A stretch of DNA of 64,000 nt from Octopus vulgaris (Eukaryota): positions 26,784,001 to 26,848,000 of the forward strand of contig OX597822.1 of NCBI GenBank assembly GCA_951406725.2. The letters run 5' to 3'. How positions within the stretch are numbered: the first letter of the stretch is position 1; every line of letters begins with the position of its first letter. Under the pieces are notes generated by a model that saw nothing but the letters and a program-made list of their open reading frames with translations, was not told the origin of the DNA and made no database searches. Below are positions 1 through 64,000 of this stretch, piece after piece. Position numbers and translations under genes: made by a program.

Positions 1-168
1 GTGATCAATTTATCTTTCATTATTGGTCATCTTGGTCAGGGCTGGAACTTAAGCTGTGTGGTAGGACGGATTTCCTTTCGTAGTGCCTGAAGGGAGTAAT
101 ATTGACTGATGTTGGAGATGGGGGATGAATTGCTATGTTTTATAAAAGTAAGTTGGTTTCCAACGTTA

Positions 169-398
169 TTAACTCTTTAGAATTTTTATCTGGCCATTTT
201 GAGCCCAAATATTCTATCTGTGTTCTATTTTGAAACTGGCCAGATATTGTCTCTCACACCTACCCTACAATGTCATTCTAAAAATATACAAACACACCAT
301 TGAAATCTTGAAGCTACAAGATAATACATGATTAATTCAAAACAATGTGAATAAATAAGAAATACATTTGACAGAGAAATCTGAATGCTAAGGGTTAA
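169..398. mobile_element. TTAA-flanked (piggyBac-type) MITE; related copies at 15084-15316, about 12119-12335 and about 56304-56530
   Basis: ttaa-ctctttag...gctaaggg-ttaa. The copy at 15084 reads ttaa-ccctttagc...gctagaggg-ttaa. Confidence 0.7.
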
Positions 399-1675
399 AC
401 TTGCCCAACACATCATGGTGAAGAAAGAATTCCGTGCATGCAAAGTATATTTTTTATGTTTGTATATTTGTTTTGCAAAATTCCTGATGTGAAATTATGT
501 GTTGAAATATATTATTATATTTCAGGATGGCCATTGTTCATTTTCTTTTTGCCAAATAAACACATCACTATATATTCATTCTTCACTCCAGCATTATTAT
601 TGTTTTTATTTTAGTGTCCTTTGTCTAAAATCTTTTGTCACACATCCCATGACCTTTTCAGCGACTCTCCATCCCATTAGTATATTTTGTCTTCTCATTA
701 ATACAACAACAGTTTCTTACTATACCCTTGGGCCAACCAATGCCTTGGGAATGAATTTGATAAATGGTAAATGTGTAGAAGTCCATCAGTCACCGACCCC
801 CACACCTCCACTCCTACACATGGTGATGCAAACAAGATGAAAAAGAACTCAAAACATGAGTATATACATATATTTTCAGAAACAGCTATCGGACTTGTAA
901 CGTCTTCTAACCTCTAATTCTTTGAGTCTAAGCAATCTGAATAAGTTTGCTCTATAAAATATATATATGCCCATACTTCATTGTTTATTATCTCAAAATT
1001 TTGAATCTGCCTTCACCTCTTTTTAGATGTATACATGCACACACACACATACACACACACACACACATACATTGTACATTAAAACCCAAGGTTTGATTTG
1101 TTTATTTGAATCATTGTCTCTCTAGATATTTTCATTAATATTTAGCAGAAGCAATGGAATAATTCAAAGGCCATAGATTCATGCATTAGCACTTATCAAG
1201 CTAGCTACAGATTAAGGAGTTGTGAATTTATATACCAGTGATAATAGCATTTCCCTAGATAGTTCTGGAAGAAATAATAAAATATGTATATATTTTATAA
1301 TTATATATATAAAATATTTATATATTATAATTATATATATATATATAAAATATTTATGTATTATAATTATATATATATATATATTCCATACAATGTATTT
1401 AAAATATAAAATTATATGTGTTTTGCAATTTTAATTTTGTTTGTGAAATGAAACAATCGTAGGTGAATATGTTGATTAATTAATAAATTAATTTGTATCC
1501 ATTAGATCTCTCTGTTTTCTAACTAGATAAAAATGTTTGATATTTTATGATATTCTATTAAATATATTCATTGAAGAATTATCTTTTCAAAATTTAATAT
1601 ATTAAACCAGTGTATCTTGGATAAATATCCCTATAAGAGGTTTGAATATCCTCATTGTAATTATATATATATACA

Positions 1676-1707
<32 letters not shown>

Positions 1708-1713
1708 CATACA

Positions 1714-2026
1714 GTAAGACCTGTTGAGGCAAGTGAAAATCGAAATCGATCAACATCAATGGAAATTGTAGGTGTGATACCAGTGCCGGTGGCACGTAAA
1801 AAGCACCATCCGATCGTGGCTGTTTGCCAGCCTCGTCTGGTACCCGTGCCGGTGGCACGTAGAAGCACCCACTACACTCACGGAGTGGTTGGCGTTAGGA
1901 AGGGCATCCAGTCGTAGAAACATTGCCAGATCAGACTGGGCCTGGTGCAGCCTTCTGGCTTCCCAGACACCAGTTGAACCGTCCAACCCATGCTAGCATG
2001 GAAAGCGGACACTAAACGATGATGAT
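1714..2026 (+). mobile_element. RTE 3'-UTR-derived short repeat
   Basis: gacctgttgaggcaagtgaa...ggcacgtaaaaagcacc...ggcgttaggaagggcatccag...atggaaagcggac with a (gat)n tail. Homologous to 21851-22055. Confidence 0.75.
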
Positions 2027-2356
2027 AAGTAAGAGGAAGGATATAATATCCAGGCAGATACTGAATTTCTCTATGTAAAACGCCAAGGCTGATTCCTTTA
2101 GATGGTGCCTTTTATGGTAAATTTCCTTTAATTCGCATGTGATATTACAGTTTATTTCTTGGCTACTTAGAGTGCATAGTACAATATTGATAATAAGGAG
2201 AATGAAGAATTTGAGCATTCAGACCTTTTGTTTATTTCCAGTTAGTTTATTTCATAGTATTTTATATTATTTATAAACTAATTAGTAATAAATGTAAAGT
2301 TTGAATGTTCAAATTCTTCATTCTCCTTATTATCAAAATGTATATACACATATAAG

Positions 2357-2393
<37 letters not shown>

Positions 2394-2433
2394 GTCGAGA
2401 GAGGGAGAGAGAGAGAGAGAGAGAGAGAAAGAA

Positions 2434-2879
2434 GTTGAAAATGCACAGGGATTCATTTAGATTTTTTATCTTTTAATTTTTATAGATTTAGCTGGTTTCA
2501 CAGATTTCTCTGTCTTTTGAAAGTTGAGAGAGAAAGACATGGGGCTATGTCATGTGACAGCTTTAACTAACAATGCCAAATATATTGTTGCATGATATTG
2601 AAGAATAGATGTAGTAGAGAATGTACAAAAATTTCTAAAACCTGATCACATGATCATCCTCAACCAATCAAAATGTGTCCAAGACAGATGCTAATTTGAG
2701 CCATGCTCTATCTATAAAAACAAGACAATTTTTGAATTTCAGTCAGAAGCAAGGTAGTTGCAGCATAACTCTGCATCTTTCTGTCTCAACTTTTGACAAT
2801 CAGAGGAATCTGTGAAACCAGTTAAGTTTAAAAAATTTTTTTAATAAAAAATCCAAATGAATCTTAGTGCTTTTTCAAC
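2434..2879. mobile_element. Old inverted-arm element with degenerate hammerheads in both arms
   Basis: 2434-2550 is an imperfect reverse complement of 2763-2879. The right arm reads aactt ttgacaa tcaga ggaa tctgt GAAA ccag tt aagtt (2788-2828). Confidence 0.5.
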
Positions 2880-4155
2880 CTTTTTTTTTATATATTTCTA
2901 CCTGTGTGGAATAAAATAACTTTGTTTTCTACATATATATTGTTGTAATTTGGGATGATCACTTTTTTGCCTTTGTCAAATAGACAATGGCATTATATAT
3001 TCATTCTTCACTTGTTTATTACTGTTCTTATTCTACCTCATATCCAAGTGTCTTCCACTATACCCTTGGGCTGAGTGGATTTGGCAGATGGAAACTGAAA
3101 GAAGCCCATCATATATATATATATTTATATATTTATGTGAGTGTGTCTTTGTGCCCGTGTTCGTCTCCCCAGCATCACTTGACTACTGATGCTGGTGTGT
3201 TTTTGTACCTGTAACTTAGTGGTTCAGCAAAAAAGGCCATTTAAATATGTACTAGGCTACAAAGAATAAGTCCTGGGGTCAATTTCTTTGACTAAAAGAC
3301 CCCTTTGTGGTCCTGCTCCAGCATGGCTGCAGTCATGACTGAAACAAGTAGAAGAATATATCCTATATGTCTTACTAAGCATTTTGCTTGGCATTCTAAC
3401 GATTCTGCCTGCCCACAGGAATTACTGGATGATGTAGTCCTTGATGATCAAACAAATGAATGGGGATGTCATGACTGGAATGCCTTTGATCATAGGTTAG
3501 ATCTGCTCAACCAGGACTGACCTTGGGTTGAACAATAACTGCAACAGCAAGTGCAAAAATGCTGAAGTAGATATCAATAACAACAATAACTAGAACATCA
3601 ATAACACATAGCACTTGTAATAATAACAGCAATGTCAACAACAAGCCTAATGACAATGAGCGACAACATCTACAATAATAGCAATACAATACTCTGCAAC
3701 AGCTGTTGTGTTTCTTAATTTCAGAGATTGAAGAAAGAGAGAGAGAAAGTGTTGATGGGGTGGTGGTAAGGAAGAGGACAAAGGAGATGCGTAGTGAAGG
3801 CTAAGTAATTTCTATAATATCACAGGTGTCCGGAGACAAAAAAAAAACAGAAAAAAAAAATGAATGGGATAATCTAGATTGTGTTGCAGGGAATATAGAG
3901 TGAGATAATTGATTGATTGTCGATAGAGAAAGCTAGCAGAGAAAGACATCGATCACCTGTACATATGTTATTGCCATGTCTTGTAGTGCAATTTGTGTAC
4001 TAATATATATATGCATAATGAGTTCATATTCCACTGAGGTCAACTTGGCCCTTCATCCTTTCGGGGTCGATAAATTAAGTACCAGTTGCGTACTGGGGTC
4101 AGTCTAATTGACTGGCCTAGAGTAGAAAAGAATATATATATATAAATACATATAT

Positions 4156-4757
4156 GTGAAGACCCGTTGAGGCAAGTGAAAATCAAAATCAAAATCAAAC
4201 CAAATCAAATCAGATATCAGAAAGCAGAATCAAAGTAGCCAGTCGACTTGTACATACCTTTTCTTCTTGGGACACAAAACTCCACTTGTGAAGACCCGTT
4301 GAGGCAAGTGAAAATCAAAAGTCAAAATCAAAATCAAATTCAAACCAAATCAAATCAGATATCAGAAAGCAGAACCAAAATCGAAGCTGATCAACATCAA
4401 TGGAAATTACAGCTGTGATACCAGTGCCGGTGACAAGTAAGCGAACCATCCGATCGTGGCCGTTGCCAGCGCTGCCCCGACTGGCCTCCGTGCCGGTGGC
4501 ACGTAAAAATCACCATCCGTTCATGGCCGTTGCCAGCCTCGCCTGGCCCCTGTGCCAGTGGCACGTAAAAGCACCATCCGTTCGTGGCCGTTGCCAGCCT
4601 CGCCTGGCCCCTGTGCCAGTGGCACGTAAAAGCACCATCCGTCCGTGGCCGTCTGCCAGTTCTGTCTGGCACCTGTGCGGGTGGCACGTAAAAAGCACCC
4701 ACTACACTCAACCCATGCTATCATGGAAAGCGGACGTTAAATAATGATGATGATGAC
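4156..4757 (+). mobile_element. RTE 3'-UTR-derived repeat with about four internal 61-bp tandem units and a 5' duplication
   Basis: Unit gccgttgccagcctcgcctggcccctgtgccagtggcacgtaaaagcaccatccgttcgtg at about 4459-4700. About 4156-4230 is duplicated at about 4287-4375. Ends in a (gat)n tail. Confidence 0.75.
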
Positions 4758-4777
4758 ATACACACACACAAACGTGG

Positions 4778-4825
<48 letters not shown>

Positions 4826-4969
4826 TGTGTGTTCATTTCTCTTTTTGCCATCTGTGATTATATTTTTGATCTATATAAAAGAAGATATTTCCTTCGTTCT
4901 GCTGCCTTTCTTTCTATGAAATGAGAAAATACATCGCAGAACAATTATTTTAATGAGTTGTTTCCATTT

Positions 4970-5075
4970 ATCACCCAATGAGACACATCTGCACTGCCGG
5001 ATGCTCCTGAACCAGTTGTTAAGTGTCCCACCTGTGAGGGATCGGTGCTAGATGTGTGGAAACAATTGCCATGAT
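4970..5075 (+). ncRNA. Degenerate paralogue of the 62018 hammerhead
   Basis: atcac ccaatga gacacatct...agatgtgtg GAAA caattg cc atgat. The surrounding about 170 bp (4948-5121) aligns with 61995-62169. Confidence 0.5.
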
Positions 5076-5120
5076 TAATAATGAATTCTTGTATATTCCA
5101 TCTTCTGTCTTTCATTTACC

Positions 5121-5877
<757 letters not shown>

Positions 5878-6984
5878 TAAGAAGTTTGCTTCCCAGCTAT
5901 ATAATTCTGGGTTCAGTCTTACTGTATGACACAATGGACAACCATCTTCTAGTATAGCCCTGGGCCAATTAAAACCTTCTGAGTGGATTTGGTAGACAGA
6001 AACTGAAAGCTCATACATACACATATATGTATGGCTGGCTTCTTGATGTGTGTGTGTATATATATATATATATATTAGTGTGCATCATTGTCTTTGTCCT
6101 CTACCACTGCTTGATAACAGATGCTGGTTTGTTTATATCCCCATAGCTTGGTGGTTAGGCAAAAGCAACTGATAGAATAAGTACCAGAGTGGATTCATTC
6201 AGCTAAAACACTTCAAGGCAATGCTCCAGTATTACCACTATCTAATGACTGGAGCCACTAAGAGATAGAAGATATATGTGGGTGTCTATATATTATATAT
6301 TATACATATATGTGTGTGTGTATGTGTGTATAAAAAGGGTTATTAAATGATGATGATGAATATGATGATATACACACACACAGGTACACTGCCATGCACA
6401 GGTGTATAAATACATATACATATGTATATACATGAGTGCACATACACACACATTTGTGAACGAGTATATAATTAGATCTATATGTTTGTGTGCATGCGCA
6501 TATATTTGTGCACGGGTGTATGTGAGTGCAACCTAGAGTAATTATTATTTGTGTACATGAACTAAATTACTACAGATCTGCAGAGAAATATATATGATAT
6601 ATACAAACACATATACACACTCACACATACATATATGTATAGGTTTTCATGTTTATGTTTAAGATGCACATTAACATGTGTATGTGCGTTTTATCTAAAG
6701 TCCTGATTATCTGCATTCATTATCTAAATTAATACAGATCTGCACGTGTTATATAGAAGACTGAGCCTGTACAAGCTTGTAAGTTGTCATTCATATGTAA
6801 ACATGTTAAATATGTGTTGCCTCTCGTATAACATTACATATGTGTTAAACATATGTAACGAGTACTTGGCATTTACCTGCTTGCATATGAAAAGGCTTAC
6901 ATGTGAATATGTGAGTAAAAAAGAGCTGTCGCAAATATATATGTATGTATGTGTGTGTGTATATGCATGTATTAATTTATGCAT

Positions 6985-7046
<62 letters not shown>

Positions 7047-7299
7047 ATGTATACATGTAAAAAAGCAAATATATACTCATATATATATATATACTTGTAT
7101 ATACCTATATATACATATATAAACTTTGTTATTAAAGCTGCAAAAACATTAACAAAAGCTGCTACTCAGAGTTTCATGTTCCTGTTGGACAGCTGTGATC
7201 CAGCTGGTACACACACACACATATATATATATAATATAATATGTAATATATAATATATAATATATGTATATATATATATATATTTACATACATTTGCAC

Positions 7300-7335
<36 letters not shown>

Positions 7336-7554
7336 GTCTAGAAATCAGTGTGTGTATTTATTAATGTATAGGCTGTGCCAAACATCAAGTATAAAATTAA
7401 AACACATTTAATATATGTTGCATATTTCAAAAACAATATTATTGTACTTTATACATACATATACATGCACACACAAACATCAAAATACACACACTCACAT
7501 CCACATGCATACACACATGCATATGAATATATTTGCTCTTCATTTATAGAATGG

Positions 7555-8090
7555 GAAGCATCTCAGAAACTGATCACAAGGAAAATAGACGACATGTCAG
7601 ATCTTAATTTATTGGGATTGTCTTGAGAAGCTCAAACTCCATTCTCTCCAGCGTCACTGTGAGCACTATATTATTTGTATGGGGTGGAAAATACTCCAAC
7701 ATCCTTGCCCATATGATGTTGGCATCAACTTCAGAATTCAGCCGAGGCTTGGTCCCTGTGTCATCTATCCTCTACAAATATCATGCCTGCATCACATCAT
7801 AACTGTAAGACAAGACTATTTCACTTCAACTGGCCCTGCTCTCTTTAACACCATGTTAAGACACATAAGAGAAAAAAAGATCTTATAATATTCAAACTGG
7901 TCCTGGACAAATATCTCCAACAAATTCTAGATGACCCACCTACACTAGGATATATATATATCTGCAAACAATAACTCTTTACTCGAATGTGCTTTAAAAC
8001 ATCATTAAAGGTCTTTTCCAGTTGGTGATATATTAAGTTAGGCATGGCCTGGGCCAGTTCTGGCCAAAACTCATCTAAGTATTTAAGTGT
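7555..8090 (+). mobile_element. CR1-type LINE 3' remnant
   Basis: Translation across frameshifts gives QKLITRKI..YWDCLEKLKLHSLQRHCEHYII..WKIL..GPALFN..FKLVLDKYLQQILDDP..GY, typical of CR1 ORF2 C-termini. Confidence 0.75.
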
Positions 8091-8124
8091 ACACAATTCT
8101 CAAGACGTTCAGAAGTTGCAAAGA

Positions 8125-8450
8125 TCAGTGGTTAGAGTTTGGGGCTCACAATCCTGAGGTAGTTAGATCAATTCCTGGACCAGGCTGTGTGTTGTGTTCT
8201 TGAGCAAGATACTTTATTCCATGTTGCTCCAGTTCACTCAGCTGTAGAAATGAGTTGTGATGTCACTGGTATCAAGTTGTATTGGCCTTTGTCTTTCCCT
8301 TCGATAACATCAGTGGCATGGAGAGGGTAGGTTGGTATGCATGGGCAACTACTGGTCTTCAATAAACAACCTTGCCTGGACTTATGCCTTGGAGGAGAAC
8401 TTTCTAGGTGCAATCCCATGGTCATTCATGACCGAAGGGGGTCTTTACCT
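8125..8450 (+). mobile_element. SINE family A
   Basis: cagtggttagag...ttcttgagcaagatacttt...ctaggtgcaatcccatggtcattcatgaccgaagggggtctttacc. Confidence 0.75.
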
Positions 8451-10261
8451 TTGCCTACCTAATTTTAGACCTTTCCATCAACATCTATGTTCTGTAGTCT
8501 ATGAACACCCAGACATAGGAAGTTTTCTGCAGTTTTCCCCTGCTTTACATACACCCAAATGGTTGTAACAGGTTCCTGCATGCTGGATGTTCAATGATGC
8601 AAAACATTTTGTTTTTCTTATGTTGGGAATTAGATTTACATATTCTTCTATGCATCACTGATTATGTTGCCTATTGCCTGTAGTTCTGCTGAAGTTGCAC
8701 CACTTGTAGCGTCAGCTGTATGCTGAAATTGGTGAAGGCACTTAGCTTATTTGTTATCATATTTGACTCACAATTACTAGTTATGAATTTGATTTCTAGT
8801 GGCATGGTGTGTCCTTGAGCAAGGCACTTTATTTTGTGTTGCTCCAAGTTCACTCTGGGTTCAACTGAAACTTACTTTATTGACCCCAAAAGGAAGAAAG
8901 ATAAAGTTGACCTTGGCAGTATTTATTTTGTCCGGCATCTGCTGTCTTACTGCCCTTAGAGTGTAAGACTAATAATAATAAGAAATTCTTGTGCATTTGA
9001 AATTATTTTTATTCCTTGTTGAGGACATAATAAACAAATAAATAAGTATATGATAATAAATAAATACAATAAAATTATACAGTATGGTAAAGTACATTTT
9101 ACACTATTGAATTTTTTTTTTTTCACAAAGCTGCTAATCTTTCGTAAACCAAGAATCCCTAGGGCTACTGTTCAATTCTGGGTTTTGTAGCGAGTGGCAG
9201 ATGAAAGATAAATCTCTTTCCCAATGAATTGATTTAGGTTTTCAGTATATATGTCAATACCACACTATTGTTGCTGTTGTTGTTCTTGCTTAGCCCTCAA
9301 ATCAATCCGAACTGAACAAACCAATGAGCTATAAGCAAATGGTTTCCAACCATGGCTATCTCACACTTGTCTCAGCCATTCAAGAATTTGGACCTGGAGA
9401 TCTACATTTCCAGCGACTTTGAGGGCACCTCCCAGTGGTGTCGGGCGTCAACGAAGAGCCCTCGACTACAACAAGACAACCAAAGTTTTTTTTTTCCCCA
9501 AGGTCTGGGGTCTCCCACCCCTAAGCCCTAGACCATCACCTCTCACCCTTACCCATCTTGTTGCTTAACAACAACAACAACTCTTGTCTCAAGCATTCTA
9601 TATCTAGAACTACATCTTCAAAGTATACTTTTGTTTTCAAGATGGGCAGATATACTTTCATGGAGATTTGATGGCTATTTCTAGCAGACCAAGCAGCCAT
9701 GACCATGTACACATAATAAATTACCAACTTTACTCCACAAAGTGAGTAATGTATTACATAAACTAGGTTGATTTATAGGACTTATAGGAGTGGAGTAACT
9801 TTCTTGGCCATACTCAGAGTACAGTGTTCATGGCAGGATATGACATATTATGCTCACTGCTACTTATCCAGTAATCTATCTACTTGGACAATTGAAGCTA
9901 TCAAAAATACTTTAAGGATTAGGAAATTTCAAGCAAGGTCAGTATTTCCAAACATAGTGTCATAATTAGGCTTGTCACAAGGTTTTAATTTTAAATTACA
10001 CAATTGATACAAGATGTCAAATATGTATTTAAAAAATGCAGAGGTAATATGAAAACACCCTTAGGGCATAGGAAATGTTTATGTTGGAGTAAAACAAAAG
10101 TGTTGCATACCAAAGGAGATAGGAAGACAAGTAAGGAAATAATGGATGATTCAGAGACATATGATTGAAAGATAAATTTACAATTGTTAGATATTGATTT
10201 TAGATGTTACTTCAGTACGACAATCAGCCTATTATATGAAGGCTAATTAGCAAAGGTTGCT

Positions 10262-10296
<35 letters not shown>

Positions 10297-11699
10297 TGTG
10301 CAAATACATCCATGTGTGCATGCATGTGTACATATGTATAAATGTGTATAGTTATCTATCAAAAAGAATCAAACTTTAATTGAGAGATCACTCAATACCT
10401 TTAAATGGAATATCACTCTACATTATGTACAGAAAAGTAATTTTTCTCACATATTTTAAGGGGTGTCAAAATATTGATTTCCTCAAAATATTACCACAAG
10501 AATATGTTTTCCAATGACTACCAGTACCTAATTACGTTATTGATTCTTCAGAATAGTGGAGAAACAAAAGGAAAAGAAATTGACCCTTGTGTGATATGAA
10601 GTCAAACCTTTGCGAAAGAAAACAACAATATTGTAATATAATATTTATCGTGTAGTTTTTCTGACTGTTGCTGTTACTTCTACTACATTGAAGATGACAC
10701 AAATAGCTATGTTTTTTTCCTATCTGTTGCTACTCACTATTTAATATATTGTTTGGCACTGTGACATCATTGCGCAGAAGGAAATGTTTGGGTTAAAATC
10801 TTGGAAGCATAGCTCTGTTGCAGCCTTCATCTGTTTTCACAGTTGTTATGATACACTATAATTTCTCTGAAAACTAAGAGATGTGAGACGAATCAATGTC
10901 GCAATTCATATTCCTGTGAAATTAGCTCAAGGACAATAAAATTTCATAGCAACTCACCTAAAACTGAATGTTTATTACTTTCTCTTATTATAAATCAAAT
11001 GCCAGTAGGTTACCACTTCAAACATCAGCAACCCATAAGCATTTTAGATTGGATTAAATATCTTTCATATATTACAGAGGAAGTAGAAACCATGCCAAAT
11101 CAGACTGGAGACAGGTGCAGCACCTCAGCTTACCAACCCTGGTCAAACCATTCAACCCATGCCAGCATGGACAACAGACATTGAATGATAATGAGGATGA
11201 TCCAAAGCAGAAAAGGACACTTGTCTTATGTATGCTCACCCCTGTTTTTATGGTATAGTATGAGCAGGACTCACAGATAGATGGAGTTTAAGGGTGGGTA
11301 GGGGAATTGCTCTTAGACTGAAGAGTTAACCTGAAGTTTTTGCAGCATAATGTGTTGTGTTCTCTGCCAGAAGCACCCTAGGATTAGGTGGTAGTGTCAA
11401 ATCAGACTCATAGATTAAATATATCATTCAAAAACAGGAAGTCCTGCTAGAAATTCTTCGTCAGAGGCTCAAATATCACTCAATGATCTTAGGAAAATAA
11501 TGGACACACTTAATATTTTGGACCTGGTTGCACTTAGCTTGACAAAAAAAAAATGGGATCATAGCAGTCCTATGATCTGTACTATTGTTCATAGATCTAC
11601 TCGAGCAGGATTGAATTGGAATTAAACAACAATAACAAATTTCAGGATATATATATACACACCATCGGCTCCTCCTCATTTCTGAGTATTTCTGTTTTT

Positions 11700-12110
11700 C
11701 ATTTGGACTTCCTCATTTATATCAGTGCCTGACAAAACCAAATTTTGCATGGAACAAAAGTCCACAGATGTCACATTTAATGATCAGTAGAGGCCTTGGT
11801 TGGATTTGGTCAGTTTCTCATTGTAACCATTTATATTCTTTATTTCTTCAATGTTTAGCAAAATGTTCTACGCCAGTCTTGATGGTGTGATCCCAGACTA
11901 TTCTGTCTTCTGCATTTTTCTCCCAGGATTTAGGGTCATTGTTGGAGCTTTTCTTCATCTGTTTTAAATGGTCTTTGTAGCTTCACATGGGATGTCTGCT
12001 ACTACTATGATTGCTGTAAGAGGATTTGATATTGCAGTCTAATACATTTCATGCAGGGACATGACCTCCCATCTGAGGTGATGTTTGATGGTGTTGACCT
12101 TAATAATATT
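11700..12110 (-). mobile_element. RTE (BovB-like) LINE ORF C-terminal remnant
   Basis: Minus-strand fragments HHLRW.GHV, YKDHLKQ..DPKSWEKNAEDRIVW..TIKTGVEHF and a zinc-finger-like CDICG..FHAKFGFVRH. Confidence 0.65.
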
Positions 12111-14520
12111 GGTGTTGCTTAACCCTTTAGCATTTAAACCGGCCATATCTGGCCCAAATATTCTACATGTTTTGTGTTGAAGGTGTCAAGGTCTGACCTC
12201 TTACATATACCCTATAATGTCATTTTAAAAATATGCAATTACATCGTTGAAATCTGAAAGCTAAAAGATAATGCAGGATTCATTCAAAAAAATATAAATA
12301 AATAAGTATTAAATTTGACAGAGTAATCTGAATGCATTTCTGTTGAAATGCTCCGTCATTGATTCAATTAATTTTGAAAATAATAAAGAATTTGTCACTT
12401 TGTCACTTCAAATCTGGGGTTTGAAACATAAATTATTATGAAAGTTTGATGGAAGATTTTTAATTTAGATCACTTTAAAACAGGAAATGCTTCTAAGCAC
12501 ATAGTTTTGGGCTTAGTCCCACTTTGTAGTACCTTGGGCAAGTGTCTTCTACTATAATCTACTAAGCCTTGTGGGTAGATTCAGTTGAGGATGACTGGAA
12601 GAAGCTTATTGTATACGTATCTGTGTGTGTGTATGTGAAATGACTTCATTTGGGCATAGAGTAGATTTGAACCTGAATCTGCAAATTTCCCCTAACATTT
12701 CAACAGCATTTTTCTCACAGAAAAATGGAAGTTGATAAGAGTTTTGTTCAACACATGGTTTTGCCGAGTCAGTTTATAGCTTTTCCATTTGACTCTTAAC
12801 CTCTTTTATGCTGTGTAAAGTTGAATTTAGATAAGAATGATCTACATGAAACTACCCATTGTTCTCAACAATACATCTCTCTTTCTAGCTAGTCTTCATA
12901 GTTGTAAGTACTAGAATTCTGTAAAGAAAAAAAGGAGTTGGTGAAAAGAGACAACCAGAAGCAGGTCAGAGGATGAGCAGAAAGCAGACCAGTAGAGATT
13001 ACAACAGCAGGGCTGTCCTGCACAATGACCAAGTCACTTGTTTTCCTTACTCTCCCAGCTTTCCACCTTTGGTGACATTACTCAATCAATCTCCTTAGTA
13101 CTAGATTGACAGGATCAGGCAGCATAGAACTTAAGGCCATACAGTGTCAGGCAATGAAATACAACACTCTTGTTTATACAGATCTGCTCTCATTGTTGAT
13201 ATTATCATCTACCCATTGTGGTTAAGTATTGATCACATGTAATGGTTAAATGAAATATTTGTTCATAACTTTGGCCACTGTCTTTATTTCACAGAGTCAA
13301 CATCACCAACATCATCCACATAATGACCCATTACATATGTGTTCTGTGTGCATATGCATATGTCTTCTTCTCTTGACATCAAGAGTTAGTTATAAACAAG
13401 TATCACCATCACAGCAGCTGAGCCCCTCATTTCTAGCCTTTTGTGATGTTTAGTGATGGGGAGATATTATCTTGCTTGGAAACGTGTGAATGTTAGTGAT
13501 AAGAAGAGCATCAAGCTGTACAAAGTCTGCCTCAACAAATTCTGCTTCAACCATGATTCCAGAGAAAATGTAAATGTTAAAGTGACGATGACAATTTTCT
13601 TGTCTGAAGTTGAGGTTATTAATCTGAAAAGTTATAATCTTATAGGTTTTAGTATAAGATTCTGCAGAAAGTAAATATATAGGAACTGTACACACTGTAC
13701 AGTCAGTGAAAACAGCAGGTGCTGCAGAGATAGGGAAGTCTCTTGAGCAGCTTGGCATGGAGTCAACTCTTCTAATATGTCAAATGTAATGAAGAGATAG
13801 ATAAGTAGAGAGATAAAGAGAAGGGGAGAGAGAGAAAGTGGCAAATAGCAATGAGCAATCTTACAAGAAAGTGATCAACCCACCTGTTATCTAAGTGAAG
13901 TATTGTTATTGTTGTTCAGCCCCAGGTCAGCCTTGATTGAGCAGATTTGTGATCAAAACCATTCCATTCATGACCATCCTGTCTTTTTCTTACATGCAGG
14001 GAATCCAAAACCATATCATCCAATGTCCTCTTCTAAGTTGTGATATGAGGGAATTAGGTTGTTATTTCTAAATGATCAAGGGATCATATTGAGGCTCCCT
14101 TGTTGTCCCATAATGAGTGTTCTGTAATGGAGATGGATGTAGTGATAAGACAGAGGATAAAATAATTATATGGGGGTAGTTATTAATCAATTTTTTTAAT
14201 AGGTTAGTTAGGAGTGAAGGGGAAGTACATGATAATAATAAAGTGCTTCTAGTACACCCTCTTGAGAAATTAGTGACAGTAAGGACACCTAGTTGTAGAA
14301 ACTATGCCAAACTAAAAAAAAAAAAATGAAATGAATGAGTGAGACAGTAACTCTGGTCTTTCTAGGAGAGCAGAAACTGGCTAGGTTCATGATGACCAGT
14401 CTAACCCATGCCATCGTAGAAAAGTAGATGTAAAATAATGATGAGATGATGTTGTTGCCACAACAATAGCACATGTGACACCAGCTAAGAATTTAGATTT
14501 ATGCTAAGCTGTACTATAAG

Positions 14521-14866
14521 GGTAAAGGTAAGGACCCCCTTTGGTCATGAATGACCATGGGATTGCATCTAGAAAGTTCTCCTCCAAGGCACAAGTCCAG
14601 GCAAGGTTGTTTATGGAAGGCCAACAGTTGCCCATGCATACCAGCATCCCCTCTCCATGCCACCGATGTTATCCAAGGGAAAGGCAAAGGGTGATACAGC
14701 TTGGCACCAGTGACATCGCAACTCATTTCTACAACTGAGTGAACTTAAGCAATGTGAAATAAAGTGTCTTGCTCAAGAAAACAACACTCAACCCAGTCTG
14801 GGAATCAAACTCACTACCTCATGATTTTGAGCCAAACACTCTAACCACTGAACCATGCACCTTCAC
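14521..14866 (-). mobile_element. SINE family A
   Basis: Reverse-complement homologue of 61591-61907. Confidence 0.8.
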
Positions 14867-15393
14867 TACACTATAGTAGTAACATCATTGCATAACATGT
14901 ATGTAATTTATTAAAATTATTGAAGACGGTCCACTACGAACAAGTTTAGGGATCAACTGTGTTTCAGGTGGTGCTCCCTTTTATCTTTAGTTTGTTTCAG
15001 TCACGGGATGGTAGCCATGTTTTGAACTTTCTCTTAAAAGGTTTTGTTGAACAAATCAACTGCAGTATTTTCTTTTTTATTCTTTAACCCTTTAGCTTTC
15101 AGTTTACTCTTGTCAAATATTATATTTATTTATTTATTTACATTGTTTTGAATTAATCATGTGTTATCTTGTAGCCTCAAGATTTCGATGATGCGATTGT
15201 TTATGTTTTGAGTGACATTCTAGGGTATGTGTGAGAGGCTGGATTTTACCAGTTTGAATATAGAACAGATAGAATATTTGGGGTGGATATGGCTGGTTTA
15301 AATGCTAGAGGGTTAAGCTTGGCACTTATTCTATTGGTTCCTATTGTCAAGACACTAAGTTACGTCAAGCGGTGCTGGGGAACAAACAACACC

Positions 15394-15430
<37 letters not shown>

Positions 15431-16341
15431 ACACTCACACACACACAAATATATATAATTGTTTTTTTTTTTTCAGTTTCTGCTTACCAAATCCACTCAC
15501 AAGGTTTTGATTGGCTCTGGGCAAAGGAGAAGACACTTGCCCAAGGTACCGTGCAGTGGGACTAAATCTAAGGCCACGTGGTTGAGAGGCAAGATTCTTA
15601 GTCACACAATCACACCTGTGCATATGAAGCTACACCTGCATTAGCAAATTAAATTCAGGTTGCATGCTCTTTTTTTGTGTGTGTGTGTATTCTGATGGAT
15701 TCATTCATGTATTCAAGTTTTATAGTTGTAAATGTTTGTCTATCAAATTTTAAGCTATGCAGGATATATTTACATTCATGAAATTAGTAGTGATGCAGAA
15801 CTGGCCCAGAGTTATATTGTTGAAAACATCTCTCCAAAGTGTTGTGCTATGAAATTGAACTCAAAACCACATGCAAAATGCACCTTTTAACTCACAGCAC
15901 AGCTACAACTGTGCTTATTTATTAATCACTTGCCATTTATATTTTGAAAGATATATATATATATATATATATATATAGGTTATAAAATGAGATAGGGGTT
16001 GAAAATTCAACCCACCATGGGATAATATATATCCAATATACTGCCAGATAGGTACCCAACAAGATTAATACATAGATGTTAAAAATTGTCAAACAATCAG
16101 TTCATCTATTGTATTATATGGGTAAAGGTAATAATATTACCGTAAATTAATACTACAAAATTAGAGAATGGAGAAACATACTTAAATCAATAAAACATCA
16201 ACTATCCGATGATACCCAATCAATACTTTAATACACCATTACATATGAGTAAAGGCATTATACAAAATGAGATATACAGTAATAGTAAAAAGATAAAGAG
16301 ATATAAGTAAAAAATTTCAAATATAATATGCAATTAAATCA

Positions 16342-16457
16342 TAACTGACAGCTGTTTCGGCAGTGAGGGCAGTCATACCTCATTTAACCTATAAGCCATA
16401 AAGGCAGGTATAAATGAGGCATTAACAAGGATGCCCCACGGCCTCTTCAGAGAATTA
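16342..16457 (-). ncRNA. Identical hammerhead copy in the left inverted arm
   Basis: Reverse complement of 17062-17177. Confidence 0.75.
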
Positions 16458-16795
16458 AATTAAATTTGTTATAATTGTGAAAAATATTATATAACCATAT
16501 ACATATAAATATAAAAATATAAAAATGTAAAATATAAAAACTTATACATCATAATGCTACACTTATATAATATAATACTCATTGGTACAATAAAGGAAGG
16601 TAAACAGAACAAAATAAAACAAAATATATATCAGTGTATATATTAATATTAATAAGTACCGATATTATACATATTTGGCTAATAGTTTTTTAAATAAAAA
16701 AACTAACACATAGGGAGATGAAAAATAATAATTAAAACCATGGTTCAGTTCATAAAATTCTAAAGCTATAAAAGTTAATAAAAATTACTATTAAT

Positions 16796-16832
<37 letters not shown>

Positions 16833-17061
16833 GATACAGTTAAGTTTGCACCAAGTCCATCCTTTCAAGATCGAAATAACTACACTGATATATATTTTGT
16901 TTTATTTTGTTCTGTTTACCTTCCTTTATTGTACCAATGAGTATTATATTATATAAGTGTAGCATTATGATGTATAAGTTTTTATATTTTACATTTTTAT
17001 ATTTTTATATTTATATGTATATGGTTATATAATATTTTTCACAATTATAACAAATTTAATT

Positions 17062-17177
17062 TAATTCTCTGAAGAGGCCGTGGGGCATCCTTGTTAATGC
17101 CTCATTTATACCTGCCTTTATGGCTTATAGGTTAAATGAGGTATGACTGCCCTCACTGCCGAAACAGCTGTCAGTTA
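17062..17177 (+). ncRNA. Type I hammerhead ribozyme with 85-nt extended stem II
   Basis: CTGAAGA (17069-75), stem II ggc-cgtggggca...tgccctcac-t-gcc (17076-17160), GAAA (17161-64), palindromic stem III aCAGCTGt, GTC triplet ending 17172, short bulged stem I. Confidence 0.75.
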
Positions 17178-17423
17178 TGATTTAATTGCATATTATATTT
17201 GAAATTTTTTACTTATATCTCTTTATCTTTTTACTATTACTGTATATCTCATTTTGTATAATGCCTTTACTCATATGTAATGGTGTATTAAAGTATTGAT
17301 TGGGTATCATCGGATAGTTGATGTTTTATTGATTTAAGTATGTTTCTCCATTCTCTAATTTTGTATTATATATGTATATATATATATATATATATAATTA
17401 TGTTATTAGTATGTATATACATA

Positions 17424-18145
17424 TCATCATCATCATCCGTTTTCCATGCTGGCTTTGGTTGGACAGTTTGACTGAGATCTGCACCAAGCTCCAATCTGGT
17501 CTGACAGAGTTTCTACAGCTGGATGCCCTTCCAAATGCCAACCACACTGAGAGTGTAGTGGGTGCTTTTTATGTGCCACCAGCACAGGAGCCAGTAAAGC
17601 GAGCCTGGTGACAATCACATTCGGATGGTGCTTTTTACATGTCACTGGCACAAGAGCCAGTCAATGGGTACTGGCATCTGTCACAGTCGGTTGGTGCTTT
17701 TTACATGCCACCAGCACCGGAGCCAGTAAGGCAAGCCTGGCAATGAACACGTTCAGATGGTGCTTTTTATGTACCTATTTCTTTACTACCCACAAGGGGC
17801 TAAACATAGAGGGGACAAACAAGGACAGACAAACGGATTAAGTCGATTATATCGACCCCAGTGCATAACTGGTACTTACTTAATCGACCCCGAAAGGATG
17901 AAAGACAAAGTCGACCTCAGCGGAATTTGAACTCAGAACGTAGCGGCAGACGAAATACGGCTACGCATTTCGCCCGGCATGCTAACGTTTCCGCCAGCTC
18001 ACCGCCTATGTACCACCAGCACAAGTGCAGTCAAGTGGACCTGGCATCGACCACGCTCAGATAGTACTTTATACGTGCCATCTGCATGAGAGCCAGCCAG
18101 GGGGCACCCACCCCAGCTACAATATTGATTCTACTTGACTCAACA
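17424..18145 (-). mobile_element. RTE 3'-UTR-derived repeat interrupted by a SINE
   Basis: (atc)n tail and ggatgcccttcc..gtgtagtgggtgctttttatgtgccacc units, split at a tatgtacc duplication. Confidence 0.7.
17776..18006 (-). mobile_element. Young SINE (family C; Nin/Deu-like central domain) with 8-bp TSD
   Basis: Minus strand reads ggcggtgagctggcggaaacgttagc...gagttcaaattcc...gtcgactttgtctttcatcctttcggggtcgatt. TSD tatgtacc at 17768-75 and 18007-14. CpG-rich. Confidence 0.8.
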
Positions 18146-18621
18146 TATATATATATGCTAATAACATAATTATATGTTTTTCATAAATATACTAATATAC
18201 ATATAAGTTCACAAGTATCTACTAACTGATGTATGTATGGTCGCTTTTGTAGGTGTATGAGTGTAATGGATGATATTAGTACTAAATCATTCATTTATTC
18301 ATTTATTAATGTGATTAAAGCCTTGTTAATGAGGCAGAGGTGTGGTGAGTTACTGGTGAGAAGCCAATTATTTATTATGATGGTGCAAAAGGTTTTCCCT
18401 GATGAAAAAACTGCTATGGCAGTCAATAATAGGTGCTGTATGCATATATATTTAATAGACTGTAATCATAACAATAATGTTCATGGGCAGGTTGAGTTTA
18501 ATTGGTGTGTACCTTTCAAGTCAAAGGTGACCTTTCAGGGCAATGTGCATATCTCCTTTGTCCAGTCAAAACCAAACCAATGATATATATATATATGTAT
18601 TCAAGTATCTATATATATGTA

Positions 18622-18659
18622 CTGTCCGATGAATGGGAACGTGAAACTCTGAGTAACAG
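18622..18659 (+). ncRNA. Minimal hammerhead-like motif (core variant)
   Basis: ctgt CCGATGA atg ggaa cgt GAAA ctc t gag TA acag. Stems I, II and III all pair. Lies in a short element between (TA)n tracts. Confidence 0.55.
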
Positions 18660-18820
18660 ATTTTGATATATTTCTGCTGGTTTTAAATAAAGCATATTAC
18701 TCTACCCCTGGTATTTGAGTACTCTTTTTTCTACCTTGTTTCACATTTATGTGCTTACTCTGATATATATATATACTGTTGTGTCTGGGGAGAGTAATTT
18801 TTTTTGTGACTTATAATTTA

Positions 18821-18989
18821 ACACATTCACCTGTAAAATTTCCACTTATTTTTAATTTTTATTTTCCTAAAATTTTTGCTGCGTCTTGCAACCTTTTCAA
18901 TAGTCTTGACTCTCTATTGAAAAGGTTGCAAGACACAACGAAAATTTTAGGAAAATAAGAAATAAAGTGGAAATTTTACTGGTGAGTGT
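18821..18989. repeat. Fold-back inverted repeat (about 80-bp arms, 10-nt loop), PLE-end-like
   Basis: ...gtcttgcaaccttttcaatag / ctattgaaaaggttgcaagac..., containing the hammerhead-like ttgaaaa g gttg caagaca caac GAAA. Confidence 0.6.
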
Positions 18990-20270
18990 GGAGAAGGGAG
19001 ACTTGTATGCATGATGACTGCCAGTCTTCCATAAACAACCTTGCCCAGACTTGTGCCTCAGATGGGAACGTTCTAGGTGCAATTCTATGGTCATTTATGA
19101 CTGAAGCGGGTGCTTACCCTTTACCATTTAAATGATACCACTCCACTCACTAGGTAGGTTGGCCAACATTTTCTCTGAATAGGATACCAATCTGTCACAG
19201 GGTTACTCATCTACAGCAGAGTGGACTGGAGCAATGTAAAAATTAAGTGTTTTGCTCCAGTCTGGCAATCAAAACCATGATCTTTTGATCAGGTGTGTAA
19301 CACTCTACTGGCACTCTGTTGGTTATGATGACAAGGGTTCCAGGTGATCTGATCATCAGAACAGCCTGTTCATGAAATTAATGTGCAAGCGGCTAAGGAC
19401 TCCACAGACATGTATGCTGAATGTAGTTTTTGGAGAAATTCAGTGAGACACAGAATGTGACAAGGCTAGCCCTTTGAAATGAGATAGAACTCATTTTTGC
19501 CAGCTGAATGCACTGGAGCAACAAGAAATAAAATGTCTTGCTTGAGGACTCAACGTGCCATCAAGAATTGAACTCATAAACTTATAATCATAAGTAGAAT
19601 AGCCTACCATTAAGCCATGTACATTCACAAGTGCAACACTCTAACTACTTGGCCATGTACCTTATATTATATATGTATATGCACACACACACACACGTTG
19701 TGTATAACAATGCCGATAGTGTGTAGCAGCAATGCTTGGCTGGTTGATTGGTTGGTAATGTTATCTAGCCCCAGATCTAACAAACCATCCCTTTTATACA
19801 TGTAGGGGACCTCAATCCACATTATCAAGTGTACCCTTTTTTTATATGTAAGATGTGATTTAAGGGATGAGGAGGATTTGGCTACCATTTCAAGCAGGCC
19901 ACATGACCACCCAGAGGTTCCCTGTAAACTTGTGCTTGTATGTGTCTGCGTGTGACTTATGTATGTGTAAGCAGCAATGAATGAAAGTAGGGACTTTGTA
20001 AGTTTAATTTGCTGCTCTGGCTGACAAATGGTGGATACAAGTTGTTTATTAGTATGTATTTATGTCTTTAATTGATGTAATCTTGATCAACAATCTGAAG
20101 TAGGTAAAATATACTGTCTACAATCTGCTCATGCATTAAATAGTTTATTTTTAACATAATTTCTCTATTAGCAGAGTCTTATGTTTGTAATATTTGCATA
20201 TGTGGGTGTGTGTAGGAGTGTGTGTGGGTGTGTGTATTTATATGTGTAGGTGTGTGTAAATATATGTATG

Positions 20271-20997
20271 TCTTTTCTTTTATTTGTTTCAGTTATTTGA
20301 CTGCAGCCATGCTGGGGCACTGCCTTTAGCTGAGCAAATCGACTCCAGGACTTATTTTTTTGTATGCCTAGTACTTATTCTATCGGTCTCTTTTGCTGAA
20401 CTTCTAAGTTTCAGGGACATAAAGATTCCAACAGCGGTTGTCAAGCAATGGTGGGGAGACAAACACAGCCACAAACATATACATACATATATATATACAC
20501 AATAGGCTTTTAGTTTCTGTCTACCAAATCCATTCACTAGGCTTTGGTCGGTAGAAGACATTTGCCAAAGGTGCCATGCAGTGGGACTGAACCCAGAGCC
20601 ATGTGGTTGGTTGGTCCTGATATATATATACTTTTATTCTTTTACTTGTTTCAGTCATTTGACTGCGGCCATGATGGAGCACCGCCTTGAGGGGCTTTAG
20701 TAAAATAAATCAATCCCAGCACTTGTTTCTTTATTTTAACCCTAGTACTTATTCTTTTGGTCTCTTTTACTGAACTTCTGATTTACAGGAACTTAAACAC
20801 GCCAACACAGGTCATTGTCAAGCGGTGATGAAGGGACACACACACACATATGTGTATATATATATATGATGGGCTTCTTTCAGTTTCTGTCTACCAAATT
20901 CACTCACAAGACTTTGGCTGGCCTGAGGCTATAGTAGAAGACATTGCCCAAGATGTCATGCAGTGGGATGGAACCTGGAACCATGTGGTAGGGAAGT
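20271..20997 (-). mobile_element. Two tandem SINE family B copies
   Basis: About 20271-20612 and 20631-20997 are each reverse complements of family B. Confidence 0.75.
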
Positions 20998-20998
20998 A

Positions 20999-21051
<53 letters not shown>

Positions 21052-21086
21052 CACACACATATATATTTATACACACACACACATAT

Positions 21087-21131
<45 letters not shown>

Positions 21132-21728
21132 CATACACTCACACACACATACATATACATACACATGCATACACACATGCGTGTGCGTGTATGCTTGTGT
21201 GCGTGCATGCGTATATGTATAATTGAAGTACTTTTTATAAGTGTAAAAACTGTGAACATCAACTGATGAAAAGATTCACTATAAATATGAAGTCTACTAT
21301 AAAAAAAAACAAAAAAACTTTAAGTAATTTTATTGACAATGCCAGTAATTGGCCATGACAGAGAGTGTCACTTGGAAATCATTGTCAATAAATTCAGCTT
21401 TTCTAAATGCGTGTGTGTATGAGTGTGTATGTGTGTATGTATGTATGTATGCCCCAGCATTTATGTCTATGAAGAAGCACATGGCCTAGTTGTTAGTGTT
21501 GCATTCATAATTGTCAGACTTCATATTTCATGTTGCTCCAGTCCAAAACAAGTAAAAAAAAAAACTATAAATAAAAAAGTAAAAAAAAAAAGTATAAATA
21601 AAAAAGTAAAAAAAAAAAAAACTAGTAATCTTGAGATGGACAATGTCTCATTCAAGGGAGAAATATATACACACTACAGAATCTGAGAAACTGCCTATGG
21701 CTTGGGACAGACCTTTGACTTTTTCTTT

Positions 21729-21780
<52 letters not shown>

Positions 21781-21850
21781 GAGACTGAAAAAGAGTAACA
21801 TTATACTTATATAATGTCAAAAAGTATCTGACCTTGTACCAGGTTCCCAA

Positions 21851-22640
21851 TCTGATCTGGCAATGTTTCAACTGCTGGATGCCCTTCCTAACGCGAACCA
21901 CTCCGAGAGTGTAGTGGGTGCTTTTTATGTGCCAGTCAGGTGGTACTGGCATCGGCCACATTTGAATGGTACTTTTTATGTGCCACCAGCACAGGTGCTA
22001 AACAGGCAGTACTGTCATCGGCCGTGATGACTTCTTCACTTGCCTCAACAGGTCTTTGCAAGTGCAGTTTATTGCCCAATGATTGAAGGGTACTCTTAAT
22101 TGGGCCGGTTATGCTGCACTGGCATTGGCCATGGTTATGGCCTCACTTGTCTTGCTTGATTTTCTCAAGCACAGCATATCTCCAAAGGTCTCAGTCACTT
22201 GACATTGCCTCGGTGAGGCCCAACGTTTGAAGATCGTGCTTCAACATCTCATTCTGGGTCTACCTGAGTCTACGTCTTTCACAGGTTCCTTTTACTGCTA
22301 GGGTGTGACACATTTTCACACAGCTGTCCTCATCCATATGCAACACATAACCATACTAGCATAGTCATCTCTCTTGCACACCACATCTGATGCTTCTTAT
22401 GTCTAACTTTTCTCTCAGGGCGCTTACACTCTGTCATGTATACACACTGACATTACATATCCAGCAGATCAAACTAACTTTATTCCTTACAAGCTTATGC
22501 ATGTCCTCAGCAGTCATGGCCTAAGTTTCAATGTGATGTAGCATGGCTGTTCGCACACATGCATCATACAGTCTACCTTTTACTCTGAATGAGAAACCCT
22601 TTGTCACCAGCAGAGGTAGGAGCTCCCTGAACTTTGCCCA
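21851..22640 (-). mobile_element. RTE LINE 3' fragment (ORF end plus 3' UTR)
   Basis: WAKFRELLPLLVTKGFSFRVKGRLYDACVRTAML...LREKLDIRSIRCGVQER...DLQTLGLTEAM, followed by the same UTR seen in the short ggcacgtaaaaagcacc repeats. Confidence 0.85.
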
Positions 22641-24970
22641 GGAGCAGAGGTAGTAGTTCTCTGAACTTTGATCGATTCCATCATTTTTGCCAGCTGGGTG
22701 AACTGGAGCAACATGAACTAAAGTGTCTTGCTCAAAGACACAACATGCCTAGGACTATAGTAGAAGACACTTGCCCAAAGTGCCACACTGTGTGACTAAG
22801 TCTGAAACTATGAGGTTAGAAAACAGACTTTTTGCCACATAGTCATGTCTGCGAGTAAGCTAAAAACTCTAATTTACATTTACCTCACTGCTGAACTTAC
22901 TTTCAATCTAGATGAGGTTAAGTAATGCAGGTAATCTCAACAGGTTTTAATAAAATTGTGATGCAAACTGTGAACTTCACAACTAGTTGTCTGGTATGAT
23001 ATGGCTATCCATGGTGTTGTTGATGGTTGGCTGGTTGTACTGATGATTAAACAAATTATGTTTGTTGTTGTTGCTGTAGTTTACTTGTCCTAAGTCAGCA
23101 CTGACCAAACACATCTAGGTTCAAAACATTCTAGTGATGGCCATCATGTCTTATTCCAGACAATGTATCCAAGACTGTTCTTCATTCTTTAACATAGTAA
23201 GGTGTATTTCGAGTGGAATTTGGTTACTATTTCCAGCAGGTCAAACAATCTTGTAGAGGCTGGCTGATGTACAGTATAATTTCCTTGATTTTGTAATTTG
23301 TTATTACAAATTTTGACATTTGGGTTAAAAAGAAAAAGAAAAAATTCAATAGAAAGAATTTTCTAAAATTTTTTAGTTTGGAAACTAATCAGGTGAAAAT
23401 AAGTTAGAAATAATTTTTCCCTGACAATTTAATGGAATAGTTTACAAGTATTTAAATGCTCAAAAAATAGTAATATTTTTACTTTATGACATCTGTGGTT
23501 TCTTCATAATTCTTTCACTATATGAATCGAAATTCTATCTATTTATATATATATATATGTCAAATGAATATCTCTGACTATATTAATTTCAGTAATCATC
23601 TGATGTTGTAACCTTATCATTATCTTGAATTTAATTAACAATCCACCAACTGATATGTCTGACTTAGTGCATTTTGATTTGTTTTGATGTTGAATACTTT
23701 TTGTTCAATGTCATACAAAATTAGCTGTATGTTATTAAAATATCAATTTCCTGCTAGTATAAAACTGATGAAAGCTTTGTACCAATACTAATAAAATCTT
23801 TCAGTTATAATGCAAGTTGTCCTCAGTGGAGGATTAAAATATCTTGCTGTGTATGTTGGTCTTTGGTTTCCTTCATGAAGAACAAAAAGCTCAGGTGTTA
23901 GCTACAGCCATTTAGCAAACCCTAGTGGTCTTACAAAGACCATTTATCAAAGAACTGTACTAGGAGAAAGGAGAGTGGACGGAAAGAAAAGATAAGTGGT
24001 GAACATTAAGAGATAACACAGGCAGATCATTGCAGCGATATGAGATTTGGCATACAGTTACACAGACTGTGCGGGCTGGCATATATACGCCATGTATATA
24101 TATATTTATATATATATATATATATATATATGTGATGCTCATATGGTTTCATCAGTGGTTGAGAGCTCAAGTTGACATGGATTTATGATATTTATTTTTC
24201 TGTTACAATAAGCAATCATGAGAAGTTCAGTTTCTTTCCCTCTTGTTGTAAGCATACATTTTTTTTTACTCCGTCATCTCAGCAACTGCCTTACAAAATC
24301 AGTAGGCTGCTGCAACTAGCCAATGATTTCACATATAATTTTGTGTGTGTGTGTGTGTGTGTGTACGTGCACATGTTTGTTATGTGCACAGACATAGCTG
24401 TGTGGTTCAGGAACTTGCTTCTTAACCATGTTATTTTGGGCTCATTTCCATCATGTAGAACTTTAGGTAGGTGTCTTCTACTGTAGCTCCATGCTGACCA
24501 AAGCCTTGTGAATGGATTTGAATGATGAAAGGACCCCATCGCGCACGTGTGTGTGTCCCTCTATTGACATCATATGATGGCCACTGTTATACAAGTGTTG
24601 TTGTTCATTTTTAACCTTCCCTGAAAAGCAAGTTTAGCTATGCGGACATATTACCTAGCTTGGAAAATAGTGAGGGTTGGTGACTGGAAGAGTATCCAGT
24701 CATAGAAAATCAGTATCTGAACCTCATAATCATGGAAAACTTGACATTAAAATGAAGATGATGATATTGATATCATATATTTATATATTTGGAGATGCTC
24801 TGTATTAATAAAAAGTAAATATATTTAAATATGCTTCAGTTATATTCATTTGATTTCTATTAAATTTTTATTAATTCTTATTAAACTTTTGAATACTGTG
24901 TATGGTGCTGATCTGACAAAATAGGTTGGGTAACAGATTAAATTCTGTGTGACATTCAATTACATCCCAG

Positions 24971-25135
24971 TAGGCACAGGAGTTGCTGTGTGGTAAGAAG
25001 CTTGCTTCCCAATCACATAGTTCTGGGTTCAATCCCATTGTGTGGCACCTTGGACAAGTGTCTTCTACTATAGCCTTGGGCTGATCAAAGCTTTGTGAGT
25101 GGATTTGGTAAACGGAAACTGAAATAAACCAATCA
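24971..25135 (+). mobile_element. SINE family B, 5' half (3' half at about 28105-28322, split by the PLE)
   Basis: Runs from the head to ggaaactgaaa.., then (TA)n. The matching tail gtctgtttgtccccc...gactgaaacaagtaaaaga resumes after the PLE. Confidence 0.75.
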
Positions 25136-25139
25136 TATA

Positions 25140-25192
<53 letters not shown>

Positions 25193-25315
25193 ATATATTG
25201 TTATATTTCGGAATGGTCATTTTGCCAGTTTAGCCAATAAAAACACACGCACTATATATTTGGTGTTATTTTGCTTCAGCGTTATTTATTTTTTACATTA
25301 ATCTTAATCTTATTT

Positions 25316-25360
25316 CAGCCAGAGTTCTTTCGTCACACTCCTGTGACTGCATCAGTGGTC
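25316..25360 (-). ncRNA. Minimal type I hammerhead-like motif in the PLE pseudo-LTR (core variant)
   Basis: Minus strand reads gacca CTGATGCA gtcaca ggag tgtgac GAAA gaac TC tggctg. Stem II is perfect and stem I is cca/tgg, but the core deviates from CUGANGA. Confidence 0.6.
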
Positions 25361-25685
25361 CTTTGTTTTCTTCTTTCTTATTTGTGTCTCTCCTTACTAA
25401 CCATCAACCATTTTGTATTTCTATTGTATGTCTTCATTTGTGCATGCTTATATCTCTATGTGCGTCTATGTTTATTTAGTGTGTGTATGTGGGGGGATAC
25501 CTGTAATATTTGTATCTTCTGTTTATATACGTTCATGTAATTTGTATTTTGTTTTTGTTGTTGTTTTTGTTTATTCCTATTTTGTTCATGTGTTTATATC
25601 CACTTATTATCATCATTACATATGCTTGTATGTATGTATGTATGTATAACAACAATACTAGTAATAATAATAATAAATCGAATCG

Positions 25686-25733
<48 letters not shown>

Positions 25734-25809
25734 TTTATTTCTATTTGTTTATTTATCTGTGTATTTATGTTTTCGGGATCCTCTATCGTCTTATGTTGTG
25801 GTGTGTGCT

Positions 25810-26366
25810 AGTGCTCCATTCTAGTTTTCTATTCAGGCTAGGTTTATTTTCAATTATGTGTGTAGCTTCTGTAATTTGTCTGATTGTTGCATCTGTTCAT
25901 GTGTGGACAATATTTTAATTTCTATATTGTTGATTGATCCCCCGTGTTCCTGTTCAGCGTGTTGGTACAGAATCAATGAGCTTTTACCTTCCTTGAGTTG
26001 TCTCCAATGCCCATTTACCTGCTCTCCTATGCTTCTTTCCATTTCCCCTACGTATGTCGTTGTCTTGTTACTGCATCGTCCCTCTATACATCTTATACTA
26101 TAGACTACATTTCTGGCTTTACAGTTTGTTTGTGGGCTAAATCTACATACAGTACAGTACTTATCCGTACAGGGGTTCTACTAAAAGGATAGGTTCTACC
26201 AATTATAGATTTGATAGGGTTGTTCCTGGCTTTTAAACAACCTTAATTCTTAGCTTAAGTTTGTCTAGGGTCCTTCTAAAGCGGTACGCCAGTTCACCTC
26301 CAGGGGTGGTGTCAACGAACATGACACTTTGGTATTTGTGGTTATCATACCAAGAGTTGGCCTTCC
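25810..26366 (-). pseudogene. PLE linker, Cys motif and GIY-YIG endonuclease (frameshifted, with stops)
   Basis: Manual translation across frameshifts gives WYDNHKYQSVMFVDTTPGGELA...IKVV*KPG, CTDKYCTVC, NCKARNVVYSIRC...TTYVGEMERSIGEQVNGH...YQHAEQEH and RQITEATHIIENKPSLNRK.EW. Confidence 0.85.
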
Positions 26367-28068
26367 CTATTTTCTTTTTGTCCTTTCTATAGTGTTCCAT
26401 GACTTGTTCCTATAGAGTGGGCAAATCCCATTCCTATCATTACATGACATATTATCAAATTTCTTCATGGCTCCTTTGTATACTCTGATCCTTTCTTTAT
26501 GGCTGTAACCTGAGAACTGCATGCGGTGAATGAAATATTGTATGTGTCTCTTTAACTCTGTGGGCTCGCACATGCGTGACACATTTCTCATTATTCTGAC
26601 GAGGTCTGCCATCAAAATATTGAATTTGGCATTGTCCGCAATGGCTGAGTTCCGGTGGATCAAGTATTTTGAGGCCATAGGTTTGGCAAAGTATGAATGA
26701 AGGATTTGGGTTTTATTATTCACAATTTCTAGCCAGAGTTCAGTGTCTAGTACTGGTAGTCTATGGTTGGGGTATTTAGTGGGGTAGTCTATTGTGACCT
26801 TAATACTCTGGTGGATGGAGTTAGCTATTTGCCGGATGCTCTCCATAGTATTAGTTTCTATTACTATATCAACATTACTCTCTTGTGGGGGTGCCTTTAC
26901 CACTATGTTGATATCATCAACATAGCGAGAGTACATGTTTACGAGTATGGAGTTTTGTGTTAGGCGTTCTTTAAGCCTTCTGTCCCACCATACCATGAAA
27001 AGATTAGCCACATCACCAGCGATACTAACGCCGATGGCTGCCCCCTCGTCCTGGGCATATATTTTATTATTAAACTTAAATATGTGGCCTTTTAGGGTAA
27101 CTCTTATACTAGCTCCTAGTGCATGTGCGATCATTTTCTTTACCTGATGGACATTTGCGGGGCTCCGCATGGCTCTGGTCCATCCGCGCCATCTTTCTAT
27201 ATGTGTCTTCCTAGCCATAGAAGTAATTGTGGGCAGTCTACCTCTTAAACATCTACTGGGGCAGAAACTACTAAGATTATGTTTATCTAGGTATTCATTA
27301 TTACATGTCAGTCTAAGTAGGAGGCCCAGTTCCTCTGTGTTGACATTACAAAACTTCACCTGGCTCTCGTTGATCATCTCCACGCACTTCTCCACCGCAA
27401 AATCTATGTCGATCAATGGGTATAGGGATACCACATCCATGCTACCCACCATACATCCTGTCAGGTCACAAGTGTTGTTACAGTCGTTGATCCTGCTGAG
27501 GAGATCTTCTGTGCTGTCACAAACATCAGGTGACATCCAGATTATAGGGCGTATGATCATTGAGAGGAAGTAGGAGATTCTGTAATTGCTAGCGATATTC
27601 GCTCCACAGACTGGTCTTGTTGGTGGTCCTGCTATAGGGTCAGTAATTACTTTATGGTCCTTGCGAAGTTCATACAGTGCCGGGATATCATTGTTCCAGG
27701 CTTGGAAATTATTTGCTGTACGTTTCTGGGGTCCCAGAACAATTGTCCACATCATCATGTGGGCATTGAGGACCTTTTCTCTCTCCTCATGCGCCTGTAC
27801 AGTTGTTATTTTTGTATTGGCGATATGAGGTTGCAATGCCTGGTTTTAGTTCGGTAAGCTGTCTATTGACATCCTGCCGAACTTATCTGTGGGAAGGCAT
27901 ACCACCTCTCCGTTCCTCGTGCGCTGAATGAGCTTATGTAGGCCACATGCAGGTTTAATCCCGAGTTGTTGGGCCTCTGTCTTATTCTGTCTCTGTCTCT
28001 TAGTGTATAATCCTAAAATCTGTCTAAGTTTGGTCCTAGCTATAGTGAACTGTGCTTCCATATGGTCA
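26367..28068 (-). pseudogene. PLE reverse transcriptase (disrupted)
   Basis: ORF 26367-27836 has GSMDVVSLYP, GAAIGVSIAGDVANLFM..WD, YSRYVDDI, LPVLD and KPMAS..IHRNSA. The same frame continues upstream through one TAA (27846-27848) into VVCLPTDKFG (DKG-like motif). A frameshift follows near 26367. Confidence 0.9.
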
Positions 28069-28669
28069 TTATATATACATATATATATATGTATGCATGT
28101 ATTAGTGTGTCTGTTTGTCCCCCACCCCACTCCACCCTATCATCGCTTGATAGCTGATGGTGACGTTGGTGCGTTTATATTCCTATAACTTAGCAGTTTG
28201 GCAAATGAGACCAATAGAATAAGTACTAGGCTTACAAAGACTAAGTTCCGGGGATGATTAGTTTGACTAAAGACGGTGCTCCAGCATAGCCACAGTCAAA
28301 TGACTGAAACAAGTAAAAGACAAAGTACTCTCAGTAAAGTGGTTGGTATTAGGAAGGCCATCCAACCACTAACCATACAATAGCAGACGTCTGAGCATGG
28401 TGTGGTACAGTCCAGGTGTGAGCAGCCTTTTAGTATAGGGAATCATGGCTCATCATCAGGTGGGCCACACTACCAAAAAAATAAACCAAAAAAAAATTCA
28501 AGGTAATGTCGTTCAGTAAGTCCTGCTAGCCACTGGTTGTCCATGACCAGTGCAATCCTCTGATTTGCCGGATCCTTTTGAACTGTCCAAACCATGCTAG
28601 CATGGAAGATTGACATTAAATGACGACGATGATGATTATGATGGTCCCCCATCTCTATTGACATATGAA

Positions 28670-28812
28670 ACCACCACCACCACCATCATCACCATCACCA
28701 TCATCATCATCACTATCATCATCATCACCATCATCATCATCACCATCATCATCATCACCATCATCATCATCACCATCATCATCATCGGCAGCAGCAGCAG
28801 CTGCAGCAACAG
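28670..28812. repeat. (CAC/CAT)n and (CAG)n trinucleotide tract
   Basis: Seen directly. Confidence 0.9.
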
Positions 28813-30684
28813 CATAGCCGGCAAATTGCTCTCATCTCTTTGAATTTGCTCACCATATGCATGGCTCCCTTCTGCCCCTATCATTATCAGTTTCATTTCT
28901 CTCTCCTGTCCTACCCCTACTGTGCCCTGTTGTCCCTTTATATTAACTACAAACGTTTGATTTAAAAAAAATTATGCTTAAAACAATTCCCACGGAAGAT
29001 GGAGAATGAAATCACAAATTGAATCAAAAACATAACTTTTTTTAGCCAATACTTTCATCATACTGTCACACTGGATCAGTGTGGGTTTGTTTGTATGTTT
29101 ATGTGTGTGTGTGTGTGGTGTGGTGTGGTGTGTGTGTGTGTGTGTGTATTATATATAATTGCTATATTAACTGTAGTATTTCATGAATGATTTCTGTATT
29201 TTAAATGTCATTTCAAGAAATGGAACCACATGCTGCAACATTTAAGGATGAGGTGACGACGATGATGACAATGATGATGATGATGATAGCAACAACAACA
29301 GCACCAGCAATGAAATGGTTATGATATCCGTTGTTGCTGTTATCGTCAATATCACCATTATCATCACTGTTATCTCCACACTTTTAATATTTGCCTACCA
29401 TTGTTGCTATGCCAATTTTGAACCGTTCCACAAGATTGAAAGAAGATAAAAACGGACGAATTGAAAACTACATAAAGAGAAGAGATAATAATAATGATGA
29501 TGATGATGACAATGATGATGATGATGATGATAAATTTTTAAAAAAAAGCAAAGTATGAAAGCAAATCAAAATCATTCTTTTTATTCATCATTCAATTTGA
29601 TTATGGTAGTGAAAGTAGTGTCCTGGTGAACACTTCATGAAATCAAAGCATTTATCCGGTTCTGTTCTCAATAAATTCATAGAAAAATAAAAGGAAGTTG
29701 ATCACAGTTAGCCTTTTATGTTGTGAAACACAAGAATTTCTCTCATCTGTCTATTTCTTTGGTAACATGTCCATAATGGTATTATTCAATTAGCTCAACG
29801 AGTATTCTTACATAAAATATGCCTTTTCCACTTTGGCTCTGGTAATTGGTTCAGTTATGTCATGGTTATCAAGTTTCCAAAGTGGCATCATTTAAGATTT
29901 AAGTGCAGTGCCAGTGGCTGGGTTAGGGCCTGTTATATATAACAAAACAATAATTGTAATAGTTCAATTAAACATACTTCCCTGTATGATTAACTTCGGG
30001 TGTGAATTAAAGAAGAATGTCTGTTTGATATTTCTCATTGATATAATCAGCACAGTTTTCTCCTGTATTGTACTTATAAAATGTCTGTTTTGGATTAACA
30101 TACCAATATTTCTTTTATTGATTTACTTCAATAATTATGGGAGGAATTGTCAGATTTATTTATTTATTTATTTTTCATCTTGGATTATAATAATACTAGT
30201 TGTTTATTTCTACTCCACCAGTTTTTGGTGCAATTCTAGCCAAGTACCACATACAAAAAGGTATTCATCACCTATGCTTTCTGGTAGTGTACCCCCTCTC
30301 TCTGTCTCTCTCTCTCTTTCTCTCCTCCCTCACTCTCTCTCCTCCTCCCCTCTCTCTCCCTCCCTCTTTCTCCTCCTCCTCATCTAATATCTGCTTTCCT
30401 TTGCCTGCATGTGTTGGACAGAATCTATTTGAGACAGATTTTCTATGGTTGGATGCCCTTCCTTTTGTCAACCCTCACTTTTCTCCAGTCAAGATAATAT
30501 TTCCCCAAGACCAAGCATGTTCTTGCAGAACATTGGAAATGAATGACCCTACTTGTATGACAGTCACAGTCATTTTGCAACTACCACACACATATGTGTA
30601 TATATGTGTGTGTGTGTGTATAACATACACTGAGTGTACAACCAGATGGGAGACAGACACAGAAGGTCCCTAGTATATATGCTG

Positions 30685-30997
30685 AGACCCTCTTCGGTCA
30701 TGAATGACTATGGGATTGCACCTAGAAAGTTACCCTCCTAGGCACAAGTCCGGGCGAGGTTGTTTATGGAAGACTAGTAGTTGCCCATGCATACCGGCCT
30801 CCCCTCTCCATGGCACCAAGGCCGATACAGCTTGGCACCAGTGATGTCGCAACTCATTTCTACAGCTGAGTGAACTGGGAAGATGTGAAATAAAGTGTCT
30901 TGCTCAAGAACATAACACGCAGCCCGGTCCGGGATCCGAACTCACAACCTCATGATCGTAAGATAGTCACTCTAACCACTAAGTCATGCGCCTTCAC
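30685..30997 (-). mobile_element. SINE family A
   Basis: Reverse-complement homologue with a small internal deletion. Confidence 0.75.
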
Positions 30998-31589
30998 AGT
31001 ACATATATATATATACATACATACATTTATAAATATTAAAAATTCAGGGCATAGCCCTGAATTTTGCCAAATTAGGCGTTCATTATTTTTTTCCTAACAC
31101 AGACGATAACCGTCTCACAGATTTTTATGCATCTGCAATTTGCCTCTAGCACTAAAAGAAGTTTCCCACTGACCCAACATAGAAGCTCTCTTATTGATTT
31201 GCAATGCTAAACTAAGTTATTTAATGGTGTGCAGTTCTGTCAAATGCGTAATGTTTCTCATCAAATATAGAATGTTTGGAATTTTGGATAAGAGCATTGT
31301 AACAAACAATATTTTATTAGATTTTAGTAACTCTGTAGTAAATATTTAACATATTTCTGAGGCAACTTAGTGGTTTTATATTTCAAGTTTAATGAATGAT
31401 AATATATATATAAATGTATAGCTATTGTGATAATCTGTTTAATCTCATGGAGTAAGGAAAGGGTTATTTTTACAACCTTAAACTTTGACATCATTGACAA
31501 ATTGTTTTGTGTTAGAAATTATTCAAAATATGTTGATAGCTGTTGCAGAGTCCTAGACCTTGAAATTTCTTACATGTCTGCAGCCAGAA

Positions 31590-31626
<37 letters not shown>

Positions 31627-31895
31627 TAATAACGATAATAGTATTAGTGGTAGTGGTGGTGGCAGTAGTAGCAACAATGGTAGTAGTTGTTTGTTTGCAA
31701 TCACACCTTCCCCTTTCTAATGCAGCTCTGCATTTAAGTGTCAATAGAATGACAAAATATCTCAGTTATGTGATGGTTATGTGGCCTGGTGGTCAGAGTG
31801 TTGGACTCAGGTTAAGGTCATGGTTTCAAGTCTCAGATCAGACAGTGCATTGTGTCTCTCAAGCAAAAACATTTCGTTTCACATAACTCCAGTCC

Positions 31896-32216
31896 AAGGT
31901 GCATAGCTCAGTGGTTAGAGTGTCTGACTTACAATCATGAGGGAGTGAGTTTGATTCCCATGCCAGGTTCTGTGTTGTGTTCTTAAACAAGACACTTTAT
32001 TTCATGTTGCTCCAGTTTGCTCACCTGTAGAGATGAGTTGCGACATCACTGGTGACAAGTTGTATCGGCATTTGCCTTTCACTTATATGACATCAGTGAC
32101 ATGGTGAATGATAATGGGCAACTGTAGGTCTTCCATAAATAACCTTACCCAGACTTGTGCATTGGAGGGTAACTTTCTAGGTGCAATCCCATGGTCATTC
32201 ATGACCAAAGGGAATC
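31896..32216 (+). mobile_element. SINE family A
   Basis: aaggtgcatagctcagtggttagag...gcaatcccatggtcattcatgacc. Confidence 0.75.
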
Positions 32217-32457
32217 TTTTTTTTCAGTCCACTCATCTGAGAAAAAAGTATTGCAACAACAACTGGCAGCATTTGTATTTTAACCCTGTGACAGAATGGT
32301 ATCCTGTACATTATGTGTGCACCTGGCTTGTCATATAAGAAATCAGGGAAAGAAATACCTTACTTGTAAGTGAACCAGGGGTGGGTCACGCAAAGGACAT
32401 TTCTTCATAAAAAGCAGCCCAGTAATATAGTAGTTATTAATATTTTATGCTTGTTAA

Positions 32458-32714
32458 GGCGGCAAGCTGGCAGAAATGTTAGCACGCCAGGCAAAATGCT
32501 TAGTGGAATTTTGTCTGTCGCTATGTTCTGAGTTCAAATTCAACCGAGGTTGACTTTGCCTTTCATCCTTTCGGAGTTGATAAATTAAGTACCAGTTGGA
32601 TACTAGGTACTTAATTGACTGGCCTCCTCTAATTGACTGGCTCTAATTGACTCCTCTAATTGACTGGCCTCCTCCCCAAAAATTTCGGGCCTTGTGCCTA
32701 GAGTAGAAAAGAAT
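32458..32714 (+). mobile_element. SINE family C with local micro-duplications
   Basis: ggcggcaagctggcagaaatgttagcacgcc...gcctttcatcctttcggagttgataaattaagtacc. taattgact is repeated four times at about 32612-32670. Confidence 0.75.
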
Positions 32715-33530
32715 ATTTTATCTGTGTTTCAAATTCCGTCGAGGTTGACTTTGTCTTTAATCCTTTTAGAGTTGATAAAATAAGTACCAGCTGAGCACTG
32801 GGGTTCACTTAAAATAAGTACCAGCCAAGCACTGAGGTTGATGTAATCTCCTCTGAAATTGCTGGCCTAAAATCAAAATTTGAAACCAATATTTCATGTG
32901 TGTGTGTGTTTTTGTTAGATGTGTCAGAAATTATTGTTGTTGTTGGCAGTGGTGGTGGTGTTAGAAGCAGTAGCAGCAGCAGCAGTAGTAGTAGTAGTTG
33001 TTCTTTAGCCATAGGTCAAATGTGATAAAATAGACCTTCGACCGAAAAGCATTCTAGCCATGACCATCCCACCTTTATTTTTCTTTATAAACAACATTAT
33101 CCAATGTATCATTCCCTTTTTTTTTTTTTTTTTTTTTTTACACAAGGCAAATTGGATGCAATTTGTTGGGAGAAATGCCTGCTATTTCTAGCAGAAGCTA
33201 GTGGTGTGTGATTCTTCTTAAATACTTCACCAGATACACATTTTCTGAGCATGTTCCTAACAATAAATATTTCTACACAATTCCAATCTCTTTAACATTT
33301 TTACACTATTTATAGCCATAGTATTCTGTGATTTAAACATGTGGTATGTGTTTTAATGAAATGCCATTTCATTGAAAGGATGGATAGATTACAGAATACA
33401 GTTACAGTACAATTCTATATTTTTGAGACGAGGAATTTATATTATGTATACTGTTTATATTAGTCGGATTGATGTCCTCATCCTGATTGTTGCTTTTACT
33501 ACAGTCAGTTATTATGCTCCAGCCTTTTTC

Positions 33531-33934
33531 ATAGGTGCAGGAGTGGCTGTGAGGTAAATAGCTTGCTTACCAACCACATGGTTCTGGGTTCAATCCCACT
33601 GCGTGGCACCTTGGGCAAGTGTCTTCTACTATAGCCTTGGGCCGACCAAAGCCTTGTCAGTGGATTTGGTAGGCGGAAACTGAAAGAAGCCCGTCATATA
33701 TATGTATGTATATATATGTGTGTGTATATGTTTGTGTGTCTGTGTTTGTCCCCCCCCCCAACATTGCTTGATAACCGATGGTGGTGTGTTTATGTTCCCG
33801 TAACTTAGCAGTTTGGCAAAAGAGACCGATAGAATAAGTACTAGGCTTACAAAGAATAAGTCTTGAGGTTGATTTGTTTGACTAAAGGTGGTGCTCCAGC
33901 ATGGCCGCAGTCAGATGACTGAAACAAGTAAAAG
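33531..33934 (+). mobile_element. tRNA-derived SINE family B (internal microsatellite)
   Basis: ggagtggctgtgaggtaa...gggttcaatccc...cttgggcaagtgtcttctactatagcc...(TA/TG)n...ctccagcatggccgcagtc..gactgaaacaagtaaaag. Confidence 0.8.
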
Positions 33935-35315
33935 TGTATGCGTCTACATATTTTTCAAAAGAAGTAACCATTGGAGACCAATAACCAATAAATGAGAGCT
34001 TCTTTTTATTAAAATACACTAGGTGGTGTTTGCCCAAATTTCAAAGACAGTTCCTTCTTGCTCTTGTTACTGCAAATGCAGTGAACAAGTCATTGGACCA
34101 TTGGAAATTAGCAACCAACAGCCCTATTTTTCTCACCAAATGCAATTGAAATAAACCAAATATTAAGTCTAAGTTGGCTTTTTCACCCTTTTATTACTAC
34201 ATCTCTTCTGAAATACACTGCTTTCATTTCTATTAATTTCTAAAAATAATGAAGAATTCAGTCAAATAACTCTGACATTATTAAGCTGGTAGCTGGAGCA
34301 TAAATTAATATGAAATTTTGATAGAAGGTTTTTATTTAGATACAAGAAGATTGTATTCTAGAATCAGGAGCAGTCTCAGATGGGTTGGTATCAAGAGAGT
34401 TAAAATTTGAATGAATCAATCAATACAGTTGTTTTATTCAACAATATTACAATTATGTCAGTGTACCTTATTGAAAGTATTTACATATTATTTCATTTTG
34501 TATGGTCATGACACCGATTAGAATATTTGATTCAGAATTTTTAAATGTTTGACTTTAATCTTTTTTTTTTTTAAGATATCGGTTTGCTTTTTTCAAAACA
34601 GATACTTTTAAGTATTGATGTATTTTCTTTATTATTCATAATCATTCAGCAGTAAAATATTGATTACCGTTAAGATTATAATTTTCCTATATAAATTTCA
34701 AAAGACCAAGTTTACCCTGCATTCAACTGATTGAACTTAACTATCGCAGGCTCTAAGACACTTTAACTAGCCAGGAGGGTTACAAGGCAGACAGAAGCAC
34801 AGAACATGGCAACAGAGGGGTATCCAGGAGTCATGACCTGGATGTGGCCTGGGCCCTTTAAACTGTAAGGAGTTAAGGGCCAAAACACTTGCATGAAGAG
34901 AATTCTTTGCTAAAACCCTTCTGCTCATCACTTGTCCCTTAAGTCTCTCACTACCATACTGTTTCCTAATCTCTGGTCAATGGAGACAGTGCCTATACTA
35001 TAATATTTATACCAGTCTCTTTGTTTTGGTTGTTTTGCTTTTTTCTTTATTTTGAATTGTTATCAAGTGTCTACTTCCTGAATGGAGATATAGAAACGTA
35101 GCTGGATTCATATGGCATTTTGTTTGTAGTAAATTGAACTGCAGAACAAAAGAGAAAGCTATATGATGCTTGTTGATGTTCTTGTATTTTTGAAGTGCAT
35201 TTACATTGAAAAGAAGAATTGTGAATGGAATAGTTTCATGGAAGCTGTTTACTAGCAGTCTACTTGAAGTAAACTCTGTATTTGTTTGCTAGAAACCTAC
35301 AAAGAAATTCATGAA

Positions 35316-35700
35316 GTAACAAAAGCACTCAGAGAGCCCTAACCCTAACCCCAACTCTGCCAAAGCAACACCAACATCCTCTTGATGATTAACCAGAGAT
35401 GATTTTTAAAAATGAGAATGACTGAAATAAACTCGGCTGCTCTTGCAAACGAGAATACTAAAAATGAACCCGACCTCTCTCAAAAATTAATTAAAAAAAA
35501 CAGAAAAATAATCCAGAATCCTTGTCTGGTACCAGATCGATCCCAAAATCTAATCAGTTCATGCCACCAGTTGTGAGGCCAAACATCCCTGAAAGTTTCA
35601 TCCGAATCTATCCAGTGGTTCTTGAGATATCTTGTCCACGGACATATAAACAAACATGACTGAAAACAATACCTCTGCTTTTGCTAAGGCGGTGGTAATA
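35316..35700. mobile_element. Possible Helentron-derived non-autonomous element (HINE-like)
   Basis: Terminal stem-loop acctctgc..ggcggtggt, a related 5' motif (actctgccaa) and internal atccagaatcc/ccaaaatctaatcagttc motifs of a style recalled from such repeats. Confidence 0.35.
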
Positions 35701-36598
35701 ATGCTTGTGGGGTCAAGTTGTTGGATTATTGTTCATGTGGACAAAAGCTATCTCAGTTTACTGTTACAGCCTTAGCAAATCATATACCCTGGTTGCCTCA
35801 GTTTGCTGAGCTAATTATAGGTTTCAATGTTCAGTGTTTGAATGGTATGTGCATGTGTGTGTTTGTGTGTGTGCTTGAGTGTGTGTGTGTGTATGTGTGT
35901 GTGTGTGTGTGTGTGTGTTAGTTGTAAAATTGGTTTCTCAATGATGTATACAAGTATTAAGATCTGGAATTAAATAGATGGGCTGTTTAATAATGATTTG
36001 TAATCAAAGGGACAATATAAACAATATAAATGAAAGGGACAATACAAATACATTCATTTTGCTACAAATGAATATATGAATCCACTCAGGTTTCTATGGA
36101 TACATTCATGAAGTAGACACCATGTACGTGGCATGTGTTCATTGAACATAGCCATGATTAGGATTTCTAACCTACTTGCACTTTTAATGTGTCCAGGATC
36201 TGCTTTTGTTTTTCTGTTGTGTCACCCATGGTTTTTGAGGCCATCTCAGAGGAGTTTGTTTCATGTAATGATCAAACAACTCTTGAATATTTGCAAGAAA
36301 GACAGTAGGATGTAGGCAATTTGCAAGGTGCTTGCTACTGGGTGAGGGTTAGGCTCCACTAGATTTACTTGCTTTACGCATAACACACTAATAATCAAGA
36401 CTATGATGGTGATTCAGTGACTCAGTGTATTGTTGCTCTCTCCACCATCACAGCTTGGTGAAAGAGAGAGAGAAAGAAAGAGAGAGAGAGAGAGATAAGT
36501 GAGGGAGTGCAAGAAAGAGAGAGAAGTGAGGGAGTACTAGAGAAAGAAAGAGAGAGAAGTGAAGAGTACAAGAAAGAGAAGGTGAAGTGAGGGTGTGC

Positions 36599-36647
<49 letters not shown>

Positions 36648-36813
36648 TGGGGGTGGAGGTCATTTAAATAAATCTACAAGATGTATTTGTTTCCTTTCAT
36701 AATCTAAAGGCTTTGCCTTCCAGAGCTTCCTGCAAGATTGTGGCCTTTGGATACCCTTTCGTCATATTCCTGACAAGAATTCTTACTCTCCTTTCTCTGC
36801 AAACCTTCTTCTT

Positions 36814-37121
36814 TTAACCCTCTTGAGACACCTAGGCCGATTGATCAACCCAAGTGATACAGACTGAAAGGACTTTGAGGCCAATCCATTGGCCTAATGA
36901 AACAAACGTTTTGAGGTGTAGTAGCCAATCAGGAATAGTCTTTCAGTAGATATGATATAAAGCTATATGATATATATAGATTTACATACTAATAAAGTAG
37001 TTTTAGGTATTTTATCCTTTGTTTTCTACATGCACTCATCAAATTCAATCTCAACAGAAAGAAAAAACTTTGGTCTTTTTGGCTACACATACCAAAACAT
37101 TGTGTGTCTCAAAAGGGTTAA
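36814..37121. mobile_element. TTAA-flanked MITE (second family)
   Basis: ttaa-ccctcttgagacac ... gtgtctcaaaaggg-ttaa. Confidence 0.75.
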
Positions 37122-37160
37122 CTGCAACTAGGTCCTTGTAGAGTTACAATACCAGTTTTG

Positions 37161-37694
37161 GAAAATTGCTATTTGTAAATCTCACAATGAGAGATATTCA
37201 GCAACAGTACTTTGGAGTAAAGATTATTTGCCAACATAACATGGTAGTCCTAGTTTAGAATGGATTTTGCTGTAATTTAGCCCCAGGAGAGATCGTCTCC
37301 AGCCTGCTATACAATATGATCTGTGTCCTTATATTTTTGAACAAGGGAATCTAGCACTCCCACTTAGCTCAAAACAATATCTGTGTATTGCGATTTCCAG
37401 GTTATTTCCCTTCATCAACACAGAATAATTGTTCAGCTAGTGGTGGCACTGCTAAATTCCTATTCGAAATATATAGTTTTCAAAGTGACACCTAGTCACT
37501 GATCTATAAATTAGAAAATTACTATTGGTAAATCTCACAAGTAGAGATATTCAACAACAGTACTTTGGAGTAAAGATTATTTGCCAACATAACATGGCAG
37601 TCCTGGTTTAGGACGATGTCTCCTGGGGCTAAATTACAGCAACATTCGTCCTAAACCAGGACTGTCATGTTATGTTGGCAAATAATCTTTACTC
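37161..37694. mobile_element. Short PLE-like element with direct and inverted internal repeats and a 14-bp target-site duplication
   Basis: caataccagttttg occurs at 37147-37160 and 37695-37708. About 85 bp is repeated directly (about 37175-37258 and 37528-37611), and a terminal hairpin pairs about 37565-37616 with 37646-37697. Confidence 0.6.
37381..37423 (-). ncRNA. Degenerate minimal hammerhead-like motif
   Basis: Minus strand reads ctgtg TTGATGA agg gaaataa cct g GAAA tcgcaa TA cacag, with stem I ctgtg/cacag. Confidence 0.5.
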
Positions 37695-37846
37695 CAATAC
37701 CAGTTTTGTTTCGTTTTATGATATATCTTTTTTTCTTAATGTTAGATAGAAAGATGGATGGATAGATAGCCAGAATATGAATACTTTGCAAGTGAGAGGT
37801 GACAGCTTTCTGAAATGAACCAACTCACTACCTGATATAGCATCAT

Positions 37847-37884
<38 letters not shown>

Positions 37885-38611
37885 ACACCACTACCACCCA
37901 TCCATCCGGAAAAATTTAAAACAGAGGTTTACCTACTTGCAAACAAATGTGGTAACATGTAACATTATTGACTGAGGTTACCATGGCCTTTTCCGTAAGC
38001 TTTTCTTTCCACGAATAAACCTTCACCGCTTCCCCCTTTACACTTTACATCATGACATTTCTGTGATACAGGATCCCTATTGATTGTTTTTTCGTTTTTT
38101 TCTTTCCTTTTTTTCCCTCCCCTTTTACGATCCCATTTGATCGAAAACCTACCCCACTTTTTTTTTTCTCCCCAAAAAGAAAAGCTCTACTTTGTAATCT
38201 GTCCCGTCTGTGTGCAGCTCTGTGTGGCTAATAAAGAAACATATCTATCTATCTATCTTTCTATCTCTCCATCCATCCATCCATCCAACCAGCCAACCAA
38301 CCAACCAACATTTGTATTCTGTACTGTTGTAGGTTGGACAATCTGACAGGAGTTATCAAGTTGGAGAGCTCCACCAGGCTCCAACTGTCTGTTTTGACCC
38401 GGTTCCTATGACTGGATATCCTTCTTAGTGCCAACAACTTTACAGAGTGTACTGGATGCCTTTTATGTGACACCAGCATGGGTGCTTCTTACATGGTACC
38501 AACACAGCTGCTTTTTCATGGCACCAGCATGAATGCCTTTTACATGCGTGTGTTAGTATTTCCAGCATATACACACATGTATATGCAAATGTGTGTGTGT
38601 GTGTATATGTC

Positions 38612-38652
<41 letters not shown>

Positions 38653-38742
38653 TAAGATAACAAAAGAAAGAAAGAGACCTCAATATTGTGTAAATAGAGG
38701 AATTTATCTGTAAAATAATATTTGACAATTATTCAGTAGCCA

Positions 38743-38805
38743 AGATAAAACTCTGAGTTTCAGATGCCAAGATGGAAATCCACACCACCATCTCTTCGGT
38801 TATCT
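38743..38805 (-). ncRNA. Hammerhead-like motif (core U-to-C variant) inside a fold-back
   Basis: Minus strand reads agataa CCGAAGA gatg...catc t GAAA ctc a gag TT ttatct, with a 6-bp stem I. Flanking inverted repeat at 38710-38742 and 38808-38838. Confidence 0.55.
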
Positions 38806-40099
38806 GATGGCTACTGAATAATTGTCACATTATTTTACATATATATATATATATATATATATGTATATGTATACACACACACACACACACACATACATAC
38901 ATGCATAGAGAATAATCTTTTAAACACAAATTCTGTGGCGTAGTTGGTGTTATTAAGTGCATCCAGCCATAAAATCCATGTCAAAGCAGATACTGTAGTC
39001 TGGTGTAGTCTTCTAACTGGCTGGCTCCTGTCACACCGCCCAACCCATGGCAGCCTGGATTGCAGGCATTAAACAATAATAATGATGATGATGATGGTGG
39101 TGGTGGTGTTGGTGTTGAAACTGTGTGCAGCTCTACATTTTGTAATTTATTTTTTTTGTTACTTATCTTGAAGTAGGATCTAACTCAGTTTGATGTTTAG
39201 TTTAATCTAATAACTTTTCTTTTTTGCTTTTTTGCTTTTTAAAAAATTTTACTTTTTCATATTTGTTTTTGTTTTTTTTCTCTAAATACATTTATTTGTG
39301 CAACACAAACTCACTCAATTCCCTTGCTAATTTTCTGTGAATTAGATTTTAAATGAATTGAAATAGAATTGAGCTGCATTTGCATTTATTATTTTTGATG
39401 ATGTTGTTGTCGTTGTTGATGTTATTGCTATTGTTGGTGTTGTCATCCTTGGTATTGTTCTTGTTACTATCTAGCATTAGACCTACGATCAAAGGCATTC
39501 CAGCCATGATTAACCTGTTGTTTTCCTATGTGCAACTGACCCAGAACTGCCTCATCTTAGGCTTCATTTTTTTCTTCTAAAAGGCTGTGTGGTGGATGGA
39601 GAGATTTGAGTGATTTGGTTGTTTTTCCTTGCAGCTTCAGCAGCCATGTAGAGGTTCTCTTGTGAGCTTGGAAATTTTATTCTATTTTATAACAGATAGG
39701 TCTATTATTGGCAATGCATGGTTTGCTTCTGGTGGTGATTTACCATTATAGAAGAGAGAATCTCTTCTAGGTTAAAATAAAGCTAAGTTCAAGAAGATGC
39801 ATAATTTTATTTCTAATTTAAAAATTTTTCTTTTTTTCTTTTCCATAAAATACAAGAACATTCTTGAAGGTTTTAGTTATCAGTTGTCATTTATATATAT
39901 AGATATATATACAACAAGTTTATTTCAGTTTCTGTCTACCAAATCCACTCACAGAGCTTTGGTCGGCCCGAGGCTATAGTAGAAGACACTTGCCCATGCC
40001 ATGCAGTGGGACTGAACCTGGAACCATGTGGTTGGAAAGCAAGCACCTATATATATATATATAGTCACTCCTGCACCTATATATATATATATATATATC

Positions 40100-40555
40100 A
40101 CAGTATTGACCAGGTCATCAGATGCTGTTATACACTGCTGGTCATAATGCGCTTCCAATTTTGTCTTGATTGCACCATTCATTTCCAATTTGACCCAAAT
40201 TGCTTGACTAAATTGTCTTCCCAGCATCTTGGATGCCTTCCAAGTAGCCTTTTCCGATTTCTTGTATATCATATTGTTCACTCCACTTCATTCTCAAATC
40301 ATCTCATTTCGGATGTGCTGTCTTAAGTGATGTTCCTAGCATAGGTCTTTCCATGGCCCTTTGCATCATAGCCAATCGATGTTCTGTCCTCTCTGTAGTA
40401 GCCCGCATCTCCCTTGCATATAGAAGTGAAGGTAGGATGATGTTATTGATGATTCTGGTTCATATAGCATTGTCTACCTTTGTTTGGAGTGCATCCTTTA
40501 TTGAGTTAAATGCCTTCCATCTTGCTCTTATGCTATTTGAGATTTCAGCATCCAT
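40100..40555 (-). mobile_element. RTE LINE remnant (second family)
   Basis: MDAEISNSIRARWKAFNSIKDAL...IILPSLLYA.E..ATT....RLAMMQRAMER.MLG..L, then HIRNE after a frameshift. Confidence 0.7.
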
Positions 40556-40673
40556 ATCTCAGCATATATTCACTATATGTGTATACATATGTATATATAC
40601 ACATGCACATATTAAAGTTTGCATGTTGGCATGCATGTGTATTTTACATATGTATGTTTGTGGATATATATAT

Positions 40674-41050
40674 ATAGGCATAGGAGTGGCTTTGTGGTAA
40701 ATAACTTGCTTATGAACCACATGGTTCCGGGTTCAGTCCCTCTGTGTGGCACCTTGGACAAGTGACTTCTATAGCCTTGGGCCAACCAAACCCTTGTCAG
40801 TGGATTTAGTAGACAGAAACTGAAAGAAGCCCGTTGTATATATATGTATGTGTTTGTGTCTGTGTTTGTCCCCCCAACACTGCTTGACAACCGATGGTGG
40901 TGTGTTTACGTCCCTGTAACTTAATGGTTCGGCAAAAGAGACCGATAGAATAAGTACTAGGCTTACAAAGAATAAGTCCTGGGGTCGATTTGCTCAACTA
41001 AAGGTGGTGCTCCAGCATGACCACAGTCAAATGACTGAAACAAATAAAGA
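40674..41050 (+). mobile_element. SINE family B
   Basis: Full-length homologue of 33531-33934. Confidence 0.8.
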
Positions 41051-41180
41051 TATATATATATATATGTACATGTGTGTGTGTGTGTTCTGTTAACTAGTCA
41101 ATTATATTGTGATTTTGTTCTCTGCATGTTCTTATGGCACTGTGAGAAATTGGCATTACCACTGCATCCACCATCCTATC

Positions 41181-41223
<43 letters not shown>

Positions 41224-41924
41224 CAAGTCACAGAGACTTATATTTTTCATACATCTCTTTCATTGCATTCCTATAGGATGGCATAATTGAAATTTAATAA
41301 TATATTTAAATCTACTTTCTTAGCATACACATATATAGGGAATGCTGTTAATAGCTGAAAAAGAAGAAATCACATTTTCAAGAAAAATATGAATAAATCA
41401 TACCTACTCTGTAATTAGAACTGAATTCTTTTGAATTGTTGATTTTCTACCCTAGCAACTTGGTTGCCTAAATTGCATACATGCATGCATGCATGAATAT
41501 AGATATGTGTGTGTGTATGCGTGCATAATACATGTAAATGTATACATATATTCATATCTCTCTCACTCTATCTAGTGATCTTTTTCTCCCTCCATATATA
41601 TGTCTATATATATATATATGTATATATGGAGAAGGAGAAATATGAATGTCTATATTTATGTATATATACACACATGTGCGCGCATAAGCATGCATGCACA
41701 CACACACACACATCTATATTCATACATGTATACGTTTATATATGTGACTACTTGTTTTTATATATATGTATATATATATATATATTTCTCTCTCTCACTC
41801 CGTATATAGAGATAGATAGATAGATAGATAGATAGATAGGATTCATGAGAGTTGTGTGTGTAGATAGTTTCCATTTTTATAATTTACAAAATCATGAAAT
41901 CTATCCTCGGGAGAAAAGAGTTTC

Positions 41925-41956
<32 letters not shown>

Positions 41957-42385
41957 TTGGTGATGGTGATGGTGGTTGTGGTTGTGGTGGTGATGATGAT
42001 GATGATGATGATGTGTGTGTACATATGTGTTTATCTGTACTATGCTGAAAAGAAATAGCATTGGTGGTTTCTTTACATCAGCAGCAAGTTAGTTATTTAT
42101 TTTGAGATCCTTTGGAGATTAAAAACCCGGCAGTTTAGCTCCAAGTGACAAAAAAGAAAGTCATGTATTTTGTTTTATTACATGTCATCTTATTTAATAT
42201 TACTGTCTTCAAGTTGTTGCACTTGTACGTGTTACGAATAAATCAATTTATATAGCAATTCTCATGGAATCAAAGACAATAATATTTGTTTTGATTCTCC
42301 GTTGTTTCTGAAAATAAGTTGTAGGAGAGACAATATTTCCTTGCTAAGTGGGTAGCATATTAGGTCTGTGTTGTTAACCCACTGA

Positions 42386-42554
42386 GGCTGCGATATTTGC
42401 CCAAGGGCTGTGATATTTGCCCAAGGTGCTGTGATATTTACCCAAGGGCTGTGATATTTACCCAAGGGCTGTGATATTTGCCCAAGAGCTGTGATATTTA
42501 CCCAAGGGTTGTGATATTTGCCCAAGGGCTGTGATATTTGCCCAAGGTGCTGTG
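42386..42554. repeat. Minisatellite, 20-bp unit x8
   Basis: Unit ggctgtgatattt(g/a)cccaag repeated in tandem. Confidence 0.9.
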
Positions 42555-42880
42555 TGGTGTAACTGAACCTGGAGCACTGGATACTATGTTCTACATTACC
42601 TCTGTTCATCTGACCACTGTCTGGTTATCAAACAAGTTTCTGTTTGAACGTTATTGAGATTTTTGAGAAAGTATGAACATTATTGAGATTTGTATTCTGC
42701 ATGTAAAGGTAGATAACTAAATACCACAAGATATTTTGCCCAACCCACTATCAATTTTATTGATTACTGCTAAAACCAAAACATTAATGCTGAATAAACT
42801 ATCACTCTTATAATAAATACCATTGTGTATTTATATATTTCAGTCATATTAGAGTTATCTGCCTTGTTTACTAAAAGAGC

Positions 42881-43172
42881 AAAGATCTCCTTTGGTCATG
42901 AATGGTCATGGGTTTGCACCTAGAAAATTCCCCTCTGAGGCATAAGTCTGGGCTCACCAGTCCTCCCACCAATGTTATCCAAGGGAAAGGCAAAGACTGA
43001 TACAGCTTGGCACCAGTGACATCACAACTTGTTTCTACAGCTGAGTGGACTGGAGCAACATAAAATAAAGTGTCTTGCTCAAAAACAAAACACACAGCCT
43101 GGTCCAAGAATCGAACTCACTACCTCATGATTGTGAGCCCAATGCTGTAGCCACTGAGCCATGCACCTTCAC
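42881..43172 (-). mobile_element. SINE family A
   Basis: Reverse-complement homologue. Confidence 0.75.
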
Positions 43173-43917
43173 ATTGTACTATTGCACATGTTTTACTATT
43201 GTACAAGTAAATACATTTCAAATATCTACTGCTACAATTGAATAAAATTTTCTGCATTTTAACCTTATTTCATAATTATTTTCAATATTTTTAAGTAAGC
43301 TAAATATATTTGCTACCGTTATTGATAGCATGGGCTCACAAGTGAATGTATAAAACATTAGCTGTTCCAACAAACCACATGCAAATGTTGAACTGTGTAG
43401 CTGCACCTTGTCCTTGTTTGCTTCGTAAACTAGATATAATATTTTCAAAATGTTTGTATGTGAAATTTTATTTTTGTTTTTTGTTTCTTAGAAACAAAAT
43501 AAACTGATTTGCATATTGTGTTTATGTTTAAATTGAGAGTATTTGTGATGTTGTCGTTGAGCTAGGCTGCTGATTGGACAGAGATGTTCCAGCTGTGACA
43601 ATTTTATTTCATATTTTTTTGCTGATATATTGTATTTAGGATTACACTATGCAAATAGCCTTCAATTTTTTTAAAGATAGTTGGATGTACTTTAGTGGTA
43701 GTGGTAGGAGTTGATTGTTAATGTTTAGAGTTTTACTCTTGCTGTGTTTGTGTGTAAATATACATAAGGAATAGAAAAGTCAATAAAATGTGACAGCCTG
43801 TTTCTGAAAATTAGAAAAAAAGGGGCTAAATTCAATTAAGTTAACTGAGTTACACTGAAATCATTAGCTACTCTTGCTGTTTAACCCCAAGTAAATCTTG
43901 ATTGAGCAGGTCTATGA

Positions 43918-44146
43918 TTAACCCTTTCGTTACCAACCCGGCTGAAACCAGCTCTGGCTCTGTAGCATAAATGTCTTGTTTTCAGAAGTTTTGAATTAAA
44001 ATCTTCCACCAAATCTTATATGCAATTTATGTTCCTAACACTAGCTTAATGATAACAAAGTTATTTTACTAAATTCTTTGTTATATTTTAAATAATTGAA
44101 AGAAACACAGAGCATCTCAACAGAAATATGGTAACAAAAGGGTTAA
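43918..44146. mobile_element. TTAA-flanked MITE (third family) nested in an older repeat
   Basis: ttaa-ccctttcgttacc ... ggtaacaaaaggg-ttaa. Removing it restores tctatga-ttaa-aggcattcc, as seen in an old dispersed repeat (e.g. about 39480-39510). Confidence 0.75.
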
Positions 44147-44504
44147 AGGCATTCCAACCATGACCGTCTCAACTCTCTTTTTTTTTAAAGTATAGTATGT
44201 CCTGATTTACATGATCCAGTGTTCAGTATAAGCACACAAAGTGGTGAGCATCAAATTAATGATGTGTACTTTTATATCTAACACATTTCTGCATACAAGA
44301 ATGCAAAAGGCATTCACTCTGGGACTGTCTCAGAGAACAAATAAACGTATACATAGGTAAAGGTATGGTAAAGACATGGATGGCTTTGTGACTAAGAAGT
44401 TTGCTTCAGAACCACATGGTAAGGGGTTCAGTCCCACTGTGTGAATTTTGTTGGCTAACATTCTATACTAGAGCCTCCTCGTGAGGGAAATAGGTTGGTA
44501 GAAA

Positions 44505-44555
<51 letters not shown>

Positions 44556-45187
44556 CATGTGTGTGTGTGTGTGTGTGTTTTCTCCCTGCTTTTACATGTT
44601 CAGTATCTGTAAACAAAGCAACAGCCTCACTATCAATACAAGCAGTAGTATCATATATTTACTGTCAACCACAAAAGCTTCTTTGGTCTTCTTGGCATAT
44701 CTTAAGATGTTGTGCAATCTTTGTAAACAAGAGAGACTCTTAAGTGTGTCCAGGCTATTTTGTTGATCGATAAATTAGGAGATTATAATCTTATTTGGTA
44801 ACAGGTGAGGTTTGCTGATAGGAAACTGCATCCAGCTGTAGAAAATCTGACTCAACAGATTCCATCTGATCCATACTACCACAAAAAAGTGGATGTTAAG
44901 ATGATGATGCTGACAACAATGATGGTAATAATGTTGAATAATGATGACTATGAAGATGAGTACCAGTTGAGTACTGGAGTCAATGTAATTGACTTACTCA
45001 CTTCCCTGACCTTCTTGGCCTTGTACCAAAATTTGAAATTGTTATTACTATCATTAAGTTGTCAAACGAGCAGAATTGTAATTTTGCTGGGCAAAATACT
45101 GAGCATCTTTTCAGCCATTTTTACATTCTGAATTCAAATTATCATTCTTTGATGTGATATAAATTTCCTAACATGTATACAAGGCCT

Positions 45188-45451
45188 CAGTGGAGGCACG
45201 TGGCTTAGTGGTTAGGGTGTCAGCACCATGATCATAAGATTGTGGTTTCGATTCCTGGACTGGGTGACGCGTTGTATTCTTGAGCAAAACACTTCATTTC
45301 ACATTGCTCCAGTCCACTCAGCTGGCAAAAATGAGTAACGCTGTGATGGACTGGCATCTCGTCCAGCTGGGGAACACATACGCCATAGAAACTGGGAAAC
45401 CGGGCCCATGAGCCTGGCTAGGCTTTAAAAAGGGGCGCATTTATTTATTTT
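45188..45451 (+). mobile_element. tRNA-derived SINE (family A head, different tail) with 12-bp TSD
   Basis: A box tggcttagtgg, B box gtttcgattcc. TSD tatacaaggcct at 45176-87 and 45452-63. Confidence 0.8.
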
Positions 45452-46173
45452 TATACAAGGCCTAAAATTCTGTGGCTGGGATTATAATATTCCTTGTGTT
45501 GATCCAATTACTTTGATTTTAGTGACCTTAGAAGACAAATGGTAAAGTTAACCCCAGCAGGTTTTGAACTCAGAGTATGAATGTCACAAAAGAGCAACTA
45601 CCAAGTATTTCGTGAAACACTGTACAAATTCTGTCTTTCACTTCATTCTGATGAAATAATAATAACGTCTTCTGTAGGCACAAAAATTTGTCCAACAGGA
45701 TATTTTGCTGACCCCTGTACTTGACTGGTACTTCATTTTATTGACTCCCCTACCTCCCGCCACAACCTGAAATGCTAAGCCATTGTCAACTCAATAATTA
45801 AAGTAAGGATGTAAAGGATCTGTATCAAAATACAGGTGTGGGCAAGGTATTTATTTTAAGCTGGTATACCAACCAGCCTTCTCTGCTTATGAGAAAGCCT
45901 CTGGCATGGTCACTCAGTCACTCATTTTGTTAGAAATATCAACCGAATTACATTCAAATTACACACTATCATCTTAAGAAAAAGGACACATTGGTCGATG
46001 TGGTTCTTGATAGTCAGTATCAGTGGTAGGGCAGGGGCGAAAAAAAAACCTTTAAAAAAAGTGAGGGAACTCTTACTCCTGGAATGTTTCTTGATTATTA
46101 GTTTGCTGAAACTCACACAACAGCAATAACAACAACTGCAACATCAATTAAAGGCTGTAGAGATTGTTGCCAT

Positions 46174-46360
46174 ATAGGCATAGGAGTGGCTGTGTGGTAA
46201 GTAGCTTGCTTACCAACTACATGGTTCTGGGTTCAGTCCCACTGCGTGGCATCTTGGACAAGTGTTTTCTACTATAGCCTCGGGCTGACCAAAGCCTTGT
46301 GAGTGGATTTGGTAGTGAGTGGATTTAGACGGAAACTGAAAGAAGCCCATCGTATATATG

Positions 46361-46407
<47 letters not shown>

Positions 46408-46610
46408 TTGTGTATCTGTGTTTGTCCCCACAACATCGCTCGACAACCGATGCTGGTGTGTTTACATCCCCGTAACTTAGCGGTTCGGCAAAAGAGACCG
46501 ATAGAATAAGTACTAGGCTTAAAAAGAATAAGTCCTGGGGTCAATTTGCTCAACTAAAGGCGGTGCTCCAGCATGGCCACAGTCAAATGACTGAAACAAG
46601 TAAAAGAGTA
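46174..46610 (+). mobile_element. SINE family B
   Basis: Full-length homologue with a local duplication of gtgagtggattt. Confidence 0.8.
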
Positions 46611-47586
46611 TAGTGCTTTTCTCAATATCACTCTTGCAGAATTTTTCCTTTTTTTTTTTGAATTTTTTTTTCTCTAGAGATTTATGTCATCCCTCATAAA
46701 TATTTTCTTATACAAACAACAAATTCTGAACCAGTTTTCCTATGTACTGGGCTGGAGGGGGGGGGAGACAAGGTGGTTGGCCCAGATGGTGGGTTGTAAT
46801 GTTTATAGCTACATGTGAAATTAATTACCTTGGATGACAATTAACTGAAGTGCTGACAAATTGTTGTAGCCACCTAAGTGACTGTGGTTGATAGAGGTGA
46901 GAGTATTTATATTACTAGTGGCTTTAGTGTTTGTTGATGACAACCACATACATAGTTGATGACAGGAGTATAGATGGACATAATATAGGTTAAATGAACA
47001 TAATACAGGTAAAGTGGACATAATACACGGGTTGCTTGTTATCAAGATTTATGGCTGTCTGTTGCTATTTCTCAATTGCTGACAGAACAAATGTCAGGTA
47101 GGGTATATGCTGTCTCTTGAATATGATAATCACAGCTCAGTGTCTACATCAGTGATTATAAACCATTTTTGTTTATGGACCCCTTTGATTACTATTCCAT
47201 TCTGATGGACCCCACCCCTGTAGTGATTCCATGTTTAAAAGCTAGTTTTATAAATTTTTCTTTCAAAATTCCTATTTTGTTTTTCACACATTAACATGTG
47301 TAGATTGAACTTTGTGAAGTGTTTTTAAAAGAAACCTAGCTGTTTCTGTGAATAAATACTCCTAAAGCAAAATTTTTTTTTTTTCGTGGACCTTTAAATT
47401 ACTGTGGGTCCCCAATTTACTATTTTGTTTACACTGACCCCCCCTCCAAAAAAAAACTTATGTGGATCCCAGTTGAGAATTATTGGTCCCTATGCATCAG
47501 CTTATAAATTTAATGTGGTGGTGAGTTGTATGATGCATCTTGTTCTGTACATGTATTGAGGGAGACATTAAAACCAACACTTAATG

Positions 47587-47821
47587 TCTTAAATATAGAC
47601 CTGAACAACAACAATAATAATAACAATAATAATAATAATAATAACATCAAAAAATACCTTAGGAATGAGAACCCAGGTTCAAAATTTCCCCAAGACACCT
47701 GAAGAAGGCTGAAGGGTATATCAGTGGAAATGTGTTAACAACAAACAAGATGAGGACAAATATCCGTCGAATGTAAATAATGTAAATAGTGTACATAATT
47801 CCTCATCTCTTAAATATAGAA
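47587..47821 (+). mobile_element. Short PLE-like repeat with a degenerate hammerhead
   Basis: tcttaaatataga is repeated at both ends. acac CTGAAGA a ggctg...cagtg GAAA tgtgt at about 47695-47736. Confidence 0.45.
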
Positions 47822-49908
47822 CTGTAAGACCAACACTTATTATGTACATTGGGGCAGTGAGCTGGCAGAGTCATTACAACCTGGGATACTTAGTGTTATT
47901 TCTTTCAGCTTTCTTCTTTTAGTTCAAATACTGGTGAAGCCAACACTTTGCCTTTCATCTTTTCATCATCGACAAAGTACCAGTCAAGTCCAGCATTGGA
48001 GTTGGAGGGAAGATCACCACTATGGTGGGTGCAGTCCTTCCTTCCTTCCTTTGGCAGAAGGCCAGTGGTTTTGATGGGGGTTGGGGGGTAAGTTGATTAC
48101 ATCAACCCTCAGTGTTCCACTGGTTCTTATTTTATCAACCCCGAAAGGATGAAAGGCAAAGTGGACCTCAGTGTGATTTGAACTCAGAATGTCAAGACAA
48201 ATGAAATGCCACTAAGCATTTTGCCTGGCATGCTAACAATTCTGCCAGCTTACCACCTTAAGAGTATGTAAGATATTGTAGTCTTAGATATATAATGTCT
48301 GGAATAAAATGCAAGATGTTCATAACTGCAATACATTTGATCTTAGGTCTGTTCAGTCTTGGTTGACTGACCTGCAGGCTAAACAACAACAACAACAGCA
48401 GCAGCAGTTAATTTTTCTCTCTCCTATGATAAATTCTAAGATTTCACTCTCTTCTCTGCTGGCATTATGATATATTTGTCTTTCTGAAGGTTTTTGTACT
48501 TACTATATAACAATGTAAACCATCGCTTGTTTCCACAGATTCTGTTTTGCTGTTATTGTCTATATTGTTGTCATGGACACTCAAAGTGTTGCCACATAAG
48601 ATGCCGTTGTTAAATAATTGTTTCTAATTTAGGCTCCAGGGCCAGAGTTTTTGAGGTGGGGTGTTTGTTGATTATATGTTCATAATTTCGAGGGAACTAT
48701 ACCAGTATTTGACTTGTAGTTCATTTTTATCTCTCCTTGAATGGTGAAAAGCTATATTAACTTTAACAGGATTTGAACTCAAAATTTAATGAGTTGGAAC
48801 AAACACTGCAAACCATTTTGTCTGATACTTTAATGATTCTGCAATTCCAATAATCCTTTCTACTATAGGCACAATTTGGCAGGAGGGGGTCAGTCGATTA
48901 GATCGACCCCAGTATGCAACTGGTACTTAATTTTTTGACCCCAAAAGGATGACAGGCAAAGTTGACCTTGGCAGAATTTGAACTCAGAGCATAAAGACCG
49001 ACGAAATACCACTAAACATTTTGCGAAATGCTGCAAATCCAATAATAATAATTTTTATACTATATGCACAAGGCCTGAAATTTTGGGGGAGGGGCCTAAT
49101 TTATTAGATTGATTCCAGTGAATGACTGTTCCTTTACTTTATCAGTCCTGAAAGGTTGAAAAGCAAAGTTGACTTTGGCAGGATTTGAACTCAGTATGTT
49201 AAAATGGATGAAGCTGTGCTTAGCATTTTGTCTGACTTGCTAATGATTCTGCTAGCTCATCACTTTAAATCCAACAACAATAATAATAATTTCTCATTTT
49301 GGTACAAGGTCAGTAATTTTGTGGGGAGGAAAATAGATGATAATATCAACCCCAGTCCCTTGTACTTGACAAGTATTTTATTTCATTGATCCCCTTTCTC
49401 AGAAGGACGACTGGCAAAAACGACCTCGGTGAAATTTTAACTCAGAAGGTGAACAGACAGAACAAAGTACCACATGGCTGCTGTTTGGAACATAATTGAA
49501 CAAAAAAGTTCAAACAGGAAATCATAACAGATTTTAATTAGAGAATGAATACATTAACTTTTTTGATCCCAGGCCATCTGAGATCACCTCTGGCTTTGGT
49601 GATACGCTTCTCCTGATTCTAAATTAAAACTTCTAATTATATTTTTATATAAGAACAATTTATTTATTTCACTAAATCACTAAAATTTCTTGCAACGATT
49701 ATCTTCGAAATTAATTCAAATACCGTGTATTTTATTAGAAATATGTTAATGAGTGCATTTTAAAAGAAGCAGGTTTCGTATCGAAGATGCTTTCACGTTC
49801 TTGTCTCAGGCTCTTGTATCAAGAGGGCTAACACTTTTACCTTCACTCACTCACCTGTTTTAACTGCTTAGCAATAATAAACGATTCCTTTATTTTGTTT
49901 CTTTTCAG

Positions 49909-49961
49909 TGGTTGGTGTAGGATCTTGGTGCTTTCATATGACCTTGCTCTACAGTATGCAG
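49909..49961 (+). CDS. ACER3: Internal coding exon (53 bp) of an alkaline ceramidase 3-like gene
   Basis: Polypyrimidine tract and acceptor (tttattttgtttcttttcag), donor CAG|gtactg. Translates to (x)VGVGSWCFHMTLLYSMQ, matching the ACER3 segment VGMGSWCFHMTLKYEMQ with the CREST-family SxxxH zinc-ligand motif. As recalled, the vertebrate ACER3 exon for this segment has the same boundaries. Confidence 0.88.
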
Positions 49962-51106
49962 GTACTGAAAAATTTTCTTTCTCTCCTACCTCTTGTTCTT
50001 TTTCTGTTCTTCATTTAAAAATTTTAACTTTCTTTTTCCTCCTAATGTATTTCAATTAAATTAATATTTAATTAATCTAATATTTTAGCTCAGCCAGTTT
50101 CTTTTTCATTTTTGCTTTTATATTTTTGGTTTTCATAATGTTTTTTTTTTTGTGGGTGGGGAGTGTTATTCCTGTTTTATTTTCAGGAAAAGTAATTCAT
50201 TTGTTTAATCAAAATTTCCATTTTTGATTACCTTTCTTTAAAAAACATCACATTAGTTTCTCCGCTCCGTCATCATCATCATCATCATCATCACCACTAC
50301 TGCTACCATCACCAGTACCATCATCATTAACCTAATCTCGATTGTGAAGCATCATTATTAATATTTTCGCATTCATAATCTTAATTAATTTTTCTCAGGA
50401 AATTTCATGTGTTCAATATTAATTAGGATATCTTGGAAACCTTCTTATGGTTGTAACCCAAGTATAATCTGGATAATGCAAAAACTCATTAGTTGTAAAA
50501 CCATCTTTGAGCTTCATTAAGTTTCTCTGTTCTGGAAGCCCTTTCAATCAAGTTGGGTATCCATTTTGTGGAGGATTTTTGCTTATCCATTTCTTTAGCA
50601 TGTGTTTTTTTGATGGTAGTATGGGTTTGATGAGAGAGATATATCTGGCAAGATTCTGTGATGGATACTTTTCCTGTTGCTTTTCCTGTTTTGCAATTAA
50701 GGTTTTTTGTTTTTTATATTCCATTAAACTACAGCAGTGCAAAACAGCTGGTCATAATGTCAACAAGGAATGTCAACTTTATCATTCAAGTGGCAACGAG
50801 CATGGAATATCAACACACACACACACACACACATTGGCAGTCATACATCTGTGTACACACGCGCACACACACACATGCACACACTGGCAATCATACATCC
50901 GTTTACACACACACACACACACGCACACATGCAAAAAAAAGTTTCCTGCAGTTTCGGTGTGCCGTGTTCTTTTACAAGGCATTGGCTACTTTCAGTGATA
51001 GTAGCCAATACTGCCAATACCTACCCATACTGTCACACAACAGAACTGAAACTAAAATTATATGGTTGCAAAGTGATATTCTCAACTACACCACCATACC
51101 TAAGCC

Positions 51107-51144
<38 letters not shown>

Positions 51145-51395
51145 TAAGGTGGTGAGCTGGCAAAATATATATATATAAAACAGGTTTTTTTCTGTTTCCA
51201 CCTACCAAATCCTTTCACAAGGCTATGATCGGCCCAAGGCTATAGTCGAAGGCACTTACTCAAGGTGCCACACAGTGGGACTGAACCAAAAATCTTGTGG
51301 TTGGGAAGCAAGCTTCTTACCACACAACCACACCTGCTCCTATATCCCACACCTAGGCCTATACACCTATACATATGTATGTACGTACGTACATG

Positions 51396-51452
<57 letters not shown>

Positions 51453-52756
51453 GTATATACACACACACACACATACACACTACAAAGTGTCATGAAAAAA
51501 TTCTTTACTGGTTTAGTAGAGTATTATAATTTTATGTAATTTTTTACTGATTTCAGGCAATTGTTCAGCTTCTCTGAAAAATCTTTAGTATATATGAATG
51601 GTTCAGTACAAACATCTCAGTACAAATGTCCAGTTTCATGCAACTTTCCAACTGAAATAAATGGCCACACTAATAGTTCAAATTAATCCTCCTCTACTTC
51701 TTCCTTGCCATTGCTGCCACCACCTCCACCACAACTACCACCACCACCACCATCATCATGTTAATGTTTACTTTTCCATGCTTGTCTGTATTAAATGGAT
51801 TTGTTGAAGCAGCTTTTCTACAGTCTGATGCTCTTGCTGTCACCAACCCCAGCTTGTTTCCCAAGCTGGGTGATATTTCCCCATAACCAAATACGTTTTC
51901 GCAGAAGACTGGAAACAAAGGACCCTACTTGTATAGCAGTGACACAATTGCCTGCTTCTATATCTATTGTGTTATGTCAGGACAAGGAGATGTTTTTCAC
52001 ACACACACATATATGATGGGCCTTTATTGGTTTTCATTGCACAAGCCCATGCACAAATCTTTGGCCAACTTGGGGCTATTATAGAAGACAGTTGTTCTAG
52101 GTACCATGCAGTGGGACTGAACCTGAAATCATGTGGTTAGGAAATGAACTTCCTACTCACACAGCCATGCCTATGCCATGTCCACACACACACACACACA
52201 CACGCGCATCAATCATGTAAGAGTGTAACCTGGCGTTGACTTACCTGTCATCTGCTAAATGCAGCAATGTTGGTAAATGAGAAATTGCATTACATTGCTC
52301 TGCAGTTAATTGACGAGTATGCTATGAATTTCCAGTGCTGTATTCAACAGCTTCTATGCAAAACAAGCATACTCCGTAATAGGCTAGCACTCTGTCTAGT
52401 TGAAGAAATCCACACTCCTGTATATGATTTAATACCACTTTGCAAATTAGTAAAGAGCCTCTATGCAATGGCTTGACCTACTAAAAATAAGAGCCAAATC
52501 ATCCACTGCCACCCTGGTCTGTTATCTTGAAGGATAAAAAAATAGGTTGGTCACAACTGGAAAAACACTTGGTTAATGAATTGAACAACACCTGGTTAAC
52601 GAGTTGGTGTTTTTGTTGTCTCTTATATACTGATTGAACTTGCCAAAGTTTTTTTTTTTACCATTACTGTGTTAAAAACAATGTTTTTATTTTGCTGCTA
52701 AAAGACAAATCAGCAGTCACATGCTAATAAGTAAAGTATGTGTGTGTGTGTGTATT

Positions 52757-52832
<76 letters not shown>

Positions 52833-52960
52833 ACAAACTTTGTAAGTGTTGAATGTGTTTGCTATTTTACAGAAAGTAAATTTCAGCTGCAGTAAAGCTG
52901 TAAGAACAGCAAAGAAAGATTTGGTATTTACTCTTATGAAATAGAAAAAAGTTACCAGCA

Positions 52961-53031
52961 GGCAGCTACGGGAATCGAACCTATACTTCTTAGATACTGG
53001 CTGAGTGCTCTACCATTAAGCTAAACAGCTC
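52961..53031 (-). pseudogene. tRNA-like sequence (pseudogene or SINE head)
   Basis: Minus strand reads gagctgtttagcttaatggtagagcactcagccagtatctaagaagtataggttcgattcccgtagctgcc, with A box tagcttaatgg and B box ggttcgattcc, but imperfect stems. Confidence 0.5.
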
Positions 53032-53479
53032 TTGATAGAAATTTCTCTTGTTATATATCATCATGTTCCTGATCATTTAATGCCTGTTGTCCATGTTGGC
53101 ATGGGTTGGATGGTGTGACCAGAGCTTGCAAGCTGGTGGGACACCAGACTTTAGTCTCATTTGACATGGTTTCTATGGCTGGATGCCCTTCCTGATGCCA
53201 ACCACTTTACAGAGTGTGTTGGGTGCTTTTACATGACACTGTCACAAGTGCTTTACACCACCTGAAGGATCCGTCTTAACACTTCTGCTGTGGTGTATGG
53301 GTCTTTTTGAGTATGGACAGGCACCAGGTATCTCAGTCTTTATTCATGTGACCCAAAAAGTTCAGTTTACTGAGGTCATTCCTCAGTGATATATATATAA
53401 TACCAAGGGAAGATGAAAGAGACTAAATTGGCTGCAGGATAAACCTATAGATTTTTCACACAACACTGTTTGTATAGAC

Positions 53480-53744
53480 CAGTGGTTTTCAATAATTTTT
53501 TGGCTTTCTGTTTGATATTTTACTATACTGGACCCCCATAGCCAATTGAAGTCCTTAAAATCTCATTATATTTTGATAATTAAATAGCAGGTATTGCATA
53601 AAATAATTGTTAAAATATTTTGTGTATAACAGAAGTATAACTAATTGATTGCACATAATTTTTAACAACTGAATCCTATATAGACCCCACCCAAAGGTCA
53701 AGTGGACTCTCTAAGGTCCTGTGGACTCCATTTGAGAACCACTG
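53480..53744. mobile_element. hAT/Charlie-type MITE (related degenerate copy at about 47150-47484)
   Basis: TIRs cagtggttttcaa / ttgagaaccactg. The 8-bp flanks gtatagac and gtatatac match at 7 of 8 positions. Confidence 0.7.
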
Positions 53745-54217
53745 GTATATACAGATATAAATAGATTTTCACATGTGTCCACTTATACAGTTTTGGTTTT
53801 AAAAATCTATAGATATATTCTAAAGATTTATAAATATATTCAAACAAAGCATTTAACACACCAGTAATTTATCAGTCAGTCTAACTACCAAGAATGTGCT
53901 ATATATGCTAAGCGGTTTATTCAGTTTATTTCAGCGCACATTAATAGAGTGTTTTGTTTACAAGCAGTGTCTTCATGATAAGTTACAGAGGGTACTCAGT
54001 TGCTGATGAATTCTCAACATAGGACTGAAACTAGTCTGGTTGGCCCCTCTTTTTCTTTTCATGAAGAAATTTCCTGTAAAAACACATATCGTGACTGCTG
54101 ATAATCTGATCATGCTTTTTCATTTATGGTATAGCATGGAGACAAAACACTCAATGTGCCAGTAAGTATTTAATCTATAAATCTCTCTGAATATTTATCT
54201 ATCTGCCTGTTTGTCAG

Positions 54218-54323
54218 TATATATATATGTGTGTGTGTGTGTGTATGATGTATATATATATATATATATGTATGTATATATGTGTATATATATGTATATA
54301 TATATATGTGTGTATATATATGT

Positions 54324-54361
<38 letters not shown>

Positions 54362-54524
54362 GTATGTATATATATATGTATGTATGTATATATATATGTA
54401 TGCATATATATATATATGTATGTATATATATATGTATGTATATATATATATGTATATATGTATGTATATATGTATATATATGTATGTATATGTGTATGTA
54501 TATATATGTATATATATGTATGTA

Positions 54525-54560
<36 letters not shown>

Positions 54561-54570
54561 TGTATGTATA
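54218..54570. repeat. Compound (TA)n/(TATG)n microsatellite
   Basis: Seen directly. Confidence 0.95.
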
Positions 54571-55876
54571 TTTGTGTGTTTGTTTAACTATTTTCTTACC
54601 TACCACCTATAATTCAGATACTGTTTAAACAGAAGAAGCATTGTTTTGATAAGAAATTTAATATTAGTCTATTTATCAGAGTAATCTTATTAAGAAAAAG
54701 CAAAAAAAATCAGAGATGATATCTGAATTGTTTAGACTAGTTGCTTACTCAGGGAAAATAACTGTTATTAATTCGAAACTGGCATCATTTTCATCATCAT
54801 TTTCATCATCATGGTCTTCATCATCATAATCATCATCATTGTTGTCATCATCATCATTGTCGTCATCATCACCATCATCATCATCATTATTGTTGTCGTC
54901 ATCATTGTCATCACCATCATCGTCATCGTCAGCATATAATGTCTGTTTTCCATGCTGGTATGAGTTGGCTGATGTCACAGAATCTGACAAGCTGCAGGAC
55001 TCTGTGGAACATCAGTGTCAAGCTTTGGTATTTTAGGAATGTTGATTAAAAAGTTATGGTGGGGTGGGGTGGACAGATTAGCCTTATTTGATACAACTGG
55101 AAATTATTTTTTCTAAATAAATAAAAGGAAAACAATAAAAAAAAAAAAATAAAAAAGATTAAAAAGAATTTAAAAAAAAAAAGACACAGGGGCACTATTT
55201 GGCATATAATTTTCTAGTTGATATCAATCTTCATAATGCTTTTTGAATGTGGTAAAATGGCAGAAATATTACAACAACAATAGTTTTTGCTTCAAATCTC
55301 CATATTCTGAGTTCAAACCCTGTCAGAGTCAATGTGACCTTTTATCCTTCCAGGATCATTGTTACTGATATTTGAGTAACGATTAACCATGATTTTACAG
55401 ATGCAAGATCAAAAGCGATCCATTCGTGATCATTCCCTCTATGCTTTTTTTTTTGCAGATATTGCGTTTTGTTATCCAGAATTCCTTTCCTACTTCTAGT
55501 TCACATTTGAGTGTCTGTCTGTCTGTCTCTCTCTCGCTGAGAAAAGCTTCATTTACTGGCCTTCATTTATAAGCATTTACTTGCTTGGGACATGGCCTTG
55601 CTAGCCTGGCATACTATTCAAATACTGTTTGGGACACTATGGTTGATGGTTACAGTAATTGCAATGGTAGAGATCATAGTCAAAACATCTATAGCTGCTG
55701 CTGTTCTTGTTTGCAGTGCTTAGTTCCATGTTTCTGTGTTTTGAGTTCAAATTCTGTCTTAGTTGAGGAAACCTTTTATCTTTTCCATGGTTGTATTTGT
55801 TTAGTCCTTGGTCATCATTCATCGAGTTGGCTTATGTGTTTCAGCTTTAATCATACATTTTTTATTTTATTTATTC

Positions 55877-56238
55877 GTGACACGTAAAAAGCACCAACCA
55901 TTCATGGCCATTGCCAGCCTACCCTGGCATGTAAAAAGCACCATCCATACGTGGCTGATGCCAGCGCTGCCTTGACTGGCTTCCATGTCGATGGCACGTA
56001 AAAACCACCAACTGATCGTGGCCATTGCCAGCCTCCCCTGGCACCTGTGCTGGTGACACGCAAAAAGCACCCACTACACTCACGGAGAGGTTGGTGCTAG
56101 GAAGGGCATCCAGCTGTAGAAACACTGCCAGATCAGACTGGAGCCTGGTGCAGCCTCCTGGCTCTCCAGACCCTGGTCGAACCATCCAACCCATGCTAGC
56201 AGGGAAAACAGACGTTAAACGATGATGATGATGATGAT
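55877..56238 (+). mobile_element. RTE 3'-UTR-derived repeat
   Basis: Same tandem units and (gat)n tail. Confidence 0.75.
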
Positions 56239-57120
56239 TATTATTAAATTTTAAAAAAAAACATTTTTAAGCATAATGAGTGCATACACAAGGACTATAC
56301 CATTTACACTTTAGCATTTAAACTGAACATATCTAGCTAAAATATTCTACTTGTTTTATGTTCAAAGCAGCCAGATCTGGCCTCTCACTCTTATCCTACA
56401 ATGTCATTCTAAAAATATACAATCACATCATCAAAATCTTGATGCTACAGGATAATGCATGATTAATTCAAAACAATGTGAATAAATAAACATTACAGTT
56501 TGACAGAGTAATCCAAATGCGAAAAGGTTGATGTGTTCTTCAAATCTCAAGATGTTATGGTTTATGAAATGATAGAGGTTTCTTTGTTATTCTTTGTAGT
56601 AACCTGAGCAAACCTCATTGTTGAAGTTCCCTCGTTGGCTTGTAAGAACATCAGTTGTTTTAATTAGCTTGCTTCCTTACTGCTTCATCATTTGAGAGAA
56701 TGTCTATCAATCTGACAGCCAGAACTTTCTAAGAGCTTCTGCAGTTAAATGCTAGTCCTTGTTTCTGCACAAGAAATCAATACGTTTAAACCAACAAGAA
56801 CCAATTTTTTTCCTTTCTTTCCCCGCAAGCTATAAATCAAGAAATTTATGGAAGTCTGTAAGGGAAATATATAAATCAAATTAAAGATAAAAAAAGACCT
56901 CAGGCTTTGATTTCCTGTTTGTCGGAGAGATTCGTACAAAAGATATCTGCAATGCAGGTTGCATATAAATTTAGGTGTATATCATCTTGTCGTAGGTTAC
57001 CTAGTAACTAACTGTATGGTTGCAGGTCATAATACCTCGGTGCTATTCAATAGTATTGTGAAACTGGAGCTGCTAACTTTAAAGAATTCAGTCAGATATG
57101 TTTTCACTTTATAATCAGCT

Positions 57121-57234
57121 TATATATATATATATACACACACACATATATATATATATACATATGTATGTATATATATATATACACACATATATATATA
57201 TATATATACATATGTATGTATATATATGTATGTG

Positions 57235-57306
<72 letters not shown>

Positions 57307-57319
57307 CACACACACATAC

Positions 57320-57350
<31 letters not shown>

Positions 57351-57424
57351 TATATATATACATATGTATGTATATATATATATACACACATATATATATA
57401 TATACATATGTATGCATGTATGTG

Positions 57425-57484
<60 letters not shown>

Positions 57485-57515
57485 TACATACATATATATA
57501 TATACACACACATAC

Positions 57516-57570
<55 letters not shown>

Positions 57571-57610
57571 CGCACACACACAAAGAGTGAGAGATACACG
57601 CATACACACA
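57121..57610. repeat. Compound (TA)n/(CA)n microsatellite
   Basis: Seen directly. Confidence 0.95.
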
Positions 57611-58699
57611 TGATGCACTTGTATAATAATTTTAATGAGTTTTTTTTTTTTTTTTTTATTTGCTTGTATTTATTTATAACTCTGGAATATCAATATCACA
57701 TTTGTCAATGGCTGCTTAAGTTGCTTACCAAAGAGGATTGTTTATGTGTGTTTGTGTGTGAGCTTGCTTGTGCATGAATGTGTGTGTGTTTGGCTCTCTG
57801 TACTTGCATAATTATATTACATAAACACAGGCTTGTGTAGTAATACACACAAGTACACGTCTGCTTCTTTGTCTGTTCTGTATGCATATATGTTTATGTG
57901 TGTGTGTGTATGTGTGTATAAAGTGTATGCATGTATATAATCTATGTGCATTTGTATATCTATATAATGTATGTGTGCATCATCATTATCATCATTTTAA
58001 CATCCATTTTACCATTATATCATGCATGCATTGGTCGGATGGAGCTTATTGATGCAGATTTTCTACAGGTGGATGCCCTTTCAGTTGCCTTTCTCAGCAA
58101 AGTAATAATTCGCCATGGTCAAACATGTTTCCATGGAATATTGATAAACAAGTGGAAAATGAATGAAACAGCTTGTATCACAGAGATACAAGCATGCCAG
58201 GCGAAATGCTTAGCGATATTTCATCTGCTGTTATGTTCCAAGTTCAAATTCTGCCGAGATCAACTTTACCTTTCATCCTTTCAAGATCGATTAAATAAGT
58301 ACTAGTTATGCTCTGGGGTCAATGTAACCAACTTAATCCCTTTGTCTGTCCTCTCTGTGTTTAGCCCCCTGAGTCATCCTGAAACTGACTGGTGACCTGT
58401 ACAGCTAGAGAATGTATATACCATGGAAACCAGGAAACTGACTCTGAGTCTATATGACTTGAGAAGGATCATTATCCTTTTTCTGAAAAAGGTGGTAAGC
58501 TGGCAGAATTTTTAGCACGTTGGACAAAATGCTGCTAAGCATTCTGTTCGTCTTTATGTTCTGAGTTCAAATTCCACTGAGGTCAGCTCTGCATTTTTTC
58601 CTTTCAAGGTCAATAAAATTAGAACCAGTTGAACACTGGAGTCAATGTAGAGTTACTCCCTCTCACGAATCTTCTGGCTTTGTACCTAAATTTGAAGCC

Positions 58700-58783
58700 C
58701 TTCTTCTTCTTCTTCTTCTTCTTCTTCTTCTTCTTCTTCTTCTTCTTCTTCTTCTTCTTCTTCTTCTTCTTCTTCTTCTTCTT

Positions 58784-58854
<71 letters not shown>

Positions 58855-58858
58855 CATT
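58700..58858. repeat. (CTT)n grading into (ATT)n/(ATC)n
   Basis: Seen directly. Confidence 0.95.
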
Positions 58859-58859
58859 G

Positions 58860-59412
58860 AATGAGAGAGCAGCGCATGCCATCAAAGTGACACTGGGGTA
58901 AAATATACGAAGCCCAGTATACCCATCATGACTACCCGTCTGATAAGAGTACACCAGGCACATGCATCACAACCATATATGCGCAACATGGTGATCTCAT
59001 ATTAAGATAAACAGCACATGACCTTGCAGTTGAGACCCAGTTGGAATATTGTTCTGCTTGAGTAACCCATCCCACGCAAAAGGACCCTGAATAAGGGTTG
59101 TTTAAAGATGAACAAAACTCCCAAGTTTCCGGAGGTGAATTATTCAAACCCCTAAGAATCCCTCTCAACACATGGCTATGATGCTCCCCCACAACTTCTG
59201 CTCGTGATCAGAGATGCACAAATCGTCAGCCACTAAGGGACATGGTCAACTGGTTAGGGTCAAACAACTGACAAGCAAATCTGTGGTACTGAGCAGAATA
59301 TTTGCTGTAGCCCATCTTTTATACCAAGACAAAACAATGTACATGATAACACTTCCAACCAGTTAAGATCAGAAGCCACGAGAGCCACTGCTTGGTACTG
59401 CATCAGAGCATT
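58860..59412. mobile_element. About 550-bp non-coding interspersed element between (TTC/TTA/TCA)n and (TTA)n tracts
   Basis: Sharply bounded GC-richer block with trinucleotide repeats on both sides and no convincing ORF. Confidence 0.45.
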
Positions 59413-59615
59413 TATTATTATTATTTATAGTAGTAGTAGTAGTAGTAGTAGTATGATAATGATGATGGTCATGATTCATCATGTTTGTTAGTAACCAGAG
59501 CATAAAATATGTGACATTTTTAGGGCTGTGTATAAAAGGAGATAAATAGTAAACCAAGCATTGCTTTAATGAAATCACCTTGAAAAACATCACTGCCAGA
59601 TTCTTATACATACAT

Positions 59616-59661
<46 letters not shown>

Positions 59662-60320
59662 ATGCACATACACACAATCTTATTTTTCCTATTTAAATTG
59701 TTGTGGGTAATTAATTTAGTATTTTATTAGTTTCTTGTCACTAGATTTATAGGACTGATATCCCAAAACGCAGGGTTTTTTATAGGTTGATTGTAGTGGG
59801 TGTGGTTGTGTGGTTGTAGTAACAGTTGTGGTAGCGAAAGTGTAGTTGCAGCAGTAGTAGTAGAAGTAGTAGTAGCAGCATCAGCAGCAGTATTAATATC
59901 CAGGGTTGGGTTGGTGGGAAACAAGATTGTAGAAACTAGGACACAGAAGATTGTAATTAAGGAAGGCAGGTATCATATCTTAATTGAATAGCTTGTAATA
60001 TAAGTAAATAAAAAGAATAAAACAAAATAAAAAAAATGATGCTGGAATAAGTCCATCAATTATGATAATAAACTCTATGAAACACGTTTGCTGATGATAA
60101 ATTATATAACATGACACAAGCAAACTGCTCATTATAGTTATAGCAATAACTCGGTGGGGGGTGGGGACAAAAACAAAAAAGAGAGAAAAATAATGGCTTA
60201 ACTGAGATAAATAAGATTTGGAAGCCAGAAGCCTCATGGTTTTACAGAGTATTGGACAAGGAAGGACACAAACATTCAAGAATACAGAACAAGAATTCCT
60301 CTCAGAAACAAGGAAAACTA

Positions 60321-60321
<1 letters not shown>

Positions 60322-60369
<48 letters not shown>

Positions 60370-60780
60370 GCTACTACTGCTGCTGCTGCTACTACTACTA
60401 CTACTACTGCTGCTGCTGCTACTACTACTACTACTACTACTACTACTGTTGCTGCTGCCTTATCTACTTTCCTTTTTCTTTTTCTTCTTCTTTTTCTTCT
60501 TCCTCTTCTTCACCTTTTTCATTTTCTTCTTTGTTTCTTCTCATTCTTCTCTTTCCTCTCCACCTCCCTTTTCTTTTCCTTCTCATTCTTCATCTTTCCA
60601 TTCTTCTTCCTCTTCTTCTTATCCTCTTCCTCCTCCTCCTCCCCTCCATCTCCTTGTCTGCTTCCTCTCCTCTTCCCCTCCCTCTCCTCCTCTGCTTTCT
60701 CTCCTCCTCTGTTTCGTCTACTCCCCCTCCCTCCCCTTCCTCTCCTCTGTTTCCTCTCCTCCTCTTCCATCATCATCATA
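60322..60780. repeat. (CTA/CTG)n followed by a long pyrimidine-rich low-complexity tract
   Basis: Seen directly. Confidence 0.9.
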
Positions 60781-61590
60781 ATCTCGTTTTTTTTTCATGT
60801 TCCTCTTCTGCTCCAACTTACTCGCATCCCATCCATGCAAGCATGGAAAACTAAACACCAAAACACTGACAATGGCATTACAGAAGTATGGCATTACTGA
60901 TAGCCTTGCCAAATTCTGTTTCCTAAAACCTATTTCCTCATCAACTTCTTGGAACTCAAATAAAGAAATATACTTTGCATTACATAATTCTACCTTTTAG
61001 TGAGATTTTCAGGAGTGTAATGTTACAGCATGGCTGTCTAGCTTAGAAGTTTGCTTCGTAATGTGGTTTGGGGTTTAGGACCAATGCATAGTGCCCTGGG
61101 CAAGTGTCTTCTACTATAACCCCTGGCCAACTAAATTCTGGTGAATGGATTTAGTATGGAAATTTAAAGAAGCCTGTCATATATTTATGTGTGTGTGTGT
61201 GTGTGTAGACATGGCTTTGTGGTAAGAAGTTAGCTTCTCATCCACAGGGTTCCAGGTTTAATCTTCTGCCAAAAGCAGACTTGTGAATGAATTTCATAGA
61301 CAGAGATGGAAAGAAGCCAGTCACATATATATATATATATATATAGGGAGAATTCATGAAAAAACAAAAGACGAAGACAGGTGATGTAGAAAACAAACAG
61401 ATGCATTAGTATAACGCTCAGGAATAGAAAAAGTCTTTTACGTTTCGAGCCTACTCTTTTCCACAGAAAGGAACACAGAAAAGAAGGAGAGAAAAAAATG
61501 TGTGTAGTGGCTATATATATATATATATATATAGTATTATTAGACGCTCAGGAAGGAAGGGAAGAAGGAGGGTTTAACGTTTAACATATA

Positions 61591-61907
61591 GTGAAGGCGC
61601 GTGGCTCAGTGGTTAGAGCGTCAAGCTTACGATCATGAGGTTGTGAGCTCGAATCCCGAACCGGGCTGCGTGTTGTGTTCTTGAGCAAGACACTTTATTT
61701 CTCGTTGCTCCAGTTCACTCAGTAGTAGAAATGAGTCGCGATATCACAGGTGTCAAGCTGTATCGGTCTTTGTCTTTCCCTTGGATAACACTGGTGATGT
61801 GGAGAGGGGAGGCTGGTATGCATGGGCGACTGCTGGTCTTCCATAAAAACAACCTTGCCCAGACTTGTGCCTCAGAGGGTAACTTTCTAGGTGCAAGCCC
61901 ATGGTCA
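61591..61907 (+). mobile_element. tRNA-derived SINE family A (CORE-like middle), young copy
   Basis: tRNA-like head with A box tggctcagtgg and B-box-like gctcgaatccc, then ttcttgagcaagacactttatttc..ccagttcactcag..gtagaaatgagt. Confidence 0.8.
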
Positions 61908-62017
61908 GTGGGACTGAACCCGGAATCATGTTGTTGGTAAGCAAGCTACTTACCACACAGTCACTCCTGCACCTGTATATACTGCGGAACAGTCATTTTA
62001 ACGAGTTGTATTTCTTT

Positions 62018-62123
62018 ATCACCTGACGAGATACATCTGCACCACTGGATGCTCCTGAACCAGTTGTTGAGTGTCCAACCCAAGAGGAATTGATGCTGGA
62101 CGTGTCGAAACAATTATCGTAAT
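62018..62123 (+). ncRNA. Type I hammerhead with about 77-nt extended stem II (second family)
   Basis: atcac CTGACGA gatacatc...ggacgtgtc GAAA caatta TC gtaat. Core intact; stems I and III each have one mismatch. Confidence 0.65.
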
Positions 62124-62166
62124 TAATAATAAATTCTTGTATATTCCATCTTCCATCTTTCATTTG

Positions 62167-62203
<37 letters not shown>

Positions 62204-62219
62204 TATATATATCTCCCCT

Positions 62220-62430
62220 GACTGTTACCAGCCTCCCCTGGCACGTAAAAAGCACCCACTACACTCACGGAGTGGTTGATGTTAGGAAGGGCATCCAGCT
62301 GTAGAAACACTGCCAGATCAGACTGGAGCCTGGTGCAGCCTCCTGGTTCCCAGACCCCGGTCAAACCATCCAACCCATGCTAGCATGGAAAACGGATGTT
62401 AAACGATGATGATGATGATGATGATGATGA
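62220..62430 (+). mobile_element. RTE 3'-UTR-derived repeat (short)
   Basis: ggcacgtaaaaagcacccactacactcacggagtgg...aaacgatgatgat. Confidence 0.75.
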
Positions 62431-62477
<47 letters not shown>

Positions 62478-63460
62478 ATGGGGAGAGCGTTATGAAGAAG
62501 CAGATAATATTGTAATATATATGTTATAAAACATTAGCACTTACATTTGGAACTGAGCAAAGAACAAGCTTTTCAATAGCACTTGAAAGTTGTAAGTAGC
62601 ACATTCTTGCTAAGTATCAAGTATATCTCAGAGTACCTGTCACATTTCAAATTAAGCCATAAACTAACATGTCTACGTCCACAATGACAACATTTGTTTC
62701 TTAGATAATTTATAATTCACTTATACTCTTTCACCATCCAACATACACAACAGATAATCTGTTCTACTTCTGTAAAACACAGTGAAGTATCACAATTTTG
62801 TTCTAAATCTCTGGTGAGAATTAATCCCCTAACATCATTATCATTGCCCACTTTGCTTAATGTCCACTTTGCTTGCATGGGTCAGGAGGAATTTGTTGAT
62901 GCAGATTTTCTACAGCCAGATGCACTTCCTGTTGTCAACCTTCACATGTTTCCAAGCATTGTAATATCTTCCCATAGCTAGTCATGTTCCTCATGAAACA
63001 CCGGAAATACACAACATTGCTTGTATGGCAGCAAGCTTGTTTACAACTATCATGTGATGTTAAGACAAGGGTATGCACAAAAGACACACACATATGACAA
63101 GCTTCTTTCAGTTTCCATCTACCATATCCTGTCTCAAGGCCTTGGTTGACTTGAGATCTAAGACACATGCCCAAGGAGCTACACAGTGGAACTGAACCTG
63201 AAACCAGTTTCAAAGCAAGCTTCTCAACAACACATCCGCATTTGGATTATTAATATGCTGGTTTCAAATTTTGGCATAAGGCCAGCAATTTCGGGGTGCA
63301 GTGGGTGAGTGGTGGTAAATCAATTAAATCGACCCTAGGGTACAACTGGTACTTATTTTATTAACCCTGAAAAGATGAAAAGCAAAGTGAACTTTCACAG
63401 AATTTGAACTCAGAACATAATGACGGAGGAAATGCTGGTAAGCATTTTGCCTGGTCTAAC

Positions 63461-63675
63461 TATTCTTTTCTACACTATGCACAAGGCCCAAAATTTTTGA
63501 GGAGGGAGCCAGTCGATTAGGTTGACCCCAGTACACAACTGGTACTTAATTCATTGATCCTGAAAGGATGAAAGGCAAAGTTGACCTCGGTGGAATTTGA
63601 ACCCAGAATGTAAAGACAGACAAAATACCACTAAGCATTTCTCCAACATGCTAACATTTCTACCAGCTCACCGCC
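63461..63675 (-). mobile_element. SINE family C (further copies at about 4020-4130, 48090-48258, 48850-49260, 58195-58370, 58490-58700, 63260-63455)
   Basis: gaaaggatgaaaggcaaagttgacctcggtggaatttgaac...ccagctcaccgcc. Confidence 0.75.
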
Positions 63676-64000
63676 TTATGAATTACTAATTAACAGCTAA
63701 GATTATAGTATAAATCATATAAGACATTAAAAGGACTAATCTGCGACAGAAAAATACATGTACTGCTAGAAGAATGTGAGTTGATGTTGACTTTTGTTGG
63801 ATTTGAACTCACAATGCAAAGGGCTATAACTAAATGCAGCAATTCTTTTCTTTTGTTTTTTTTTCAGTACTTTAGTGAATCTACTAATCAACCATCCTTG
63901 GTACTTCTATGAATTATTATTAACATTTTGTCGTTGTAATAGTAGTGGTAAAGACATTGTATGACTAAATTATTTTGATCAGTTATTGATTTCTAAATTC

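Follow-up and report, generated by a model that had tools for sequence, protein, structure and literature searches.

Features of the locus

The window, a stretch of 64,000 nucleotides of Octopus vulgaris DNA, had been described in an earlier note as containing a perfect 485-bp inverted repeat with a 242-bp spacer inside (TA)n. We found that, as claimed, positions 16154-16638 and 16881-17365 are reverse complements of one another at 485/485 positions, this being the maximal perfect extent with a sharp stop on both sides, and that the gap between the arms is 242 bp. However, the nature of the spacer had to be corrected, as both it and the stretch at 15978-16153 are parts of the inserted element and not host DNA. 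Reading from the left, a (TA)n target (15951-15977, no strand) is followed by a 176-nt 'tail' (15978-16153, minus strand), which comparison with family copies identifies as the distal 3' end, or long end, of a minus-strand copy, and which in a full element comes after the pseudo-LTR (pLTR) and continues towards the open reading frame (ORF). The left arm (16154-16638, minus strand) is the pLTR part of this 5'-truncated copy, and the 'spacer' (16639-16882, minus strand) is its further upstream 3' UTR, matching copies L027, L028 and L037 up to 16882 and containing (TAA)n at 16776-16832. The right arm (16881-17365, plus strand) is a second 5'-truncated copy, which finishes at the short, no-tail end and is flanked by the right-hand (TA)n target (17366-17396, no strand, with (TA)n at 17367-17396). 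Of the two copies, the one on the minus strand spans 905 bp (16882 to 15978) and the one on the plus strand extends between 16881 and 17365; comparison with family copies places the head-to-head junction at 2 nt of microhomology (TA, 16881-16882, no strand). Throughout the fetched copies (TA)n adjoins the 3' end of the element.

The window also contains an exon of an ACER3-like host gene, VVGVGSWCFHMTLLYSMQ (GSWCFHMTL; 49909-49961, plus strand). The first exon of a ceramidase gene is found on the plus strand as well, ~209 kb before the window begins. If both exons are of one gene the insertion is intronic, in agreement with the location in a plus-strand ACER3-like intron that had been envisaged for it.

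We conclude from its sequence that two 3' ends of an autonomous Hydra-clade Penelope-like element (PLE), each truncated at its 5' side, were recently inserted here head to head. Published work on PLEs already describes insertion into (TA)n, inverted ends and hammerheads with a palindromic stem III, and opposite-strand hammerhead pairs 100-700 bp apart have been recorded for them (PMC4209133). The inverted repeat is therefore known PLE behaviour, and the single locus taken by itself is ordinary.

The element family

A search of the 2.8-Gb genome with a 161-nt query yielded 1,181 candidates, from which 41 scored matches at 99-100% were obtained. The view that this is a very young PLE insertion with inverted pLTRs is borne out. 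Long-stem hammerhead patterns run genome-wide returned 1,475 and 1,438 matches, with none for the reversed control; 237 of the long-stem matches represent older subfamilies and 13 a sister family. The family unit is ~5.6 kb and comprises the pLTR, an ORF and a long AT-rich 3' UTR (~2.3 kb), with tandem hammerheads 5.6 kb apart. The pLTR contains the hammerhead, which has the sense orientation and precedes the downstream ORF by ~500 nt. An intact ORF is present at 2414-5278 of copy L107, in an uninterrupted frame of 955 codons, and encodes a putative protein of ~950 aa with RT followed by a C-terminal GIY-YIG domain. This single ORF, with its YRDD and VVY...YIG motifs, is the arrangement expected of an EN+ PLE, as are the position of the hammerhead and the pLTRs, which occur inverted or in partial tandem and may be accompanied by a tail. 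The ORF additionally has SDKT, RWR, CNCRNKNKC (a CxCX5C linker), CSLC (CxxC) and CIH (CxH) and lacks CCHH; the characters given for the Hydra clade are DKT, an RWK-like motif, the CxCX5C linker, no CCHH, and CxxC plus CxH around E and N (PMC8557442, section 11). The preference for insertion into (TA)n is likewise a Hydra-clade trait. As the two ORF halves gave no Pfam hits, the RT and GIY-YIG assignment rests on the motifs together with an identity of 30-44% to most relatives; over a third of the RT half, identity to a protein named from Octopus sinensis is 97%. A search for a longer protein of the family found none, which is weak evidence, and the contigs that cover the pLTR (three runs presumed to be RNA and one presumed to be DNA) showed no GT-AG joint for a 5' intron. 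Nor did these contigs have a pile-up of ends at the cut site or an excess of A>G; as contigs retain neither ends nor editing, this speaks neither for nor against cleavage or editing. We conclude that the family is an autonomous Hydra-clade PLE, as placed by its motifs. The suggestion in the earlier note that it might be non-autonomous or retrozyme-like was therefore abandoned, since the arms are truncated copies of such an element, an intact ORF exists elsewhere and there is no tandem array.

Hydra-clade PLEs described by Craig et al. (2021; PMC8557442) share with this family the single ORF for RT and C-terminal GIY-YIG, the (TA)n targets and a 3' hammerhead, and a 5'-truncated inverted copy is recorded there too, for Penelope-13_HM. 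They are, however, 'generally <3 kb' with a canonical small hammerhead, a general rather than strict feature of the clade, in contrast to the ~5.6-kb unit, the 950-aa ORF with Asn-rich inserts, the ~2.3-kb 3' UTR and the 85-nt stem II found here. Hydra-1_Obim, an octopus element in the same paper, has a different, short hammerhead. With non-LTR retrozymes (bioRxiv 10.64898/2026.07.22.740005) the likeness is a type I hammerhead derived from a pLTR; those elements are tandem head-to-tail non-coding repeats, each unit with a hammerhead, whereas here truncated copies of a coding element are paired head to head, with an ORF reached further upstream. We rejected this classification. Assignment to the SECIS-bearing Naiad elements, which have an N-terminal endonuclease, an in-frame UGA and a SECIS core, was rejected as well; no AUGA core is present in any of 28 rows (A1) and the ORF has no in-frame UGA.

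Outside the host, 59 metagenome loci and one viral locus matched the pattern, none of them with protein or DNA similarity to the family. Eight contigs from one metagenome record (L180, L191, L200, L209, L210, L214, L217 and L230) have short-stem hammerheads ~100 nt apart and are retrozyme-like. Several features of individual family copies were also observed. In the RT thumb of copies L073-L102, the same 1-nt frameshift in a C run occurs in 18/30 copies, with 12/30 in frame and the query having the shifted form, which could reflect either a defective sub-lineage mobilised in trans or recurrent homopolymer error. The L107 ORF has two Asn-rich inserts between the RT thumb and the endonuclease that are absent from most relatives and recall the N-rich inserts of Adineta Penelopes (PMC3846280). 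A LINE with AP endonuclease and RT domains lies inside the 3' UTR of a full-length copy (L033:1870-7778).

The hammerhead core

Each arm had been claimed to carry an intact hammerhead core with an 85-nt stem II, and CUGAAGA, GAAA, the palindromic stem III and GUC were indeed found in both. On the plus strand, the stem I 5' strand (CT) and the catalytic box occupy 17067-17075 (CTGAAGA at 17069-17075), stem II occupies 17076-17160, and the GAAA box, the palindromic stem III ACAGCUGU, GUC and the stem I 3' strand (AG) occupy 17161-17174, with GAAAC-AGCT-GTC at 17161-17172 and the predicted cut after 17172. The left-copy hammerhead (16347-16450, minus strand, with stem II at 16359-16443) is the mirror of 17069-17172 and is antisense in a plus-strand transcript. 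The CU/AG pairs of stem I are intact in 27-28 of 28 rows. With an intact core and three stems this is a predicted type I hammerhead ribozyme; Rfam gave no match over the arm at E<=10, and none of the 150 listed among the 151 Rfam matches to the whole window lies inside the element. We also observed that at position 17177 both arms have an A where 51 other matches have a T, a change that extends a predicted alternative helix over the cut site.

The minimal type I PLE hammerheads of Cervera and de la Pena (2014; PMC4209133) similarly have CUGANGA and GAAA boxes, a G10.1-C11.1 pair, a short stem I and a palindromic stem III predicted to need a dimer. Cofolding of the 8-nt stem III palindrome here gave +2.4 kcal/mol for the 2-bp hairpin and -11.1 kcal/mol for the duplex, as anticipated for a stem III of the dimer type. 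It is predicted that, as in other animal PLE hammerheads, cleavage after 17172 would occur only as a dimer or with help from protein. Because the monomeric stem III is unstable and the duplex stable, an intronic ribozyme on its own would in any case be unlikely to cleave.

Two fixed 3' ends and a proposed mechanism of insertion

Copies of the family end either ~195-205 nt or ~370-380 nt after the cut site. It can be seen from a first set of loci that one long and one short end were present in 17/17 cases where both outer ends were in view (the ends of L006 and L029 were scored from BLAST coordinates, whereas the distal tail motif was used for L012 and L017; a further 5 loci had a single end in view). 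The same was true at 17/17 loci of a second set, comprising 18/19 of the close opposite-strand pairs among the first 100 matches listed, the 19th being already in the first set; L162, which joins two subfamilies, was left out and L163 was scored by eye. Combined, 34/34 inverted insertions have exactly one ~175-nt tail. A distant third Hydra family in this genome has ends at ~37 and ~108 nt, with one of each in 3/3 visible pairs.

A trivial explanation for the perfect inverted repeat would be an assembly or chimeric-read artefact, which might account for the identical arms, and homopolymer length differences between copies do suggest some sequencing error. We consider this scarcely credible, however, as the two outer ends differ exactly as at 33 other loci, and a count by eye over the first 100 matches listed gave 19 close pairs on opposite strands, all head to head and none tail to tail.

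The 34/34 end rule is consistent with a model in which both target strands are primed from two fixed positions separated by ~175 nt on the element RNA. Here the GIY-YIG domain would nick both target strands; one nick would prime at the short end, and priming from the other would take place at the long, tail end. Synthesis of each cDNA would terminate early, and the two products would be joined by 0-4 nt of microhomology. A different origin for the inverted arm, fold-back self-priming of one cDNA or antisense template, has been proposed for Adineta Penelopes (PMC3846280) and would explain both the identity of the arms and their shared private variants. Rare substitutions are common to both arms in 11/16 loci (16 shared and 6 unshared, excluding 3 loci that were skipped and 6 differences in L158 attributed to end effects), which also fits one template copied twice, and could additionally stem from gene conversion or assembly polishing. 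However, in L003, L006 and L008 each arm has sequence that the other lacks, and L022 has arms with no overlap at all, indicating that both were primed on the template, and the junctions across loci consist of 0-4 nt of microhomology or inserted bases and are not palindromes. We therefore regard fold-back as very improbable.

Two-site priming has a precedent in Poseidon from Anolis (Frangieh et al., 2024; PMC11167929), where both target strands are cleaved and extended in vitro, two initiation sites bound the tail, the protein is a predicted dimer, and the hammerhead cuts only with protein and is dispensable for insertion in vitro. The octopus family resembles Poseidon in having two 3' ends that define an optional tail and AT-rich targets. 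It belongs to another clade, however, and the Poseidon hammerhead overlaps the ORF start whereas here it lies upstream of the ORF; the tail is also ~five times longer here, PLE tails having been described as 30-40 bp. Two-site, two-strand priming has so far been demonstrated in vitro for this one lizard element (PMC11167929), and the rule of one tail per insertion, with a 175-nt tail that is easily scored, gives it genomic support.

Stem II is oversized and conserved

The 85-nt stem II (17076-17160, plus strand) consists, from folding and alignment, of a basal helix, a 9x3 internal loop, a 12-bp helix and bulged apical helices. Its fold has a predicted energy of -40.7 kcal/mol (z -6.6), and 0/200 shuffles were as stable. 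The earlier note had proposed that stem II may be a separate functional domain and that its pairing should be examined for covariation across genomic copies. Median identity against 30 older copies, which were found with a search pattern that fixed only four outer bases per side of stem II, was 0.83 for stem II compared with 0.59 and 0.62 for the 150-nt flanks, and in 28 distinct rows 98.4% of cells in the stem are paired. Two-sided changes occur at five pairs, with G-C to A-U twice in the basal helix and C-G to U-G to U-A in the upper helix. The covariation score was reached by 0/500 shuffles and the count of two-sided pairs by 46/500; these rows are related, coming from few subfamilies with ~4-5 independent events, and the structure was drawn from the same sequences. 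No match was found in the genome to a pattern for a short-stem version of the main family (3-30-nt insert). We conclude that, as judged from the aligned copies, the pairing of stem II has been shown to be under selection.

By comparison, the Hydra hammerheads in File S2 of PMC8557442 have a stem II of 3-7 bp with a 3-10-nt loop, and the longest entries in that file are plant PLE-X motifs with loops of ~29-35 nt. The 2014 descriptor (PMC4209133) specified a stem II of 3-7 bp and a loop 2 of 3-10 nt, and the 85-nt stem motif would therefore be invisible to it. A PLE hammerhead with a long stem II was not described in any of the published literature searched; a paper on O. vulgaris repeats (PMC13282606) counts recently active Penelope insertions, and the word 'ribozyme' is absent from its main text. 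What goes beyond the published record is thus the conserved, oversized stem II, plus the strict rule of one long and one short end in inverted insertions.

Candidate roles for stem II

The conserved stem II is a candidate docking site for the element's own RT-endonuclease. The explanation that we favour, and consider probable, is that the locus arose by two-site, both-strand RT-endonuclease priming into (TA)n of an ACER3-like intron and that stem II binds that protein. A more elaborate proposal, which we put forward tentatively, is that octopod Hydra-clade PLEs have a two-domain ribozyme whose ~85-nt docking arm recruits an RT-endonuclease dimer, licenses cleavage and helps to register two priming sites ~175 nt apart on a single RNA, yielding self-silencing head-to-head insertions. 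The third Hydra family, which has a tiny stem II, shows the same two-end pattern, and a long stem is therefore not needed for the two-end mechanism in general; the region of Poseidon bound by its protein has been located at the start of the ORF, not in a long stem (PMC11167929).

An alternative that keeps the same origin for the locus but dispenses with protein binding is that the long stem II acts within the ribozyme, either by stabilising or timing its folding or through a tertiary contact of the 9-nt internal loop with distal stem I. Contacts between stems I and II are a known job of peripheral elements (PMC10085705). At -40 kcal/mol the stem holds the G10.1-C11.1 base closed, the internal-loop UUGUUA is nearly invariant in A1 and the distal stem I helix covaries in older subfamilies. 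However, the contact is usually made nearer the core than this internal loop, which is 12 bp away and so beyond that position. Furthermore, the sole Watson-Crick partner found for UUGUUA, an upstream UAACAA, is lost in older subfamilies, and we rejected a pseudoknot between the two. A stem of ~30 bp also far exceeds what stability needs. On balance, a purely intra-ribozyme role seems to us rather unlikely.

It is also conceivable that selection on the stem reflects another function of the pLTR, namely as a DNA or promoter element, in translation or as the precursor of a small RNA, and that its position within the hammerhead is coincidental. The stem is of pre-miRNA size, the pLTR is the PLE promoter region, and the reverse complement folds too (z -5.1). 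Nevertheless, many of the changes are of G-U type on the sense strand, which favours a structure in the sense RNA, and there is no Rfam match; we judge this reading improbable.

Should the two-domain proposal be true, long-armed hammerheads would form a class missed by descriptor searches, and our findings suggest that some PLEs scored as having no hammerhead or a 'half core' may carry long-armed ones. The selected arm of stem II is in addition a handle for probing the role of PLE hammerheads.

Possible consequences for the host transcript

It had also been suggested that the antisense arm is transcribed first and could pair with the sense arm. The geometry supports this; a host pre-mRNA would contain the antisense arm ahead of the sense arm, the two would form 485 bp of dsRNA, and the intronic ribozyme would probably be silent. 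The whole repeat has a predicted fold of -815 kcal/mol. The pairing is not, however, special to this locus, since the antisense arm comes first in any head-to-head insertion whichever way it is read, making it a side effect of how such insertions are built. With hundreds of near-perfect inverted repeats in its introns, the octopus host would also have a source of long dsRNA, and the animal group to which the octopus belongs is known for heavy A-to-I editing.

Related families and other repeats

The older sister family (L108-L120) has a hammerhead stem II insert of 82-89 nt in 12/13 copies and of 77 nt in the other, with a sequence that differs from that of the main family. It has the stem III palindrome ACGGCCGU, similar end motifs, a tail of ~160 nt and an RT fragment 55% identical to the main family. 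A long hairpin drawn by hand for these copies is 91% paired, compared with 26-55% for slid controls; however, covariation in it was not significant (75/500 shuffles), RNAalifold failed to recover it, and z-scores for single-copy stems ranged from +0.6 to -3.1. A model of the main family found 2/13 sister hammerheads at E ~0.045, with one weaker partial match, and scored similarly at two other places in the sister-family loci, so that support from the model for the sister hairpin is weak.

In a second, very young Hydra-clade family (L121-L150), many 727-codon frames are intact, the hammerhead is minimal and the tail measures ~71 nt. Within the window, a second PLE-like RT (26370-27845) was considered as a possible member of the main family and rejected as unrelated (best E 0.39). 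The minus strand at 25854-28136 holds a broken PLE-like element of another type, with a 492-aa RT fragment, a weak RVT_1 hit and a GIY-YIG-like piece with cysteines. Finally, a separate small inverted repeat at 18822-18990 is MITE-like, with 53-nt arms plus outer arms of 31 nt.
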